From NCBI GenBank assembly GCA_964016885.1, contig OZ024749.1, forward strand, positions 16,740,001 to 16,804,000: a DNA stretch of 64,000 bases, given 5' to 3'. Source of the stretch: Eledone cirrhosa (lineage: Eukaryota). This document shows, in pieces, positions 1-64,000 of the stretch (the stretch's first letter is position 1; every line of letters starts with the position of its first letter). The translations under genes and the position numbers were made by a program. The notes under the pieces are model-generated. The model was not told the DNA's origin, searched no databases, and worked only from the letters and a program-made list of their open reading frames with translations.

Positions 1-1
1 A

Positions 2-1436
2 CCCTTCCATAAGCCTAATGAAATTCTTTCTTATGTTAACCCCAATTCTAACCACCCTAAGTCTATGATAAACTCTATAATTAAGGGCGTTTCTAATAGG
101 ATTTCCACACTATCTAAGGACATAGGAACTTTTAATGAGCATGCGGAGTACTACAATAACGCCCTAGCAAATTCAGGTCACTCTAGTAAAATAAATTATA
201 ATAATAGTAACCTTAGAAAGTCTCCGCTTACTCTTAATAATAATAACATTATATCACATAACATGGCTATGAATGTGAGTAGCAAACTTAGTAACCGTAG
301 TACTTATATAGGAGTATCTGAACCCACCCATAGGTTATCCCACCGGACTCGTAGTAACAAGAGACAAGTCGAGCCCCCTGTGCGCTCACGCATTGGTGTT
401 GATTTGGCTGGATCTTGTTCTAGTAATGTTGCTCCTACTGATCCTTTTATTGGCCTTAATCCTCTTGTAGGGACTCTGAACAACAGTGGATCTACTGGAG
501 GTAGAAAATATAATAGGCAAAATGTAATTATGGCTGATTCTATGAATGCGGCTTCAGATATTCCCGATAGTAACCCTGGTCTTGAAGGTGTGACTTTTGA
601 TAGAGGTAGGGTCGATAGGAGTAAAAATAAAAATAAAAATAGAAGGCGATTGAATACTTATTTCAACCCGCCATATAACCAGGATGTATCAACTAATATC
701 CCTAGGTCTTTCTTCACTATCCTGGAGAAAAATTTCCCCCCCTTCTCACAAATACCATGGTATTTTTAATAAAAATATTATTAAACTATCATTCTCTACC
801 ACCCCTAATGTTAGTTCTCATTTAGCTAGCACTAATAATAGGAAGATTAGGGGTGGATTCTCCTCTCTGCAGAATAATAGCCTGAATGCATCGGACAATG
901 CTTTACCACCAGAACAGTCCTTATCTAATGGAGGTCCTAGGTGCAATACATCACCACTTGAGCCAACCAATAACACCCGGAAGTGCAATTGTAGAGTGAG
1001 TGCTAACTGCCCTCTAAACGGTAACTGCCTTTCTAAAAACATAGTCTATGCTTGTGAGGTTATAACTAATTCCTCTAAAGGAACATATATAGGATCTACT
1101 TCAAACACCTTTAAGACTAGATTTAACTCTCATATCTCTAACTTCAAGCATATTAGGTTTAAGAATTCCACCTCTCTAGCGCATTATATCTGGGACCTTA
1201 AGGGAGCTTGTATACCATATAGCCTTAACTGGAGTTTAGTAGCACAATCTAACCACCTTTCTGCACATAGTAAGTTTTGTAATCTCTGTATACTTGAGAC
1301 ACACTCTATTATTTTCTCTAGCGTACCCTTACTGAATAGAAAGTCTGAGATATTTTCTTTTTGCCCCCATGCAATTTCTAATTCTTACTTTTATTATAAA
1401 CCCAAATGTTCTAGTAGTACAAATCGAACCCATTAG
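2..1436 (+). pseudogene. PLE-A RT C-terminus + GIY-YIG ORF with one frameshift in a poly-C run (~736-742)
   Basis: ORFs 65-769 and 684-1436 join at KNFPP/SHKYH. Confidence 0.85.
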
Positions 1437-3633
1437 CAGATATATTCCATTACTTAGTTCTTTGTTTAGGTTCTTTTGTTTGCCAACACTATTGTTAACA
1501 TTGGTTTTTGATGACTCTTCATTCTAGCTCTCATAATCATTTGGCCACTGTACCGTATCTATGTCTTCACTATTACACCTTGTTAGTATACATAAGATTA
1601 CACACGTTATTACTTTTATATATTCTTTTATTATCATTAACTTTAATTTTTAATTTTAACATTATTTTTATTTTTATTTTTTATTTTCAATTCTATTTAT
1701 ATTTTTATTTTTAAGTCTATTCTTATTTTTAAGTCTATTCTGATTTATCTATTAACCCCCCCCTTCTCCCCCCCCCCTGCACGCATAAACTTATTGTCAA
1801 CCCCCCTAGATTGAATATGATTATATTAAAACCCCTCCCCACTCTTTTATGCTCTGTTCTATTATTTATTGTAGTATATCGAATTTATTATAATTTATTA
1901 TAGTATATCGAATTATTATAGTATATCGAATTTATTTATAACTATAGTATATTTAATTTTTAATTTTAACATTATTTTTATTTTTATTTTTATTTTTATT
2001 TTTAATTCTATTTATATTTTTATCTCTAAGTCTATTCTGATTTATCTATTATACCCCCCCCCCCTTCTCCCCCCCCCCCCATGCACGCATAAACTTATTG
2101 GCAACCCCTCTAGATTAAATATGATTATATTAACCCCCCCCCCCACTCTTTTATGCTCTGTTCTATTATTTATTATAGTATATCGAATATATTCACTCTT
2201 TTATGCTCTGTTCTATTATTTATTATAGTATATCGAATATATTTTATGCTACTTCGCACCCTCCATATATTTCATCAATTCTGTCCCCATTAGCTTACCT
2301 TAACTTTACTTAAGTCAGTTTTTTAGATATCGTTGCGTGTATAATTTTACTCCTTTTTGTAAACATTTGTAACGATATATTAAAGTTTATATATTTTAAT
2401 GACTGAGACTATAGCTAATTTTATACTACCTTATCGGACGGGTTTGATATTTTTAATATTAATTTATCATATAGGGTTGGGAGTCATTTAAAATGATCGT
2501 TTTTCTGGGTGCTTACCAAATTTCTTAATGCACGCGGGACTTAAGTGTGTTTACATTTGCCTTGTTTTGTAATTTCCGGTTGATTGGTTTTATTTACCAC
2601 TCACTGTCTGGCTTTGCTCATCCACATATGTCTGTCTACTAACCTTGAAATTTATTTATATATTATATGCCTATTTTTAAGATATATTACATTATGATAT
2701 AGATCCTTATTACTTACCGTTTATTATATATAACATTAAGATACTTAAACTTTATATATTTTTTAATATCTTAATATTTTAATATCTTAATATTTTAATA
2801 TTTTAATATTGTAGTATGTAACATTACGGTATTTAGACTTTACATATCATGTTAGATGTCTATATATTTTTTCTGTAACAACATATTTTTTCTGTAACAT
2901 CATAATTGTTCCCTGTACCAATATAGTTTTTTTGAGTATTATTGTATTATTGTATTATATTATATGATTGATATTTCCCCATTTATTATGTAACCCAATA
3001 TGAACCATGTTGTACATATGGTAATTGTTAATATAATGTTCACTGTGACATCTATATTGTTTCTGTAAATTAACCGGAAATTATATATATTCTTATTTTA
3101 TATATATTCTACTTTATTATATTGTATTATATTATATAATTTTGTTGTTTATTATTTATTATAAGTGTTTCTTGTAATTATTGCCCCATGTATATTGGGT
3201 AGATATATTAGCATTATTTTCACTATTACCATGTTTATTTTAAATATTTTTGTGGCTTAATTTCTGTGTAATAGAAAATAGATATGTGTATTGTAGTGTG
3301 TGTGTGTGCGCGCACATATATACATGTATATATTACACCTTTTGATTTTTTATTTGGAATTTCAGTGTTGGTATAGATATATTATTATTAGAATGTATTA
3401 TACTGTGTTATATATAATTCCTGTTCTATATAACCAAATTTGTTTAGATTTAAGTTGGTGACTTTGGACCATATTTGTAATATGGTTCTTAATGTCATCT
3501 ACATCCTTAGTTATTATAGTTTTATCCTCATTTTTATTATCGTATATCCTTGTAAGACATTAGTATATGTAAACCCCATATTCTTCAGAGTTTCTGGCTT
3601 GTATCTGCCGAAATTACTTCTTGTTGTTTGATT

Positions 3634-3671
3634 GCCCTGATGAGTCCTTAATAGGACGAAACATTGTCGGC
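3634..3671 (+). ncRNA. Minimal type I hammerhead ribozyme (PLE-A)
   Basis: gcc CTGATGA gtcct-taat-aggac GAAA ca-t-tg TC ggc: canonical core, stems I-III, GUC site. Confidence 0.9.
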
Positions 3672-3900
3672 TAATAAAAACTTTTGATGTATTAAAGGAT
3701 TCTTTGTTTTACTCTCTTAATTTTTCGGCTCTGTTTAACTGCATTGAGCTATACCTTTTACTGTCATTTCTATAATACGAAGAGGGTGTTTGACTCAAAC
3801 ACGCTCCAGTATTCTAATCCTTATATATATATACATATATATATACATATATATACATATATGTATATATATATATGTCCTACACGAGTGAAAGTATAAA

Positions 3901-4134
3901 GAAAAAAAGATGAAATCGAAAATACAACTGGAGTCTTATTTTAAAATAAAAAATATATATTTATTTGGCTCCTTTACCGGTTTCGGAGTTCTTCTGTGAA
4001 AAAACCCACAGACCCTCCATCTCAACTGTACTTTTGAAAAGCAGAAGAACTGCGAAACCGGTAAAGAAACCAAATAAATATATATATTTAAAAGAAAAAT
4101 AAGACTCCAGTTGCATTTTCGAGTTCATCGTTTT

Positions 4135-4137
<3 letters not shown>
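3901..4137. repeat. Imperfect ~96-bp fold-back of an HHR-bearing pLTR-like fragment between (TA)n tracts
   Basis: 3901-3996 is the approximate reverse complement of 4042-4137. Confidence 0.8.
4031..4066 (+). ncRNA. Type I hammerhead with U3-A8 variant core
   Basis: ctt TTGAAAA gcag-aagaa-ctgc GAAA ccgg TA aag; palindromic stem III. Confidence 0.7.
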
Positions 4138-4199
<62 letters not shown>

Positions 4200-4206
<7 letters not shown>

Positions 4207-6700
4207 ATACTTTGGGAGGGTCATGTTGCCAATAAGAAACACACGCACCAGTTGCTTTCACTTCAATTTATTATAATAAATTTAGGAATTTATAAATTTT
4301 TGGTTGGTTGGTTGGTTCCACAACCAAATAGTTGTTTATATATTATCAAAGTTACTTCGTCACACATTCTGTGACCTCTTCAGTGACTGGGGATTCTTTT
4401 CTTTGTTTTTGTGCTTCTACTTTGTTCTGTCCTACGCCATTTTGTTTCTGTGTGTGTGTTGTGTGCTCAGTCTGCGCATGTGCCACATCCGGGTGTCTGT
4501 GTGTGTTTATATTCGTTTATTTATTTGTTTATTTACATGTTACAGGTTGGTTGTTTGTTCTATGTGCGTGTGTGTTTTCATTTTGTCCTTAATTGTAAGT
4601 TGTGATGTTGCTGTTCCACTCATATTTTCTATTTAATTTTGGTTGTAATTCTTTTATGTTTATTGCCTCTGTGATTTGTCTAAACATTGCGTCTTTTCTG
4701 TGTGTAGATTCTATTTTTATTTCTATGTTCTCTAATTTACCCTTATGTTCTATTTTAGCATGTTGGTAGATTACAGATGATTCTTTACTATCTTGAAGGT
4801 CTCGCCAGTGTTCATTTATCCGTTCCCCTACACTACGAGCTGTCTCACCTATGTACACTATATTTTTGTCTCTACATTGTCCTTCAGTACATCTTATGCT
4901 ATATACTACATTTCTAGTTTTACAGGTTATACATTTCTTATCTATACAGGGGGTCTTTGAAAAGGGTATGTCTTGCTAATAAGTGTTTTTACGGAGGTAC
5001 CTGGTCTTTCTACTATCTTAATATTGAGTTTATGTTTGTCTAGGGCCCTTCTAAATTTGTAAGCTAATTCACCTCTAGGGGTTGTATCGATGAACATTAC
5101 ACTATGGTATTTATTGCTATCATACCATGAGTTTATTCTATTAGCCCTATTCCTAGTTCTTTCTATTCTATTCCAAAATTTGCTCCTATACAAGGAGCAG
5201 GTCCCATTTGTGTCATTATTTACCATTTTTTCCCATTTGGTTCTGGCTCCTCTATATACTCTGATTTTATCTCTCTGATTGTAACCAGAGAACTGCATAC
5301 GGTGGATGAAGTATTGTATGTGTCTCTCTAGTTCTTCGGGGTTGCACATGCGGGACACGTTTCTCATCACCCGTACCAAATCCGCAATCAGTATGTTGAT
5401 TTTGGTATGGTCCGAAACAGCTGAGTTTCGGTGCATCAGATGTTTGGAAGTCATAGGTTTGGCATAATGGGAATGGAGGATTTGTTTTTTGTTATTAATG
5501 GTATCTAACCAGAGCTCTGTGTCTATTACAGGTAATCGATGGTTGGGGTGTTTACCTGGGTAGTCTATAGTAACTCTAATACTCTGGTGGATGGGGTTAG
5601 CTATTTACTGGCTGCTTTCCATTGTGTTTTTCTCTAATTCCTGACTGTTCTCTAGTGGGGGTGTTTTAACTACGATGTTTATATCATCAACGTAGCGGGA
5701 GTACATTATCAGGGTTAAAGGGTCTTCTAATTGTTCTTTAAGTTTTAGTTTAAGTCTACTGTCCCACTATACCATGAATAAGTTAGCTATATCGCCTGCA
5801 ATGCTAACACCAATGGCTGCTCCTTCCTCTTGGGCATATGTTTTTCCATTAAATTTGAACATCTGTTCCTTAAGGGTTAGTTTTATGCTGGCCCCTACCG
5901 CATGTGCAATCATTTTCTTCAGTTCATCGTGATTTTCGGGTGTAGTTTGGCAGGCTGTCAACCGACATTCTGCCAGACTTGTCTGTTGGAAAGCATGCTA
6001 TCTCTCCATTACGCGAGCGCTGCATGAGCTTACGCAAGCCATTTGCAGTTTTTTCTCCCAGTTGCTGGGCCTCCATTCTATTATGCTTCTTGCTATACTG
6101 TTCTATAATATTTCTAAGTTCGGATCTAGCTATACTAAATTGTGCTTCTGTTTGTTCATCGACCTGCGACGGCAATTGCGTGCGTTTGTTAAATGGTTAA
6201 GTCGTGGCGTGGACTCGTCGCAGGTCGAACGACTTATCAGAGGGATTATAAAAAGTAGAGTTCCAGGCTGCTGCTTTATGTGTACTAGTGCTATTGTTAT
6301 TGTTAGTTGTGTTGTTTCTATTTCTATTTCCACCAACAGCCTCATGGTTGTTCCTATGTCTCTCATTATTACTCCTGTCTCTTTCCACTGGCTCATTGTT
6401 ATTATCTACTCTATTTTGTGTCTGTGTGTTCGTCTTGGTTATTTTCTTTGTCCATAGTCTCCCTTCTCCTTTTAATCCTATTACCTTCCCTTATTTCTGT
6501 GCTACTGTCATTACTTGTTTTCTGTGTCTGTGTGTTTGTTAAGATTGTGGTGGTGGTGAGAGGCATTGAATGTGTGTGTGTGTTGTTGTTGTTGTTGTTG
6601 TGTGCTGTTGTTGATGTGTGTTGTTGTTGTTGTCTCCGTGTGTGTTATTGTTGTGTGTGTTGTTATTGTTGTTTGTGTCAGCGTGTCTGTTGTTGTTTCT
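4200..6700 (-). mobile_element. PLE family C, degraded copy with N-terminal region, internal deletion (~5939) and degenerate HHR (4345-4388)
   Basis: ORF pieces 5924-6175 (TDKSG), 5767-5961, 4942-5454, 4589-4858 (YIGET); 4200-5938 is inverted relative to ~7135-8890. Confidence 0.85.
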
Positions 6701-6704
6701 GCTA

Positions 6705-8509
6705 GTAACTACAGACTGTCCTACTTCCTCTCCCTGATCATACGCCCCATCATTGAAATGTCCCCAGATGTATGTAACAGCACGGAGGACCTCCTCAGCA
6801 GAATCGGCGGGGGTAACCGATCTGGGGACCTAACAAACTGCATAATAGGCAGTATGGATGTTGTGTCCCTGTATCCATCTATTGATGTGGATTTTGCTGT
6901 GGAGAAATGCGTAGAAATGATCAGTGAGAGCAAGGTTGAGTTCCGTGGGATTGATACCAGTGAGCTGGGACTCCTACTTAAGCTTACCTATAGTAATAAT
7001 TACCTAGACACATATGACCTTAGCAACCTGTGCCCTACAAGACCAGCAAGAGGCAGACCACCTACCATTACCTCAATGGCCAAGAAAACCCACACAGATA
7101 GATGGAATGGGTGGACCAGAGCCATGCGGACACACGAAAACCACGATGAACTGAAGAAAATGATTGCACATGCGGTAGGGGCCAGCATAAAACTAACCCT
7201 TAAGGAACATATGTTCAAATTTAATGGAAAAACATATGCCCAAGAGGAAGAAGCAGCCATTGGTGTTAGCATTGCAGGCGATATAGCTAACTTATTCATG
7301 GTATGGTGGGACAGTAGACTTAAACTTAAACTTAAAGAACAATTAGAAGACCCCTTAACCCTGATAATGTACTCCCGCTACGTAGATGATATAAACATCG
7401 TAGTTAAGACACCCCCACTAGAGAACAGTCAGGAACTAGAGAAAAACACAATGGAAAGCATCCAGCAAATAGCAAACTCCATCCACCAGAGCATTAGAGT
7501 TACTATAGACTACCCAAGTAAACACCCCAACCATCGATTACCTGTACTAGACACAGAGCTCTGGTTAGATACCATTAACAACAAAAAACAAATCCTCCAT
7601 TCCCATTATGCCAAACCCATGACTTCCAAACATCTGATCCACCGAAACACGGCCATTTCGGACCATACCAAAATCAACATACTGATTGCGGATTTGGTAC
7701 GGGTGATGAGAAATGTGTCCCGCATGTGCAACCCCAAAGAACTAGAGAGACACATACAATACTTCATCCACCGTATGCAGTTCTCTGGTTACAATCAGAG
7801 AGATAAAATCAGAGTGTATAGAGGAGCCAGAACCAAATGGGAAAAAATGGTAAATAATGACATAAATGGGACCTGCCCCTTGTATAGGAGCAAATTTTGG
7901 AATAGAATAGAAAGAACTAGGAACAAAGCTAATAGAATAAACTCATGGTATGATAGCAATAAATACCAGAGTGTAATGTTCATCGATACAACCCCTAGAG
8001 GTGAATTAGCTTACAAATTTAGAAGGGCCCTAAATAAACATAAACTCAATATTAAGATAGTAGAAAGACCAGGTACCTCCGTAAAAACACTTATTAGCAA
8101 GACATATCCTTTTCAAAGACCCTCATGTATAGATAAGAAATGTATAACCTGTAAAATAAGCCCCCATATTAACTGTAAAACTAGAAATGTAGTGTATAGC
8201 ATAAGATGTACTGAATGACAATGTAGAAACAAAAATATAGTGTACATAGGTGAGACAGCTCGTAGTGTAGGGGAACGGATAAATGAACACTGGCGAGACC
8301 TTCAAGATAATAAAGAATCATCTGTACTCTACCAACATGCTAAAATAGAACACAAGGGTAAATTAGAGAACATAGAAATAAAAATAGAATCTACACACAG
8401 AAAAGACGCAATGTTTAGACAAATTACAGAGGCAATAAACATAAAAGAATTACAACCAAAATTAAATAGAAAATATGAGTGGAACAGCAACATCACAACT
8501 TACAATTAA
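6705..8509 (+). pseudogene. PLE-C RT + GIY-YIG ORF with a GGA>TGA stop at 8216-8218
   Basis: ORFs 6566-8218 and 8240-8509 are in the same frame; the sister copy has Gly. Confidence 0.88.
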
Positions 8510-8709
8510 GGACAAAATGAAAACACACACACACATAGAACAAACAATCAACCAGTAACATGTAAATAAACAAATAAATAAATGAACATAAACACACACA
8601 GACACCCGGATGTGGCGCATGCGCAGACTGAGCACACAACACACACACAGAAACAAAATGGCGTAGGACAGAACAAAGATGAGGCACAGAAACAAAAAAA
8701 GGAATCCCC

Positions 8710-8754
8710 AGTCACTGAAGAGGTCACAGAGTGTGTGACGAAAGAACTATGACT
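8710..8754 (+). ncRNA. Minimal type I hammerhead (PLE-C)
   Basis: agtca CTGAAGA g-gtcaca-gagtg-tgtgac GAAA g-aa-c TA tgact. Confidence 0.8.
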
Positions 8755-8960
8755 ATATATAAACAACTATCTGCTTGTGGAACCAACCATGCAACCAGAA
8801 ATTTTTAAATTTATAAATTTATAAATATATAATAAATTGAAGTGAAAGCAACTGGTGCGTGTGTTTCTTATTGGCAACATGACCCTGCCAAAGTATAACA
8901 ATATCCGTTTCAACACACAATTTCAGATAAAGAATCTTGCTAAACAAATTCAGAAACGAA

Positions 8961-9847
<887 letters not shown>

Positions 9848-11102
9848 ACTGATGTTATCTACCTTGATTTCAGCAAGGCCTTTGACAGGGTTGATCATAA
9901 CATTCTACTGAGAAAGCTGTCCAATATTGGTGTCACTGGAAAGCTGCTGCAGTGGATGAAGAGCTTCCTGTCAAACAGAACCCAACATGTTGTAAGTTGA
10001 GGGAGTCAAATCAAGCCCAGCCAAAGTCAGTAGTGGAGTCCCACAAGGCACTGTGTTGGGCCCACTTCTCTTCATCATCTATATTAATGACATCACTGAC
10101 ATCATCAAACACAGCAACATTAAAATTTTCGCTCATGATTCCAAGCTCCAAAAGGTCATCAATGGCGTGGATGACCGGATAAGCCTTCAGTCAGACCTAC
10201 TGGCTGTTACCCCAATGGGCTGAAAAGAACAACATGTTACTGAACGAAGACAAATTCGAACTGATCCACTTTGGAAAAGAGGATGCTCTGAAACTCCCGT
10301 ACTCCTTCCCTCCGGGGAAACTCTCGTGGCATCTAACAACATCAGAGACTTAGGAGTAACCGTGGACAGCAACATAAGCTGGACCACGCATATAAGCAGC
10401 AAAGTTGACATGGCCCGCAGAATGTGTTCCTGGATCCTCAGAACCTTCCAGTCGAGAGATTCCCGCACCATTATCCTTCTCTTCTCTACTTTCGCCCGAC
10501 CACACCTTGAATACTGTTGTCCACTGTGGTCTCCCCACACGAAACAAAGTATCATGAAACTTGAAGCTCCTCAAAGGGCAATCACGAAAAAGATAGATGG
10601 CATGTCAGACCTTGACTACTGGGTTCGATTGGAAAACCTGAAACTTTACTCACTCCAACGTCGCCGTGAGCGTTATATTATCTGCATGATGTGGAAAATG
10701 TTCCATCATCACTGCCCAAATGATGTTGGCATCGCCTTCAAGATACACCCAAGGCTTGGGCCCCGTGCTATCCGTCCCATTCAAAAATCTAAATCGCAAC
10801 TCATAACAACAATACGGCACAATTATTTCACCTCAATCGGCCCTGCTCTCTTCAACATCACACCAGGACACGTCAAAACAGAAACTGACCACACAAAATT
10901 CAAGAAGTCTTTGGACAAATTCCTCCAAGTAATCCCGGACAAACCACCCACACCCTGATATGTCTCCGCAAACAGTAATTCTCTTCTCGAATGGGCCATG
11001 GTGGCCAAATCCTGAATTGAAAGACTTCGCCAGGTGGTGCTATTAAGTTAGACATGGCCTGGGCCAATACTGGCCAAAACATTTCAAAGTTATTCAAAGT
11101 TA
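9848..11102 (+). mobile_element. CR1/L2-group LINE, 5'-truncated copy 1 (frameshifted)
   Basis: [24 protein letters not shown]; ends TTCAAAGTTA then (TA)n. Confidence 0.9.
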
Positions 11103-11114
11103 CATATATATACA

Positions 11115-11154
<40 letters not shown>

Positions 11155-11157
11155 TAC

Positions 11158-11244
<87 letters not shown>

Positions 11245-11378
11245 TATATACATATATACATTATATATACATATATATATATATACATATATATATACAT
11301 ATATATATACATATATATATACATATATATATACATATATATATATATATGCATATATATATATATACATATATATAC

Positions 11379-11518
<140 letters not shown>

Positions 11519-11549
11519 GCATATATATATGTATATATATATATATATG

Positions 11550-11683
<134 letters not shown>

Positions 11684-11695
11684 CATATATATATG

Positions 11696-11770
<75 letters not shown>

Positions 11771-11778
11771 GTATATAT

Positions 11779-11920
11779 AATGGCAACATTGAGGACCGAG
11801 TAAGTTAGATCGCAGATATATATATATAAAAGACAGCGAGAAGCGAAAACCAACCAAACAGTGAGTGTGTTCTGTTATTAATTCTGGCAATATTACGCAA
11901 ATATGACCCTCCCCAAATAT

Positions 11921-11924
<4 letters not shown>
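11779..11924 (+). mobile_element. Solo 3'-terminal fragment of PLE family C2 inside (TA)n
   Basis: Near-identical to 39485-39623. Confidence 0.8.
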
Positions 11925-12003
<79 letters not shown>

Positions 12004-12036
12004 AATATACATATATATACATGTATACATATATAT

Positions 12037-13764
12037 GATCTGGGCTGTATCGGCGATGTTACTCCCCATTACACCTTATCGGACATAACGTTTGGCGCCC
12101 CTGATGTCTTAGCGGCAATAAAGGAAATCAAGCATAATTCAGCAGTAGGTCCCGATAGGTTTCCTGCTTGTGTCTTGAAGGCATGTCAACACCAACTTGC
12201 ATCTCCTCTTGCCAATCTGTGGCGGAACTCACTGAATGCTGGATATGTGCCAGAAAACCTTCTATCCCAGTCTGTTGTCCCAGTTTTCAAAAAAGGAAAC
12301 AAATCCCTTGCCGTGAATTACCGTCCAATCTCACTCACCTCTCATATCATTAAGGCATTTGAGAGAGTGGTGAGATCGCGAATGACTCACTTCCTTGAGA
12401 GTAACAATATGCTGAACTCCAACCAGCATGGATTCCGTAATGGAAGGGATTGCCTGACGCAGCTACTGCATCACTTTGATGACATTTTGAGAGCCTTGGG
12501 AGAGGGTTCCAACACTGATGTTATCTACCTTGATTTCAGCAAGGCCTTTGACAGGGTTGATCACAACATTCTACTGAGAAAGCTGTTCAATATTGGTGTC
12601 AATGGAAAGCTGCTGCAGTGGATCAAGAGCTTCCTGTCAAACAGAACCCAACATGTTGTAGTCGAAGGCGTCAAATCCAGCCTAGCCAAAGTCAGTAGTG
12701 GGGTCCCACAAGGCACTGTGTTGGGCCCACTTCTCTTCATCATCTATATTAATGACATCACTGACATCATCAAACACAGCAACATTAGAATTTTCGCTGA
12801 TGATTCCAAGCTCCAAAAGGTCATCGATGGCGTGGATGACCGGATAAGCCTTCAGTCAGACCTACTGGCTGTTACCCAATGGGCGGAAAAGAACAACATG
12901 TTACTGAACGAAGACAAATTCGAACTGATCCACTTTCGAAAAGAGGATGCTCTGAAACTCCCGTACTCCTTTCCCTCCGGTGAAACTCTCGTGGCATCTA
13001 ACAACATCAGAGACTTGGGAGTAACCGTGGACAGCAACATAAGCTGGGCGACGCATATAAGCAGCAAAGTTGACATGGCCCGCAGAATGTGTTCCTGGAT
13101 CCTCAGAACCTTCCAGTCGAGAGATTCCCACACCATTATCCTTCTCTTCTCTACTTTTGCCCGACCACACCTTGAATACTGTTGTCCACTGTGGTCTCCC
13201 CACACGAAACAAAGTATCATGAAACTTGAAGCTCCCCAAAGGGCAATCACGAAAAAGATAGATGGCATGTCAGACCTTGACTACTGGGGTCGACTAGAAA
13301 AGCTGAAACTTTGCTCACTCCAACGTCGCCGTGAGCGTTATATTATCTGCATGATGTGGAAAATGTTTCATCATCACTGCCCAAATGATGTTGGCATCAC
13401 CTTCAAATTACACCCAAGGCTTGGGCCCCGTGCTATCCGTCCCAAACAAAAATCTAAATCGCAACTCATAACAACAATACGGCACAATTATTACACCTCA
13501 ATTGGCCCTGCTCTCTTCAACATCACACCAGGACACGTCAAAACAGAAACTGACCACACAAAATTCAAGAAGTCTTTGGACAAATTCCTCCAAGTAATCC
13601 CGGACAAACCACCCACACCCGGATATGTCTCCGCAAACAGTAATTCTCTTCTCGAATGGGCCATGGTGCCCAAATCCTGAATTGAAAAACTTCGCCAGGT
13701 GGTGCTATTAAGTTAGACATGGCTTGGGCCAATACTGGCCAAAATATTTCAAAGTTATTCAAAG

Positions 13765-13767
<3 letters not shown>
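12037..13767 (+). mobile_element. CR1/L2-group LINE, 5'-truncated copy 2 with open RT frame to 13680
   Basis: [25 protein letters not shown]; (TA)n on both sides. Confidence 0.93.
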
Positions 13768-13855
<88 letters not shown>

Positions 13856-13863
13856 TGTATATA

Positions 13864-13923
<60 letters not shown>

Positions 13924-13968
13924 TAAACAAATAATGAATAAACAATTCCTTATATTAAACAAAAAAAG

Positions 13969-14123
13969 TTCATTATTTAACGATCGTTTCTAGGGTATAT
14001 ATGTGTTATAATTGGTATGCATATTCAACAGATCTATGTACAAAATTATACAAGATCATACAAATTATCAAGATTAAATATACATACCAAACACATATAT
14101 ACGCCGTCTTCAGAAATAATGAA
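13969..14123 (-). ncRNA. Type I hammerhead with ~115-nt stem II (PLE-B 3' end)
   Basis: ttcattattt CTGAAGA ...long hairpin... GAAA cgatcg TT aaataatgaa. Confidence 0.8.
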
Positions 14124-14953
14124 GTATATTTATTGATAATAACAACAATTCAAAATTTCAGTTCAAAATTGACCAATGAAAACACAAAGGGTTAAAAGCA
14201 GTTCGGTGTGTGTATATACATGTAAAATCCTTACACATATTTTACAAAAATGTATGTATAACTTGTATACGCATACTAAAAAGATGGATGCAAACACAAA
14301 ATTTCAAGGTTAAAATCTCTGTAAGCTTAAAATGCGCTGATAAGATGCGCATTGATACTTATGGAGTCAAGCATATAAATATATTTTTTCATACTCACAC
14401 ATATCAGTACAATCACACATACACGCGCGTATATGCATAAATATACACATAACCACGAACATACAAACACACACACACCCCCACTCACATTTATATATGT
14501 GGATATAAAATCATAAGCACATGGATATTAAATCACTCACATAAAACACTGGCACACACATTTCAAGATCAAGATACAGAAATTAGGTGGGAGGGGGGGG
14601 GGGAGGGGTCAGTATTCAATTGTCTGAGCAGACTGCCTAATATAAATGTATCTATAAATTAAGAAAAATAAAATAAAAATAAAAAAATAAAACAATAAAA
14701 TATAATAAATATAATATAATATACATACACATACAGATATATACACATACATACATGTACGCGCACATAGAAATATTTACGCATACACACATACACACAT
14801 ACATATACAGTCATACACACACATACACTTACACGAACATACACATACACATATATAAAGATATATATATACACACACACACACACGCAACACATACACA
14901 CATACACATATATATAGAAAATAAATAATAAAGATATATATCCATATATATAT

Positions 14954-15000
<47 letters not shown>

Positions 15001-15079
15001 CATACACATACATCTAAATATACATACACATACATACACACATACATGTACATACATGTACATACATATACGCACATCG

Positions 15080-15132
<53 letters not shown>

Positions 15133-15433
15133 TAGACATATAGATACATACACACACAACTTACATACACACATATATATATATATAGATGTACATTCAT
15201 ACATAGAATTAGATATATAATCATACATACATATGCACCTACTTATACTCATATATATAAATACATACGCTTCCATATATGCGTATATATAAAAAACACT
15301 ACAACCTCACCTAACTCAGACATACAAATAAAAATAATAATAAAAAGGCATATGTATATACATACACACACGCATTAATAGAGATATATATATATACACA
15401 CATACATACACATATATATATATACATATATAT

Positions 15434-15476
<43 letters not shown>

Positions 15477-15593
15477 TACACTCATACATATATATATATA
15501 TATATATATAAACATATATATCCACACACTCATACCAACATAAATACACATACAAACACCCACATATATATATATATATATATATATACACAC

Positions 15594-15638
<45 letters not shown>

Positions 15639-15925
15639 TAAAAAACAGACATGCACATATATATATATATATATTTTTTTACACTTATATATACACATAT
15701 TATATACACATACACAACCTCACTTATACACATATACACATAAGTTATATTATAATAATAAAGAATAATATACAATATATATATACATATACATATATAT
15801 ATATATATATATACATACATACATACACATACATACATACACATAAACATATACATACATAAATACACACATACGAATAAAGACATATATTCACACATAG
15901 ACACCTATATATATATATATATATC

Positions 15926-15977
<52 letters not shown>

Positions 15978-17106
15978 GACACATATACACACTCACATAT
16001 ATATATGTGTATGTGTGTGTGCGCACATACACATATATACACACACACATACAAGCACACACAAACACATACATATGCATACGTGCACACACACACATAT
16101 ATCACATAGATACGAAGATAAACATATAAATAGAGAGACATACATATATATACAACACACATACACATACATACATACACACGCATATACATATACATAT
16201 ATATATATACATATATATATTCCTATATATACAAGCATACACATACATACACATATATACACATACATACACATATACATACAACACATTCACATACACA
16301 TACATATATAATGCATATATATACATATATATACATACATATGTACACTCATATATACACACGCAATCTTACATTCATATTTGCATGCGCATATATGTAT
16401 TTTTATATTTAGATATAAATACCCAAACCTATATAGACACCTACCTACATATATATTCATACATAGACGCTTACAAATACAGATGATAATAGTATGGGGG
16501 AAAGGGGGGGTTTGGAGAAGGGGATCAAAGTAAATATATGTTTCAAGAAACATATAATATTTTCCGTATCTTTATTCAATTTATGTTCTTACATATTGTC
16601 AGTGCTAGGAAATACGACAAACAAGAACTAAGGCAAAATCTATGCATCTCAAAATAAATAAGTATACCATTAATCATATGTTAACTAAACCAAAGATAGT
16701 CAACATATTGATTTCTAAGGTGTAAATTAGTTAGGTTTATAATATTTGAAGCAGAATTTTGAAGTCAAACAGTAGTAGATTATTAATTACAGTATAACTA
16801 AATTAAAGTTAATAACGTTATGGTATCAATATTAGGAAATGAATTTAGTAATAGGGAAAAGAAACCCAAATAAAAATAAAATAAAGTATTACATCGGTAG
16901 TAGCATATAAATTATATGTTAACTAAATTAAAAATTATATATTTATTTCAATAGTATATGTTAATTAGTATATGTTAATTAAGTATACAATACATAAAGC
17001 AGATATTGTATTTCATAAATAGCATAATATAATTATATGCAAATAGAAATCAAAATTAATACGCATACTAATACATATACATACACATACACATATACAT
17101 ACATAT

Positions 17107-17151
<45 letters not shown>

Positions 17152-17684
17152 TACACATATATACATACATACAGATACACATACACACACACACATACAC
17201 ATACACATATACATATACATATCTTTTTCAAAAAATTGCACAGAATATATTAACTAGGTATATATCCAAAACACATCCCATTCTATGATTACATGACATT
17301 CTGCAATTCGTCTGTATAAGGATACTAATTTTAAGCAAATTAAAATTAAAATTTTTAGGTTGATTAAAACTAAAGCCAAATAATAAATATATTTCCAAAA
17401 TGTATATTAATTAGGTCTATAATACTAAAAATTATTTCTCTGTCATTGGATACACGATATTATTTTGTTATATTTTATCTGTAAAAGAGTTATAATAAAA
17501 GGTTTAAATAAATTAAAATTAATCTATAAATTAAATTACTAAGTATATATTAGTAATATTTAAAGGTTTTTCACAATTTATGATTACATAATATTTTATA
17601 TTCTCATCTGTAATAAAATATTAATTAAATTAAATTTATAGGTTAACTAACATTTAAATTAAATTAATTTCTAGAATAATGTTA

Positions 17685-20126
17685 TTAATTAGGTTTATAA
17701 TATTTAAATGTTTTTTTTAGTTTATGATTACACGATATAATTAATTCCTGTCGTTTATTTAATAAGATATCCTTAGACTTCATTATTTCAAATAGTTCTT
17801 GGGAACATAATCTACATTCCTTTCTATTATTTTGATAAGGGGTGGCTCTTTTGAGCACACTCCAGGTCAAATCATATTTTATATTCTTATTTTTATAACT
17901 ATTGATTTTTTCTGCTAGAGATGTTGTATTAGCCAGTGCGGCATTTTTAAAACTATGCTTGTGGGTATTAAACCTTGTCTTAAAATTGTTAGAGGTAGCT
18001 CCTATATATGAGCAAATAGAATCTTTAGTTTTAACATTACATTTATAGACTATGTTGTTAACAAGACAATTCCCTTTTAATGGGCAGTTTGCTTTGTTTC
18101 TACAGTTACATCCTTTCGTTAATTCTGTATTTGAGGAGATATTATGGTTAATTTGATGTACTGGTGGTATATTTATGGTTTTCTTACATTTATATGCATT
18201 ATATGCACTTATATTTTGTTTTATGTTATTTGTTGTAGAGTATGAGAATTTAACTGTAGACCTATTTAAGATTTGATGGTATTTGTGGTTTGGCGGGAAG
18301 TTTTTCTCAAGGATATAAAAAAATTTTTTAGCAATATTATCCTTAACTTGTAAATTAAAAGGAGCATTATACCAAGTAACTCGTCTATTACGGTTTCTAT
18401 GTTGTTTATTATTTTTATTATTTTTATAGGTTGTATCGTGATTTTTACTAGGAGGATTAATGTTAATGATCTCACCACAACTATTTTTAGTTATATTTGT
18501 AGATTTAGGTGTTTTATCTTTTTTATTAGGAGTTTTATTATTAATATTTATTATAGTTGTATGATGAGTAGTTTTTTGAGGGTTACTATACTTTATATTA
18601 GAAGATTTAGTATTTTGGGGTATATTGTGGGTGGCATTTAGGTGTGTACTTTTCATTTGGTGTTTGTTGGTAATATTATGCTGTATGCTTTCAGTATTTT
18701 TAGTAGAAGGTATATACTCTAATCTATTTTTGTGGCCACTTCTATCTAGAGCTTCATTATAAAAGGTCGCATTTTTATCAAATACATCTTGGTTAGAAGA
18801 AAGGTTAGAAATTCTAAGTGATATATTATATGCAAGGTTTTTAAGGATAGATTTAGGGTGATTAGATTGTGAGTGTATGTAATGTAAGTTTTGGTTAGGT
18901 TTATGGTAAGGTTGGTAGATACCCGTAGCTAAATCTAAAGTTATATCTAGGAAATTTACTACTTTACTTGTTTTTTCAAAAGTAATATTAAGATTATAAT
19001 AGTCTTTAAGGAAAGTTCTAATATGTTTTTTGTTTTTTTCGATTTCTGAAAGGCTAAGGTTGTTAGAAAGAAGAAGACAGTCATCACGATATAAACCACC
19101 TTTGAGGTGGGGAAAAGAGGCATTTATGTTGAAAAGGAGAAAGAGGCCCACAAGATCAGTAATTTGGGCGGAATCGCTTGAACCCATAGTAATATCAAAA
19201 AGATTACTATATGTGTTTCTGGTCCAGTATTCATTCTGAAATTCAATAAGTGTTAGTCTAGCATGTGTAATAATGTTAATGTCATCCGAAGTTAAGCTAG
19301 ATCTATTTTTAGCAAATATCAATGCTTTGTTCAGGAGTATAGGTGATATAGAAGAATAGTAATTATCTATATCAAATTGTAGGAAAGAAGCAGAAGATTT
19401 ACACCTAATATTTTTAAACCAGTTAATTACCTGGGAGGTGTTTTCCCAGAGTGGTAAAATAACGTGTTTTCTTATTTGTGGGATGACTCTATCTAAAATT
19501 TTTTTGCTAATTATTCCAATATCTGATTTGGAGGGACATATAAGTCTAATAGAAGGATTAGAGTTAAAGTTAGATTTGTGATCTTTCAGGTTGAAGTGTG
19601 GTCTTTTCAATGCCAAAGGTTCAGTTCTATCTTCAATGTTTAGTTTTTTTACTATGTTGTGTGTTTTGTTGTTGATGTTGGTGAGTGACACATTATTAGA
19701 TTTTTTATAATTTTTTCTGAGTTCTTTATATATGAACTCATTATAATGTTCAATATCCATATGATACAAGTTACCAGTTTTGTCCGAGTGGACATGGATT
19801 TTTTTAGACTTTTTTAGGTCCAATAGGGTAGAATCAAGGTCCTTTTGAAAGACGGATTTATACTTTTTAAATTTGAGGTGTTTAATTAAATTAAAAAGGT
19901 CTTTCTCGAAGTCTTCAAGTAAAAAGTTGTGTGGTGGATTCTTGTAAGTATTGAAATCATACATATATTTCCGATCTGCTTGTTTAGATTTTCTATCGAA
20001 GTGGTAGGCTCTCCATCTAACCCTTCTGATAAAATTATTAGTTTTCTGAATCATAAGGAGTAAGAAGTCGTCCTTAGAAGGTATTGGTATGTTTTTTAAG
20101 GAGGTTCCTAAATATTGTTTTTCCAT
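17685..20126 (-). CDS. Intact PLE reverse transcriptase / GIY-YIG endonuclease polyprotein (~813 aa from ATG 20126)
   Basis: SDKTGN, FDIDNYY, MGS, YRDD, WYNAPFN, CNCR..CPL.G.C, NIVY..YIGAT; no stops. Confidence 0.93.
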   Translation of the reverse strand: MEKQYLGTSLKNIPIPSKDDFLLLMIQKTNNFIRRVRWRAYHFDRKSKQADRKYMYDFNTYKNPPHNFLLEDFEKDLFNLIKHLKFKKYKSVFQKDLDSTLLDLKKSKKIHVHSDKTGNLYHMDIEHYNEFIYKELRKNYKKSNNVSLTNINNKTHNIVKKLNIEDRTEPLALKRPHFNLKDHKSNFNSNPSIRLICPSKSDIGIISKKILDRVIPQIRKHVILPLWENTSQVINWFKNIRCKSSASFLQFDIDNYYSSISPILLNKALIFAKNRSSLTSDDINIITHARLTLIEFQNEYWTRNTYSNLFDITMGSSDSAQITDLVGLFLLFNINASFPHLKGGLYRDDCLLLSNNLSLSEIEKNKKHIRTFLKDYYNLNITFEKTSKVVNFLDITLDLATGIYQPYHKPNQNLHYIHSQSNHPKSILKNLAYNISLRISNLSSNQDVFDKNATFYNEALDRSGHKNRLEYIPSTKNTESIQHNITNKHQMKSTHLNATHNIPQNTKSSNIKYSNPQKTTHHTTIININNKTPNKKDKTPKSTNITKNSCGEIININPPSKNHDTTYKNNKNNKQHRNRNRRVTWYNAPFNLQVKDNIAKKFFYILEKNFPPNHKYHQILNRSTVKFSYSTTNNIKQNISAYNAYKCKKTINIPPVHQINHNISSNTELTKGCNCRNKANCPLKGNCLVNNIVYKCNVKTKDSICSYIGATSNNFKTRFNTHKHSFKNAALANTTSLAEKINSYKNKNIKYDLTWSVLKRATPYQNNRKECRLCSQELFEIMKSKDILLNKRQELIISCNHKLKKTFKYYKPN

Positions 20127-20469
20127 TGTGATATGGATGATGGACAATTGAAAGAGCTCAACTAAATGTATATGGGTTTACAAAATCATACATATATATA
20201 TGTTTATACATAAATATAAAATTAATACACACATACAGTACAAAAATACGAATATTTCCGTGAAAATAGGAGCAAAATTATGTAGATAAATCTACCAAGA
20301 GTTTACGGTAGTGTCCAATCCGTATGAAGAACTCAATGTATTCCGGATATCATGGAAAGAAGAGATGTAATGAAAAACCACTTTCGGTGAAAGATAAACG
20401 GTATACAGAGTCAAGATAAAATATTAAACAAATAATGAATAAACAATTCCTTATATTAAACAAAAAAAG

Positions 20470-20624
20470 TTCATTATTTAACGATCGTTTCTAGGGTATA
20501 TATGTGTTATAATTGGTATGCATATTCAACAGATCTATGTACAAAATTATACAAGATTATACAAATTATCAAGATTAAATATACATACCAAACACATATA
20601 TACGCCGTCTTCAGAAATAATGAA
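20470..20624 (-). ncRNA. Type I hammerhead with long stem II (PLE-B upstream pLTR)
   Basis: Copy of 13969-14123. Confidence 0.8.
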
Positions 20625-21450
20625 GTATATTTATTGATAATAACAACAATTCAAAATTTCAGTTCAAAATTGACCAATGAAAACACAAAGGGTTAAAAGC
20701 AGTTCGGTGTGTGTATATACATGTAAAATCCTTACACATATTTTACAAAAATGTATGTATAACTTGTATACGCATACTAAAAAGATGGATGCAAACACAA
20801 AATTTCAAGGTTAAAATCTCTGTAAGCTTAAAATGCGCTGATAAGATGCGCATTGATACTTATGGAGTCAAGCATATAAATATATTTTTTCATACTCACA
20901 CATATCAGTACAATCACACATACACGCGCGTATATGCATAAATATACACATAACCACGAACATACAAACACACACACACCCCCACTCACATTTATATATG
21001 TGGATATAAAATCATAAGCACATGGATATTAAATCACTCACATAAAACACTGGCACACACATTTCAAGATCAAGATACAGAAATTAGGTGGGAGGGGGGG
21101 GGGGGTCAGTATTCAATTGTCTGAGCAGACTGCCTAATATAAATGTATCTATAAATTAAGAAAAATAAAATAAAAATAAAAAAATAAAACAATAAAATAT
21201 AATAAATATAATATAATATACATACACATACAGATATATACACATACATACATGTACGCGCACATAGAAATATTTACGCATACACACATACACACATACA
21301 TATACAGTCATACACACACATACACTTACACGAACATACACATACACATATATAAAGATATATATATACACACATACACACACACAACACATACACACAT
21401 ACACATATATATAAAAAATAAATAATAAAGATATATATCCATATATATAT

Positions 21451-21493
<43 letters not shown>

Positions 21494-21568
21494 CATACAC
21501 ATACATCTAAATATACATACACATACACACATACATGTACATACATGTACATACATATACGCACATCG

Positions 21569-21615
<47 letters not shown>

Positions 21616-21916
21616 TAGACATATAGATACATACACACACAACTTACATACACACATATATATATATATAGATGTACATTCATACATAGAATTAGATATA
21701 TAATCATACATACATATGCACCTACTTATACTCATATATATAAATACATACGCTTCCATATATGCGTATATATAAAAAACACTACAACCTCACCTAACTC
21801 AGACATACAAATAAAAATAATAATAAAAAGGCATATGTATATACATACACACACGCATTAATAGAGATATATATATATACACACATACATACACATATAT
21901 ATATATACATATATAT

Positions 21917-21963
<47 letters not shown>

Positions 21964-22080
21964 TACACTCATACATATATATATATATATATATATAAAC
22001 ATATATATCCACACACTCATACCAACATAAATACACATACAAACACCCACATATATATATATATATATATATATACACAC

Positions 22081-22125
<45 letters not shown>

Positions 22126-22414
22126 TAAAAAACAGACATGCACATATATATATATATATTTTTTTTTACACTTATATATACACATATTATATACACATAC
22201 ACAACCTCACTTATACACATATACACATAAGTTATATTATAATAATAAAGAATAATATACAATATATATATACATATACATATATATATATATATATATA
22301 TACATACATACATACACATACATACATACACATAAACATATACATACATAAATACACACATACGAATAAAGACATATATTCACACATAGACACCTATATA
22401 TATATATATATATC

Positions 22415-22466
<52 letters not shown>

Positions 22467-22628
22467 GACACATATACACACTCACATATATATATATGTG
22501 TATGTGTGTGTGCGCACATACACATATATACACACACACATACAAGCACACATGTATGTGTATATAATATGTGTATATATAAGTGTAAAAAAATATATAT
22601 ATATATATATGTGCATGTCTGTTTTTTA

Positions 22629-22673
<45 letters not shown>

Positions 22674-22790
22674 GTGTGTATATATATATATATATATATA
22701 TATGTGGGTGTTTGTATGTGTATTTATGTTGGTATGAGTGTGTGGATATATATGTTTATATATATATATATATATATATGTATGAGTGTA

Positions 22791-22833
<43 letters not shown>

Positions 22834-23134
22834 ATATATATGTATATATATATATGTGTATGTATGTGTGTATATATATATATCTCTATTAATGCGTGTG
22901 TGTATGTATATACATATGCCTTTTTATTATTATTTTTATTTGTATGTCTGAGTTAGGTGAGGTTGTAGTGTTTTTTATATATACGCATATATGGAAGCGT
23001 ATGTATTTATATATATGAGTATAAGTAGGTGCATATGTATGTATGATTATATATCTAATTCTATGTATGAATGTACATCTATATATATATATATGTGTGT
23101 ATGTAAGTTGTGTGTGTATGTATCTATATGTCTA

Positions 23135-23181
<47 letters not shown>

Positions 23182-23260
23182 CGATGTGCGTATATGTATG
23201 TACATGTATGTACATGTATGTGTGTATGTATGTGTATGTATATTTAGATGTATGTGTATG

Positions 23261-23303
<43 letters not shown>

Positions 23304-24130
23304 ATATATATATGGATATATATCTTTATTATTTATTTTTTATATATATGTGTATGTGTGTATGTGTTGCGTGTGTGTGTGTGTGTATATATATATCTTT
23401 ATATATGTGTATGTGTATGTTCGTGTAAGTGTATGTGTGTGTATGACTGTATATGTATGTGTGTATGTGTGTATGCGTAAATATTTCTATGTGCGCGTAC
23501 ATGTATGTATGTGTATATATCTGTATGTGTATGTATATTATATTATATTTATTATATTTTATTGTTTTATTTTTTTATTTTTATTTTATTTTTCTTAATT
23601 TATAGATACATTTATATTAGGCAGTCTGCTCAGACAATTGAATACTGACCCCTCCCCCCCCTCCCACCTAATTTCTGTATCTTGATCTTGAAATGTGTGT
23701 GCCAGTGTTTTATGTGAGTGATTTAATATCCATGTGCTTATGATTTTATATCCACATATATAAATGTGAGTGGGGGTGTGTGTGTGTTTGTATGTTCGTG
23801 GTTATGTGTATATTTATGCATATACGCGCGTGTATGTGTGATTGTACTGATATGTGTGAGTATGAAAAAATATATTTATATGCTTGACTCCATAAGTATC
23901 AATGCGCATCTTATCAGCGCATTTTAAGCTTACAGAGATTTTAACCTTGAAATTTTGTGTTTGCATCCATCTTTTTAGTATGCGTATACAAGTTATACAT
24001 ACATTTTTGTAAAATATGTGTAAGGATTTTACATGTATATACACACACCGAACTGCTTTTAACCCTTTGTGTTTTCATTGGTCAATTTTGAACTGAAATT
24101 TTGAATTGTTGTTATTATCAATAAATATAC

Positions 24131-24285
24131 TTCATTATTTCTGAAGACGGCGTATATATGTGTTTGGTATGTATATTTAATCTTGATAATTTGTATAATC
24201 TTGTATAATTTTGTACATAGATCTGTTGAATATGCATACCAATTATAACACATATATACCCTAGAAACGATCGTTAAATAATGAA
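24131..24285 (+). ncRNA. Type I hammerhead with long stem II (PLE-B inverted copy)
   Basis: 10-bp stem I, CTGAAGA at 24141-24147, GAAA at 24264-24267, palindromic AACGATCGTT. Confidence 0.8.
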
Positions 24286-24470
24286 CTTTTTTTGTTTAAT
24301 ATAAGGAATTGTTTATTCATTATTTGTTTAATATTTTATCTTGACTCTGTATACCGTTTATCTTTCACCGAAAGTGGTTTTTCATTACATCTCTTCTTTC
24401 CATGATATCCGGAATACATTGAGTTCTTCATACGGATTGGACACTACCGTAAACTCTTGGTAGATTTATC

Positions 24471-24564
<94 letters not shown>

Positions 24565-24659
24565 CATATATTTATATATACATATATATACTTATATATA
24601 TATATACATATATATACATATATATATATATATACATATATATACATATATACATATAT

Positions 24660-24694
<35 letters not shown>

Positions 24695-24718
24695 CATATA
24701 TACATATATATACATATA

Positions 24719-24838
<120 letters not shown>

Positions 24839-24962
24839 CATATATATATATACATATATATATATACATACATATATATATATACATATATATATACATA
24901 TATACATACATATATACATACATATATATATATAAATACAAATATATATATATATACATACA

Positions 24963-25000
<38 letters not shown>

Positions 25001-25039
25001 CATATAAATATATATATATATACATATACATATATATAC

Positions 25040-25072
<33 letters not shown>

Positions 25073-25162
25073 CATACATATATATATATATATACATACA
25101 TATATATATATATACATACATATATATATATATATACATACATATATATATAAAGTATATAT

Positions 25163-25209
<47 letters not shown>

Positions 25210-25282
25210 CATATATATATATATATATATACATACATATATATATATATATATATACACATATATATATATATATACATAC

Positions 25283-27113
25283 ATCATCATCATCATCATC
25301 ATCATTTTACGTTCGCTTTTCCCTGCTTGCAAGGGTGGGACGGGTCTTATTCAGCACAGCATCTCTCCACTCGTCACGGTCCCTCGTCATCTCCACCGTG
25401 AGCTTCAATGATCTGAGGTCTGTTCTCACCACCTCCGCCCATGGTTTTCGTGGTCTACCTCTACCACGTCTTCCTTCAACTGGCATTTCCTGGCACTTCT
25501 TCACCCATCGGTCATCCTCCATGCGCATCACATGTCCATACCACCTCAGTCTCCTCTCCCGTACACTACATTCTATCCCTCTCAGACACAGTTTCTCTCT
25601 CAACACATTTATGCTGGGTCGTTCACGCATATTTACACTGCACATCCAACGGAGCATGCTTGCATCATTTCTCTCCAGCCGTCGCATTTCCTCTGCGGTT
25701 GCTGCCCATGTCTCACTACCATGCAGCATCGCGCACCTCACACAGGCATCATACAACCGGTCTTTCGTACGCAGGGAGAAACCCTTCTTCGTCAACAGAG
25801 GAAGCAGCTCCCTAAACTTCTTCCAACCCGTCCTTATTCTAGATACTATGGCCTCGGAACACCCTCCTCCCATGCTAATCTGATCTCCTAGGTACCGGAA
25901 GCTATCCACCACTTCTATAGCGCCCTCTCGCATTTGAAAAATGTGTCTATCAGTGCGACTTCTACTGTCTAATTTCCCTGTACATCTACTGCATACATAT
26001 TTCTCCCTACCTGTTAGTTTTCCTGCTATCCCGCTACATCTCTTGTGTACCCAGGACCTGCATTGTGTGCATTTTATAGAATTTATGCCAGTTCCTTTTC
26101 TGCATATCGAACATGGCCATTTCCCTGACGGAATCGGGGTTTTGTCCTCTTTTCTACTCATCAACACTTTTGTCTTAGCTAGATTTACTCTCAGTCCTCT
26201 TGCTTCCAACTGCTGTTTCCATAGCCGGAATTTGTTCTCTAGCTCCTCTCCTGATTCTGCTATAAGAGCCAGATCATCAGCATAGAGAAGTTCCCATGGA
26301 CAGCCAGTCTTAAACTCCTCTGTTATGGCTTGGAGGACTATAATGAACAAGAGCGGGCTGAGGACCGAACCCTGATGTACTCCTACTTGTATCTGGAATT
26401 CCTCACTAAACTCCATTCCTACCCTGACTTTACTGAGAGTACCTCTGTACAAAGTTTGCACTGTCCTCACAAGCCATTCCTCAACACCTAGCTTCCTTAG
26501 GGACCACCAGATGACAGATCGGGGTACCCTATCAAAGGCCTTCTCTAGGTCAACAAAGGCTAAATATAGTGGCTTATTCTTCTCTAAGAACCTCTCTTGC
26601 ATTTGTCTCACCAAGAAGAGGGCATCTGTTGTACTCTTCCCAGGCACAAAACCAAACTGCATCTCATCTAGTTTGACCCTTTCTCTAATTAGTTGTGCTA
26701 AAATCCTTTCTGCCACTTTCATAACCTGATCTATCAGTTTTATACCCCTATAATTACTCCTCTCCAAAGCATCCCCTTTACCTTTGTAGCAATTTATGAG
26801 AATACTGCTGCACCAGTCTTTGGGTATGACACCACCATATATAGCCTGATTGATGATGCGTGCAACCAGTTTAGTGCCTACGTCCCCTGATGCCTTCAGC
26901 ATCTCAGCAACTATTCCCGATGGTCCGGCCGCCTTACCATTTTTCATTTCCCTAATCGCCTCTTGGACCCTATATTCGTCAATCTCAATAGCTGGTCCCT
27001 CTGTCGGATCTACCAAGGGTAATTTCTCTCTCTCCCATTCGTACTCCACATTCATCAGTCTCTCATAATGACATTTCCAGGCCTCCTTTTTCTGGTCATT
27101 CGTGACACTAAGT
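25283..27113 (-). mobile_element. RTE-clade LINE, 5'-truncated, open RT frame with PHD-like Cys cluster and (TGA)n tail
   Basis: [50 protein letters not shown]; (CAT)n on the + strand. Confidence 0.92.
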
Positions 27114-27500
27114 ACACCTATGTAAAACTTGTTACATTTATCGCATTGAATCTTATATACGACATACATTTGGCCCTCACAGGACCTTCGCTGCGAAGAT
27201 GCCTCTCCAACAAACCCGACGAGTCAGATGGGACGTGTTCCCTCAGCAACTGCCCGATACGGGGGGAAGATTGCCTACGCACCTATGTCGTATATAAGAT
27301 TCAATGAGATAAATGTAACAAGTTTTACATAGGTAGCACCATCCGACCCCTACATGTTCGTATCAAGGAACATGTCAACACCAACGCATCTTCCTTCCGT
27401 AAACACATCCTTAAATGCGGAAACCCACAGGGCAGACCCTTGGTCACAGTCCTAGCGACTGAACGCAGCATCGGATCCTTAAGGATAAAGGAAGCACTTA
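27114..27500 (+). mobile_element. PLE family F GIY-YIG fragment (27170-27500) preceded by an inverted piece of itself (27114-27169)
   Basis: Matches 63017-63365 (reverse); [17 protein letters not shown]. Confidence 0.85.
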
Positions 27501-27505
27501 ATATA

Positions 27506-27565
<60 letters not shown>

Positions 27566-27634
27566 CATACATATATATATATATATATACATATATATAT
27601 ACATATATATATATATATACATACATATATATAC

Positions 27635-27731
<97 letters not shown>

Positions 27732-27743
27732 CATATATATATT

Positions 27744-27803
<60 letters not shown>

Positions 27804-27819
27804 CATGTACACCCATATA

Positions 27820-30007
27820 TACATGTACACCCATGACACACTCATACACCCACTAACATCAAAAAGTCCTGGCAGACATTTGTGGACACTGTTACAAACA
27901 TATGTGCTAAACACACCCCATTAAGAACTATAAACAAATCTAAGAGCAGAATCCCTAGAAATAGAAAAACGCTCATCAGAAAAATTAAGAGAACGCACAA
28001 AAAAATCAACAAGCTGAAATACTGTCAGCAGCAACACATCAACTTGACTGCCATTTCATCACTAGAGATTAAAAAACATAACCTCCAAAACAACATAATG
28101 TCCCTCATCAACAATCAGAGAAGAGCTGAAGAGGCCTGGGCCATTGAGAAGATCAAACTCAATCCCAAAGTGTTCTTTTCATTTGCAAAAAAACACAAAA
28201 TCACTGGCTCTACTGTTGGCCCTCTAATTGATGAAAATGGCACTCTTCAAGACAATGCTAAAACCATGGGTGAGATACTGCATAAACAATACTGCTCTGT
28301 TTTCAGCAATCCTGATATGGCCGATCTGGGCTGTATCGGCGATGTTACTCCCCATTACACCTTATCGGACATAACGTTTGGCGCCCCTGATGTCTTGGCG
28401 GCAATAAAGGAAATCAAGCATAATTCAGCAGTAGGTCCCGATAGGTTCCCTGCTTGTGTCTTGAAGGCGTGTCAACACCAACTTGCATCTCCTCTTGCCA
28501 ATCTGTGGCGGAACTCACTGGATGCTGGATATGTGCCAGAAAACCTTCTATCCCAGTCTGTTGTCCCAGTTTTCAAAAAGGGAAACAAATCCCTTGCCGT
28601 GAATTACCGTCCAATCTCACTCACCTCTCATATCATTAAGGTATTTGAGAGAGTGGTGAGATCGCGAATGACCCACTTCCTTGAGAGTAACAATATGCTG
28701 AACTCCAACCAGCATGCATTCCGTAATGGAAGGGATTGCCTGACGCAGCTACTGCATCACTTTGATGACATTTTGAGAGCCTTGGGAGAGGGTTCCAACA
28801 CTGATATTATCTACCTTGATTTCAGCAAGGCCTTTGACAGGGTTGATCATAACATTCTACTGAGAAAGCTGTCCAATATTGGTGTCACTGGAAAGCTGCT
28901 GCAGTGGATCAAGAGCTTCCTGTCAAACAGAACCCAACATGTTGTAGTTGAGGGAGTCAAATCAAGCCCAGCCAAAGTCAGTAGTGGGGTCCCACAAGGC
29001 ACTGTGTTGGGCCCACTTCTCTTCATCATCTATATTAATGACATCACTAACATCATCAAACACAGCAACATTAAAAATGGCGTGGATGACCGGATAAGCC
29101 TTCAGTCAGACCTACTGGCTGTTACCCAATGGGCGGAAAAGAACAACACGTTACTGAACGAAGACAAATTCGAACTGATCCACTTTGGAAAAGAGGATGC
29201 TCTGAAACTCCCGTACTCCCTTTCCTCCGGGGAAACTCTCGTGGCATCTAACAACATCAGAGACTTGGGAGTAACCGTGGACAGCAACATAAGCTGGACC
29301 ACGCATATAAGCAGCAAAGTTGACATGGCCCGCAGAATGTGTTCCTGGATCCTCAGAACCTTCCAGTCGAGAGATTCCCGCACCATTATCCTTCTCTTCT
29401 CTACTTTTGCCCGACCACACCTTGAATACTGTTGTCCACTGTGGTCTCCCCACACGAAACAAAGTATCATGAAACTTGAAGCTCCTCAAAGGGCAATCAC
29501 GAAAAAGATAGATGGCATGTCAGACCTTGACTACTGGGGTCGATTAGAAAACCTGAAACTTTACTCACTCCAACGTCGCCGTGAGCGTTATATTATCTGC
29601 ATGATGTGGATAATGTTCCATCATCACTGCCCAAATGATGTTGGCATCGCCTTCAAGATACACCCAAGGCTTGGGCCCCGTGCTATCCGTCCCATTCAAA
29701 AATCTAAATCGCAACTCATAACAACAATACGGCACAATTATTTCACCTCAATCGGCCCTGCCCTCTTCAACATCACACCAAGACACGTCAAAACAGAAAC
29801 TGACCACACAAAATTCAAGAAGTCTTTGGACAAATTCCTCCAAGTAATCCCGGACAAACCACCCACACCCTGATATGTCTCCGCAAACAGTAATTCTCTT
29901 CTCGAATGGGCCATGGTGCCCAAATCCTGAATTGAAAGACTTCGCCAGGTGGTGCTATTAAGTTAGACATGGCCTGGGCCAATACTGGCCAAAACATTTC
30001 AAAGTTA
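27820..30007 (+). mobile_element. CR1/L2-group LINE copy 3; an in-frame 36-bp deletion removes FADD
   Basis: ORF 27882-29873 reads HSNIK|NGVDD where copy 2 reads HSNIRIFADDSKLQKVIDGVDD. Confidence 0.92.
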
Positions 30008-30012
30008 TATAC

Positions 30013-30043
<31 letters not shown>

Positions 30044-30064
30044 CATATATATATATATACATAC

Positions 30065-30095
<31 letters not shown>

Positions 30096-30239
30096 CATAT
30101 ATACATACATATATACATACATATATATATATACATACATATATATATATTTATATATACATACATATATATATATATATACATACATATATATATATAT
30201 ATATACATACATATATATATATAAAGTATATATATACAT

Positions 30240-30452
<213 letters not shown>

Positions 30453-30478
30453 CATACATATATATATAAAGTATATAT

Positions 30479-30633
<155 letters not shown>

Positions 30634-30635
30634 CA

Positions 30636-31144
30636 TAGAGACAATTGAGGTTGGTAATGGCACATGGAATATATAAGAGACAGAATACTTTTTTGTGAAA
30701 AAACATATAATTTTATAAGGTAAGGAAATAATAAAGTGTATAAAAAATGACCGGTTTCGATGGGTCTGCAAAAGCCATCTTTTCAAATGTTGATTAATAT
30801 TAAGAAAAATTAATAATAAGAAGAGTTAAAATTTGAGATTTGAAAATTCAAGTATAAAATTCATTGTGGGATTTCATAGTAGTTTTCATCTTGGTAGCAG
30901 CTCGTTGACTGCTTCTGGTAGTGAATGAGAAGTTATTTGGAGGTGTGGGTTATTTTATAAAGGTCAAATTTAGCAATGGCCAGATGGCCAGCTGCTGGTC
31001 AGTGAGGGGGTGGAAGCAATATACATACATATATCTTCCTGTGCTCGGTAGGAGAGGGGAGATTGATAGAAAGGGATTTAGTGCACTTACACCTATATAT
31101 ACATACATACCTTCAACCACACATACATACATATACATATACAT

Positions 31145-31197
<53 letters not shown>

Positions 31198-31268
31198 CAC
31201 ACATACATACACACACCCATACATATACATACACACCTACACACACACATATATGCACATACACACAC

Positions 31269-31303
<35 letters not shown>

Positions 31304-31342
31304 TATATATACATACACATACATCCAGATACACACATACAT

Positions 31343-31378
<36 letters not shown>

Positions 31379-33004
31379 GTGTACATACATATATATACAC
31401 ACATATACATACACATATATACACACACCCACACATACACACACACACACATATATATACATACACACATACAAACATGTTGTTCATGGGATTCCATGAA
31501 CAACAAATATACAGTCAGTCCCTTCTCTTATTTGGAGACTCTTTCCACACACACCTCAAAGCCAATTGGAAAAGATATCTAGATGACTGCTTTATCCTAT
31601 GGCAAGAAGACATGAACTCACTTACTATGTTTAAAAACATGATAAACAACATAGATAATAACATACAATTCACAATGGAATCCAATCCCAAGGAATTAGC
31701 CTTCTTGGATATTCTCATCTCTGTAATAGACGGGAAATTAGATACAGATATATTCTATAAACCCACAGATTCCAAGCAATACCTCTTTTTCACATCAAGT
31801 CACCCAAAACATACAAAACTTAACATTCCTTACAATTTGGCCAAACGTATATGTACCATAGTATCAGATCCACCTAAACGGGAGCAAAGACTTAAGAGCC
31901 TTTCCACTTGAAATAATCAACAATGGAATAGACAGGGCAAAACACCTAAATCCCCATCAACTTAACAATCCAAAACAGAAAACCACACTCAACACCCTGC
32001 CATATGTATCCACTTTCAACCCCAGAAATACCGAAATGTTTGATCACCTACACAAAAACCTCCCCATCCTACTTAAAGATGTAAAAATGAAGTCTATTCT
32101 TGAAACACACAAGATCCTTAAAAGTAAAAGACAACCCAAATCACTTAAACGCATTCTCACTGGACCAAATATACCCAAACCAATCCTCAACCCTACAGTT
32201 ACCAAATGTGGTAGAACAAACTGTGGAACGTGCCTCTACCTCACTGAAGGACAAACATTTACATTTAAAGATGGCCAAACATTTACAGTAAAAAACAATT
32301 TCACCTGCAACTCGGAGAACTTGATTTACGCAATAACTTGCGGTGGGTGCAAACACAACTACATAGGACAGACGGGCACCTCATTACGCAAAAGAATGAC
32401 CATCCACCGCCAACAAATCCGGGACGCTAGCACAAGAAAAATCCCCTTGAGCAGCCATATTGCGAACTGCGCAGGAATGACACTACCCAACTTTAAAATC
32501 TTCCCCTTCTACAAGTGCTCAGATTCGTTCACACAGCAACAAAGAATAAACAAAGAAAATCTATTCCTTAACAAATTTAAACCAAAACTAAACGGGTTAT
32601 CACCCCAATAGAATTGTCATAAAATATAAACACACATACGCACGGAATCACTACTATTAAAGACCAGAGACCAATTCTGTAGAATCAGGTTTATTCGTTG
32701 ACAGACCATGCCTTTGTGTGACCAACACATCCATGTTAAACCCTGCACGTGCACACACATATATCTATATATATATGCGCACACAGAATTCACCACTGTC
32801 GGTTGCGGGGCCCAATCTACATGAAGAACTCAATGTGATCAGAATGACTTGTATTTTAATTTCACTGCCCTAACTTCTTATATTATGGAAACAATATATG
32901 TGTATGTATGTATATATATATATTTGGAGGCCATTTCTCTGTGTGTGGGTGTATGTATGTGTATATGTGTGTGTGTGTATGTGTGTGCATGTGGATGTAT
33001 GTAT

Positions 33005-33039
<35 letters not shown>

Positions 33040-33229
33040 GTGTATCTGGATGTATGCGTATGTGTATATATATATGTGTGTGTGTGTGTGTATATATATA
33101 TGTGTGTGTATGTGTATATATGTGTGTGTGTGTTTGTATGTGTGTATGTATATATATGTGTGTGTGTGGGTATGTGTGGGTGTGTGTATATATGTGTATG
33201 TATATGTGTGTATATATATGTATGTACAC

Positions 33230-33269
<40 letters not shown>

Positions 33270-33308
33270 ATGTATGTGTGTATCTGCATGTATGTGTATG
33301 TATATATA

Positions 33309-33355
<47 letters not shown>

Positions 33356-33416
33356 ATGTGCATATATGTGTGTGTGTATGTGTGTATGTATATGTATGGG
33401 TGTGTATGTATGTGTG

Positions 33417-33480
<64 letters not shown>
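30636..33480 (+). mobile_element. PLE family D: inverted 3'-UTR piece (30636-31475), 5'-truncated RT/GIY-YIG (31476-32611) and 3' UTR
   Basis: WKRYLDD, FLDI, KPTD, CGRTNCGTC, NLIY..CGGC..YIGQT; composite microsatellite 31150-31475 is mirrored at ~33020-33480. Confidence 0.85.
30744..30791 (-). ncRNA. Hammerhead with U3-A8 core (PLE-D inverted piece)
   Basis: Reverse complement of 37376-37423. Confidence 0.6.
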
Positions 33481-33485
<5 letters not shown>

Positions 33486-34902
33486 GTTAGAACACGAAAA
33501 GTGTGAAACAACAGAATGTTCACTTTTCGTGTTCTAACATATATGCCTAGCTTCTTTAAAAATCTTTCGGGGATAGCCGTGGTGGTGGTGATCGTATGTC
33601 ATTGGCTAATTTTCAACCAATCAGAGTACTTCTCTCTATATCTCTTCCACTGTTACTTACGCCTGTTTCTCTCTATCTGTTCCGCCTCTATATATATCTC
33701 TTACTCTTTCGCTTTGCACTCCTCCCCTTCAATACCATCTCTCCCCCTCTCTATATATTTGTTACTCTATCGCTGCACGCGCCTCTCCTTCAATATATCA
33801 ATTACACACGCTTTACACTCCTTTATCCCCAGCGCCCCTATATATACACCCCCCTTCTCCCGCATCTATATTTTAATGTACCGTTGCACCGTGAATATAT
33901 GTGTCTATATATATATACATATATATTGTATATACACATTCATGTATGTGTATACACACTCATGTATGTATATACACTGGTTTTATGTGTGTATTGTAAA
34001 TTTGTACTGTTAAAACACGAAACTAACATTCGATTGACACTTTGATTACCTGTACAGGCAATAGTTATTAGAATGCTGTTGAAGTGTGTATATATTTTGG
34101 GGGGACATCCTGTATATACACACATTATATATAATACAATAAACAGATAAATACACACATATATATATGAGCTTATTTAATTATAAATATTGTGAATTTT
34201 TAACTCAGTTCAATTATATATATAAATGGCTTCTACAGGACTAGAACTGTTTCATTCGAAAGAAATCATCATAATATTGAGAGGGGGGACTAGATAAAAT
34301 ATTTCAAATCAAATGTGTATAAGTTATAAGTTAAAATGTATAAATAGAGACGATAGTGGAGGTATATCTGTTTAGTGGAACAGTAGACGATAGAATTAAA
34401 TACAGACGATAATCTCCCTTTAATGAAACAGCAGACGATAGAATTAAGGCAATTTAAATTTTAAGCATTTGCATTTTTGCCTTTCATCGTTACGGGGTCG
34501 ATAAAATAAAGTACCAGTAATACACTGTCACTAGACGACTTTCAAATTGAATTGTTGGTTCCATTTCTTTAGTATTTTCAATTGTAGTTATCTACTTAAA
34601 AAGCGTTACACGGTTAGAGACATAATTCGTAAGTTATATCTTCCCTATTAAACCATTGCATTATTTCGCCTACAATAGAACAAAAATGAAATGTTCTTTA
34701 AAGAAACAGGAATATAACTTTATAAAAAAAAAAGTTGCATCCGCTTCTTTTATCATTGATAATTTTTTCGTTTTAATATTAATTGTTTTTTGTAGTTGTT
34801 TATATTAAAAATCTTACTGTAATATTTACTTAAACGAAGGCAAACATCTAAACTTATAGATTAATCTTGAGCGAAGGACTAGATAAATCTCTCTCTCTCT
34901 CC

Positions 34903-34937
<35 letters not shown>

Positions 34938-35336
34938 AACGAAGAATGATAAAATTTCAAGCAAAGAGTTTAATTAGGTATATTTTGTAATATTATTAAC
35001 TAATTATTATAATTAACGCGCATATTTTGCTATCCTCAAACACGTTTACACATGGCATGAAATATAACTAATCCGAGATGGCTAGGTTTCATCTTCTAAC
35101 TGGATATACGAAATCCATTATGTCTTGACAACAACATGAGGTAACATTATGTTATTCACAGACACACTTTGTACACTGTTCCATATCAGAATGTATTTCC
35201 TTCGTCACATTCACAAACAGTATTGAAAATATGTTCTTCGGCAAATAAAAATGTTTTGTTCATAATATTTCAACTAGCGATTGCTCTACTCCACGCACGA
35301 CCACCATAAATTAATGACCAGCTCAACACAAGTATT

Positions 35337-35495
35337 GGTAGAGCGTCAGACACCATGCTTTGCAGTATTGTTATGGTCCTTTGCATTCTAAGTTCAAATC
35401 CTGCCGAGGTTAACTTCGACTTTCATACTTACTAATTCGATAAAATAAAGTACCAGTAATGGACTGCCGTAATGGATTTGTGCCGAAAAATAGAA
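35337..35495 (+). mobile_element. tRNA-derived SINE remnant (octopus-type); further remnants at 34468-34525 and 59895-60030
   Basis: Box-B-like GTTCAAATC followed by gccgaggt..ttcat..gataaaataaagtaccagt, shared in part by the three copies. Confidence 0.65.
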
Positions 35496-36054
35496 ACACT
35501 ATTAATGTGCAATAAGAGCAAAATATAACGACATTGCTCAATTATTTTATCTAATGTTGTAATAACACAAGGAAATGTTGTTTGTGTATTTTTTTTTATA
35601 TTTGCTCATAGGCTTTTACAATTTCGCTCAGCCAACAACTATTAAAAAGTGAGTTGCTTAAGATAACAATTTAATCACAAATTGTTGCTATCTTTTAATA
35701 CACTCCAACAAGTCATCAAATTATGTACAATAAAAACAAATCTTATTAATTTGCTCAGGGAATATAAAGAAAATGTATATACACTGATAATTGCAATTGT
35801 ATGTAAATATTTTGTTTTTGTATTGTATATTTTATGTTTTCTATTATGTATAATATATTGATTTAATATTGATTGTTTTTTGTAGTTGTTTATATTAAAA
35901 GTCTGAAAATATTTTTATACATCTTACACTAATATTTATAAGATAATTTATAATAACAATTACATAATCTAATTACATTACAACGATAATTTATTATTAA
36001 TATATATCCTGTTTAACTAGAGTTATTACAAGCGTTGCCTTAAAAAAATATTAA

Positions 36055-37011
36055 ACTAGACATGAAAAATGCGCAAGCTCAAAAGTGCCACAGAATGTTA
36101 TAATAAACCTTCAAAAGTGTGGGACTAGAGTTGTTGCTAAAAAATATTGTAATCATTATATATCGTACATTCTGTGGCATCCTTTATAAAAATAGCTTAA
36201 ACCAACGAAGCCTTTATTTTTACGCTATTTCACTTAGTTAATTCTTAGAGTGTAACATATAAAAATAAATACATCTATGTTTAATGTAATAACAGCTATA
36301 AATAATTACGTAATATTATTATCATATACTCATAGTAACAAAATAATTGTGTTGAAACTTAATATGATGCTTATATGAACGATCAAATCTATAATGATAA
36401 TTTCTTAAATATACTAATAGTAAACTAATTTAGTTATCTATTGTTACATTTTCATAGAACTATAATATTAACAATCGTATTGCATTATCAAATTTTTATC
36501 ACTACAAACTTTCATATTGGAATTACCTTAAGCCACTTATTATTACTTCGCTTTCGTACTTTTACAGCTGTAGATATTGCGCTGTATCTTATATCTAATA
36601 TCAATATCTCGTGGTAATTTGCATGAAGTGTAAAATAGGTTTATTAATAACTTTAATATGAAATGTATTATACAGGGCTGCGGAGTCGGCCAAAAATTGA
36701 CTGGCTCCAACTCAGGATCCGATACTCCATTATTTCCTAAATTTCAGCTCCGCAGCTCTGTTATTATATTAATTAATTTATTTTATAGTTGTAAATCATA
36801 TTTTTATATGTTACACTCTAAGAATTAACTAAGTGAAATAGCGTAAAAATAAAGGCTTCGTTGGTTTAAGCTATTTTTATAAAGGATGCCACAGAATGTA
36901 CGATATATAATGATTACAATATTTTTTAGCAACAACTCTAGTCCCACACTTTTGAAGGTTTATTATAACATTCTGTGGCACTTTTGAGCTTGCGCATTTT
37001 TCATGTCTAGT
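36055..37011. repeat. 213-bp inverted duplication (36055-36267 / 36799-37011)
   Basis: Arms read as exact reverse complements. Confidence 0.9.
36673..36760. mobile_element. 88-bp hAT-type MITE remnant
   Basis: TIRs CAGGGCTGCGGAG / CTCCGCAGCTCTG; 8-bp TSD-like gtattata / ttattata. Confidence 0.6.
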
Positions 37012-37666
<655 letters not shown>

Positions 37667-37671
37667 CATAG

Positions 37672-39623
37672 CGGCGATGAATTAGTTTAGCGAGGTTTTT
37701 TATATGAAATCGTGTGTCGAAACAGATATTGTTATACTTGCAATAGGGGCTAGTATCAAAACTACCCTAAAGGGCCACATATTTAAGTTCAATGAGAAAA
37801 TCTACACCCAAAATGAGGGACCAGCCATCGACGTCAGCATAGCTGGTGATGTTGCCAACCTTTTCATGGTATGGTGGGAAAGGAGACTTAAAGATCTCCT
37901 TAATGAAAGCTCCGTAGACCTCATCATGTACTCTCGTTATGTAGACGATATCAATATAGTTATAAGAACACCCCCACTAGAGAGCGCTAACAAGTTTGAT
38001 TTAGAATGTAGCACGATGGAAAGCATCCAGCAGATAGCTAATTCCATACACCAGAGTATAACTGTAACTATCGACTTCCCTTCCAAACACCCTAACAATA
38101 GACTACCTGTATTAGACACAGAACTCTGGATTAACACTATAGACGAGAGAGCCCAAATTCTCCACTCACACTATGCTAAACCCATGGCCTCCAAATACCT
38201 GATACTCAAAAACTCAGCAATGTCCAGTAGTGCTAAGTTTAATATTCTGATCGCAGATTTGGTACGAGTGATGAAGAATGTGTCCAGCATGTGCGACCCA
38301 ACAGAAGTGGAAAGACATATCCAACACTTCATCAACCACATGCAGTTCTCTGGCTACAACCAAAGAGACAGAATCAGAGTATACGAAGGAGCCATGGAGA
38401 AGTATAAGACCCTCATGGAACTGGATATGAAAGGAATTTGCCCATTATACAGGAGCAAATCATGGAATAGCTTAGATAGGGCTAGACATAAGATAGGGAA
38501 AGCCACCTCATGGTACGACAACCAGAGATACCAGAGTGTCATGTTTGTGGACGCTACCCCTGGAGGGAAATTAGCTAACCAGTGTAGAAAGGCCCTGAGA
38601 AAGACCCACTTAAAAATAAAGGTGGTAGAAAAGCCAGGAACCACCATAAAATCCCTGATCAGCAAAACCTACCCTTTTAAGAAAACGCACTGTACCAATA
38701 GGAAATGTATCATATGTAAGGTGAACCCCCGGATAAACTGTAAAACTAGAAACGTAGTCTATAGCATAAGATGTACAGAGGGTACTTGCAGAAACATGAC
38801 AACAACATACATAGGTGAGACAGCTCGTAGCATAGGTGAAAGGATAGACCAAAACTGGGGGGAACTAAAAGGACGAAAAAACGGGTCAGTACTATACGAA
38901 CATGCTAGACAACAACATGACGATAACATAGACAACATAGAAATTAGAAGAATATCTAAACATAGGAATGACCCAGCAGATAGGCAAATCAGAGAGGCCA
39001 GTGAAATAGAAATTAGAAGACCAAAGCTAAACAGAAAGAATGAGTGGAACAACAACAACACCCAAACAAACAACACTGACCTAAGAGAAGTATAAATAAG
39101 TAAATAAAATAAAATAAAATAAGATAAATAAATACATACACAAGCACAATAACAACAAGCACATAAACACACACTAGTCACCCAGCAGACACAACACTAT
39201 ACACACTAGTCACACAGCACACATAACACTATACACACACGCAAACGCATGCGCAAAGAAGACAACATAAATAAAATAAAAAAACAAGCAAATAAATAAA
39301 TAAATATATAGACAGACTGAATAAAAAATGGCGTAGACATACAACACAACAGGAGGAACAAAGAATATAACACCACTGACGATGTTGCAGATGTGCAACG
39401 AAAGATTTATGTAAATTATGTAAACTATATATATGTGTTTGTGTCTATATTGTATCTGTATTATTTTTGACCGTCGGTCAGTCAATGGCAACATTGAGGA
39501 CCGAGTAAGTTAGATCGCAGATATAAAAGACAGCGAGAAGCGAAAACCAACCAAACCGTGAGTGTGTTCTGTTATTAATTCTGGCAATATTACGCAAATA
39601 TGACCCTCCCCAAGTATATCAAT
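37672..39623 (+). mobile_element. PLE family C2 (related to C), 5'-truncated, with a short inverted 5' piece (37672-37740) and an open ORF to 39095
   Basis: RYVDD, NVVY..YIGETAR; 3' end atgaccctcccc shared with family C. Confidence 0.9.
39374..39412 (+). ncRNA. Hammerhead motif (PLE-C2), weak stem I
   Basis: ca CTGACGA t-gttgca-gatg-tgcaac GAAA ga-t-t TA tg; same position as the family C HHR. Confidence 0.6.
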
Positions 39624-39631
39624 ATATATAC

Positions 39632-39705
<74 letters not shown>

Positions 39706-39767
39706 ATACATATATATATATATATATACATACATATATATATATATACATACATATATATATATAT

Positions 39768-39842
<75 letters not shown>

Positions 39843-39843
39843 C

Positions 39844-40268
<425 letters not shown>

Positions 40269-40287
40269 CATATATATATATATATAT

Positions 40288-40322
<35 letters not shown>

Positions 40323-40345
40323 CATACATATATATATATATATAT

Positions 40346-40416
<71 letters not shown>

Positions 40417-40419
40417 CAT

Positions 40420-41210
40420 ACTATGACCCATGTCAGGTTTAAAACCAGATTTTACTCACATGTCGCTTCTTTTAAGCACTCCGATAAACGAACATCAACG
40501 GCCCTCGCAAGTAAGGTGTGGGATCTCAAGGATAGTAACATCCCGTACTCTATTGATTGGTCTATATTAGACCATTCGAGGGAGTACCAAAGGGGCACAA
40601 AGAATTGTTCTTTGTGTACCACAGAAAAGTATAGGATTTTGCTAAACTTGAGAGCCACTTCTGCTTGCCTTAACTCAAAGACTGAGATCTTCAGATGCTG
40701 TCCTCATCTGAAATCGCATCTGATCTGTAACTGGATTGACACTCCTATGATAAATCAACCGCCTTGAACTCCTTCTCTGCTTTTTACTTCTGCTACGGTT
40801 TTTAATTTGCTGATTCTACGTTCTGTACTCTTGTATATTTACTTAATTTTTTCTCCCTTACCTCCCCTTATATTTTACCTCCTCTTATGCCCCCCCCCCA
40901 TATATTCTTTTTGTTTTGCCCTTCACATACCTATGTGTATGTATATTTGTGTGTATATGTATATATGTATGTATATATATATATATATGTATGTATGTGT
41001 GTGTATGTGTATGTGTGTATATATATATGTATATTTGTGTGTGTATATGTATGTATATGTGGATAAACCAGGTTTTTTCATTCTGAAGATTGAAGGAAAC
41101 ATTTTTTGCTTTTAAGAAACCACTGGTGAATGGAATAATTGCCTTATGTTGCTTTATTACTTTACTACTATATATACGTTTATGTAAGGTTCATTTGAAT
41201 TATCTAAGAC
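40420..41210 (+). mobile_element. PLE family E: GIY-YIG C-terminal fragment and 3' UTR with HHR motif (41076-41135, non-canonical GUG site)
   Basis: [27 protein letters not shown]. Confidence 0.8.
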
Positions 41211-41277
41211 ATGTATATGTGTGTGTGTATGTGTATGCATATGTGTATGTGTACGTATATGTGTATATATATATTTA

Positions 41278-41324
<47 letters not shown>

Positions 41325-41505
41325 GTGTATATATATGCGTGTATGTATGTGCGTGTGTGTGTATATATATATATGTATGTGTGTGTGTGTGTTTGTATTT
41401 GGTTGTGCGTGTTTATGATATATACGTATTTGCATGTGTATAATTGTTTAGCTTTGTATGTATATATGTGTGTGTATGTATACGTATATGTGTGTGTGTG
41501 TTTGC

Positions 41506-41566
<61 letters not shown>

Positions 41567-41792
41567 GTTGTGTATATAATTACATATACATGTGTGTGTG
41601 TATATATTGTATACGTGTGTGTGTTTGTGTATGTATGTGTATGTATGTGTTTATGTATTTGTATATGTACATTTATGTGTGAGAGTGTGTGTATGTGTTT
41701 ACTATTTCGTACGTATGTATACGTGTATTTGTGTGTATTACTTACCACGCGTGTCTGTCGTCCGGTTAGCTGCCTCAAGTAACGGTGTCAAA

Positions 41793-41827
<35 letters not shown>

Positions 41828-41984
41828 GATTTAATGCTCTGAAATAGCGATATATATGTGAAGACAAACATAGAATATTCGAAAATATTCTGTATGTTTA
41901 TAATAAACATTTTGAAGACCCAATCGCTATAGAATAGAATACGTCACGTATTACAATTTGAGATTCTCGATAAAAGCAAGGGAA

Positions 41985-42027
41985 GTAACCTACGCGTTTC
42001 ATTCTTATTAGAAATCATCAGGATTAC
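41985..42027 (-). ncRNA. Type I hammerhead (312-nt element, inverted unit)
   Basis: Reverse complement of 42107-42149. Confidence 0.85.
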
Positions 42028-42106
42028 ATATCCAATGCTTTTATCGAGAATGACACAGCTAGAGACTTATAGAATACTTAGCTGTGTCATTCTCGATATT
42101 GGATAT

Positions 42107-42149
42107 GTAATCCTGATGATTTCTAATAAGAATGAAACGCGTAGGTTAC
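42107..42149 (+). ncRNA. Type I hammerhead (312-nt element)
   Basis: gtaatc CTGATGA t-ttct-aata-agaa-t GAAA cgcg TA ggttac. Confidence 0.85.
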
Positions 42150-42418
42150 TTCCCTTGCTTTTATCGAGAATCTCAAATTGTAATACGTGACGTATTCTAT
42201 TCTATAGCGATTGGGTCTTCAAAATGTTTATTATAAACATACAGAATATTTTCGAATATTCTATGTTTGTCTTCACATATATATCGCTATTTCAGAGCAT
42301 TAAATCCAAATTCTAATTTCTGCCGGACCGGCTACCGCTCTTTCAAACCAGTTCCTGTACACAGCTAAGTATTCTATAAGTCTCTAGCTGTGTCATTCTC
42401 GATAAAAGCATTGGATAT

Positions 42419-42461
42419 GTAATCCTGATGATTTCTAATAAGAATGAAACGCGTAGGTTAC
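42419..42461 (+). ncRNA. Type I hammerhead (312-nt element, second unit)
   Basis: Identical core; enclosed by a 16-bp stem attctcgataaaagca / tgcttttatcgagaat. Confidence 0.85.
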
Positions 42462-42589
42462 TTCCCTTGCTTTTATCGAGAATCTCAAATTGTAATACGT
42501 GACGTATTCTATTCTATAGCGATTGGGTCTTCAAAATGTTTATTATAAACATACAGAATATTTTCGAATATTCTATGTTTGTCTTCATA

Positions 42590-42620
<31 letters not shown>

Positions 42621-42799
42621 TTTCTCATATTTATTTGCGTGTGTGAATATGTAGAGGAGTGCATTTATGTATGTGTATGTATGTACGTTATGTATGTTTG
42701 TGTGAATGTATGTATGTATATGTGTGTGTGTATGGCTATGTTTGTGTATGTGTATGCTTGTACACACACATATGTATGTGTATGTGTGTATATATATAT

Positions 42800-45122
42800 A
42801 TGGTATTTTTAATAAAAATTTTATTAAACTCTCATTCTCTACCACCCCTAATATTGGTTCTCATTTAGCTAGCACTAATAATAGGAAAATTAGGGATGGA
42901 TTCTCCTCTCTACATACTACTAGTCTGAACGGATCTGACAATGCTTTACCACCAGAACAGTCCTTATCTAATAGAAATCCTACGTGTAATACATCACCAC
43001 TCGAGCCAACCAATAACACCCGGAAGTGCAATTGTAGAGTGAGTGCTAACTGCCCTTTAAACGGTAACTGCCTTTCTAAGAACATAGTCTACGCTTGCGA
43101 AGTTATAACTAATTCCTCTAATAGAACTTATATAGGATCTACTTCAAACACTTTTAAGACTAGGTTTAACTCTCATATCTCTAACTTCAAACATGTTAGG
43201 TTTAAGAATTCTACTTCTTTAGCGCATTATATCTGGGATCTTAAGGGAGCTTATATACCATATAGCCTTAATTGGCGTTTAGTAGCACGCTCTAACCACC
43301 TTTCTACACATACTAAGTTTTGAAATCTCTGTATCCTTGAGACACACTCTATAATTTTCTTTAGCGTATCCTTACTTAATAGAAAGTCTGAGATATTCTC
43401 TTCTTGCCCCCACGCCATTTCTAATTCTTACTTTTATTATAAACCCAAATGTTCTAGTAGTACAAATTGTACCCATTAGCAGATATATTCCATTACTTAT
43501 TTTTAGTTTAGGTTCTTTTGTTTGCCAACATTATTGTTATCATCATTATTACCATTGGTTTTTGATGACTCTTCATTCTAGCTCTCATAGTCATTTGGCT
43601 ACTGTACCATATCTATGTTTTCACTATTACACCTTGTTAATATATATAAGATTACATACTTTACGCCATTTACTTTATTTTATTATTATCTTTATTTTTA
43701 TTTTTATTATTAATTTTATTTTTAATTTTATTTTTAATTTTATTCAGATTCATCTTTAGATAACCCCCCCCCCCCATGCGCACATAAACTTATTGTCAAC
43801 CCCTCCAGATTGACTATGATTATATTTAACTTATAATCTTTTACGCTCCGTTCTATTATTTATTATAGTATATCGACTATATTTTATGCCCCTTTGCACC
43901 CTCCATATATTTCTTCAATTCTGTCCCCATTAGCCTACCTTAATTCTACTTAAGTCAGTTTTTTAGATATCGTTATGTATATGTTAGTAAACAATTTCAT
44001 TCCTTTTTGTAAACATTTGTAACGAAACATTAAAGTTTATAAACTTTAATGACTTAAACTACAGCTAATATTATACTACCTTATTGGATAGTTTTGATAT
44101 TTTTAATATTAATTTATCAAATAGGGTTTTGAGTCAATTAAAGTTATTGTTTTCCTTAGTTTTTACCTAACTACTTAACTGCATGTGAGACCTAAATGTG
44201 TATATATTTGTTTTTGTTTTGTAATTTCCGGTTGATTATATTTATTTATTTTATTCTATATTTTATATTCTATTTACTATTCACTGTCTGGCTTTACTTA
44301 CACATCCACATATGTCTGTCTACTAACCTTGTAATTATAAGTATTTATATATTATTTTATGTCAATTTATAATATATTATATTATATTGTATTGTAATAT
44401 TGATCCTTATTACTTACTGTTCATTATATGTAACATTATGATATTTAAACTTTATATATCATGTAAGATGTCTGTATTTTTGTAATATTGTAATATTGAT
44501 CCTTATTACTTACTGTTCATTATATGTAACATTATGATATTTAGACTTTACATATCATGTAAGATGTCTGTATATTTTTTTCTGTACCATCATAATTTTT
44601 TCTGTACCATCATAGTGTTTTTTGAGTATTGTATAATTTATTTTTCCTCATTTACTCTGTAACCCAGTATGAATCGATTTGTATATATTGTTTATTGTAA
44701 ATGTTAGTACATTGTTAACATATTATCATTATATTATTATTGTGACATCTACCATCATAGTGTTTTTTGAGTATTATATAATTTATTTTTCCTCATTTAC
44801 TCTGTAACCCAGTATGAATCGATTTGTATATATTGTTTATTGTAAATGTTAGTACATTGTTAACATATTATCATTATATTATTATTGACATCTATATTGT
44901 TTGTGTAAATTAACCGTGGGATTATCTATTATATTATATTGAATTATATAATTTTATTGTTTATTATTTATTATATGTGTCTCTTGTAATTATATCAAAT
45001 TATTGCCTCATGTATATTGGGTAGATGTATTGGTATTATTTTCACTCTTATCATGCTTATTTTTATATTCAAACTTCTAATAAGGCTTAATTTGTGTAGT
45101 TGAACATAGATGTGCGTATTGT

Positions 45123-45168
<46 letters not shown>

Positions 45169-45596
45169 CACATATATACATGTATATATTGTACCTTTTG
45201 ATTTTTAATTGTAATTTTAATGTTGGTAAAGGTATATTATTATAATGTATTATGTTATATTACATTATGTTATATATAATTCCTGCTCTATATAACCACA
45301 TTTGTTTAGCTTTAGGTTAGTTGCTTTGGACTATATTTGTAATATGGTTCTTAATGTTATATACATCCTTAGTTATTCTTATTATATATTTTTATTATAT
45401 TTATTTTTATTTTTATTAGATATTTTTGCAAGACTTTAGTGTATGTACACTCCATATTCTTCGGAGCTTCCGGCTTGTATCTGCCGATATTACTTCTTGT
45501 TGTTTTGATTGCCCTGATGAGTCCTTAATAGGACGAAACATTGTTGGCTAATAAAAACTTTTGATGTATTAAAGGATTCTTTGTTTTACTCTCTTA

Positions 45597-45597
<1 letters not shown>
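42800..45597 (+). mobile_element. PLE family A copy 2 (5'-truncated; GIY-YIG region, 3' UTR, HHR at 45511-45548 with GUU site)
   Basis: Homologous to 757-3720; Cys>TGA at 43321. Confidence 0.9.
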
Positions 45598-45649
<52 letters not shown>

Positions 45650-45955
45650 GGTGTGTGTGTGTGTGTGTGTGTATGTGTGTGTGTATGTATGAATGTATGT
45701 ATGTGTATATGTGTATATATGTGTATGTGTATGTAAGTGTACGTTTTATATATATGTGTATGTGTATATATGTATGCGTACATATATATATGTATATATG
45801 TATGTGTGTGTAAGTATGCTTTTGTGTTTTTGTGTGTGTGTTTGCATGTGTAGTTTTATTTTATTTTTCCTTTCCTTCTCCCTTCTCCAGCCTCACTTTC
45901 ATATAGATTGCATTTTTGTTTTTAAAATCCAAATTCAATAAACAAACCAGGATTT

Positions 45956-46014
45956 TTTCATTCTGAGGATTGAAAGCAAACCTTTTGCTTTTAAGAAACC
46001 ACTGGTAAATGGAA
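45956..46014 (+). ncRNA. Type I hammerhead (PLE-E-related pLTR fragment)
   Basis: tttcatt CTGAGGA ttgaaagcaaa-cct-tttgcttttaa GAAA cca-c-tgg TA aatggaa. Confidence 0.85.
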
Positions 46015-46116
46015 TAATTGCCTTATGTTATTTATTACATAATAATAATAATAATTAAGCTCTGTTGCCTACATAGAGCACTCTTTTTTCCTGGACTTTT
46101 CCGATGGAATTACTTC

Positions 46117-46239
<123 letters not shown>

Positions 46240-46272
46240 CATACATATATACATACATATATATATATATAT

Positions 46273-46343
<71 letters not shown>

Positions 46344-46346
46344 CAT

Positions 46347-46419
<73 letters not shown>

Positions 46420-46654
46420 ATCAAAAGATGGTTAAATGAGTTCCATGTATTTTATTATGCGCATTTCAAAAACAAATATCATCATGCAATAACATTTGTC
46501 TTTTCATCAGATAAAATAGGAGGACATGATATGAAGGTTAAAAAACACTTGTGGATAGTGCAGTTTTAAATCAACATATGCTTCTTATCCGATATCTCAA
46601 TTGCTTTATTGTACTACAATAAAACTCACCTCCTACTTATATATATATATATAT

Positions 46655-47482
46655 AAATTAATAAAATAATGAATAAACAAAGAAACAGTTCCTTATATTA
46701 AAAAAAATTCATCATTTTACCATCGTTTCTAGGATATATATGTGTTAGAGTTGGTATGCATATTCTATAGATCTATGTACAATATTTATACAAACTATCA
46801 GAGGGAATATACATACCTACACATATATATGCTGTCTTCAGAAATAATGATATTTGTTTATTGAAAAAAACAAAGATTCAATACAATAGGTCTGTTTGGG
46901 AACAGGTTTTGAATTGACAAATAGAGAGATAGTGAGGGTCAGGATAGTAATATAGTAGTAGAAGAACCTTAAATTATGGGTAGAGGAAGGTAGATTTCAG
47001 TTTTGGATGGAAAAGAATATTATGAATGAAGGATTATTTTAGGGAAGAAATAGATCTTATGCTGACCTCAGAAATAATTTTATTTGTTCATTGAATAAAA
47101 CCAACAAAGATCTAATATATTCTGTCTGTATGGTAAGAGGTTTAGAATTAACCAATAGAAAGTTAATAATTGGCCAAATGGTAAAATAGTAGTAATTGAA
47201 GCTTATTTTAGGGGTGAAAATAGGTCAGGTGGTCAGTAAAAGGTATACAAGCAGTTGCTGTTATAAAATAGTAATGCCAATACAAATATCTAAGGTGACT
47301 AAAGTTTTAAGATAAGAATGTTAGTGAAAAAAATACATCTATGAAAAGAATATAAATTAATTTAATTGATGTGTATAATTTATATTGATAAAATTATACT
47401 AATACATATAGATATGATAAATAAGAGTTAGATGCAGTTGAAAAGTGCTGTTAAAGATGAGGGGAAATTAAAAGAATATAAA

Positions 47483-47513
<31 letters not shown>

Positions 47514-47548
47514 CTTATATATATATATATATATATACACATATATAT

Positions 47549-47616
<68 letters not shown>

Positions 47617-47650
47617 TTACATATATATATATATATACATATGTATACAC

Positions 47651-47687
<37 letters not shown>

Positions 47688-49820
47688 CACATATATACAC
47701 ACATATACATATATATATACATAGATATATACATGCATATATACATACATACACATACACATACACACAACTATACACTTATATAAACATATAATTAATT
47801 GGGGGGGGTTAAATTTATTAGTGAGAAATAGTAAATATATATAGTTTTCAAGGAACATAGAGTCATAACCTGAAGTTAAAACATTATATATGTTTACTTA
47901 ATGGTATCAGTTTTAGGAAATGATATTTGTAAGAAGGAAATCAAAATTATGTAGTTCATCAGTAGTAGAATATTAATTATAGGTTAACTAAATTAAAAAT
48001 AATTTATAAAATTAATTTCTAAAGTGTATATTAATTAGGTTTATAATATTTAAAGGTTTTTCTCAGATTATGATTACACGATATTATTAATTCCTGTTGC
48101 TTATTTAATAGTATATCCTTAGATTTCATTATTTCAAAAAGTTCTTGGGAACATAATCTACATTCATTTCTACTATTTTGATAAGGGGTGGCCCTTTTGA
48201 GCACACTCCAGGTCAGGTCATATTCTATATTCCTCTTTCTATAACTATTTATTATTTCAGCTAGAGATGTTGTATTAGCTTGTGTGGCATTTTTAAAACT
48301 AAGTTTGTGGGTATTAAATCTTACCTTAAATTTGTTAGAGGTAGCTCCTATATATGAATAAATTGAGTCTTTAGTGTTAACTTTACATTTATATACTATG
48401 TTATTAACAAGGCAATTTCCTTTTAATGGACAGTTTGCCTTGTTTCTTCAGTTACAACTTTTCGTGAATCCTGTATCTGAGGAGATATTATGGTTAGTTT
48501 GATGTACTGGTGGTATACTCATGGTTTTTTTACATTTATATGCATTATAGGCACTTATATTTTGTTTTATGTTTTTGGTTGTTGAGTAGGAGAATTTAAC
48601 CGTTGATCTATTTAAGATTTGATGGTATTTGTGGTTTGGCGGGAAGTTTTTCTTTAGGATATTAAAGAATTTTTTAGGTATATTATCCTTAATTTGTAAA
48701 TTAAATGGATCATTGTACCAAGTAACTCGTCTATTACGGTTTCGATGTTGTTTATTGTTTTTATAGGATGCATTTAAGAGAATTATTGTTAATGACCTCA
48801 CCACACACATTTTTAGTTAGAATTATTGATTTAGGTGTTTTAGCTTGTTTATTAGGAGTGTTATTATTAACATTTATTAGAGTTGTATGATGAGTAGTTT
48901 TTTGAGAGTTACTATACTGTATATTAGAAGAGTTAGAGAAATTTGGTTTTATGTTGGTGTTTTGGGGTATAGTATGAGTGGCATTTAGGTGTGTATGTTT
49001 CATTTGGTGTTTGTTGGTAATATTAGGTTGTATGTTTGTAGTGTTATTGGTAGAAGGTATATATACTAAGCTATTTTTGTGGCCACTTCTAGCTAGAGCT
49101 TCGTTATAAAAGGTCGCATTTTTATCAAATACATCTTGGTTAGACGAAAGGTTAGAAATTCTAAGTGATATATTATATGCAAGGTTTTTAAGGATAGATT
49201 TAGGGTGATTAGATTGTGAGTGTATGTAGTGTAAATTTTGGTTGGGTTTATGGTAAGTTTGGTAGATACCCGTAGATAAGTCGAATGTTATATCTAGGAA
49301 ATTAACTACTTTACTTGTGTTTTCAAATGTAATATCTAGACTATAATATTCTTTGAGGAAAGTTCTAATAAGCTTTTTATTTTTTTCTATCTCTGAGAGG
49401 CTAAGGTTATTGGAAAGAAGAAGACAGTCGTCACGATATAAACCACCTTTAAGGTGGGGAAAGGAAGCATTTATGTTAAAAAGAAGAAAGAGGCCCACAA
49501 GATCAGTAATTTGGAAGGGTATATAAGCCTTATAGAAGGATTAGAGTTAAAGGTAGATTTATGATCTTTCAGGTTGAAGTGTGGTCTTTTCAATGCCAAA
49601 GGTTCAGTTCTATCTTCAATATTAAGTCTATTCACTATGCTGTGTGTTTTGTTGTTGATGTTGGTAAGTGACGCATTGTTTGTTTTTCTATAATTTTTCC
49701 TGAGTTCTTTATATATGAACTCATTGTAATTTTCAATGTCCATGTGATATAGATTTCCAGTTTTGTCCACTCGGAAAAAAACTACTCATCATACAACTCC
49801 AATAAATGTTAATAATAAAA
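46655..49820 (-). mobile_element. PLE family B diverged copy (B2): 5'-truncated, internally deleted, long-stem HHR at 46708-46850, short inverted internal piece at 49774-49820
   Basis: ORF pieces 49471-49770, 48761-49498 and 48448-48810 are homologous to the 17685-20126 CDS. Confidence 0.9.
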
Positions 49821-52800
49821 CTCGAATGTGGCTTTTTAGCCCAGCCAATGATCTAAAATGTCTTGCACAGATTCGGCAACCAAAACATTCACTGGGAATA
49901 GTCGGCTGTGGTTGGAGTTTGTGTACTTTTGCATGTCGCCTGAGCCCTCCTGCTGATTTACATTTTCTACCACATGTTTGGCAAGCATGATGAGTAGCAT
50001 CTCCAACAGCAGCCTGGTAGTCAACCACTGGTCTTACTTTATGACTGCGAAGATGACTTTCGAGTCCAGCTTTGCTTAGGCAGAGTCTCGCACATACGCT
50101 GCATGTCAGCACCATAGGAGGACCCTGGCCGTCTGGAAGTGCAACAGCAATGCCCTTCCTCACATCCCGCTTTACTTTCTCGTATGCGATTCGAGATGCC
50201 TCAAAGGCAACTTTTCCCTCATATACAGTCTTTCTCCATTTATTACGATCAGCAGCAATATTCTCCCATGTATCAGCATAGATGTTAGCGTCTTTCAGAG
50301 AGGCTTTCAAGAATCCTTATACCTCTTTTTTTGTTTATGTGGCGGTCGTTTTCCTTTAACCAACTCTCCATAAAAGAGTTGTTTTGGTATTCTAGAATCC
50401 TTCATCCTGGCAAAGTGACCACTCCAACGGAGTCGTTGCTTAAGCACAAGAACTTCTATACTGTCACACATAGAGCTTTCCAAAATCTCGACATCACTGA
50501 TGCGGTCCCTCCAGTGAACGCCATGGATCCGTCTGAGACACATCTGATGGAAACGCTCCAATTGCTTAAGGCGGTGTCGATATGTGACCCAGGTCTCGCA
50601 GGCATAAAGAAGACAAGAGAGCACACATGCCCTGTACACCTTTACATATGTCTTGCCGACCCCAGAGTCGCCTTTCTAGCTTTCCGAAAGCATCACTTGC
50701 TTTCCTAATCCTAAGTGAAATTTCACTGTCAAGGTTGCTGTATCGATTGACAGTGCTTCCCAGGTAGACAAACTGATCAACCACTCCAAGTCGTTTACCA
50801 TACACATAGATGTTTGGTTCAGTGTACTGCTTACCAGGGGCAGGTTGGTACATGACGACGGTTTTCTTGAGACTGACAGTAAGACCTAGGGCAGTGCAAG
50901 CGTCAGAAAATGCATTCAAAATGTGCTGCATATCACTCTCTGTGTGCACTACAAGATCGCAATCATCTGCATACAAGAGGTCTCTTATGATTGATGTAAA
51001 CACTTTTGTCTTCGCAGCAAAGCGCCTGATGTTAAATATGCTGCCTGAGGTTCGATATCGGATGTAAACACCATGCTCGCAATTCCTGAATGCAATACAG
51101 AAGACCATTGCAAAGTATATGGCAAACAGGGTCGGTGCTGGAATATCCCCCTGTTTCACTCCATTTTTTACTGAGATAGGCTCCGACATGTTACCCCCGA
51201 CATTAACCCAAGCCTTCATGTCGTCATGGAAAGACCTAACTAAAGCAAGGAACTTATCAGGGCAACCAAGTTTCTGGAGAACCTTCCATAATGCATCTCT
51301 GTTAACAGTATCGAAAGCTTTTGTCAGATCTACAAAAACCTGATACAGATCCAAGCCTTGTTCCATGCACTTCTCCTGGAGCTGTCTACCTGAGAAGATC
51401 ATATCAGTAGTGCCGCGTCCAGCACGAAAACCAGATTGACTTTCAGGAAGAACACAATCTGCAATGTGTGTCAGCAGACGGTCCAGAAGCACCCTACATA
51501 AAACTTTCCCTACGACAGAAAGCAATGATATACCTCTGTAGTTCCCACAATCGTTCCTGTTACCCTTTCCCTTGTACAAGACCACCATTACTGCATCTCT
51601 CCAGTCCTCAGGTACGGATTCATTAGCCCATATCCTGCCAAACAAAGAGTAAAGATGTTGCAGGAGTCTCTCACCACCATATTGTAGGAGCTCAGCATGT
51701 ATGCCATCCATACCTGGAGATCTTCCACTGTTCAGCTTCGAAATAGCCACTGCAACCTCCACAAGCGTCGGAGGTTCTGCGAGAGCTACTTTCACAGGAC
51801 TTTCTGGAATGAGATTGAGGAAATCTTCACTGACGACGGACGGCTGATTCAAAAGATCATCAAAGTGCTCTCGCCACCTTCGTAGAATTCCTTGTGAGTC
51901 ACAAAGAAGTTCTTTGCCATCTTTGCGGTGTCACCAGAGAAGAAGACGGTCCATAAACCTCACGCAAGAGACTGTACAACAGCTTTGTGTTATTGGAATC
52001 AGACGCAGTTTGTATCTCACCAGCCTTCTCACTCCACCACTGATCCTTCATCTGAGAAAGACTCCGCCTAACACGTGATTTTACATCCCTGAGTTCCTCA
52101 TGCAACGTATTCCTCTCCTGTGGTTTTGCCGTCAAGTAGCGTGACAGAGCACGCCTCTTATCAGCCAACAAGTCTTCTATATGTACATCATTCTCATCAA
52201 ACCAGTCCTGATGTTTCCTCTGCGCCAATCCCAGAACACGCCTGCCTACATCATAAACCGACTTTTTAAGGGTCGGCCAATCCTCACCAAGATCTGCAGC
52301 CTGCATCTCTTCTTCCAATGTCCTCTTCACATTTTTATCCTTAAGACGAGCAGCATTCAATCTTTTGTGCAGGGCAGCACCAGGAGCCCGGATTTTACGT
52401 TTAGTGATTAGTTTCACTTTTGCGCGTACCAGGCGGTGGTCCATCCAGCACTCAGCTCCACGAAGAGCACAAACACACTGCACATCCTGTCTGTCACGCA
52501 TCCTGACTAGGACGTAGTCCAAAAGATGCCATTCCTTAGATGCAGGATGCATCCATGTGGTCTTGAATTTGTTCTTTTGTTGGAACATGGTGTTGGTAAC
52601 ACACAGATCCAGCTCCTCACACATCTGCAGCAGGAGCATACCATTGCTGTTACACTTTCCCACCCCATGCCTTCCGATTACATTCCATGTGTTAAAATCT
52701 CTACCCACTCTAGCATTAAAGTCACCAAGCACAATGACTTTGTCTGCCTGAGGGATATTTCTTAAAACACCTTTCAAGGCATGGTAAAAGGACATCTTTT

Positions 52801-53270
52801 CCTCATCGACAGAACTCATAGTTGGAGCATACACACTCACCAGGGTAGCATATCTTCCCTTGTCCAGCGGAACTCTCATGGACATAAGACGCTCACTAAT
52901 CCCTACTGGGAATTCTTCTAATTTGTTCACAAACACAGTCTTAACAGCAAATCCTACCCCAGCCTCTCTTCTGGTTCCTTCATCTCTTCCTTTCCAGAAG
53001 AATGTATATTCTCCACAAAATTCCGTAAGATAACCATCTCCAGCTAGCCTCGTTTCAGATAAAGCCACGATGTCAAAATCGTAACGTCGAAGCTCCTTTG
53101 CAACAAGAGCGGTCCTTCGTTCAGGACGCCCCAAGGAATCCCCGTCAAGCAGCGTCCGTACGTTCCAGCAGCCAAGACTAAATGCCTTGTTTGGCTCTAT
53201 TACAATGGCACGATGACGAGCGGGCCCAGGCTGTGATAACCTGGGGCCCCTGCCCTTATTGCCAATGATC
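49821..53270 (-). mobile_element. RTE/BovB-like LINE: APE + RT + three C-terminal C2H2-type fingers, frameshifted
   Basis: WNVRTL, LSETR, GDFNA, LDYV, DH; FVDLTKAFD, GVKQG, YADD; CSVC..HLRSH, CQTC..HAKVH, CRIC..SHIR. Confidence 0.93.
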
Positions 53271-53643
53271 TTTTTTGTTCCAGAACCTAAATTGCCAATT
53301 ATCTCTTTTATATTGTTCTGGAACATCATTGAATTGGAAAAAAAAAAGTAATAATAATAATAATAATGATTTCATTTATTAACCACAAGGGCCGACATGT
53401 AGGGGACAATACAAAGACAGGGACAGTGGGGGTTTACAATAAGGTCGAGTAAAAGTGCACAATGGCAAGACTAATTTAACAATGAAAATATAAAATATAA
53501 AATAAACTATGCAAAATATAACAAAATAAATTCCCCGATAGGGGGTGGACGACCCTGGGGTGATTCGGGTACCCCACCAATCCTGAACCACCCTGCGCTT
53601 CTAGGGCACCCAGGAGAGCACCCCTCTCCTCAAGTTAGCCAGC

Positions 53644-56600
53644 CTATAGGCGCATGGTCAGAGTAGGCCCATTCACATGAGCCATTCTCGCCACATTCAC
53701 CCACCTTTTAGCAAATGTACTGGGGGGCAGCACTTCTCTCTCCACCCTCACCCTCCTTTCCAGGTGAAACTTGAAGAAGTTGATGAGGGATTGGCCGAAG
53801 AGAAAAGTGTCTGTCTTTAGTCCTTTCAACCTGGTCCACCATATAATCTCTTTCGCAACTGCCACCAGACAGAGGAAAATGTCCTGCTCTTCCTGACCTA
53901 AGGAAGGTGGCGGCTCGATCTTCACTATGGACTCGGCCGATAACTGGATTCGTTCCACACGCGACAGTAGCTGTTCGACATAACTCCACAAGTCAGTAAT
54001 GCACGGACATTGGACAAGTGCGTGCAGAACGGTTTCGTCGTTCTGTGCGCATCTTGGGCAGGTCCGTCTGACAGCACTTCCGTGCCTGTAGAGTTTATCC
54101 CGAACCGGCAGTGCCCCCCGGTAGCACTGCCAAGCGAGGGATTTCTGGAAATTGTCCATCGTCCCCGGCTCAAAAGTCCTCCGGTACAGACTGGTCAGTT
54201 CGACTTCGTCGAGGCCCAAAGCTTCTCCGAGTGCGTCATCGCACTTGCCCACCACTAATCCTCTATAAAACTCGAGAGTGGAAGTTCCACTGATCGCATT
54301 GCCCGCTTGGTAGAGGGCAGTGAGTGCCTGGCAACATTCCAGGTGCCAGTCACCCAGTCTCGGTGTCTTCTTGACCCAGGACTGCAGCTCAGTCAAAGAA
54401 ATGAGCTGCGGAAAGGCCCGTCTGATAAACGGCGACCACACCTGTTCACCATTGAGGCAGAATATCTGGAGATGTCGCAGCCTCAACGCATGTCTGCGCA
54501 TCATTAGCCACGGCATTCCCAGCCCTCCGTGTAGAGGGTGCTGGCAGCAGATGGACCGCCTCACCAACGGAACTTGTCCCCTCCACAAGAATTTGAAGAG
54601 GAGTCGTTCCAACTTGACGAGGCGGGGGCAAGGCACGACGGTTAGGCGGTAATAGATGACGGACGCGATGTACGCATTCGCCACCTCCGCGCGACCTTTC
54701 AGTGATAGCTTCCTCCCAGCCCATTTTTGGGTGAGACTGGCTACTCTGCTCGTTACCTCGTCCCAATTCTTTTCCACCTGGAGGTCTGGTCCGAACCAAA
54801 CCCCGAGCAACTTTACTGGTCCGTCCGTCCAGCGCCCCACGACGCTGTTGGACGGCATGGGCTTGCCTCTCCAGGTTCCGAGCTGCAAGCCCACCGACTT
54901 TTCCGGGTTAAGTTTGGCTCCTGTCAACCTTTCATATTCTTTCAATAAGGTGCCGACCACCTCGATTTCTGAGGTGTTCGACACCATCACGGTAATGTCG
55001 TCCGCATAAGCCGACACCGCCTTTCCACGTCCCGGTTCGAGCGGGATGCCCTGCAACAGCTCCAGCTTCCGCAGTAAAGGCTCGAGAGTCAATACGTACA
55101 GAAGGGAAGAGAGAGGGCACCCTTGACGGACCGATCGGGAGAGCCGAAATGGTTCCGAGAGGTGGCCATTAACTTTGACCACCGAGCGTGTGCCGCTGTG
55201 CATTGCAACGATCCAGCTTCTAAAGACAGAGCCGAAGCTAGCTGCTTTGAGGACAAACTCCAGATACCGATGGTCGACCCTATCGAATGCTTTCGATTGA
55301 TCTAAATTGATCAGTGCCCCACCGAAGCCAGGTTTACACCCTACCCTCTCTATGATGTATCGCATGAGGTGGAGATTGTCGTGTATGGACCTGGCTGGGA
55401 TTGCGCAAGTTTGCGCCTCCCCAACCAAATCCTCGACGACAAGCGCCAATCTCTTTGCTAACACCTTGGCCAAAATCTTAAACTCTGTGTTGAGCAGAGT
55501 TATGGGCCTGAAGTTGTCTAATGTATCCCTCTTGTTCTCGTCTTTCCTTATCAGCGTCACCACTCCCCTGCTCACAGAACTGGGAATACTCCCATTCTGT
55601 TGCCAGTTACAGTAGAGTGCTTCGAGGAGTTCGGAGAACAAGTCTGGCATATTTACGTAAAGCTCGTAGGGCAGGCCATCCAAGCCGGGTGACTTGCGCC
55701 TCATGCAGCCGACAAGGGCGTCCTGAATTTCGGCTGAAGTAATCGGCCTTTCGCAGCGCTCAGCGTCGACCGTCGAGATGCGCGGCAAGCCGTCAAGGTA
55801 GGGACTGAAATCCGCTACTCTCTCTGACCCGCCACTCTCCCCGAACAACCGAGCAAAGTGCTGGCGAAAGGCCTCACACATCCGCTTGGAATCGCTTATC
55901 TCGTGTCCGTCTCGGTCCGCCAAAGACCGAATTGTGGTTTTAATACCACGCTGCGCCTCCGCCACGCGGGCCCATCGAACAGCTTTAGTTCCCTCGTTTC
56001 TCAGCGCACGCGCCTTAGCTCTGACAATGCAACCTTCGTGTTTGGCATTGAAGAAATGGTCTAATGCCATTCTCGCCGCTAGCACGTCAGTTGCGATGCC
56101 ACTACAAATAGCCTCGTCTAACTTATCTACCAGCTCCCCCTCCTTTCTATTTTTCTCTAACGCTAGTTCTTTGCTGAACTCTATCGAAGTTACTCTAATC
56201 TCTCTTTTGATAGCCCCCCCCCCACCATCTGTTGTTGATGATCCCCCCTGTCAACTTTTGCTTAACTAACTTATTGACTCGGTCCCTGTAAGCCTTACGT
56301 GCCGGAAATGACATGTTCAGCTTCCAGTAACCCGGTCCTAACCTACGCGTTTTATTTAGGTCGACCGTACAGATCACAAATTTGTGATCTGAATAGGCGA
56401 CCGTTTTAAAAAGTGGACAGCCCACACTATTTCTATCTATTTTCCTAATGAAGATTCTGTCTATATACGATCTAGATGACCCCATTCGGTTGGTCCATGT
56501 CCATACTGGCACATTGGGGAAATCTAGTCGATACCTGTCAGACAGTTGGAACTGGCTGAGTAGGTGCTTGAGGCTTTTGCACCCTCCGCTCCTATCGGCT

Positions 56601-57065
56601 ACTCCCACACAATCCCAGCGTGCGTCTAAGATGCCATTCCAGTCCCCCGCTAACAGTAAAGGGCGAGACGTACCCAGAAAGGTTTCCAGGCGCCTAAAGA
56701 AGTCAGGTCGTCCGGCCCCTGTAGGGGCGTAGGCGGCCAGCAGTCTAAAGGCACCACCTTCGCTACTGCTCACATCCAAGACCACCAACTTACCGTCCGG
56801 GTCCCGGAAGATCGACCTTACCTCGAGATCCAGTCCTTTCCTAAACAGCACTGCCACCCCACCCCCCCATTCCCGGCCTGCTAACAGATGCGAAGATCTG
56901 ATAGTCGTCGAAAATGGGGGCTAGTGCACGCGTGTCAGAAATTCTGGTCTCGCTTACGGCAATCACATCCATTTCCAGCGACCGGAGGTCGTTGAGCAGG
57001 CGACCCTGCTTCCAGGGTGACCCCAGGCCGCGAACATTTAAACTTCCTACTCTTAATATGGCCAT
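53644..57065 (-). CDS. Tx1 ORF2 (APE endonuclease - RT - CCHC), two frameshifts in G homopolymers (~56860, ~56218)
   Basis: ORFs 56841-57065, 56195-56857 and 53644-56085. Confidence 0.85.
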
Positions 57066-57074
57066 ATTGGTAAG

Positions 57075-59052
57075 CTAAGAGAGAGAGAGGGAAGGTTTAC
57101 TTACCTCCCGGGTCTTGTGAAGGTCGGGTGGTTCGACCTCCATGGTTGGTGGGGTTTCTTTTGGGAACCCTTTTAAAAGTCTTGATGTGGGTTTCACATT
57201 CGGGTTTCCCACGTCTTGAGGAAAGCTCTCTCGAATTTCTTTGAAAGAATTGAGTGACATTCGGACCAGAAGCAAATCTTCTGGCACGCAAAATGTGCTC
57301 ATTTCAAAAATCTCCTCCTCTGTTTGAATGTCCTCGCTTCGCGCTAAGAGGGCCATCAGTTTATCGTTGGCCCTTCTGACAAGCACGAAGTTTTTAACAT
57401 TTTGTTGGTGTGGTTTTATTTGTTTTCGTTTTGGTGAAGGTGGTGGCGATGGTTTTGGTGGTGTTGTTTCGGGTATGTCTATGTTTGTTGTAGGTGTGGT
57501 GTCTGCAATTTCAGGTATTTGTGTGTTTATTTGTACTTGTGTTTGTTTAGGTTGTTTGCGTTTCGGGGATTGTGGAGGTGGTGTCGATGTTGCTGATGTT
57601 ATTGGGGAAGTGTCTGCGTTAGTGGTGTCTGTATTTTTTGTTGTGTGTGTTTTTGTGTTTTGTAGGGGCTTTTTTTTTTGTGTGAGTTTTCTCTGTTTTT
57701 TTGCACTTTTGGGTTTTCCTTCATCTTCGCTGCTGGAAGACAAAGGGTCTGTGTCTGTGAGTGTCTCTGTGTCTGTGTGTGCGTTTATTTTTTTTTTTTG
57801 TCTATGTATATAGTTGGGGGGAGGGGGGAGTGGGAGAGCTTTCCTCGTTTTCTCCTTGGATTGGTTTTGGTGATGGTGGTGATCCGGCTGCTTTTGATGT
57901 TGGTGTCCGTGTTTTTGTTGATGTTGTTTTTGGTGGTGGTGGTGGTGCAGCTTTCCGTGCTGACACTGGCGTTGGCAACAAAGGAGGTTTGCGACCCCCT
58001 GCATTTTTGCGCTGAGGGCAGAAGGCTTGAAGATGCGTGGCTTCCCCGCAAACGAAGCAGCGTGGCCTTCTTCCGTCAATCATTAGTTGGATTGTTGTCC
58101 CGTCCTGCAGGCGGGCAAAATCTGGGATGTTATTTATATCCTCCGGTTTCATTTGGAGAAGAATCTCCAAATCCATTCCGGACCAGTCTTCTCTCTCTGT
58201 CCTTTTGATGTCCAGGAGGGTGGTGTCTGTCCCCTCCTCGATTACGCATCCCAGCAGCCACCATATGTTCATTCCTGGTGGGATGCTGGGAATGCGTACC
58301 TTCACTGTCCTTTTACCCATATAGGACGGATGCATGATAATGCGTTCCGTTCTGCAGGGGATCACCGAGTGCTTAATAGCGAGGGCCTCGGATTTGAACA
58401 GTACCGAGATGGTACCGAACTGTTTGCCTCTTGCTTTGTACTCTATGTTACTTCCGATGTACTCCAACGCAGCCCCTACCTCTGCTTGGCTCGCAAGTTC
58501 CACTTTTCGTGTCTGCACCGAAATACATCGAAAGAGCACCGTCCTCCTTTGCATGGCCGCTATTGCCTCGTCCGGGATGGTCAGGTTTGCCCAGGACTTC
58601 TCCCGTTTAATTAGCCTCCACGCTTTGGCTAACTGTTCGTCTTTATCGCTAATATCAATATCGATATTCAATAAGCGCTTTGTTTTTGCTGCTGCTGCTG
58701 CAGCAAATGTGGTGTTTCTGATGCTCTTATTGTTGTTGTTGTCATTCTTGCTGTTGCCACCGCCATCCTTGTTTACATTGAAGCTGTCGGTGTTTTTGTC
58801 GTTATTGCTCTGAGTTGTTGTTGTTGTGGTGGTGGTGGTGGTGGTGGCGGCGGTGGTGGTGATGTCGTTTTCAGATGATACAGCTGCTATGCCAGAAGAT
58901 TGTGATGGTAGCTTTTTAGTTTTGCCTTCACATTCAGTAGAGTGGATGACAGGCATGACTGTAGCCGTCGTAGTCGTGGTGAAATCTGCAGTGGCTGCCT
59001 TTAAACTTTTGACCTGAACGTTGTTTACCGTTTCAAGGTCGAAAATTTCCAT
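57075..59052 (-). CDS. Tx1 ORF1 (gag-like, CCHC knuckle), one frameshift near the homopolymer runs at ~57790-57830
   Basis: ORFs 57802-59052 and 57075-58079. Confidence 0.8.
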
Positions 59053-59278
59053 AATTTTCTTTTGGTGGGGAAGCGATTTTTTTTCGAAGATTTTAAAAAT
59101 AAATCTGAATATTCGGGCTTAAAGCCCGAATATTGAGAGGTATCCTCTCTTTAAATCAAGATGTGTACCTTAAGTTTCGTTAATGACAAGAAAATACAAA
59201 AAAAAAGATACTTTAAAAGTGCTTAAAGCTACGAACCGTTTCCCCCGCAGACTTGTCTGTCTTCAGACATGTGCGGCC

Positions 59279-59321
<43 letters not shown>

Positions 59322-60340
59322 GTACACTATAAATAATTATTATTGCACTCGTGCAATGCCTGTGCGTGACGAATATTTTTAAAGTGAGGAAAGACTGTGC
59401 ACTGAGCCAATCCCACTCTCTGAGCGACAGTAGCTATAACCCGAAAAGAAGAAAAGATCAACATCATCGGTAACTACTGAGCCGCAGGTTTTATGTCGGA
59501 GTTAAACCCAATTTCCTGAGATGCCTTCTCCTAGAAGAATGCCCTGACAAGTGCTAGGGGTTCTTCACTCCCAGTGGTTTAACTGCGCGATCGGGCATCC
59601 AGCCCGATTATTTCTGTCCCCGCGCCAAAAAAAAAAAAAAAAATCACTTATTGACACTTATCCGTACGACATACACACACGCGCACACAGCAACACTCAT
59701 ACATACAGACAAACACACACACGCTACTCTACTCACTTACACACACACACACATATATATATATATATTACCGTCATTACTGATACAAGATTACAAGATT
59801 ATGTCAACTGTTGACTTTCAAGAGTTTGTATAGTTGAAGCCGATCGTACTACAGTCCAGTATTATTATAATTGCTTTACAGCATAGAGTCACGGCCCTCC
59901 ACGCTCTGAGCTCAAATCCCGCCGAGGTCAACCTTGCCTTTCATCCCCACGGAGTCAAAAAAAGAGAGTACCAGTTATGCGCTGGGCCAGTCGCTGGATC
60001 CGTGCCAAAAGCAGAAAAATTATTATTAAAGTTGTTTTCTTAAGGCCCGGTCGCTGGTGATGGTGATGGCGGCGGTGGTAGTGGTGGTGGTGGCAGTTAA
60101 TGTTGTTGTTGTATTGTGTGTGTTTTGTTATTTTGAGTTTTTTTTTCTGTTTTTTTTCCCTTCTTTTTCTTTTTTTTTATCTTTTGATGCCGCTGTTGTT
60201 GTTGTTGTAAATGTTCATTTCAGTTCATTCTGAAGCTGTTGTTGCTGTAAACATTAGTGCCGGTGTTGTTGTTGTAGATGTTGGAGTTGAAATCTGGTCG
60301 TTTGACTGAGTGATGTATATACACACATATACATACATAC

Positions 60341-60423
<83 letters not shown>

Positions 60424-60430
<7 letters not shown>

Positions 60431-61576
60431 TACAAAAACAGAGATAGTTTAAAGCTAATCTCTGACTGGTAACCATCTCACTCAACAAACATTAGGTTAT
60501 ATTTTAATATAAACCCAATTTAAGTGTTTGGGGTGCTAACAAAATGTATTATGTGGAAAATCCAGTTGTATTATTTTATGAGATATAATTAAAGTTAAAA
60601 TATATCTCTCTTTCCAAACAATTGTTTCATTATAAGTTTTCTACAAAGTCGGAGAATATTTCCAGTTTATGTAGAAGCCTAATATACATTCATGTAAGAA
60701 TATATTTAGGTGGGCGCTTATAAATCATCAGTGGAAGCCCAATAAACCTTGATATAAGAAAAACATTTCTTACCACGGTTAAAAATCATGTCCGTTAAGT
60801 TGCTCCTTCGCGCATCGAATGACCGGCAAATTTGAAATTCCAGCAGTTTTTGACTGAGGAAGTGTTATAGCGTCACTAAGCGGGAAGGGGAGACAACTAC
60901 GATCCACGAAAGGAGGAAAAAAAAATAATAATAATATACACGCGGGTTAATCAGTTTATTCGAAAACATTATCAATCCAACGTGTTAAGAATTCAATTGA
61001 AATTAAAAAAATAAATATATAGATATTTTCTTAGGCTAAAATCAGAGGTTGTACCTGAATAAGAAACCGCATCTCGTAACCGTAGTAAATACGGAAAGTT
61101 ATGTTTTAAAGGGCAAATGGGAATGTAAATCTCCGGCCGAATTAAGAGTAAAATATAAAGCACACGCGGGTTAATTAGTTATTTCAAAACTAATATCAAT
61201 TCCTCGTGTAAAGAACTCAATCAATTTTTAAAAAATAAATGTATGCATGTAATTATATTATAGGCATATATATATATTTTCTTAGGCTAAAAAACAGAGA
61301 AGTTACAACCAATAAAAACCACAATATCGCACAACAGTAATAAATACGGAAAGTCAAATTTATAAGGTACCTGGAAATAAACACCTCTGGCCAATCAAGA
61401 GTAAAATATTAATACAAAAACAGAGATAGTTTAAAGCTAATCTCTGACTGGTAACCATCTCACTCAACAAACATTAGGTTATATTTTAATATAAACCCAA
61501 TTTAAGTGTTTGGGGTGCTAACAAAATGTATTATGTGGAAAATCCAGTTGTATTATTTTATGAGATATAATTAAAG

Positions 61577-61580
<4 letters not shown>
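60424..61580 (-). mobile_element. Non-coding HHR element: 982-nt unit with 175-bp terminal direct repeat, between (TA)n tracts
   Basis: 60424-60598 matches 61406-61580; HHR at 60612-60736; no ORF of 60 aa or more inside. Confidence 0.75.
60612..60736 (-). ncRNA. Type I hammerhead with branched stem II
   Basis: ttcca CTGATGA t-ttataag [two hairpins] cttataa-t GAAA caattg TT tggaa. Confidence 0.8.

Positions 61581-64000
<2,420 letters not shown>

What the first reader, a model, noticed from the sequence alone, without database searches (positions are those of the whole stretch)
41823..42587. 312-nt viroid-like/retrozyme element: tandem hammerheads on a highly base-paired non-coding monomer
Seen: three identical type I HHRs. 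Two are head-to-tail with GUA sites at 42143 and 42455, exactly 312 nt apart, and one is inverted. The monomer has no ORF and is full of hairpins: a 16-bp extension of stem I, acacagcta..tagctgtgt, aatacgt-g-acgtatt, atgtttat-t-ataaacat, agaatatt-ttcg-aatattct, atagcgat..atcgctat and gccgg-a-ccggc. Stem III is the palindrome ACGCGU, suited to dimeric cleavage. The inversion point lies in the tagctgtgt hairpin and (TA)n flanks both ends. Known: metazoan non-LTR retrozymes are tandem monomers of a few hundred nt with type I HHRs that yield circular RNAs, and tandem-plus-inverted structure is a PLE integration signature. Inference: a non-autonomous circRNA element copied by a PLE RT, possibly an undescribed cephalopod family.
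Basis: partly seen in the sequence, partly recalled or inferred. Interest (0 to 1): 0.9.

Follow-up and report, generated by a model that had tools for sequence, protein, structure and literature searches.

The report
Hammerhead retrozyme with two-armed Penelope insertions
This is one copy of a young, very abundant 312-base non-coding repeat that carries a predicted self-cutting ribozyme and sits in TA microsatellites as back-to-back tandem arrays, and the pattern of those arrays suggests that a Penelope-like jumping gene likely copies a single small RNA, probably a circle, from both cut ends of the target DNA, a step long proposed for animal retrozymes and now testable.

Summary
Observation confirmed: three identical type I hammerheads, a 312-nt period, a strongly folded ORF-less monomer (z about -5) and (TA)n flanks. 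It is one insertion of a young family with 5,194 exact ribozyme-core copies genome-wide. Of 53 insertions mapped, 44 are head-to-head pairs of tandem arms (up to 22 units). Arms end at two fixed sites 36 nt apart, one of each in 38 of 39 classifiable insertions: the Penelope 'tail' signature. Inner ends are uniform around the monomer, so the hairpin at this copy's inversion point is incidental. Both arms share one insertion-specific haplotype (30 of 34; permuted mean 7), cross the cleavage site without indels and do not mirror each other's sporadic variants, which points to repeated copying of one monomer, likely a circle. A 319-nt sister family keeps the ends and ribozyme fold through compensatory changes. 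Cleavage, circularity, host species and the partner element remain untested or unidentified. Verdict: new non-LTR retrozyme family whose insertions give genomic evidence for a proposed mechanism. The scan noted Penelope-type tandem non-coding arrays before in another genome (unchecked).

The parts
41823..42587 (.). Whole insertion: two head-to-head arms of the 312-nt unit in a (TA)n tract
41823..42087 (-). Inverted arm, monomer nt 216-312 then 1-168; its outer end is site B (with the 36-nt tail)
42079..42587 (+). Direct arm, monomer nt 242-312 (6 nt missing), 1-312, 1-132; its outer end is site A (no tail)
42079..42087 (.). 9-nt microhomology at which the two arms are joined (self-complementary hairpin nt 216-224/242-250)
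42144..42455 (+). The one complete cut-to-cut monomer (312 nt), predicted unit-length RNA
42098..42163 (+). Type I hammerhead motif 1 (predicted cut after 42143); 5' strand of stem I extension shortened by 6 nt
42395..42483 (+). Type I hammerhead motif 2 with full 16-bp stem I extension (predicted cut after 42455); stem II 4 bp closed by U-U, stem III ACGCGU palindrome
41963..42051 (-). Inverted hammerhead motif with full extension (A17 at 41991)
42222..42338 (+). Central domain (monomer nt 79-195) holding sites A and B; best conserved part against the sister family (69-82% identity); inferred RT/endonuclease recognition region
42276..42311 (+). 36-nt 'tail' between site A (nt 132) and site B (nt 168)
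   Evidence: compared with PMC8557442 and PMC11167929
41796..41824 (.). Left (TA)n target tract
42587..42612 (.). Right (TA)n target tract

Best explanation
This is a young non-coding, hammerhead-bearing repeat family (a non-LTR retrozyme) that lies in (TA)n tracts as head-to-head tandem arrays and is likely copied by a Penelope-like element, whose enzyme would cut both target strands and copy one unit-length RNA, probably a circle, round and round from both DNA ends. Shown by sequence: dispersal, youth, two fixed outer ends 36 nt apart used one each per insertion, random inner ends, read-through of the ribozyme cut site, and one shared haplotype per insertion. Inferred: arrays are transcribed as multimers; the hammerheads cleave (likely as dimers through the ACGCGU palindrome); monomers are ligated to circles; a dimeric PLE RT/GIY-YIG protein binds the central domain, primes one target end at nt ~132 and the other at nt ~168, both polymerases circle the template with strand displacement, and the two cDNA ends are joined by microhomology or blunt repair.
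For: Family size and youth: 5,194 exact 32-nt core matches, control 0; 98-100% identity among best hits; sporadic variation 0.23%. PLE footprint: 44 of 53 insertions two-armed; A+B in 38 of 39 classifiable after removing one duplicate (39 of 40, p 3.7e-11 before removal); 9 of 10 in the position-ordered, score-unbiased set; TA on at least one side in 43 of 44; a 12-15-bp target duplication where the flank is not microsatellite (L126). The 30-40-nt tail at one end and two adjacent RT start sites on both strands are published PLE features (PMC8557442; PMC11167929). An autonomous PLE in this window shows the same one-of-each rule in 6 of 6 readable insertions. One-monomer template: arms identical at marker sites in 30 of 34, permuted mean 7.0, maximum 15 of 10,000; a private 2-nt deletion in all 20 full units of both arms of one insertion; 0 of 68 sporadic variants mirrored in the other arm. 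No 5' end: 37 of 39 A arms and 38 of 39 B arms are longer than a cleaved linear monomer allows; 97 inner ends uniform (p 0.72), 3 near the cut site against 3.1 expected; 316 of 316 detected cut-site junctions free of indels. Ribozyme under selection: sister family keeps the stem I extension with 8 two-sided changes in 16 pairs and stem II with 4 in 5, and carries the U3-A8 core covariation, a known active natural variant, as is U10.1-U11.1 (PMC3088659).
Against: Self-cleavage and a covalent circle were not measured. Eight of nine predicted Xenopus retrozyme dimers did not cleave in vitro (bioRxiv 2026.07.22.740005), and the PAc ribozyme needs protein and is dispensable for insertion in vitro. 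Stem III is 2 bp and stem II opens with a mismatch; the full core is not the minimum-energy fold. The statistics cannot separate a ligated circle from a nicked monomer held shut by stem I. Some arrays are mixed (L041, L042, L061), 22 of 312 neighbouring units share a sporadic variant and one array repeats a two-variant pattern 7 units apart, so local duplication, template switching or assembly error contributes. End classes were set after seeing the first 38 loci, and marker sites were defined from the same data. No autonomous partner with a matching end was found; the active PLE in the window has a ~137-nt tail and unrelated end sequence.
Confidence: 0.7

Rival explanations
1. Same PLE-driven double priming, but the template is a cleaved linear monomer whose two ends are held together by the 22-bp stem I plus extension, and the RT jumps the nick precisely on each round (repeat addition without covalent closure).
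For: Explains the one-monomer haplotype equally well. The predicted fold pairs the two ends of the linear monomer. PLE RTs are telomerase relatives; precise repeat synthesis from a non-coding RNA by the bacterial DRT2 RT is recalled (only its listing was seen).
Against: No excess of inner ends at the cut site (3 against 3.1 expected) and no indel in 316 junctions, where jumping would be expected to stop or add bases at times (inference). Tested animal retrozymes accumulate mostly as circles (PMC7229834).
Confidence: 0.13
2. The template is an uncleaved multimeric read-through transcript of an existing array, as proposed for autonomous PLE tandems; the ribozyme is slow or silent.
For: PAc uses unprocessed RNA in vitro; many predicted retrozyme ribozymes are inactive in vitro; weak stems II and III here; mixed arrays exist.
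Against: Both RTs would copy the same units, so sporadic variants should mirror between arms: 0 of 68. Sporadic variants are not shared between insertions beyond chance (20 of 162 against 16 expected). Private variants fixed through whole arrays (188 of 198 and 92 of 92 covered units) need a one-unit bottleneck. Classical internal twin priming on a linear RNA (recalled from L1) predicts B arms ending near nt 133-142: 2 of 39.
Confidence: 0.09
3. A solitary PLE pseudo-LTR inserts as a short piece and becomes a tandem array afterwards by unequal crossing over or slippage (satellite-birth model of Li et al. 2026); the ORF-bearing parent exists elsewhere.
For: Model stated in bioRxiv 2026.07.22.740005; 22 of 312 adjacent units share a sporadic variant; one apparent block duplication; the genome was not searched exhaustively for a parent.
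Against: Arms shorter than two units already cross the cut site and wrap round the unit (this window: 216-312-168), which needs a repeating template at insertion. Both arms are multi-unit, up to 22 units at 0.1-0.7% divergence. None of 53 insertions continues into an ORF or shares an upstream sequence. The colinear 319-nt sister family is also ORF-less in the loci read.
Confidence: 0.06
4. Assembly or library fold-back artefact.
For: One insertion (L049) has B at both ends and mirror-image flanks, as a fold-back would give.
Against: The other insertions have two different ends, unequal arms and distinct flanks; a target duplication is visible at L126; contigs of independent runs show the unit-to-unit joint and TA loose ends at site A.
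Confidence: 0.02

Closest known systems
Metazoan non-LTR retrozymes (coral, mussel, axolotl; Cervera and de la Pena 2020, PMC7229834)
   Same: Tandem non-coding units of a few hundred nt, low G+C, type I hammerhead per unit, thousands of copies, highly paired monomer with the ribozyme free to fold; rolling-circle copying by a PLE or LINE RT was hypothesised there.
   Different: No sequence match known; U10.1-U11.1 stem II. That paper's main text has no occurrence of 'inverted', 'target site' or 'microsatellite': insertion ends, head-to-head arms, the tail and one-monomer haplotypes were not described. Their RNAs were shown experimentally; this one is not.
Vertebrate non-LTR retrozymes as non-autonomous PLE derivatives (Li, Clavereau, Pollet 2026, bioRxiv 10.64898/2026.07.22.740005)
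   Same: Same conclusion that PLEs are the partner; similar unit size and array range.
   Different: Their evidence is co-occurrence and pLTR homology in Xenopus, with arrays explained by local amplification; here the evidence is the insertion footprint, arrays appear to be born long, and no homologous pLTR was found.
EN+ Penelope-like elements (PAc/Poseidon, Frangieh 2024 PMC11167929; Neptune/Naiad/Chlamys and non-autonomous MRC1, Craig 2021 PMC8557442)
   Same: Two internal RT start sites downstream of a hammerhead bounding a 30-40-nt tail, both target strands cut and extended, AT-rich/(TA)n targets, inverted 5'-truncated copy, tandem insertions; MRC1 is non-autonomous with multicopy head-to-tail insertions.
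   Different: No ORF; 312-nt unit; canonical-type hammerhead with stem I internal loop rather than the minimal PLE form; arrays to 22 units with one haplotype.
Hammerhead viroids and viroid-like circular RNAs (Avsunviroidae-type; recalled)
   Same: Size, high self-pairing, hammerhead.
   Different: Genome-encoded, with a ribozyme in one polarity only; no evidence of RNA-to-RNA replication.

Membership tests
Non-LTR retrozyme | Type I hammerhead in every tandem unit | tested here: met
   Core, stems I-III and GUA site present; 316 junctions read in arrays; covariation in sister family. Stem II closes with U-U, a known natural variant.
Non-LTR retrozyme | Tandem units of about 150-450 nt, low G+C, non-coding | tested here: met
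   308-312-nt units, 34% G+C, longest stop-free stretch 56 codons.
Non-LTR retrozyme | Dispersed, high copy, no LTR/PBS/PPT structure | tested here: met
   5,194 core copies; ends are TA junctions without terminal direct repeats other than the unit. PBS/PPT not searched separately.
Non-LTR retrozyme | Highly self-paired monomer | tested here: met
   z -5.2 circular, -5.0 linear.
Non-LTR retrozyme | Self-cleavage and accumulation of unit-length circular RNA | not testable with these tools
   Needs in vitro cleavage and RNA blots; only indirect genomic evidence.
PLE-mobilised non-autonomous element | Two fixed 3' ends 30-40 nt apart (tail at one end) | tested here: met
   Modes at nt 132 (or 141 where CATATATAT merges with the TA target) and 167-169; one of each in 38 of 39.
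PLE-mobilised non-autonomous element | Inverted 5'-truncated copy and tandem organisation; AT-rich or microsatellite target | tested here: met
   44 of 53 two-armed; TA on at least one side in 43 of 44.
PLE-mobilised non-autonomous element | 3' end homologous to an autonomous PLE of the same genome | tested here: inconclusive
   No such match in 530 kb of masked sequence in hand or in one active PLE family; the 3-Gb genome holds many PLE families not examined.
pLTR of an autonomous PLE | Contiguous with an RT/GIY-YIG ORF | tested here: not met
   0 of 53 mapped insertions continue into an ORF-bearing body; ends are the other arm, TA or unrelated flanks. Only 53 of roughly several hundred to a thousand insertions were read.
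Viroid / viroid-like replicon | Ribozymes in both polarities or RNA-RNA replication, no DNA copy | tested here: not met
   No antisense hammerhead; thousands of chromosomal copies; no match in viral or metagenome contigs.

The most novel reading that the evidence does not exclude
These arrays are the genomic fossils of double rolling-circle target-primed reverse transcription: a dimeric Penelope enzyme primes both cut target ends at two fixed sites on one ribozyme-made RNA circle and runs round it up to 22 times. If so, the long-unexplained tandem/inverted/tail architecture of Penelope-like elements in general would follow from one rule (one RNA, two primers, one at each start site), and animal retrozyme 'satellites' would be born full-length in a single event rather than by later amplification.
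Probability: 0.55. Interest if true: 0.8.

Novelty: new member of a known kind. Interest (0 to 1): 0.6.

Why it matters
Animal retrozyme circles are abundant, but how they re-enter the genome and which enzyme does it has rested on hypothesis and co-occurrence. This family is young enough that its insertions record the reaction: fixed start sites, one of each per event, one template per event and no template end. It gives exact coordinates for an in vitro test in the existing PLE assay format and would show a covalently closed RNA acting as a retrotransposition template in animals. The U-U stem II also means descriptor pipelines that reject a 10.1-11.1 mispair (as in PMC3088659) and Rfam thresholds miss such families.

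Tried and rejected
Of four runs laid, X4 holds one 342-nt contig that spans the unit and closes on itself; its kind is not recorded and a tandem DNA array gives the same contig, so it is no evidence for a circle. X1 and X5 hold many variant contigs (family present under at least two organism labels); X5's commonest change at nt 102 is mostly uncompensated. Partner search: the active 830-aa PLE in the window (150 of 150 scored hits 99-100% identical; RT/GIY-YIG look-alikes; no Pfam hit) has a 28-nt, 82% match to nt 112-139 in its 3' UTR, rejected because its own ends lie elsewhere and low-complexity hits score alike; a pattern for other ACGCGU hammerheads gave 0; a search with the 310-nt unit returned 0 candidates because of the tool's common-word filter. 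Fold-back second-strand synthesis from one fixed end rejected: A arm longer in 21 of 39 and no mirroring. Pol III promoter: no A or B box consensus, and T4 runs on the plus strand; no promoter identified. Rfam miRNA hits are palindrome or microsatellite artefacts below gathering. No match in metagenome or viral contigs. Hairpins nt 39-53, 61/147 and 216-250 are not supported by covariation in the automatic alignment (4 of 6, 5 of 8, 6 of 9 pairs broken); the first two look shifted in register by eye, the third absent. Literature searches for a cephalopod or octopus retrozyme or for a circular template in PLEs found none; supplements of the papers were not read and could list such a family. Scan look-ups by sequence and by genome found nothing.

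Full report
Observation. The window holds three letter-identical 66-nt hammerhead motifs, two on the plus strand with A17 at 42143 and 42455 and one inverted with A17 at 41991. Numbering the monomer from the base after GUA (42144-42455), the ribozyme has a 6-bp stem I, an internal loop, three more pairs and a 16-bp extension; a 4-bp stem II that opens with a U-U mismatch; and a 2-bp stem III made of the palindrome ACGCGU, whose intermolecular duplex is predicted at -9.5 kcal/mol. This matches the canonical metazoan architecture described in PMC4209133 (passages) except for the usually conserved G10.1-C11.1 pair; U10.1-U11.1 is a known natural variant (PMC3088659, passages and section 8). Rfam scores it at 20.6 bits, below the gathering score of 52. 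The monomer is ORF-less and folds better than all 100 shuffles. The insertion is a 265-nt minus arm (nt 216-312, 1-168) and a 509-nt plus arm (nt 242-312 with 6 nt missing, 1-312, 1-132) overlapping by 9 nt, inside (TA)n.

Family. A DNA search gave 263 matches from 39 of 497 candidates scored; an exact 32-nt core pattern gave 2,650 plus 2,544 matches, control 0. Two subfamilies occur, of 312 and 310 nt, about 96% identical. I mapped 53 insertions: the window, 39 from loci picked by best score and 13 from the first 57.6 Mb of contig C1 in order of position. Forty-four are head-to-head pairs of tandem arms; nine are single arms. Median span is 1.5 kb, maximum 7.3 kb with a 22-unit arm. None continues into an ORF-bearing body.

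Penelope footprint. Of 97 outer ends, most fall at nt 132 (26), 141 (10), 168 (21), 167 (10) and 169 (6); 132 and 141 are one site, since nt 133-141 read as TA repeat. Classes A (114-142) and B (157-174) were set after viewing the first loci. After dropping one duplicated insertion (L031 = L046), 38 of 43 two-armed insertions have one A and one B end, 4 are unclassifiable through truncation or gaps, and 1 is B+B; the last has mirror-image flanks and looks like a fold-back. In the position-ordered set the count is 9 of 10. [quoted passage not shown] TA flanks both sides in 33 and at least one side in 43 of 44; one non-microsatellite site shows a 12-15-bp duplication. An active autonomous PLE in this window follows the same one-of-each rule in 6 of 6 insertions whose two ends could be read, of 9 examined.

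One template per insertion. In the 312-nt subfamily the two arms agree at all marker sites in 30 of 34 insertions, against a mean of 7.0 and a maximum of 15 in 10,000 permutations; in the 310-nt subfamily 8 of 8 against 2.5, which alone is not decisive (permuted maximum 8). Unit divergence is 0.47% between arms of one insertion and 1.16% between insertions (0.12% and 0.66% in the other subfamily). Insertion-level variants occur in 188 of 198 and 92 of 92 covered units; one insertion has a private 308-nt unit in all 20 full units of both arms. Markers were defined from the same data. Sporadic variants are not mirrored at the same offset in the other arm (0 of 68) and are not shared between insertions above chance (20 of 162 against about 16), which argues against a multimeric linear template. 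Against purity of the model: some arrays are mixed, 22 of 312 neighbours share a sporadic variant, and one array repeats a variant pair 7 units apart.

No template end. A cleaved linear monomer would give arms of at most about 141 or 172 nt; 37 of 39 A arms and 38 of 39 B arms are longer. The 97 inner ends are uniform over the unit (p 0.72), with 3 near the cut site against 3.1 expected, and B arms stop near site A in only 2 of 39, unlike L1-type twin priming (recalled). All 316 detected cut-site junctions are free of indels within 6 nt on each side (detection needs a near-intact core). Arm joins overlap by 1-16 nt in 22, are blunt in 6 and have 1-13 extra nt in 13 of 43. The hairpin at this copy's join is therefore incidental. 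A ligated circle explains all this most simply; a nicked monomer held shut by stem I cannot be excluded.

Sister family. A colinear 319-nt family (92 matches from 40 of 2,034 candidates) is 69-82% identical over nt 79-195 but only 36-49% over the ribozyme region. It uses the same two ends (A+B in 15 of 20 two-armed loci, the other 5 truncated or rearranged; the query selected for a B end), keeps the stem I extension with 8 two-sided and 1 one-sided change in 16 pairs, stem II with 4 two-sided changes in 5, and has the U3-A8 core covariation. Over ten helices 28 of 50 changed pairs stay standard against 37% by chance (p 0.006), though three helices are not supported in the automatic alignment. 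Sequence conservation at the start sites and structure conservation at the ribozyme fit a protein-binding domain plus a functional ribozyme (inference).

Partner. The 830-aa ORF at 17685-20177 belongs to a very young family with RT and GIY-YIG look-alikes (no Pfam hit; clade label Neptune-like recalled from motifs), but its tail is about 137 nt and its ends are unrelated. A search of 530 kb of masked sequence found only the sister family and a small palindromic element above shuffled controls. The partner is open.

Known and new. Non-LTR retrozymes and the hypothesis that a PLE copies their circles into tandem cDNA are published (PMC7229834, passages and sections 14 and 17); a 2026 preprint ties them to PLE pLTRs, favours later local amplification, and found cleavage in only 1 of 9 dimers tested (parts 1-3 of 5). 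This family is a new member of that kind. What I did not find in print (searches; supplements not read) is a description of retrozyme insertion ends, the one-of-each rule counted per insertion, or haplotype evidence for a one-monomer template. The host was not identified. An earlier scan note on another genome reports ribozyme-free tandem units with Penelope-type ends (unchecked), so the architecture may be general. Verdict: observation confirmed, interpretation supported, interest 0.6.

Noticed in passing
L052:4870-5440 and L154-L178 (G000, many contigs): 319-nt sister retrozyme family, about 92% identical between copies, with a U3-A8 hammerhead core, the same two ends and head-to-head arms; 2,034 candidates.
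   Followed up: yes
L045:4260-4445; L071-L090: About 195-bp palindromic element in (TA)n (1,403 candidates) with a nearly fixed centre, a hammerhead-like motif with the same U-U stem II on both strands, and one short plus one long end about 70 nt apart; a possible fixed-template counterpart of the circular case.
   Followed up: partly
L041, L047, L054, L065, L080: Another tandem/inverted hammerhead family of about 470-520 nt with an internal TA tract, stem II closed by U-U and stem III ACUAGU; the 312-nt element sits next to or inside its copies at several loci.
   Followed up: partly
window 13917-24474 (ORF 17685-20177, minus strand): Intact, very young autonomous Penelope-like element (6.67-kb unit, 830-aa ORF) with a hammerhead bearing a ~100-nt stem II and two ends about 137 nt apart, one of each per insertion.
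   Followed up: partly
window 3637, 41083, 45514, 45963 (+), 46510 (-): Further hammerhead motifs of several PLE families next to GIY-YIG fragments and TA tracts; the studied insertion lies between two such remnants (40420-41210 and 42800-43440).
   Followed up: partly
L129:3099-3370: 272 nt of unrelated, G+C-rich sequence captured between the two arms of an insertion, possibly a template switch to another RNA or a repair patch.
   Followed up: no
L058:900-1463; L068:7050-7750: Abundant TA-targeted element with a hammerhead-like motif whose core reads CAGAAGA instead of CUGANGA in both copies seen.
   Followed up: no
L049: Insertion with site B at both ends and mirror-image flanks, likely a fold-back duplication or assembly artefact.
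   Followed up: partly
monomer nt 228-237 (window 42371-42380): A 10-nt stretch is identical between the 312-nt and 319-nt families inside an otherwise diverged region; role unknown.
   Followed up: no
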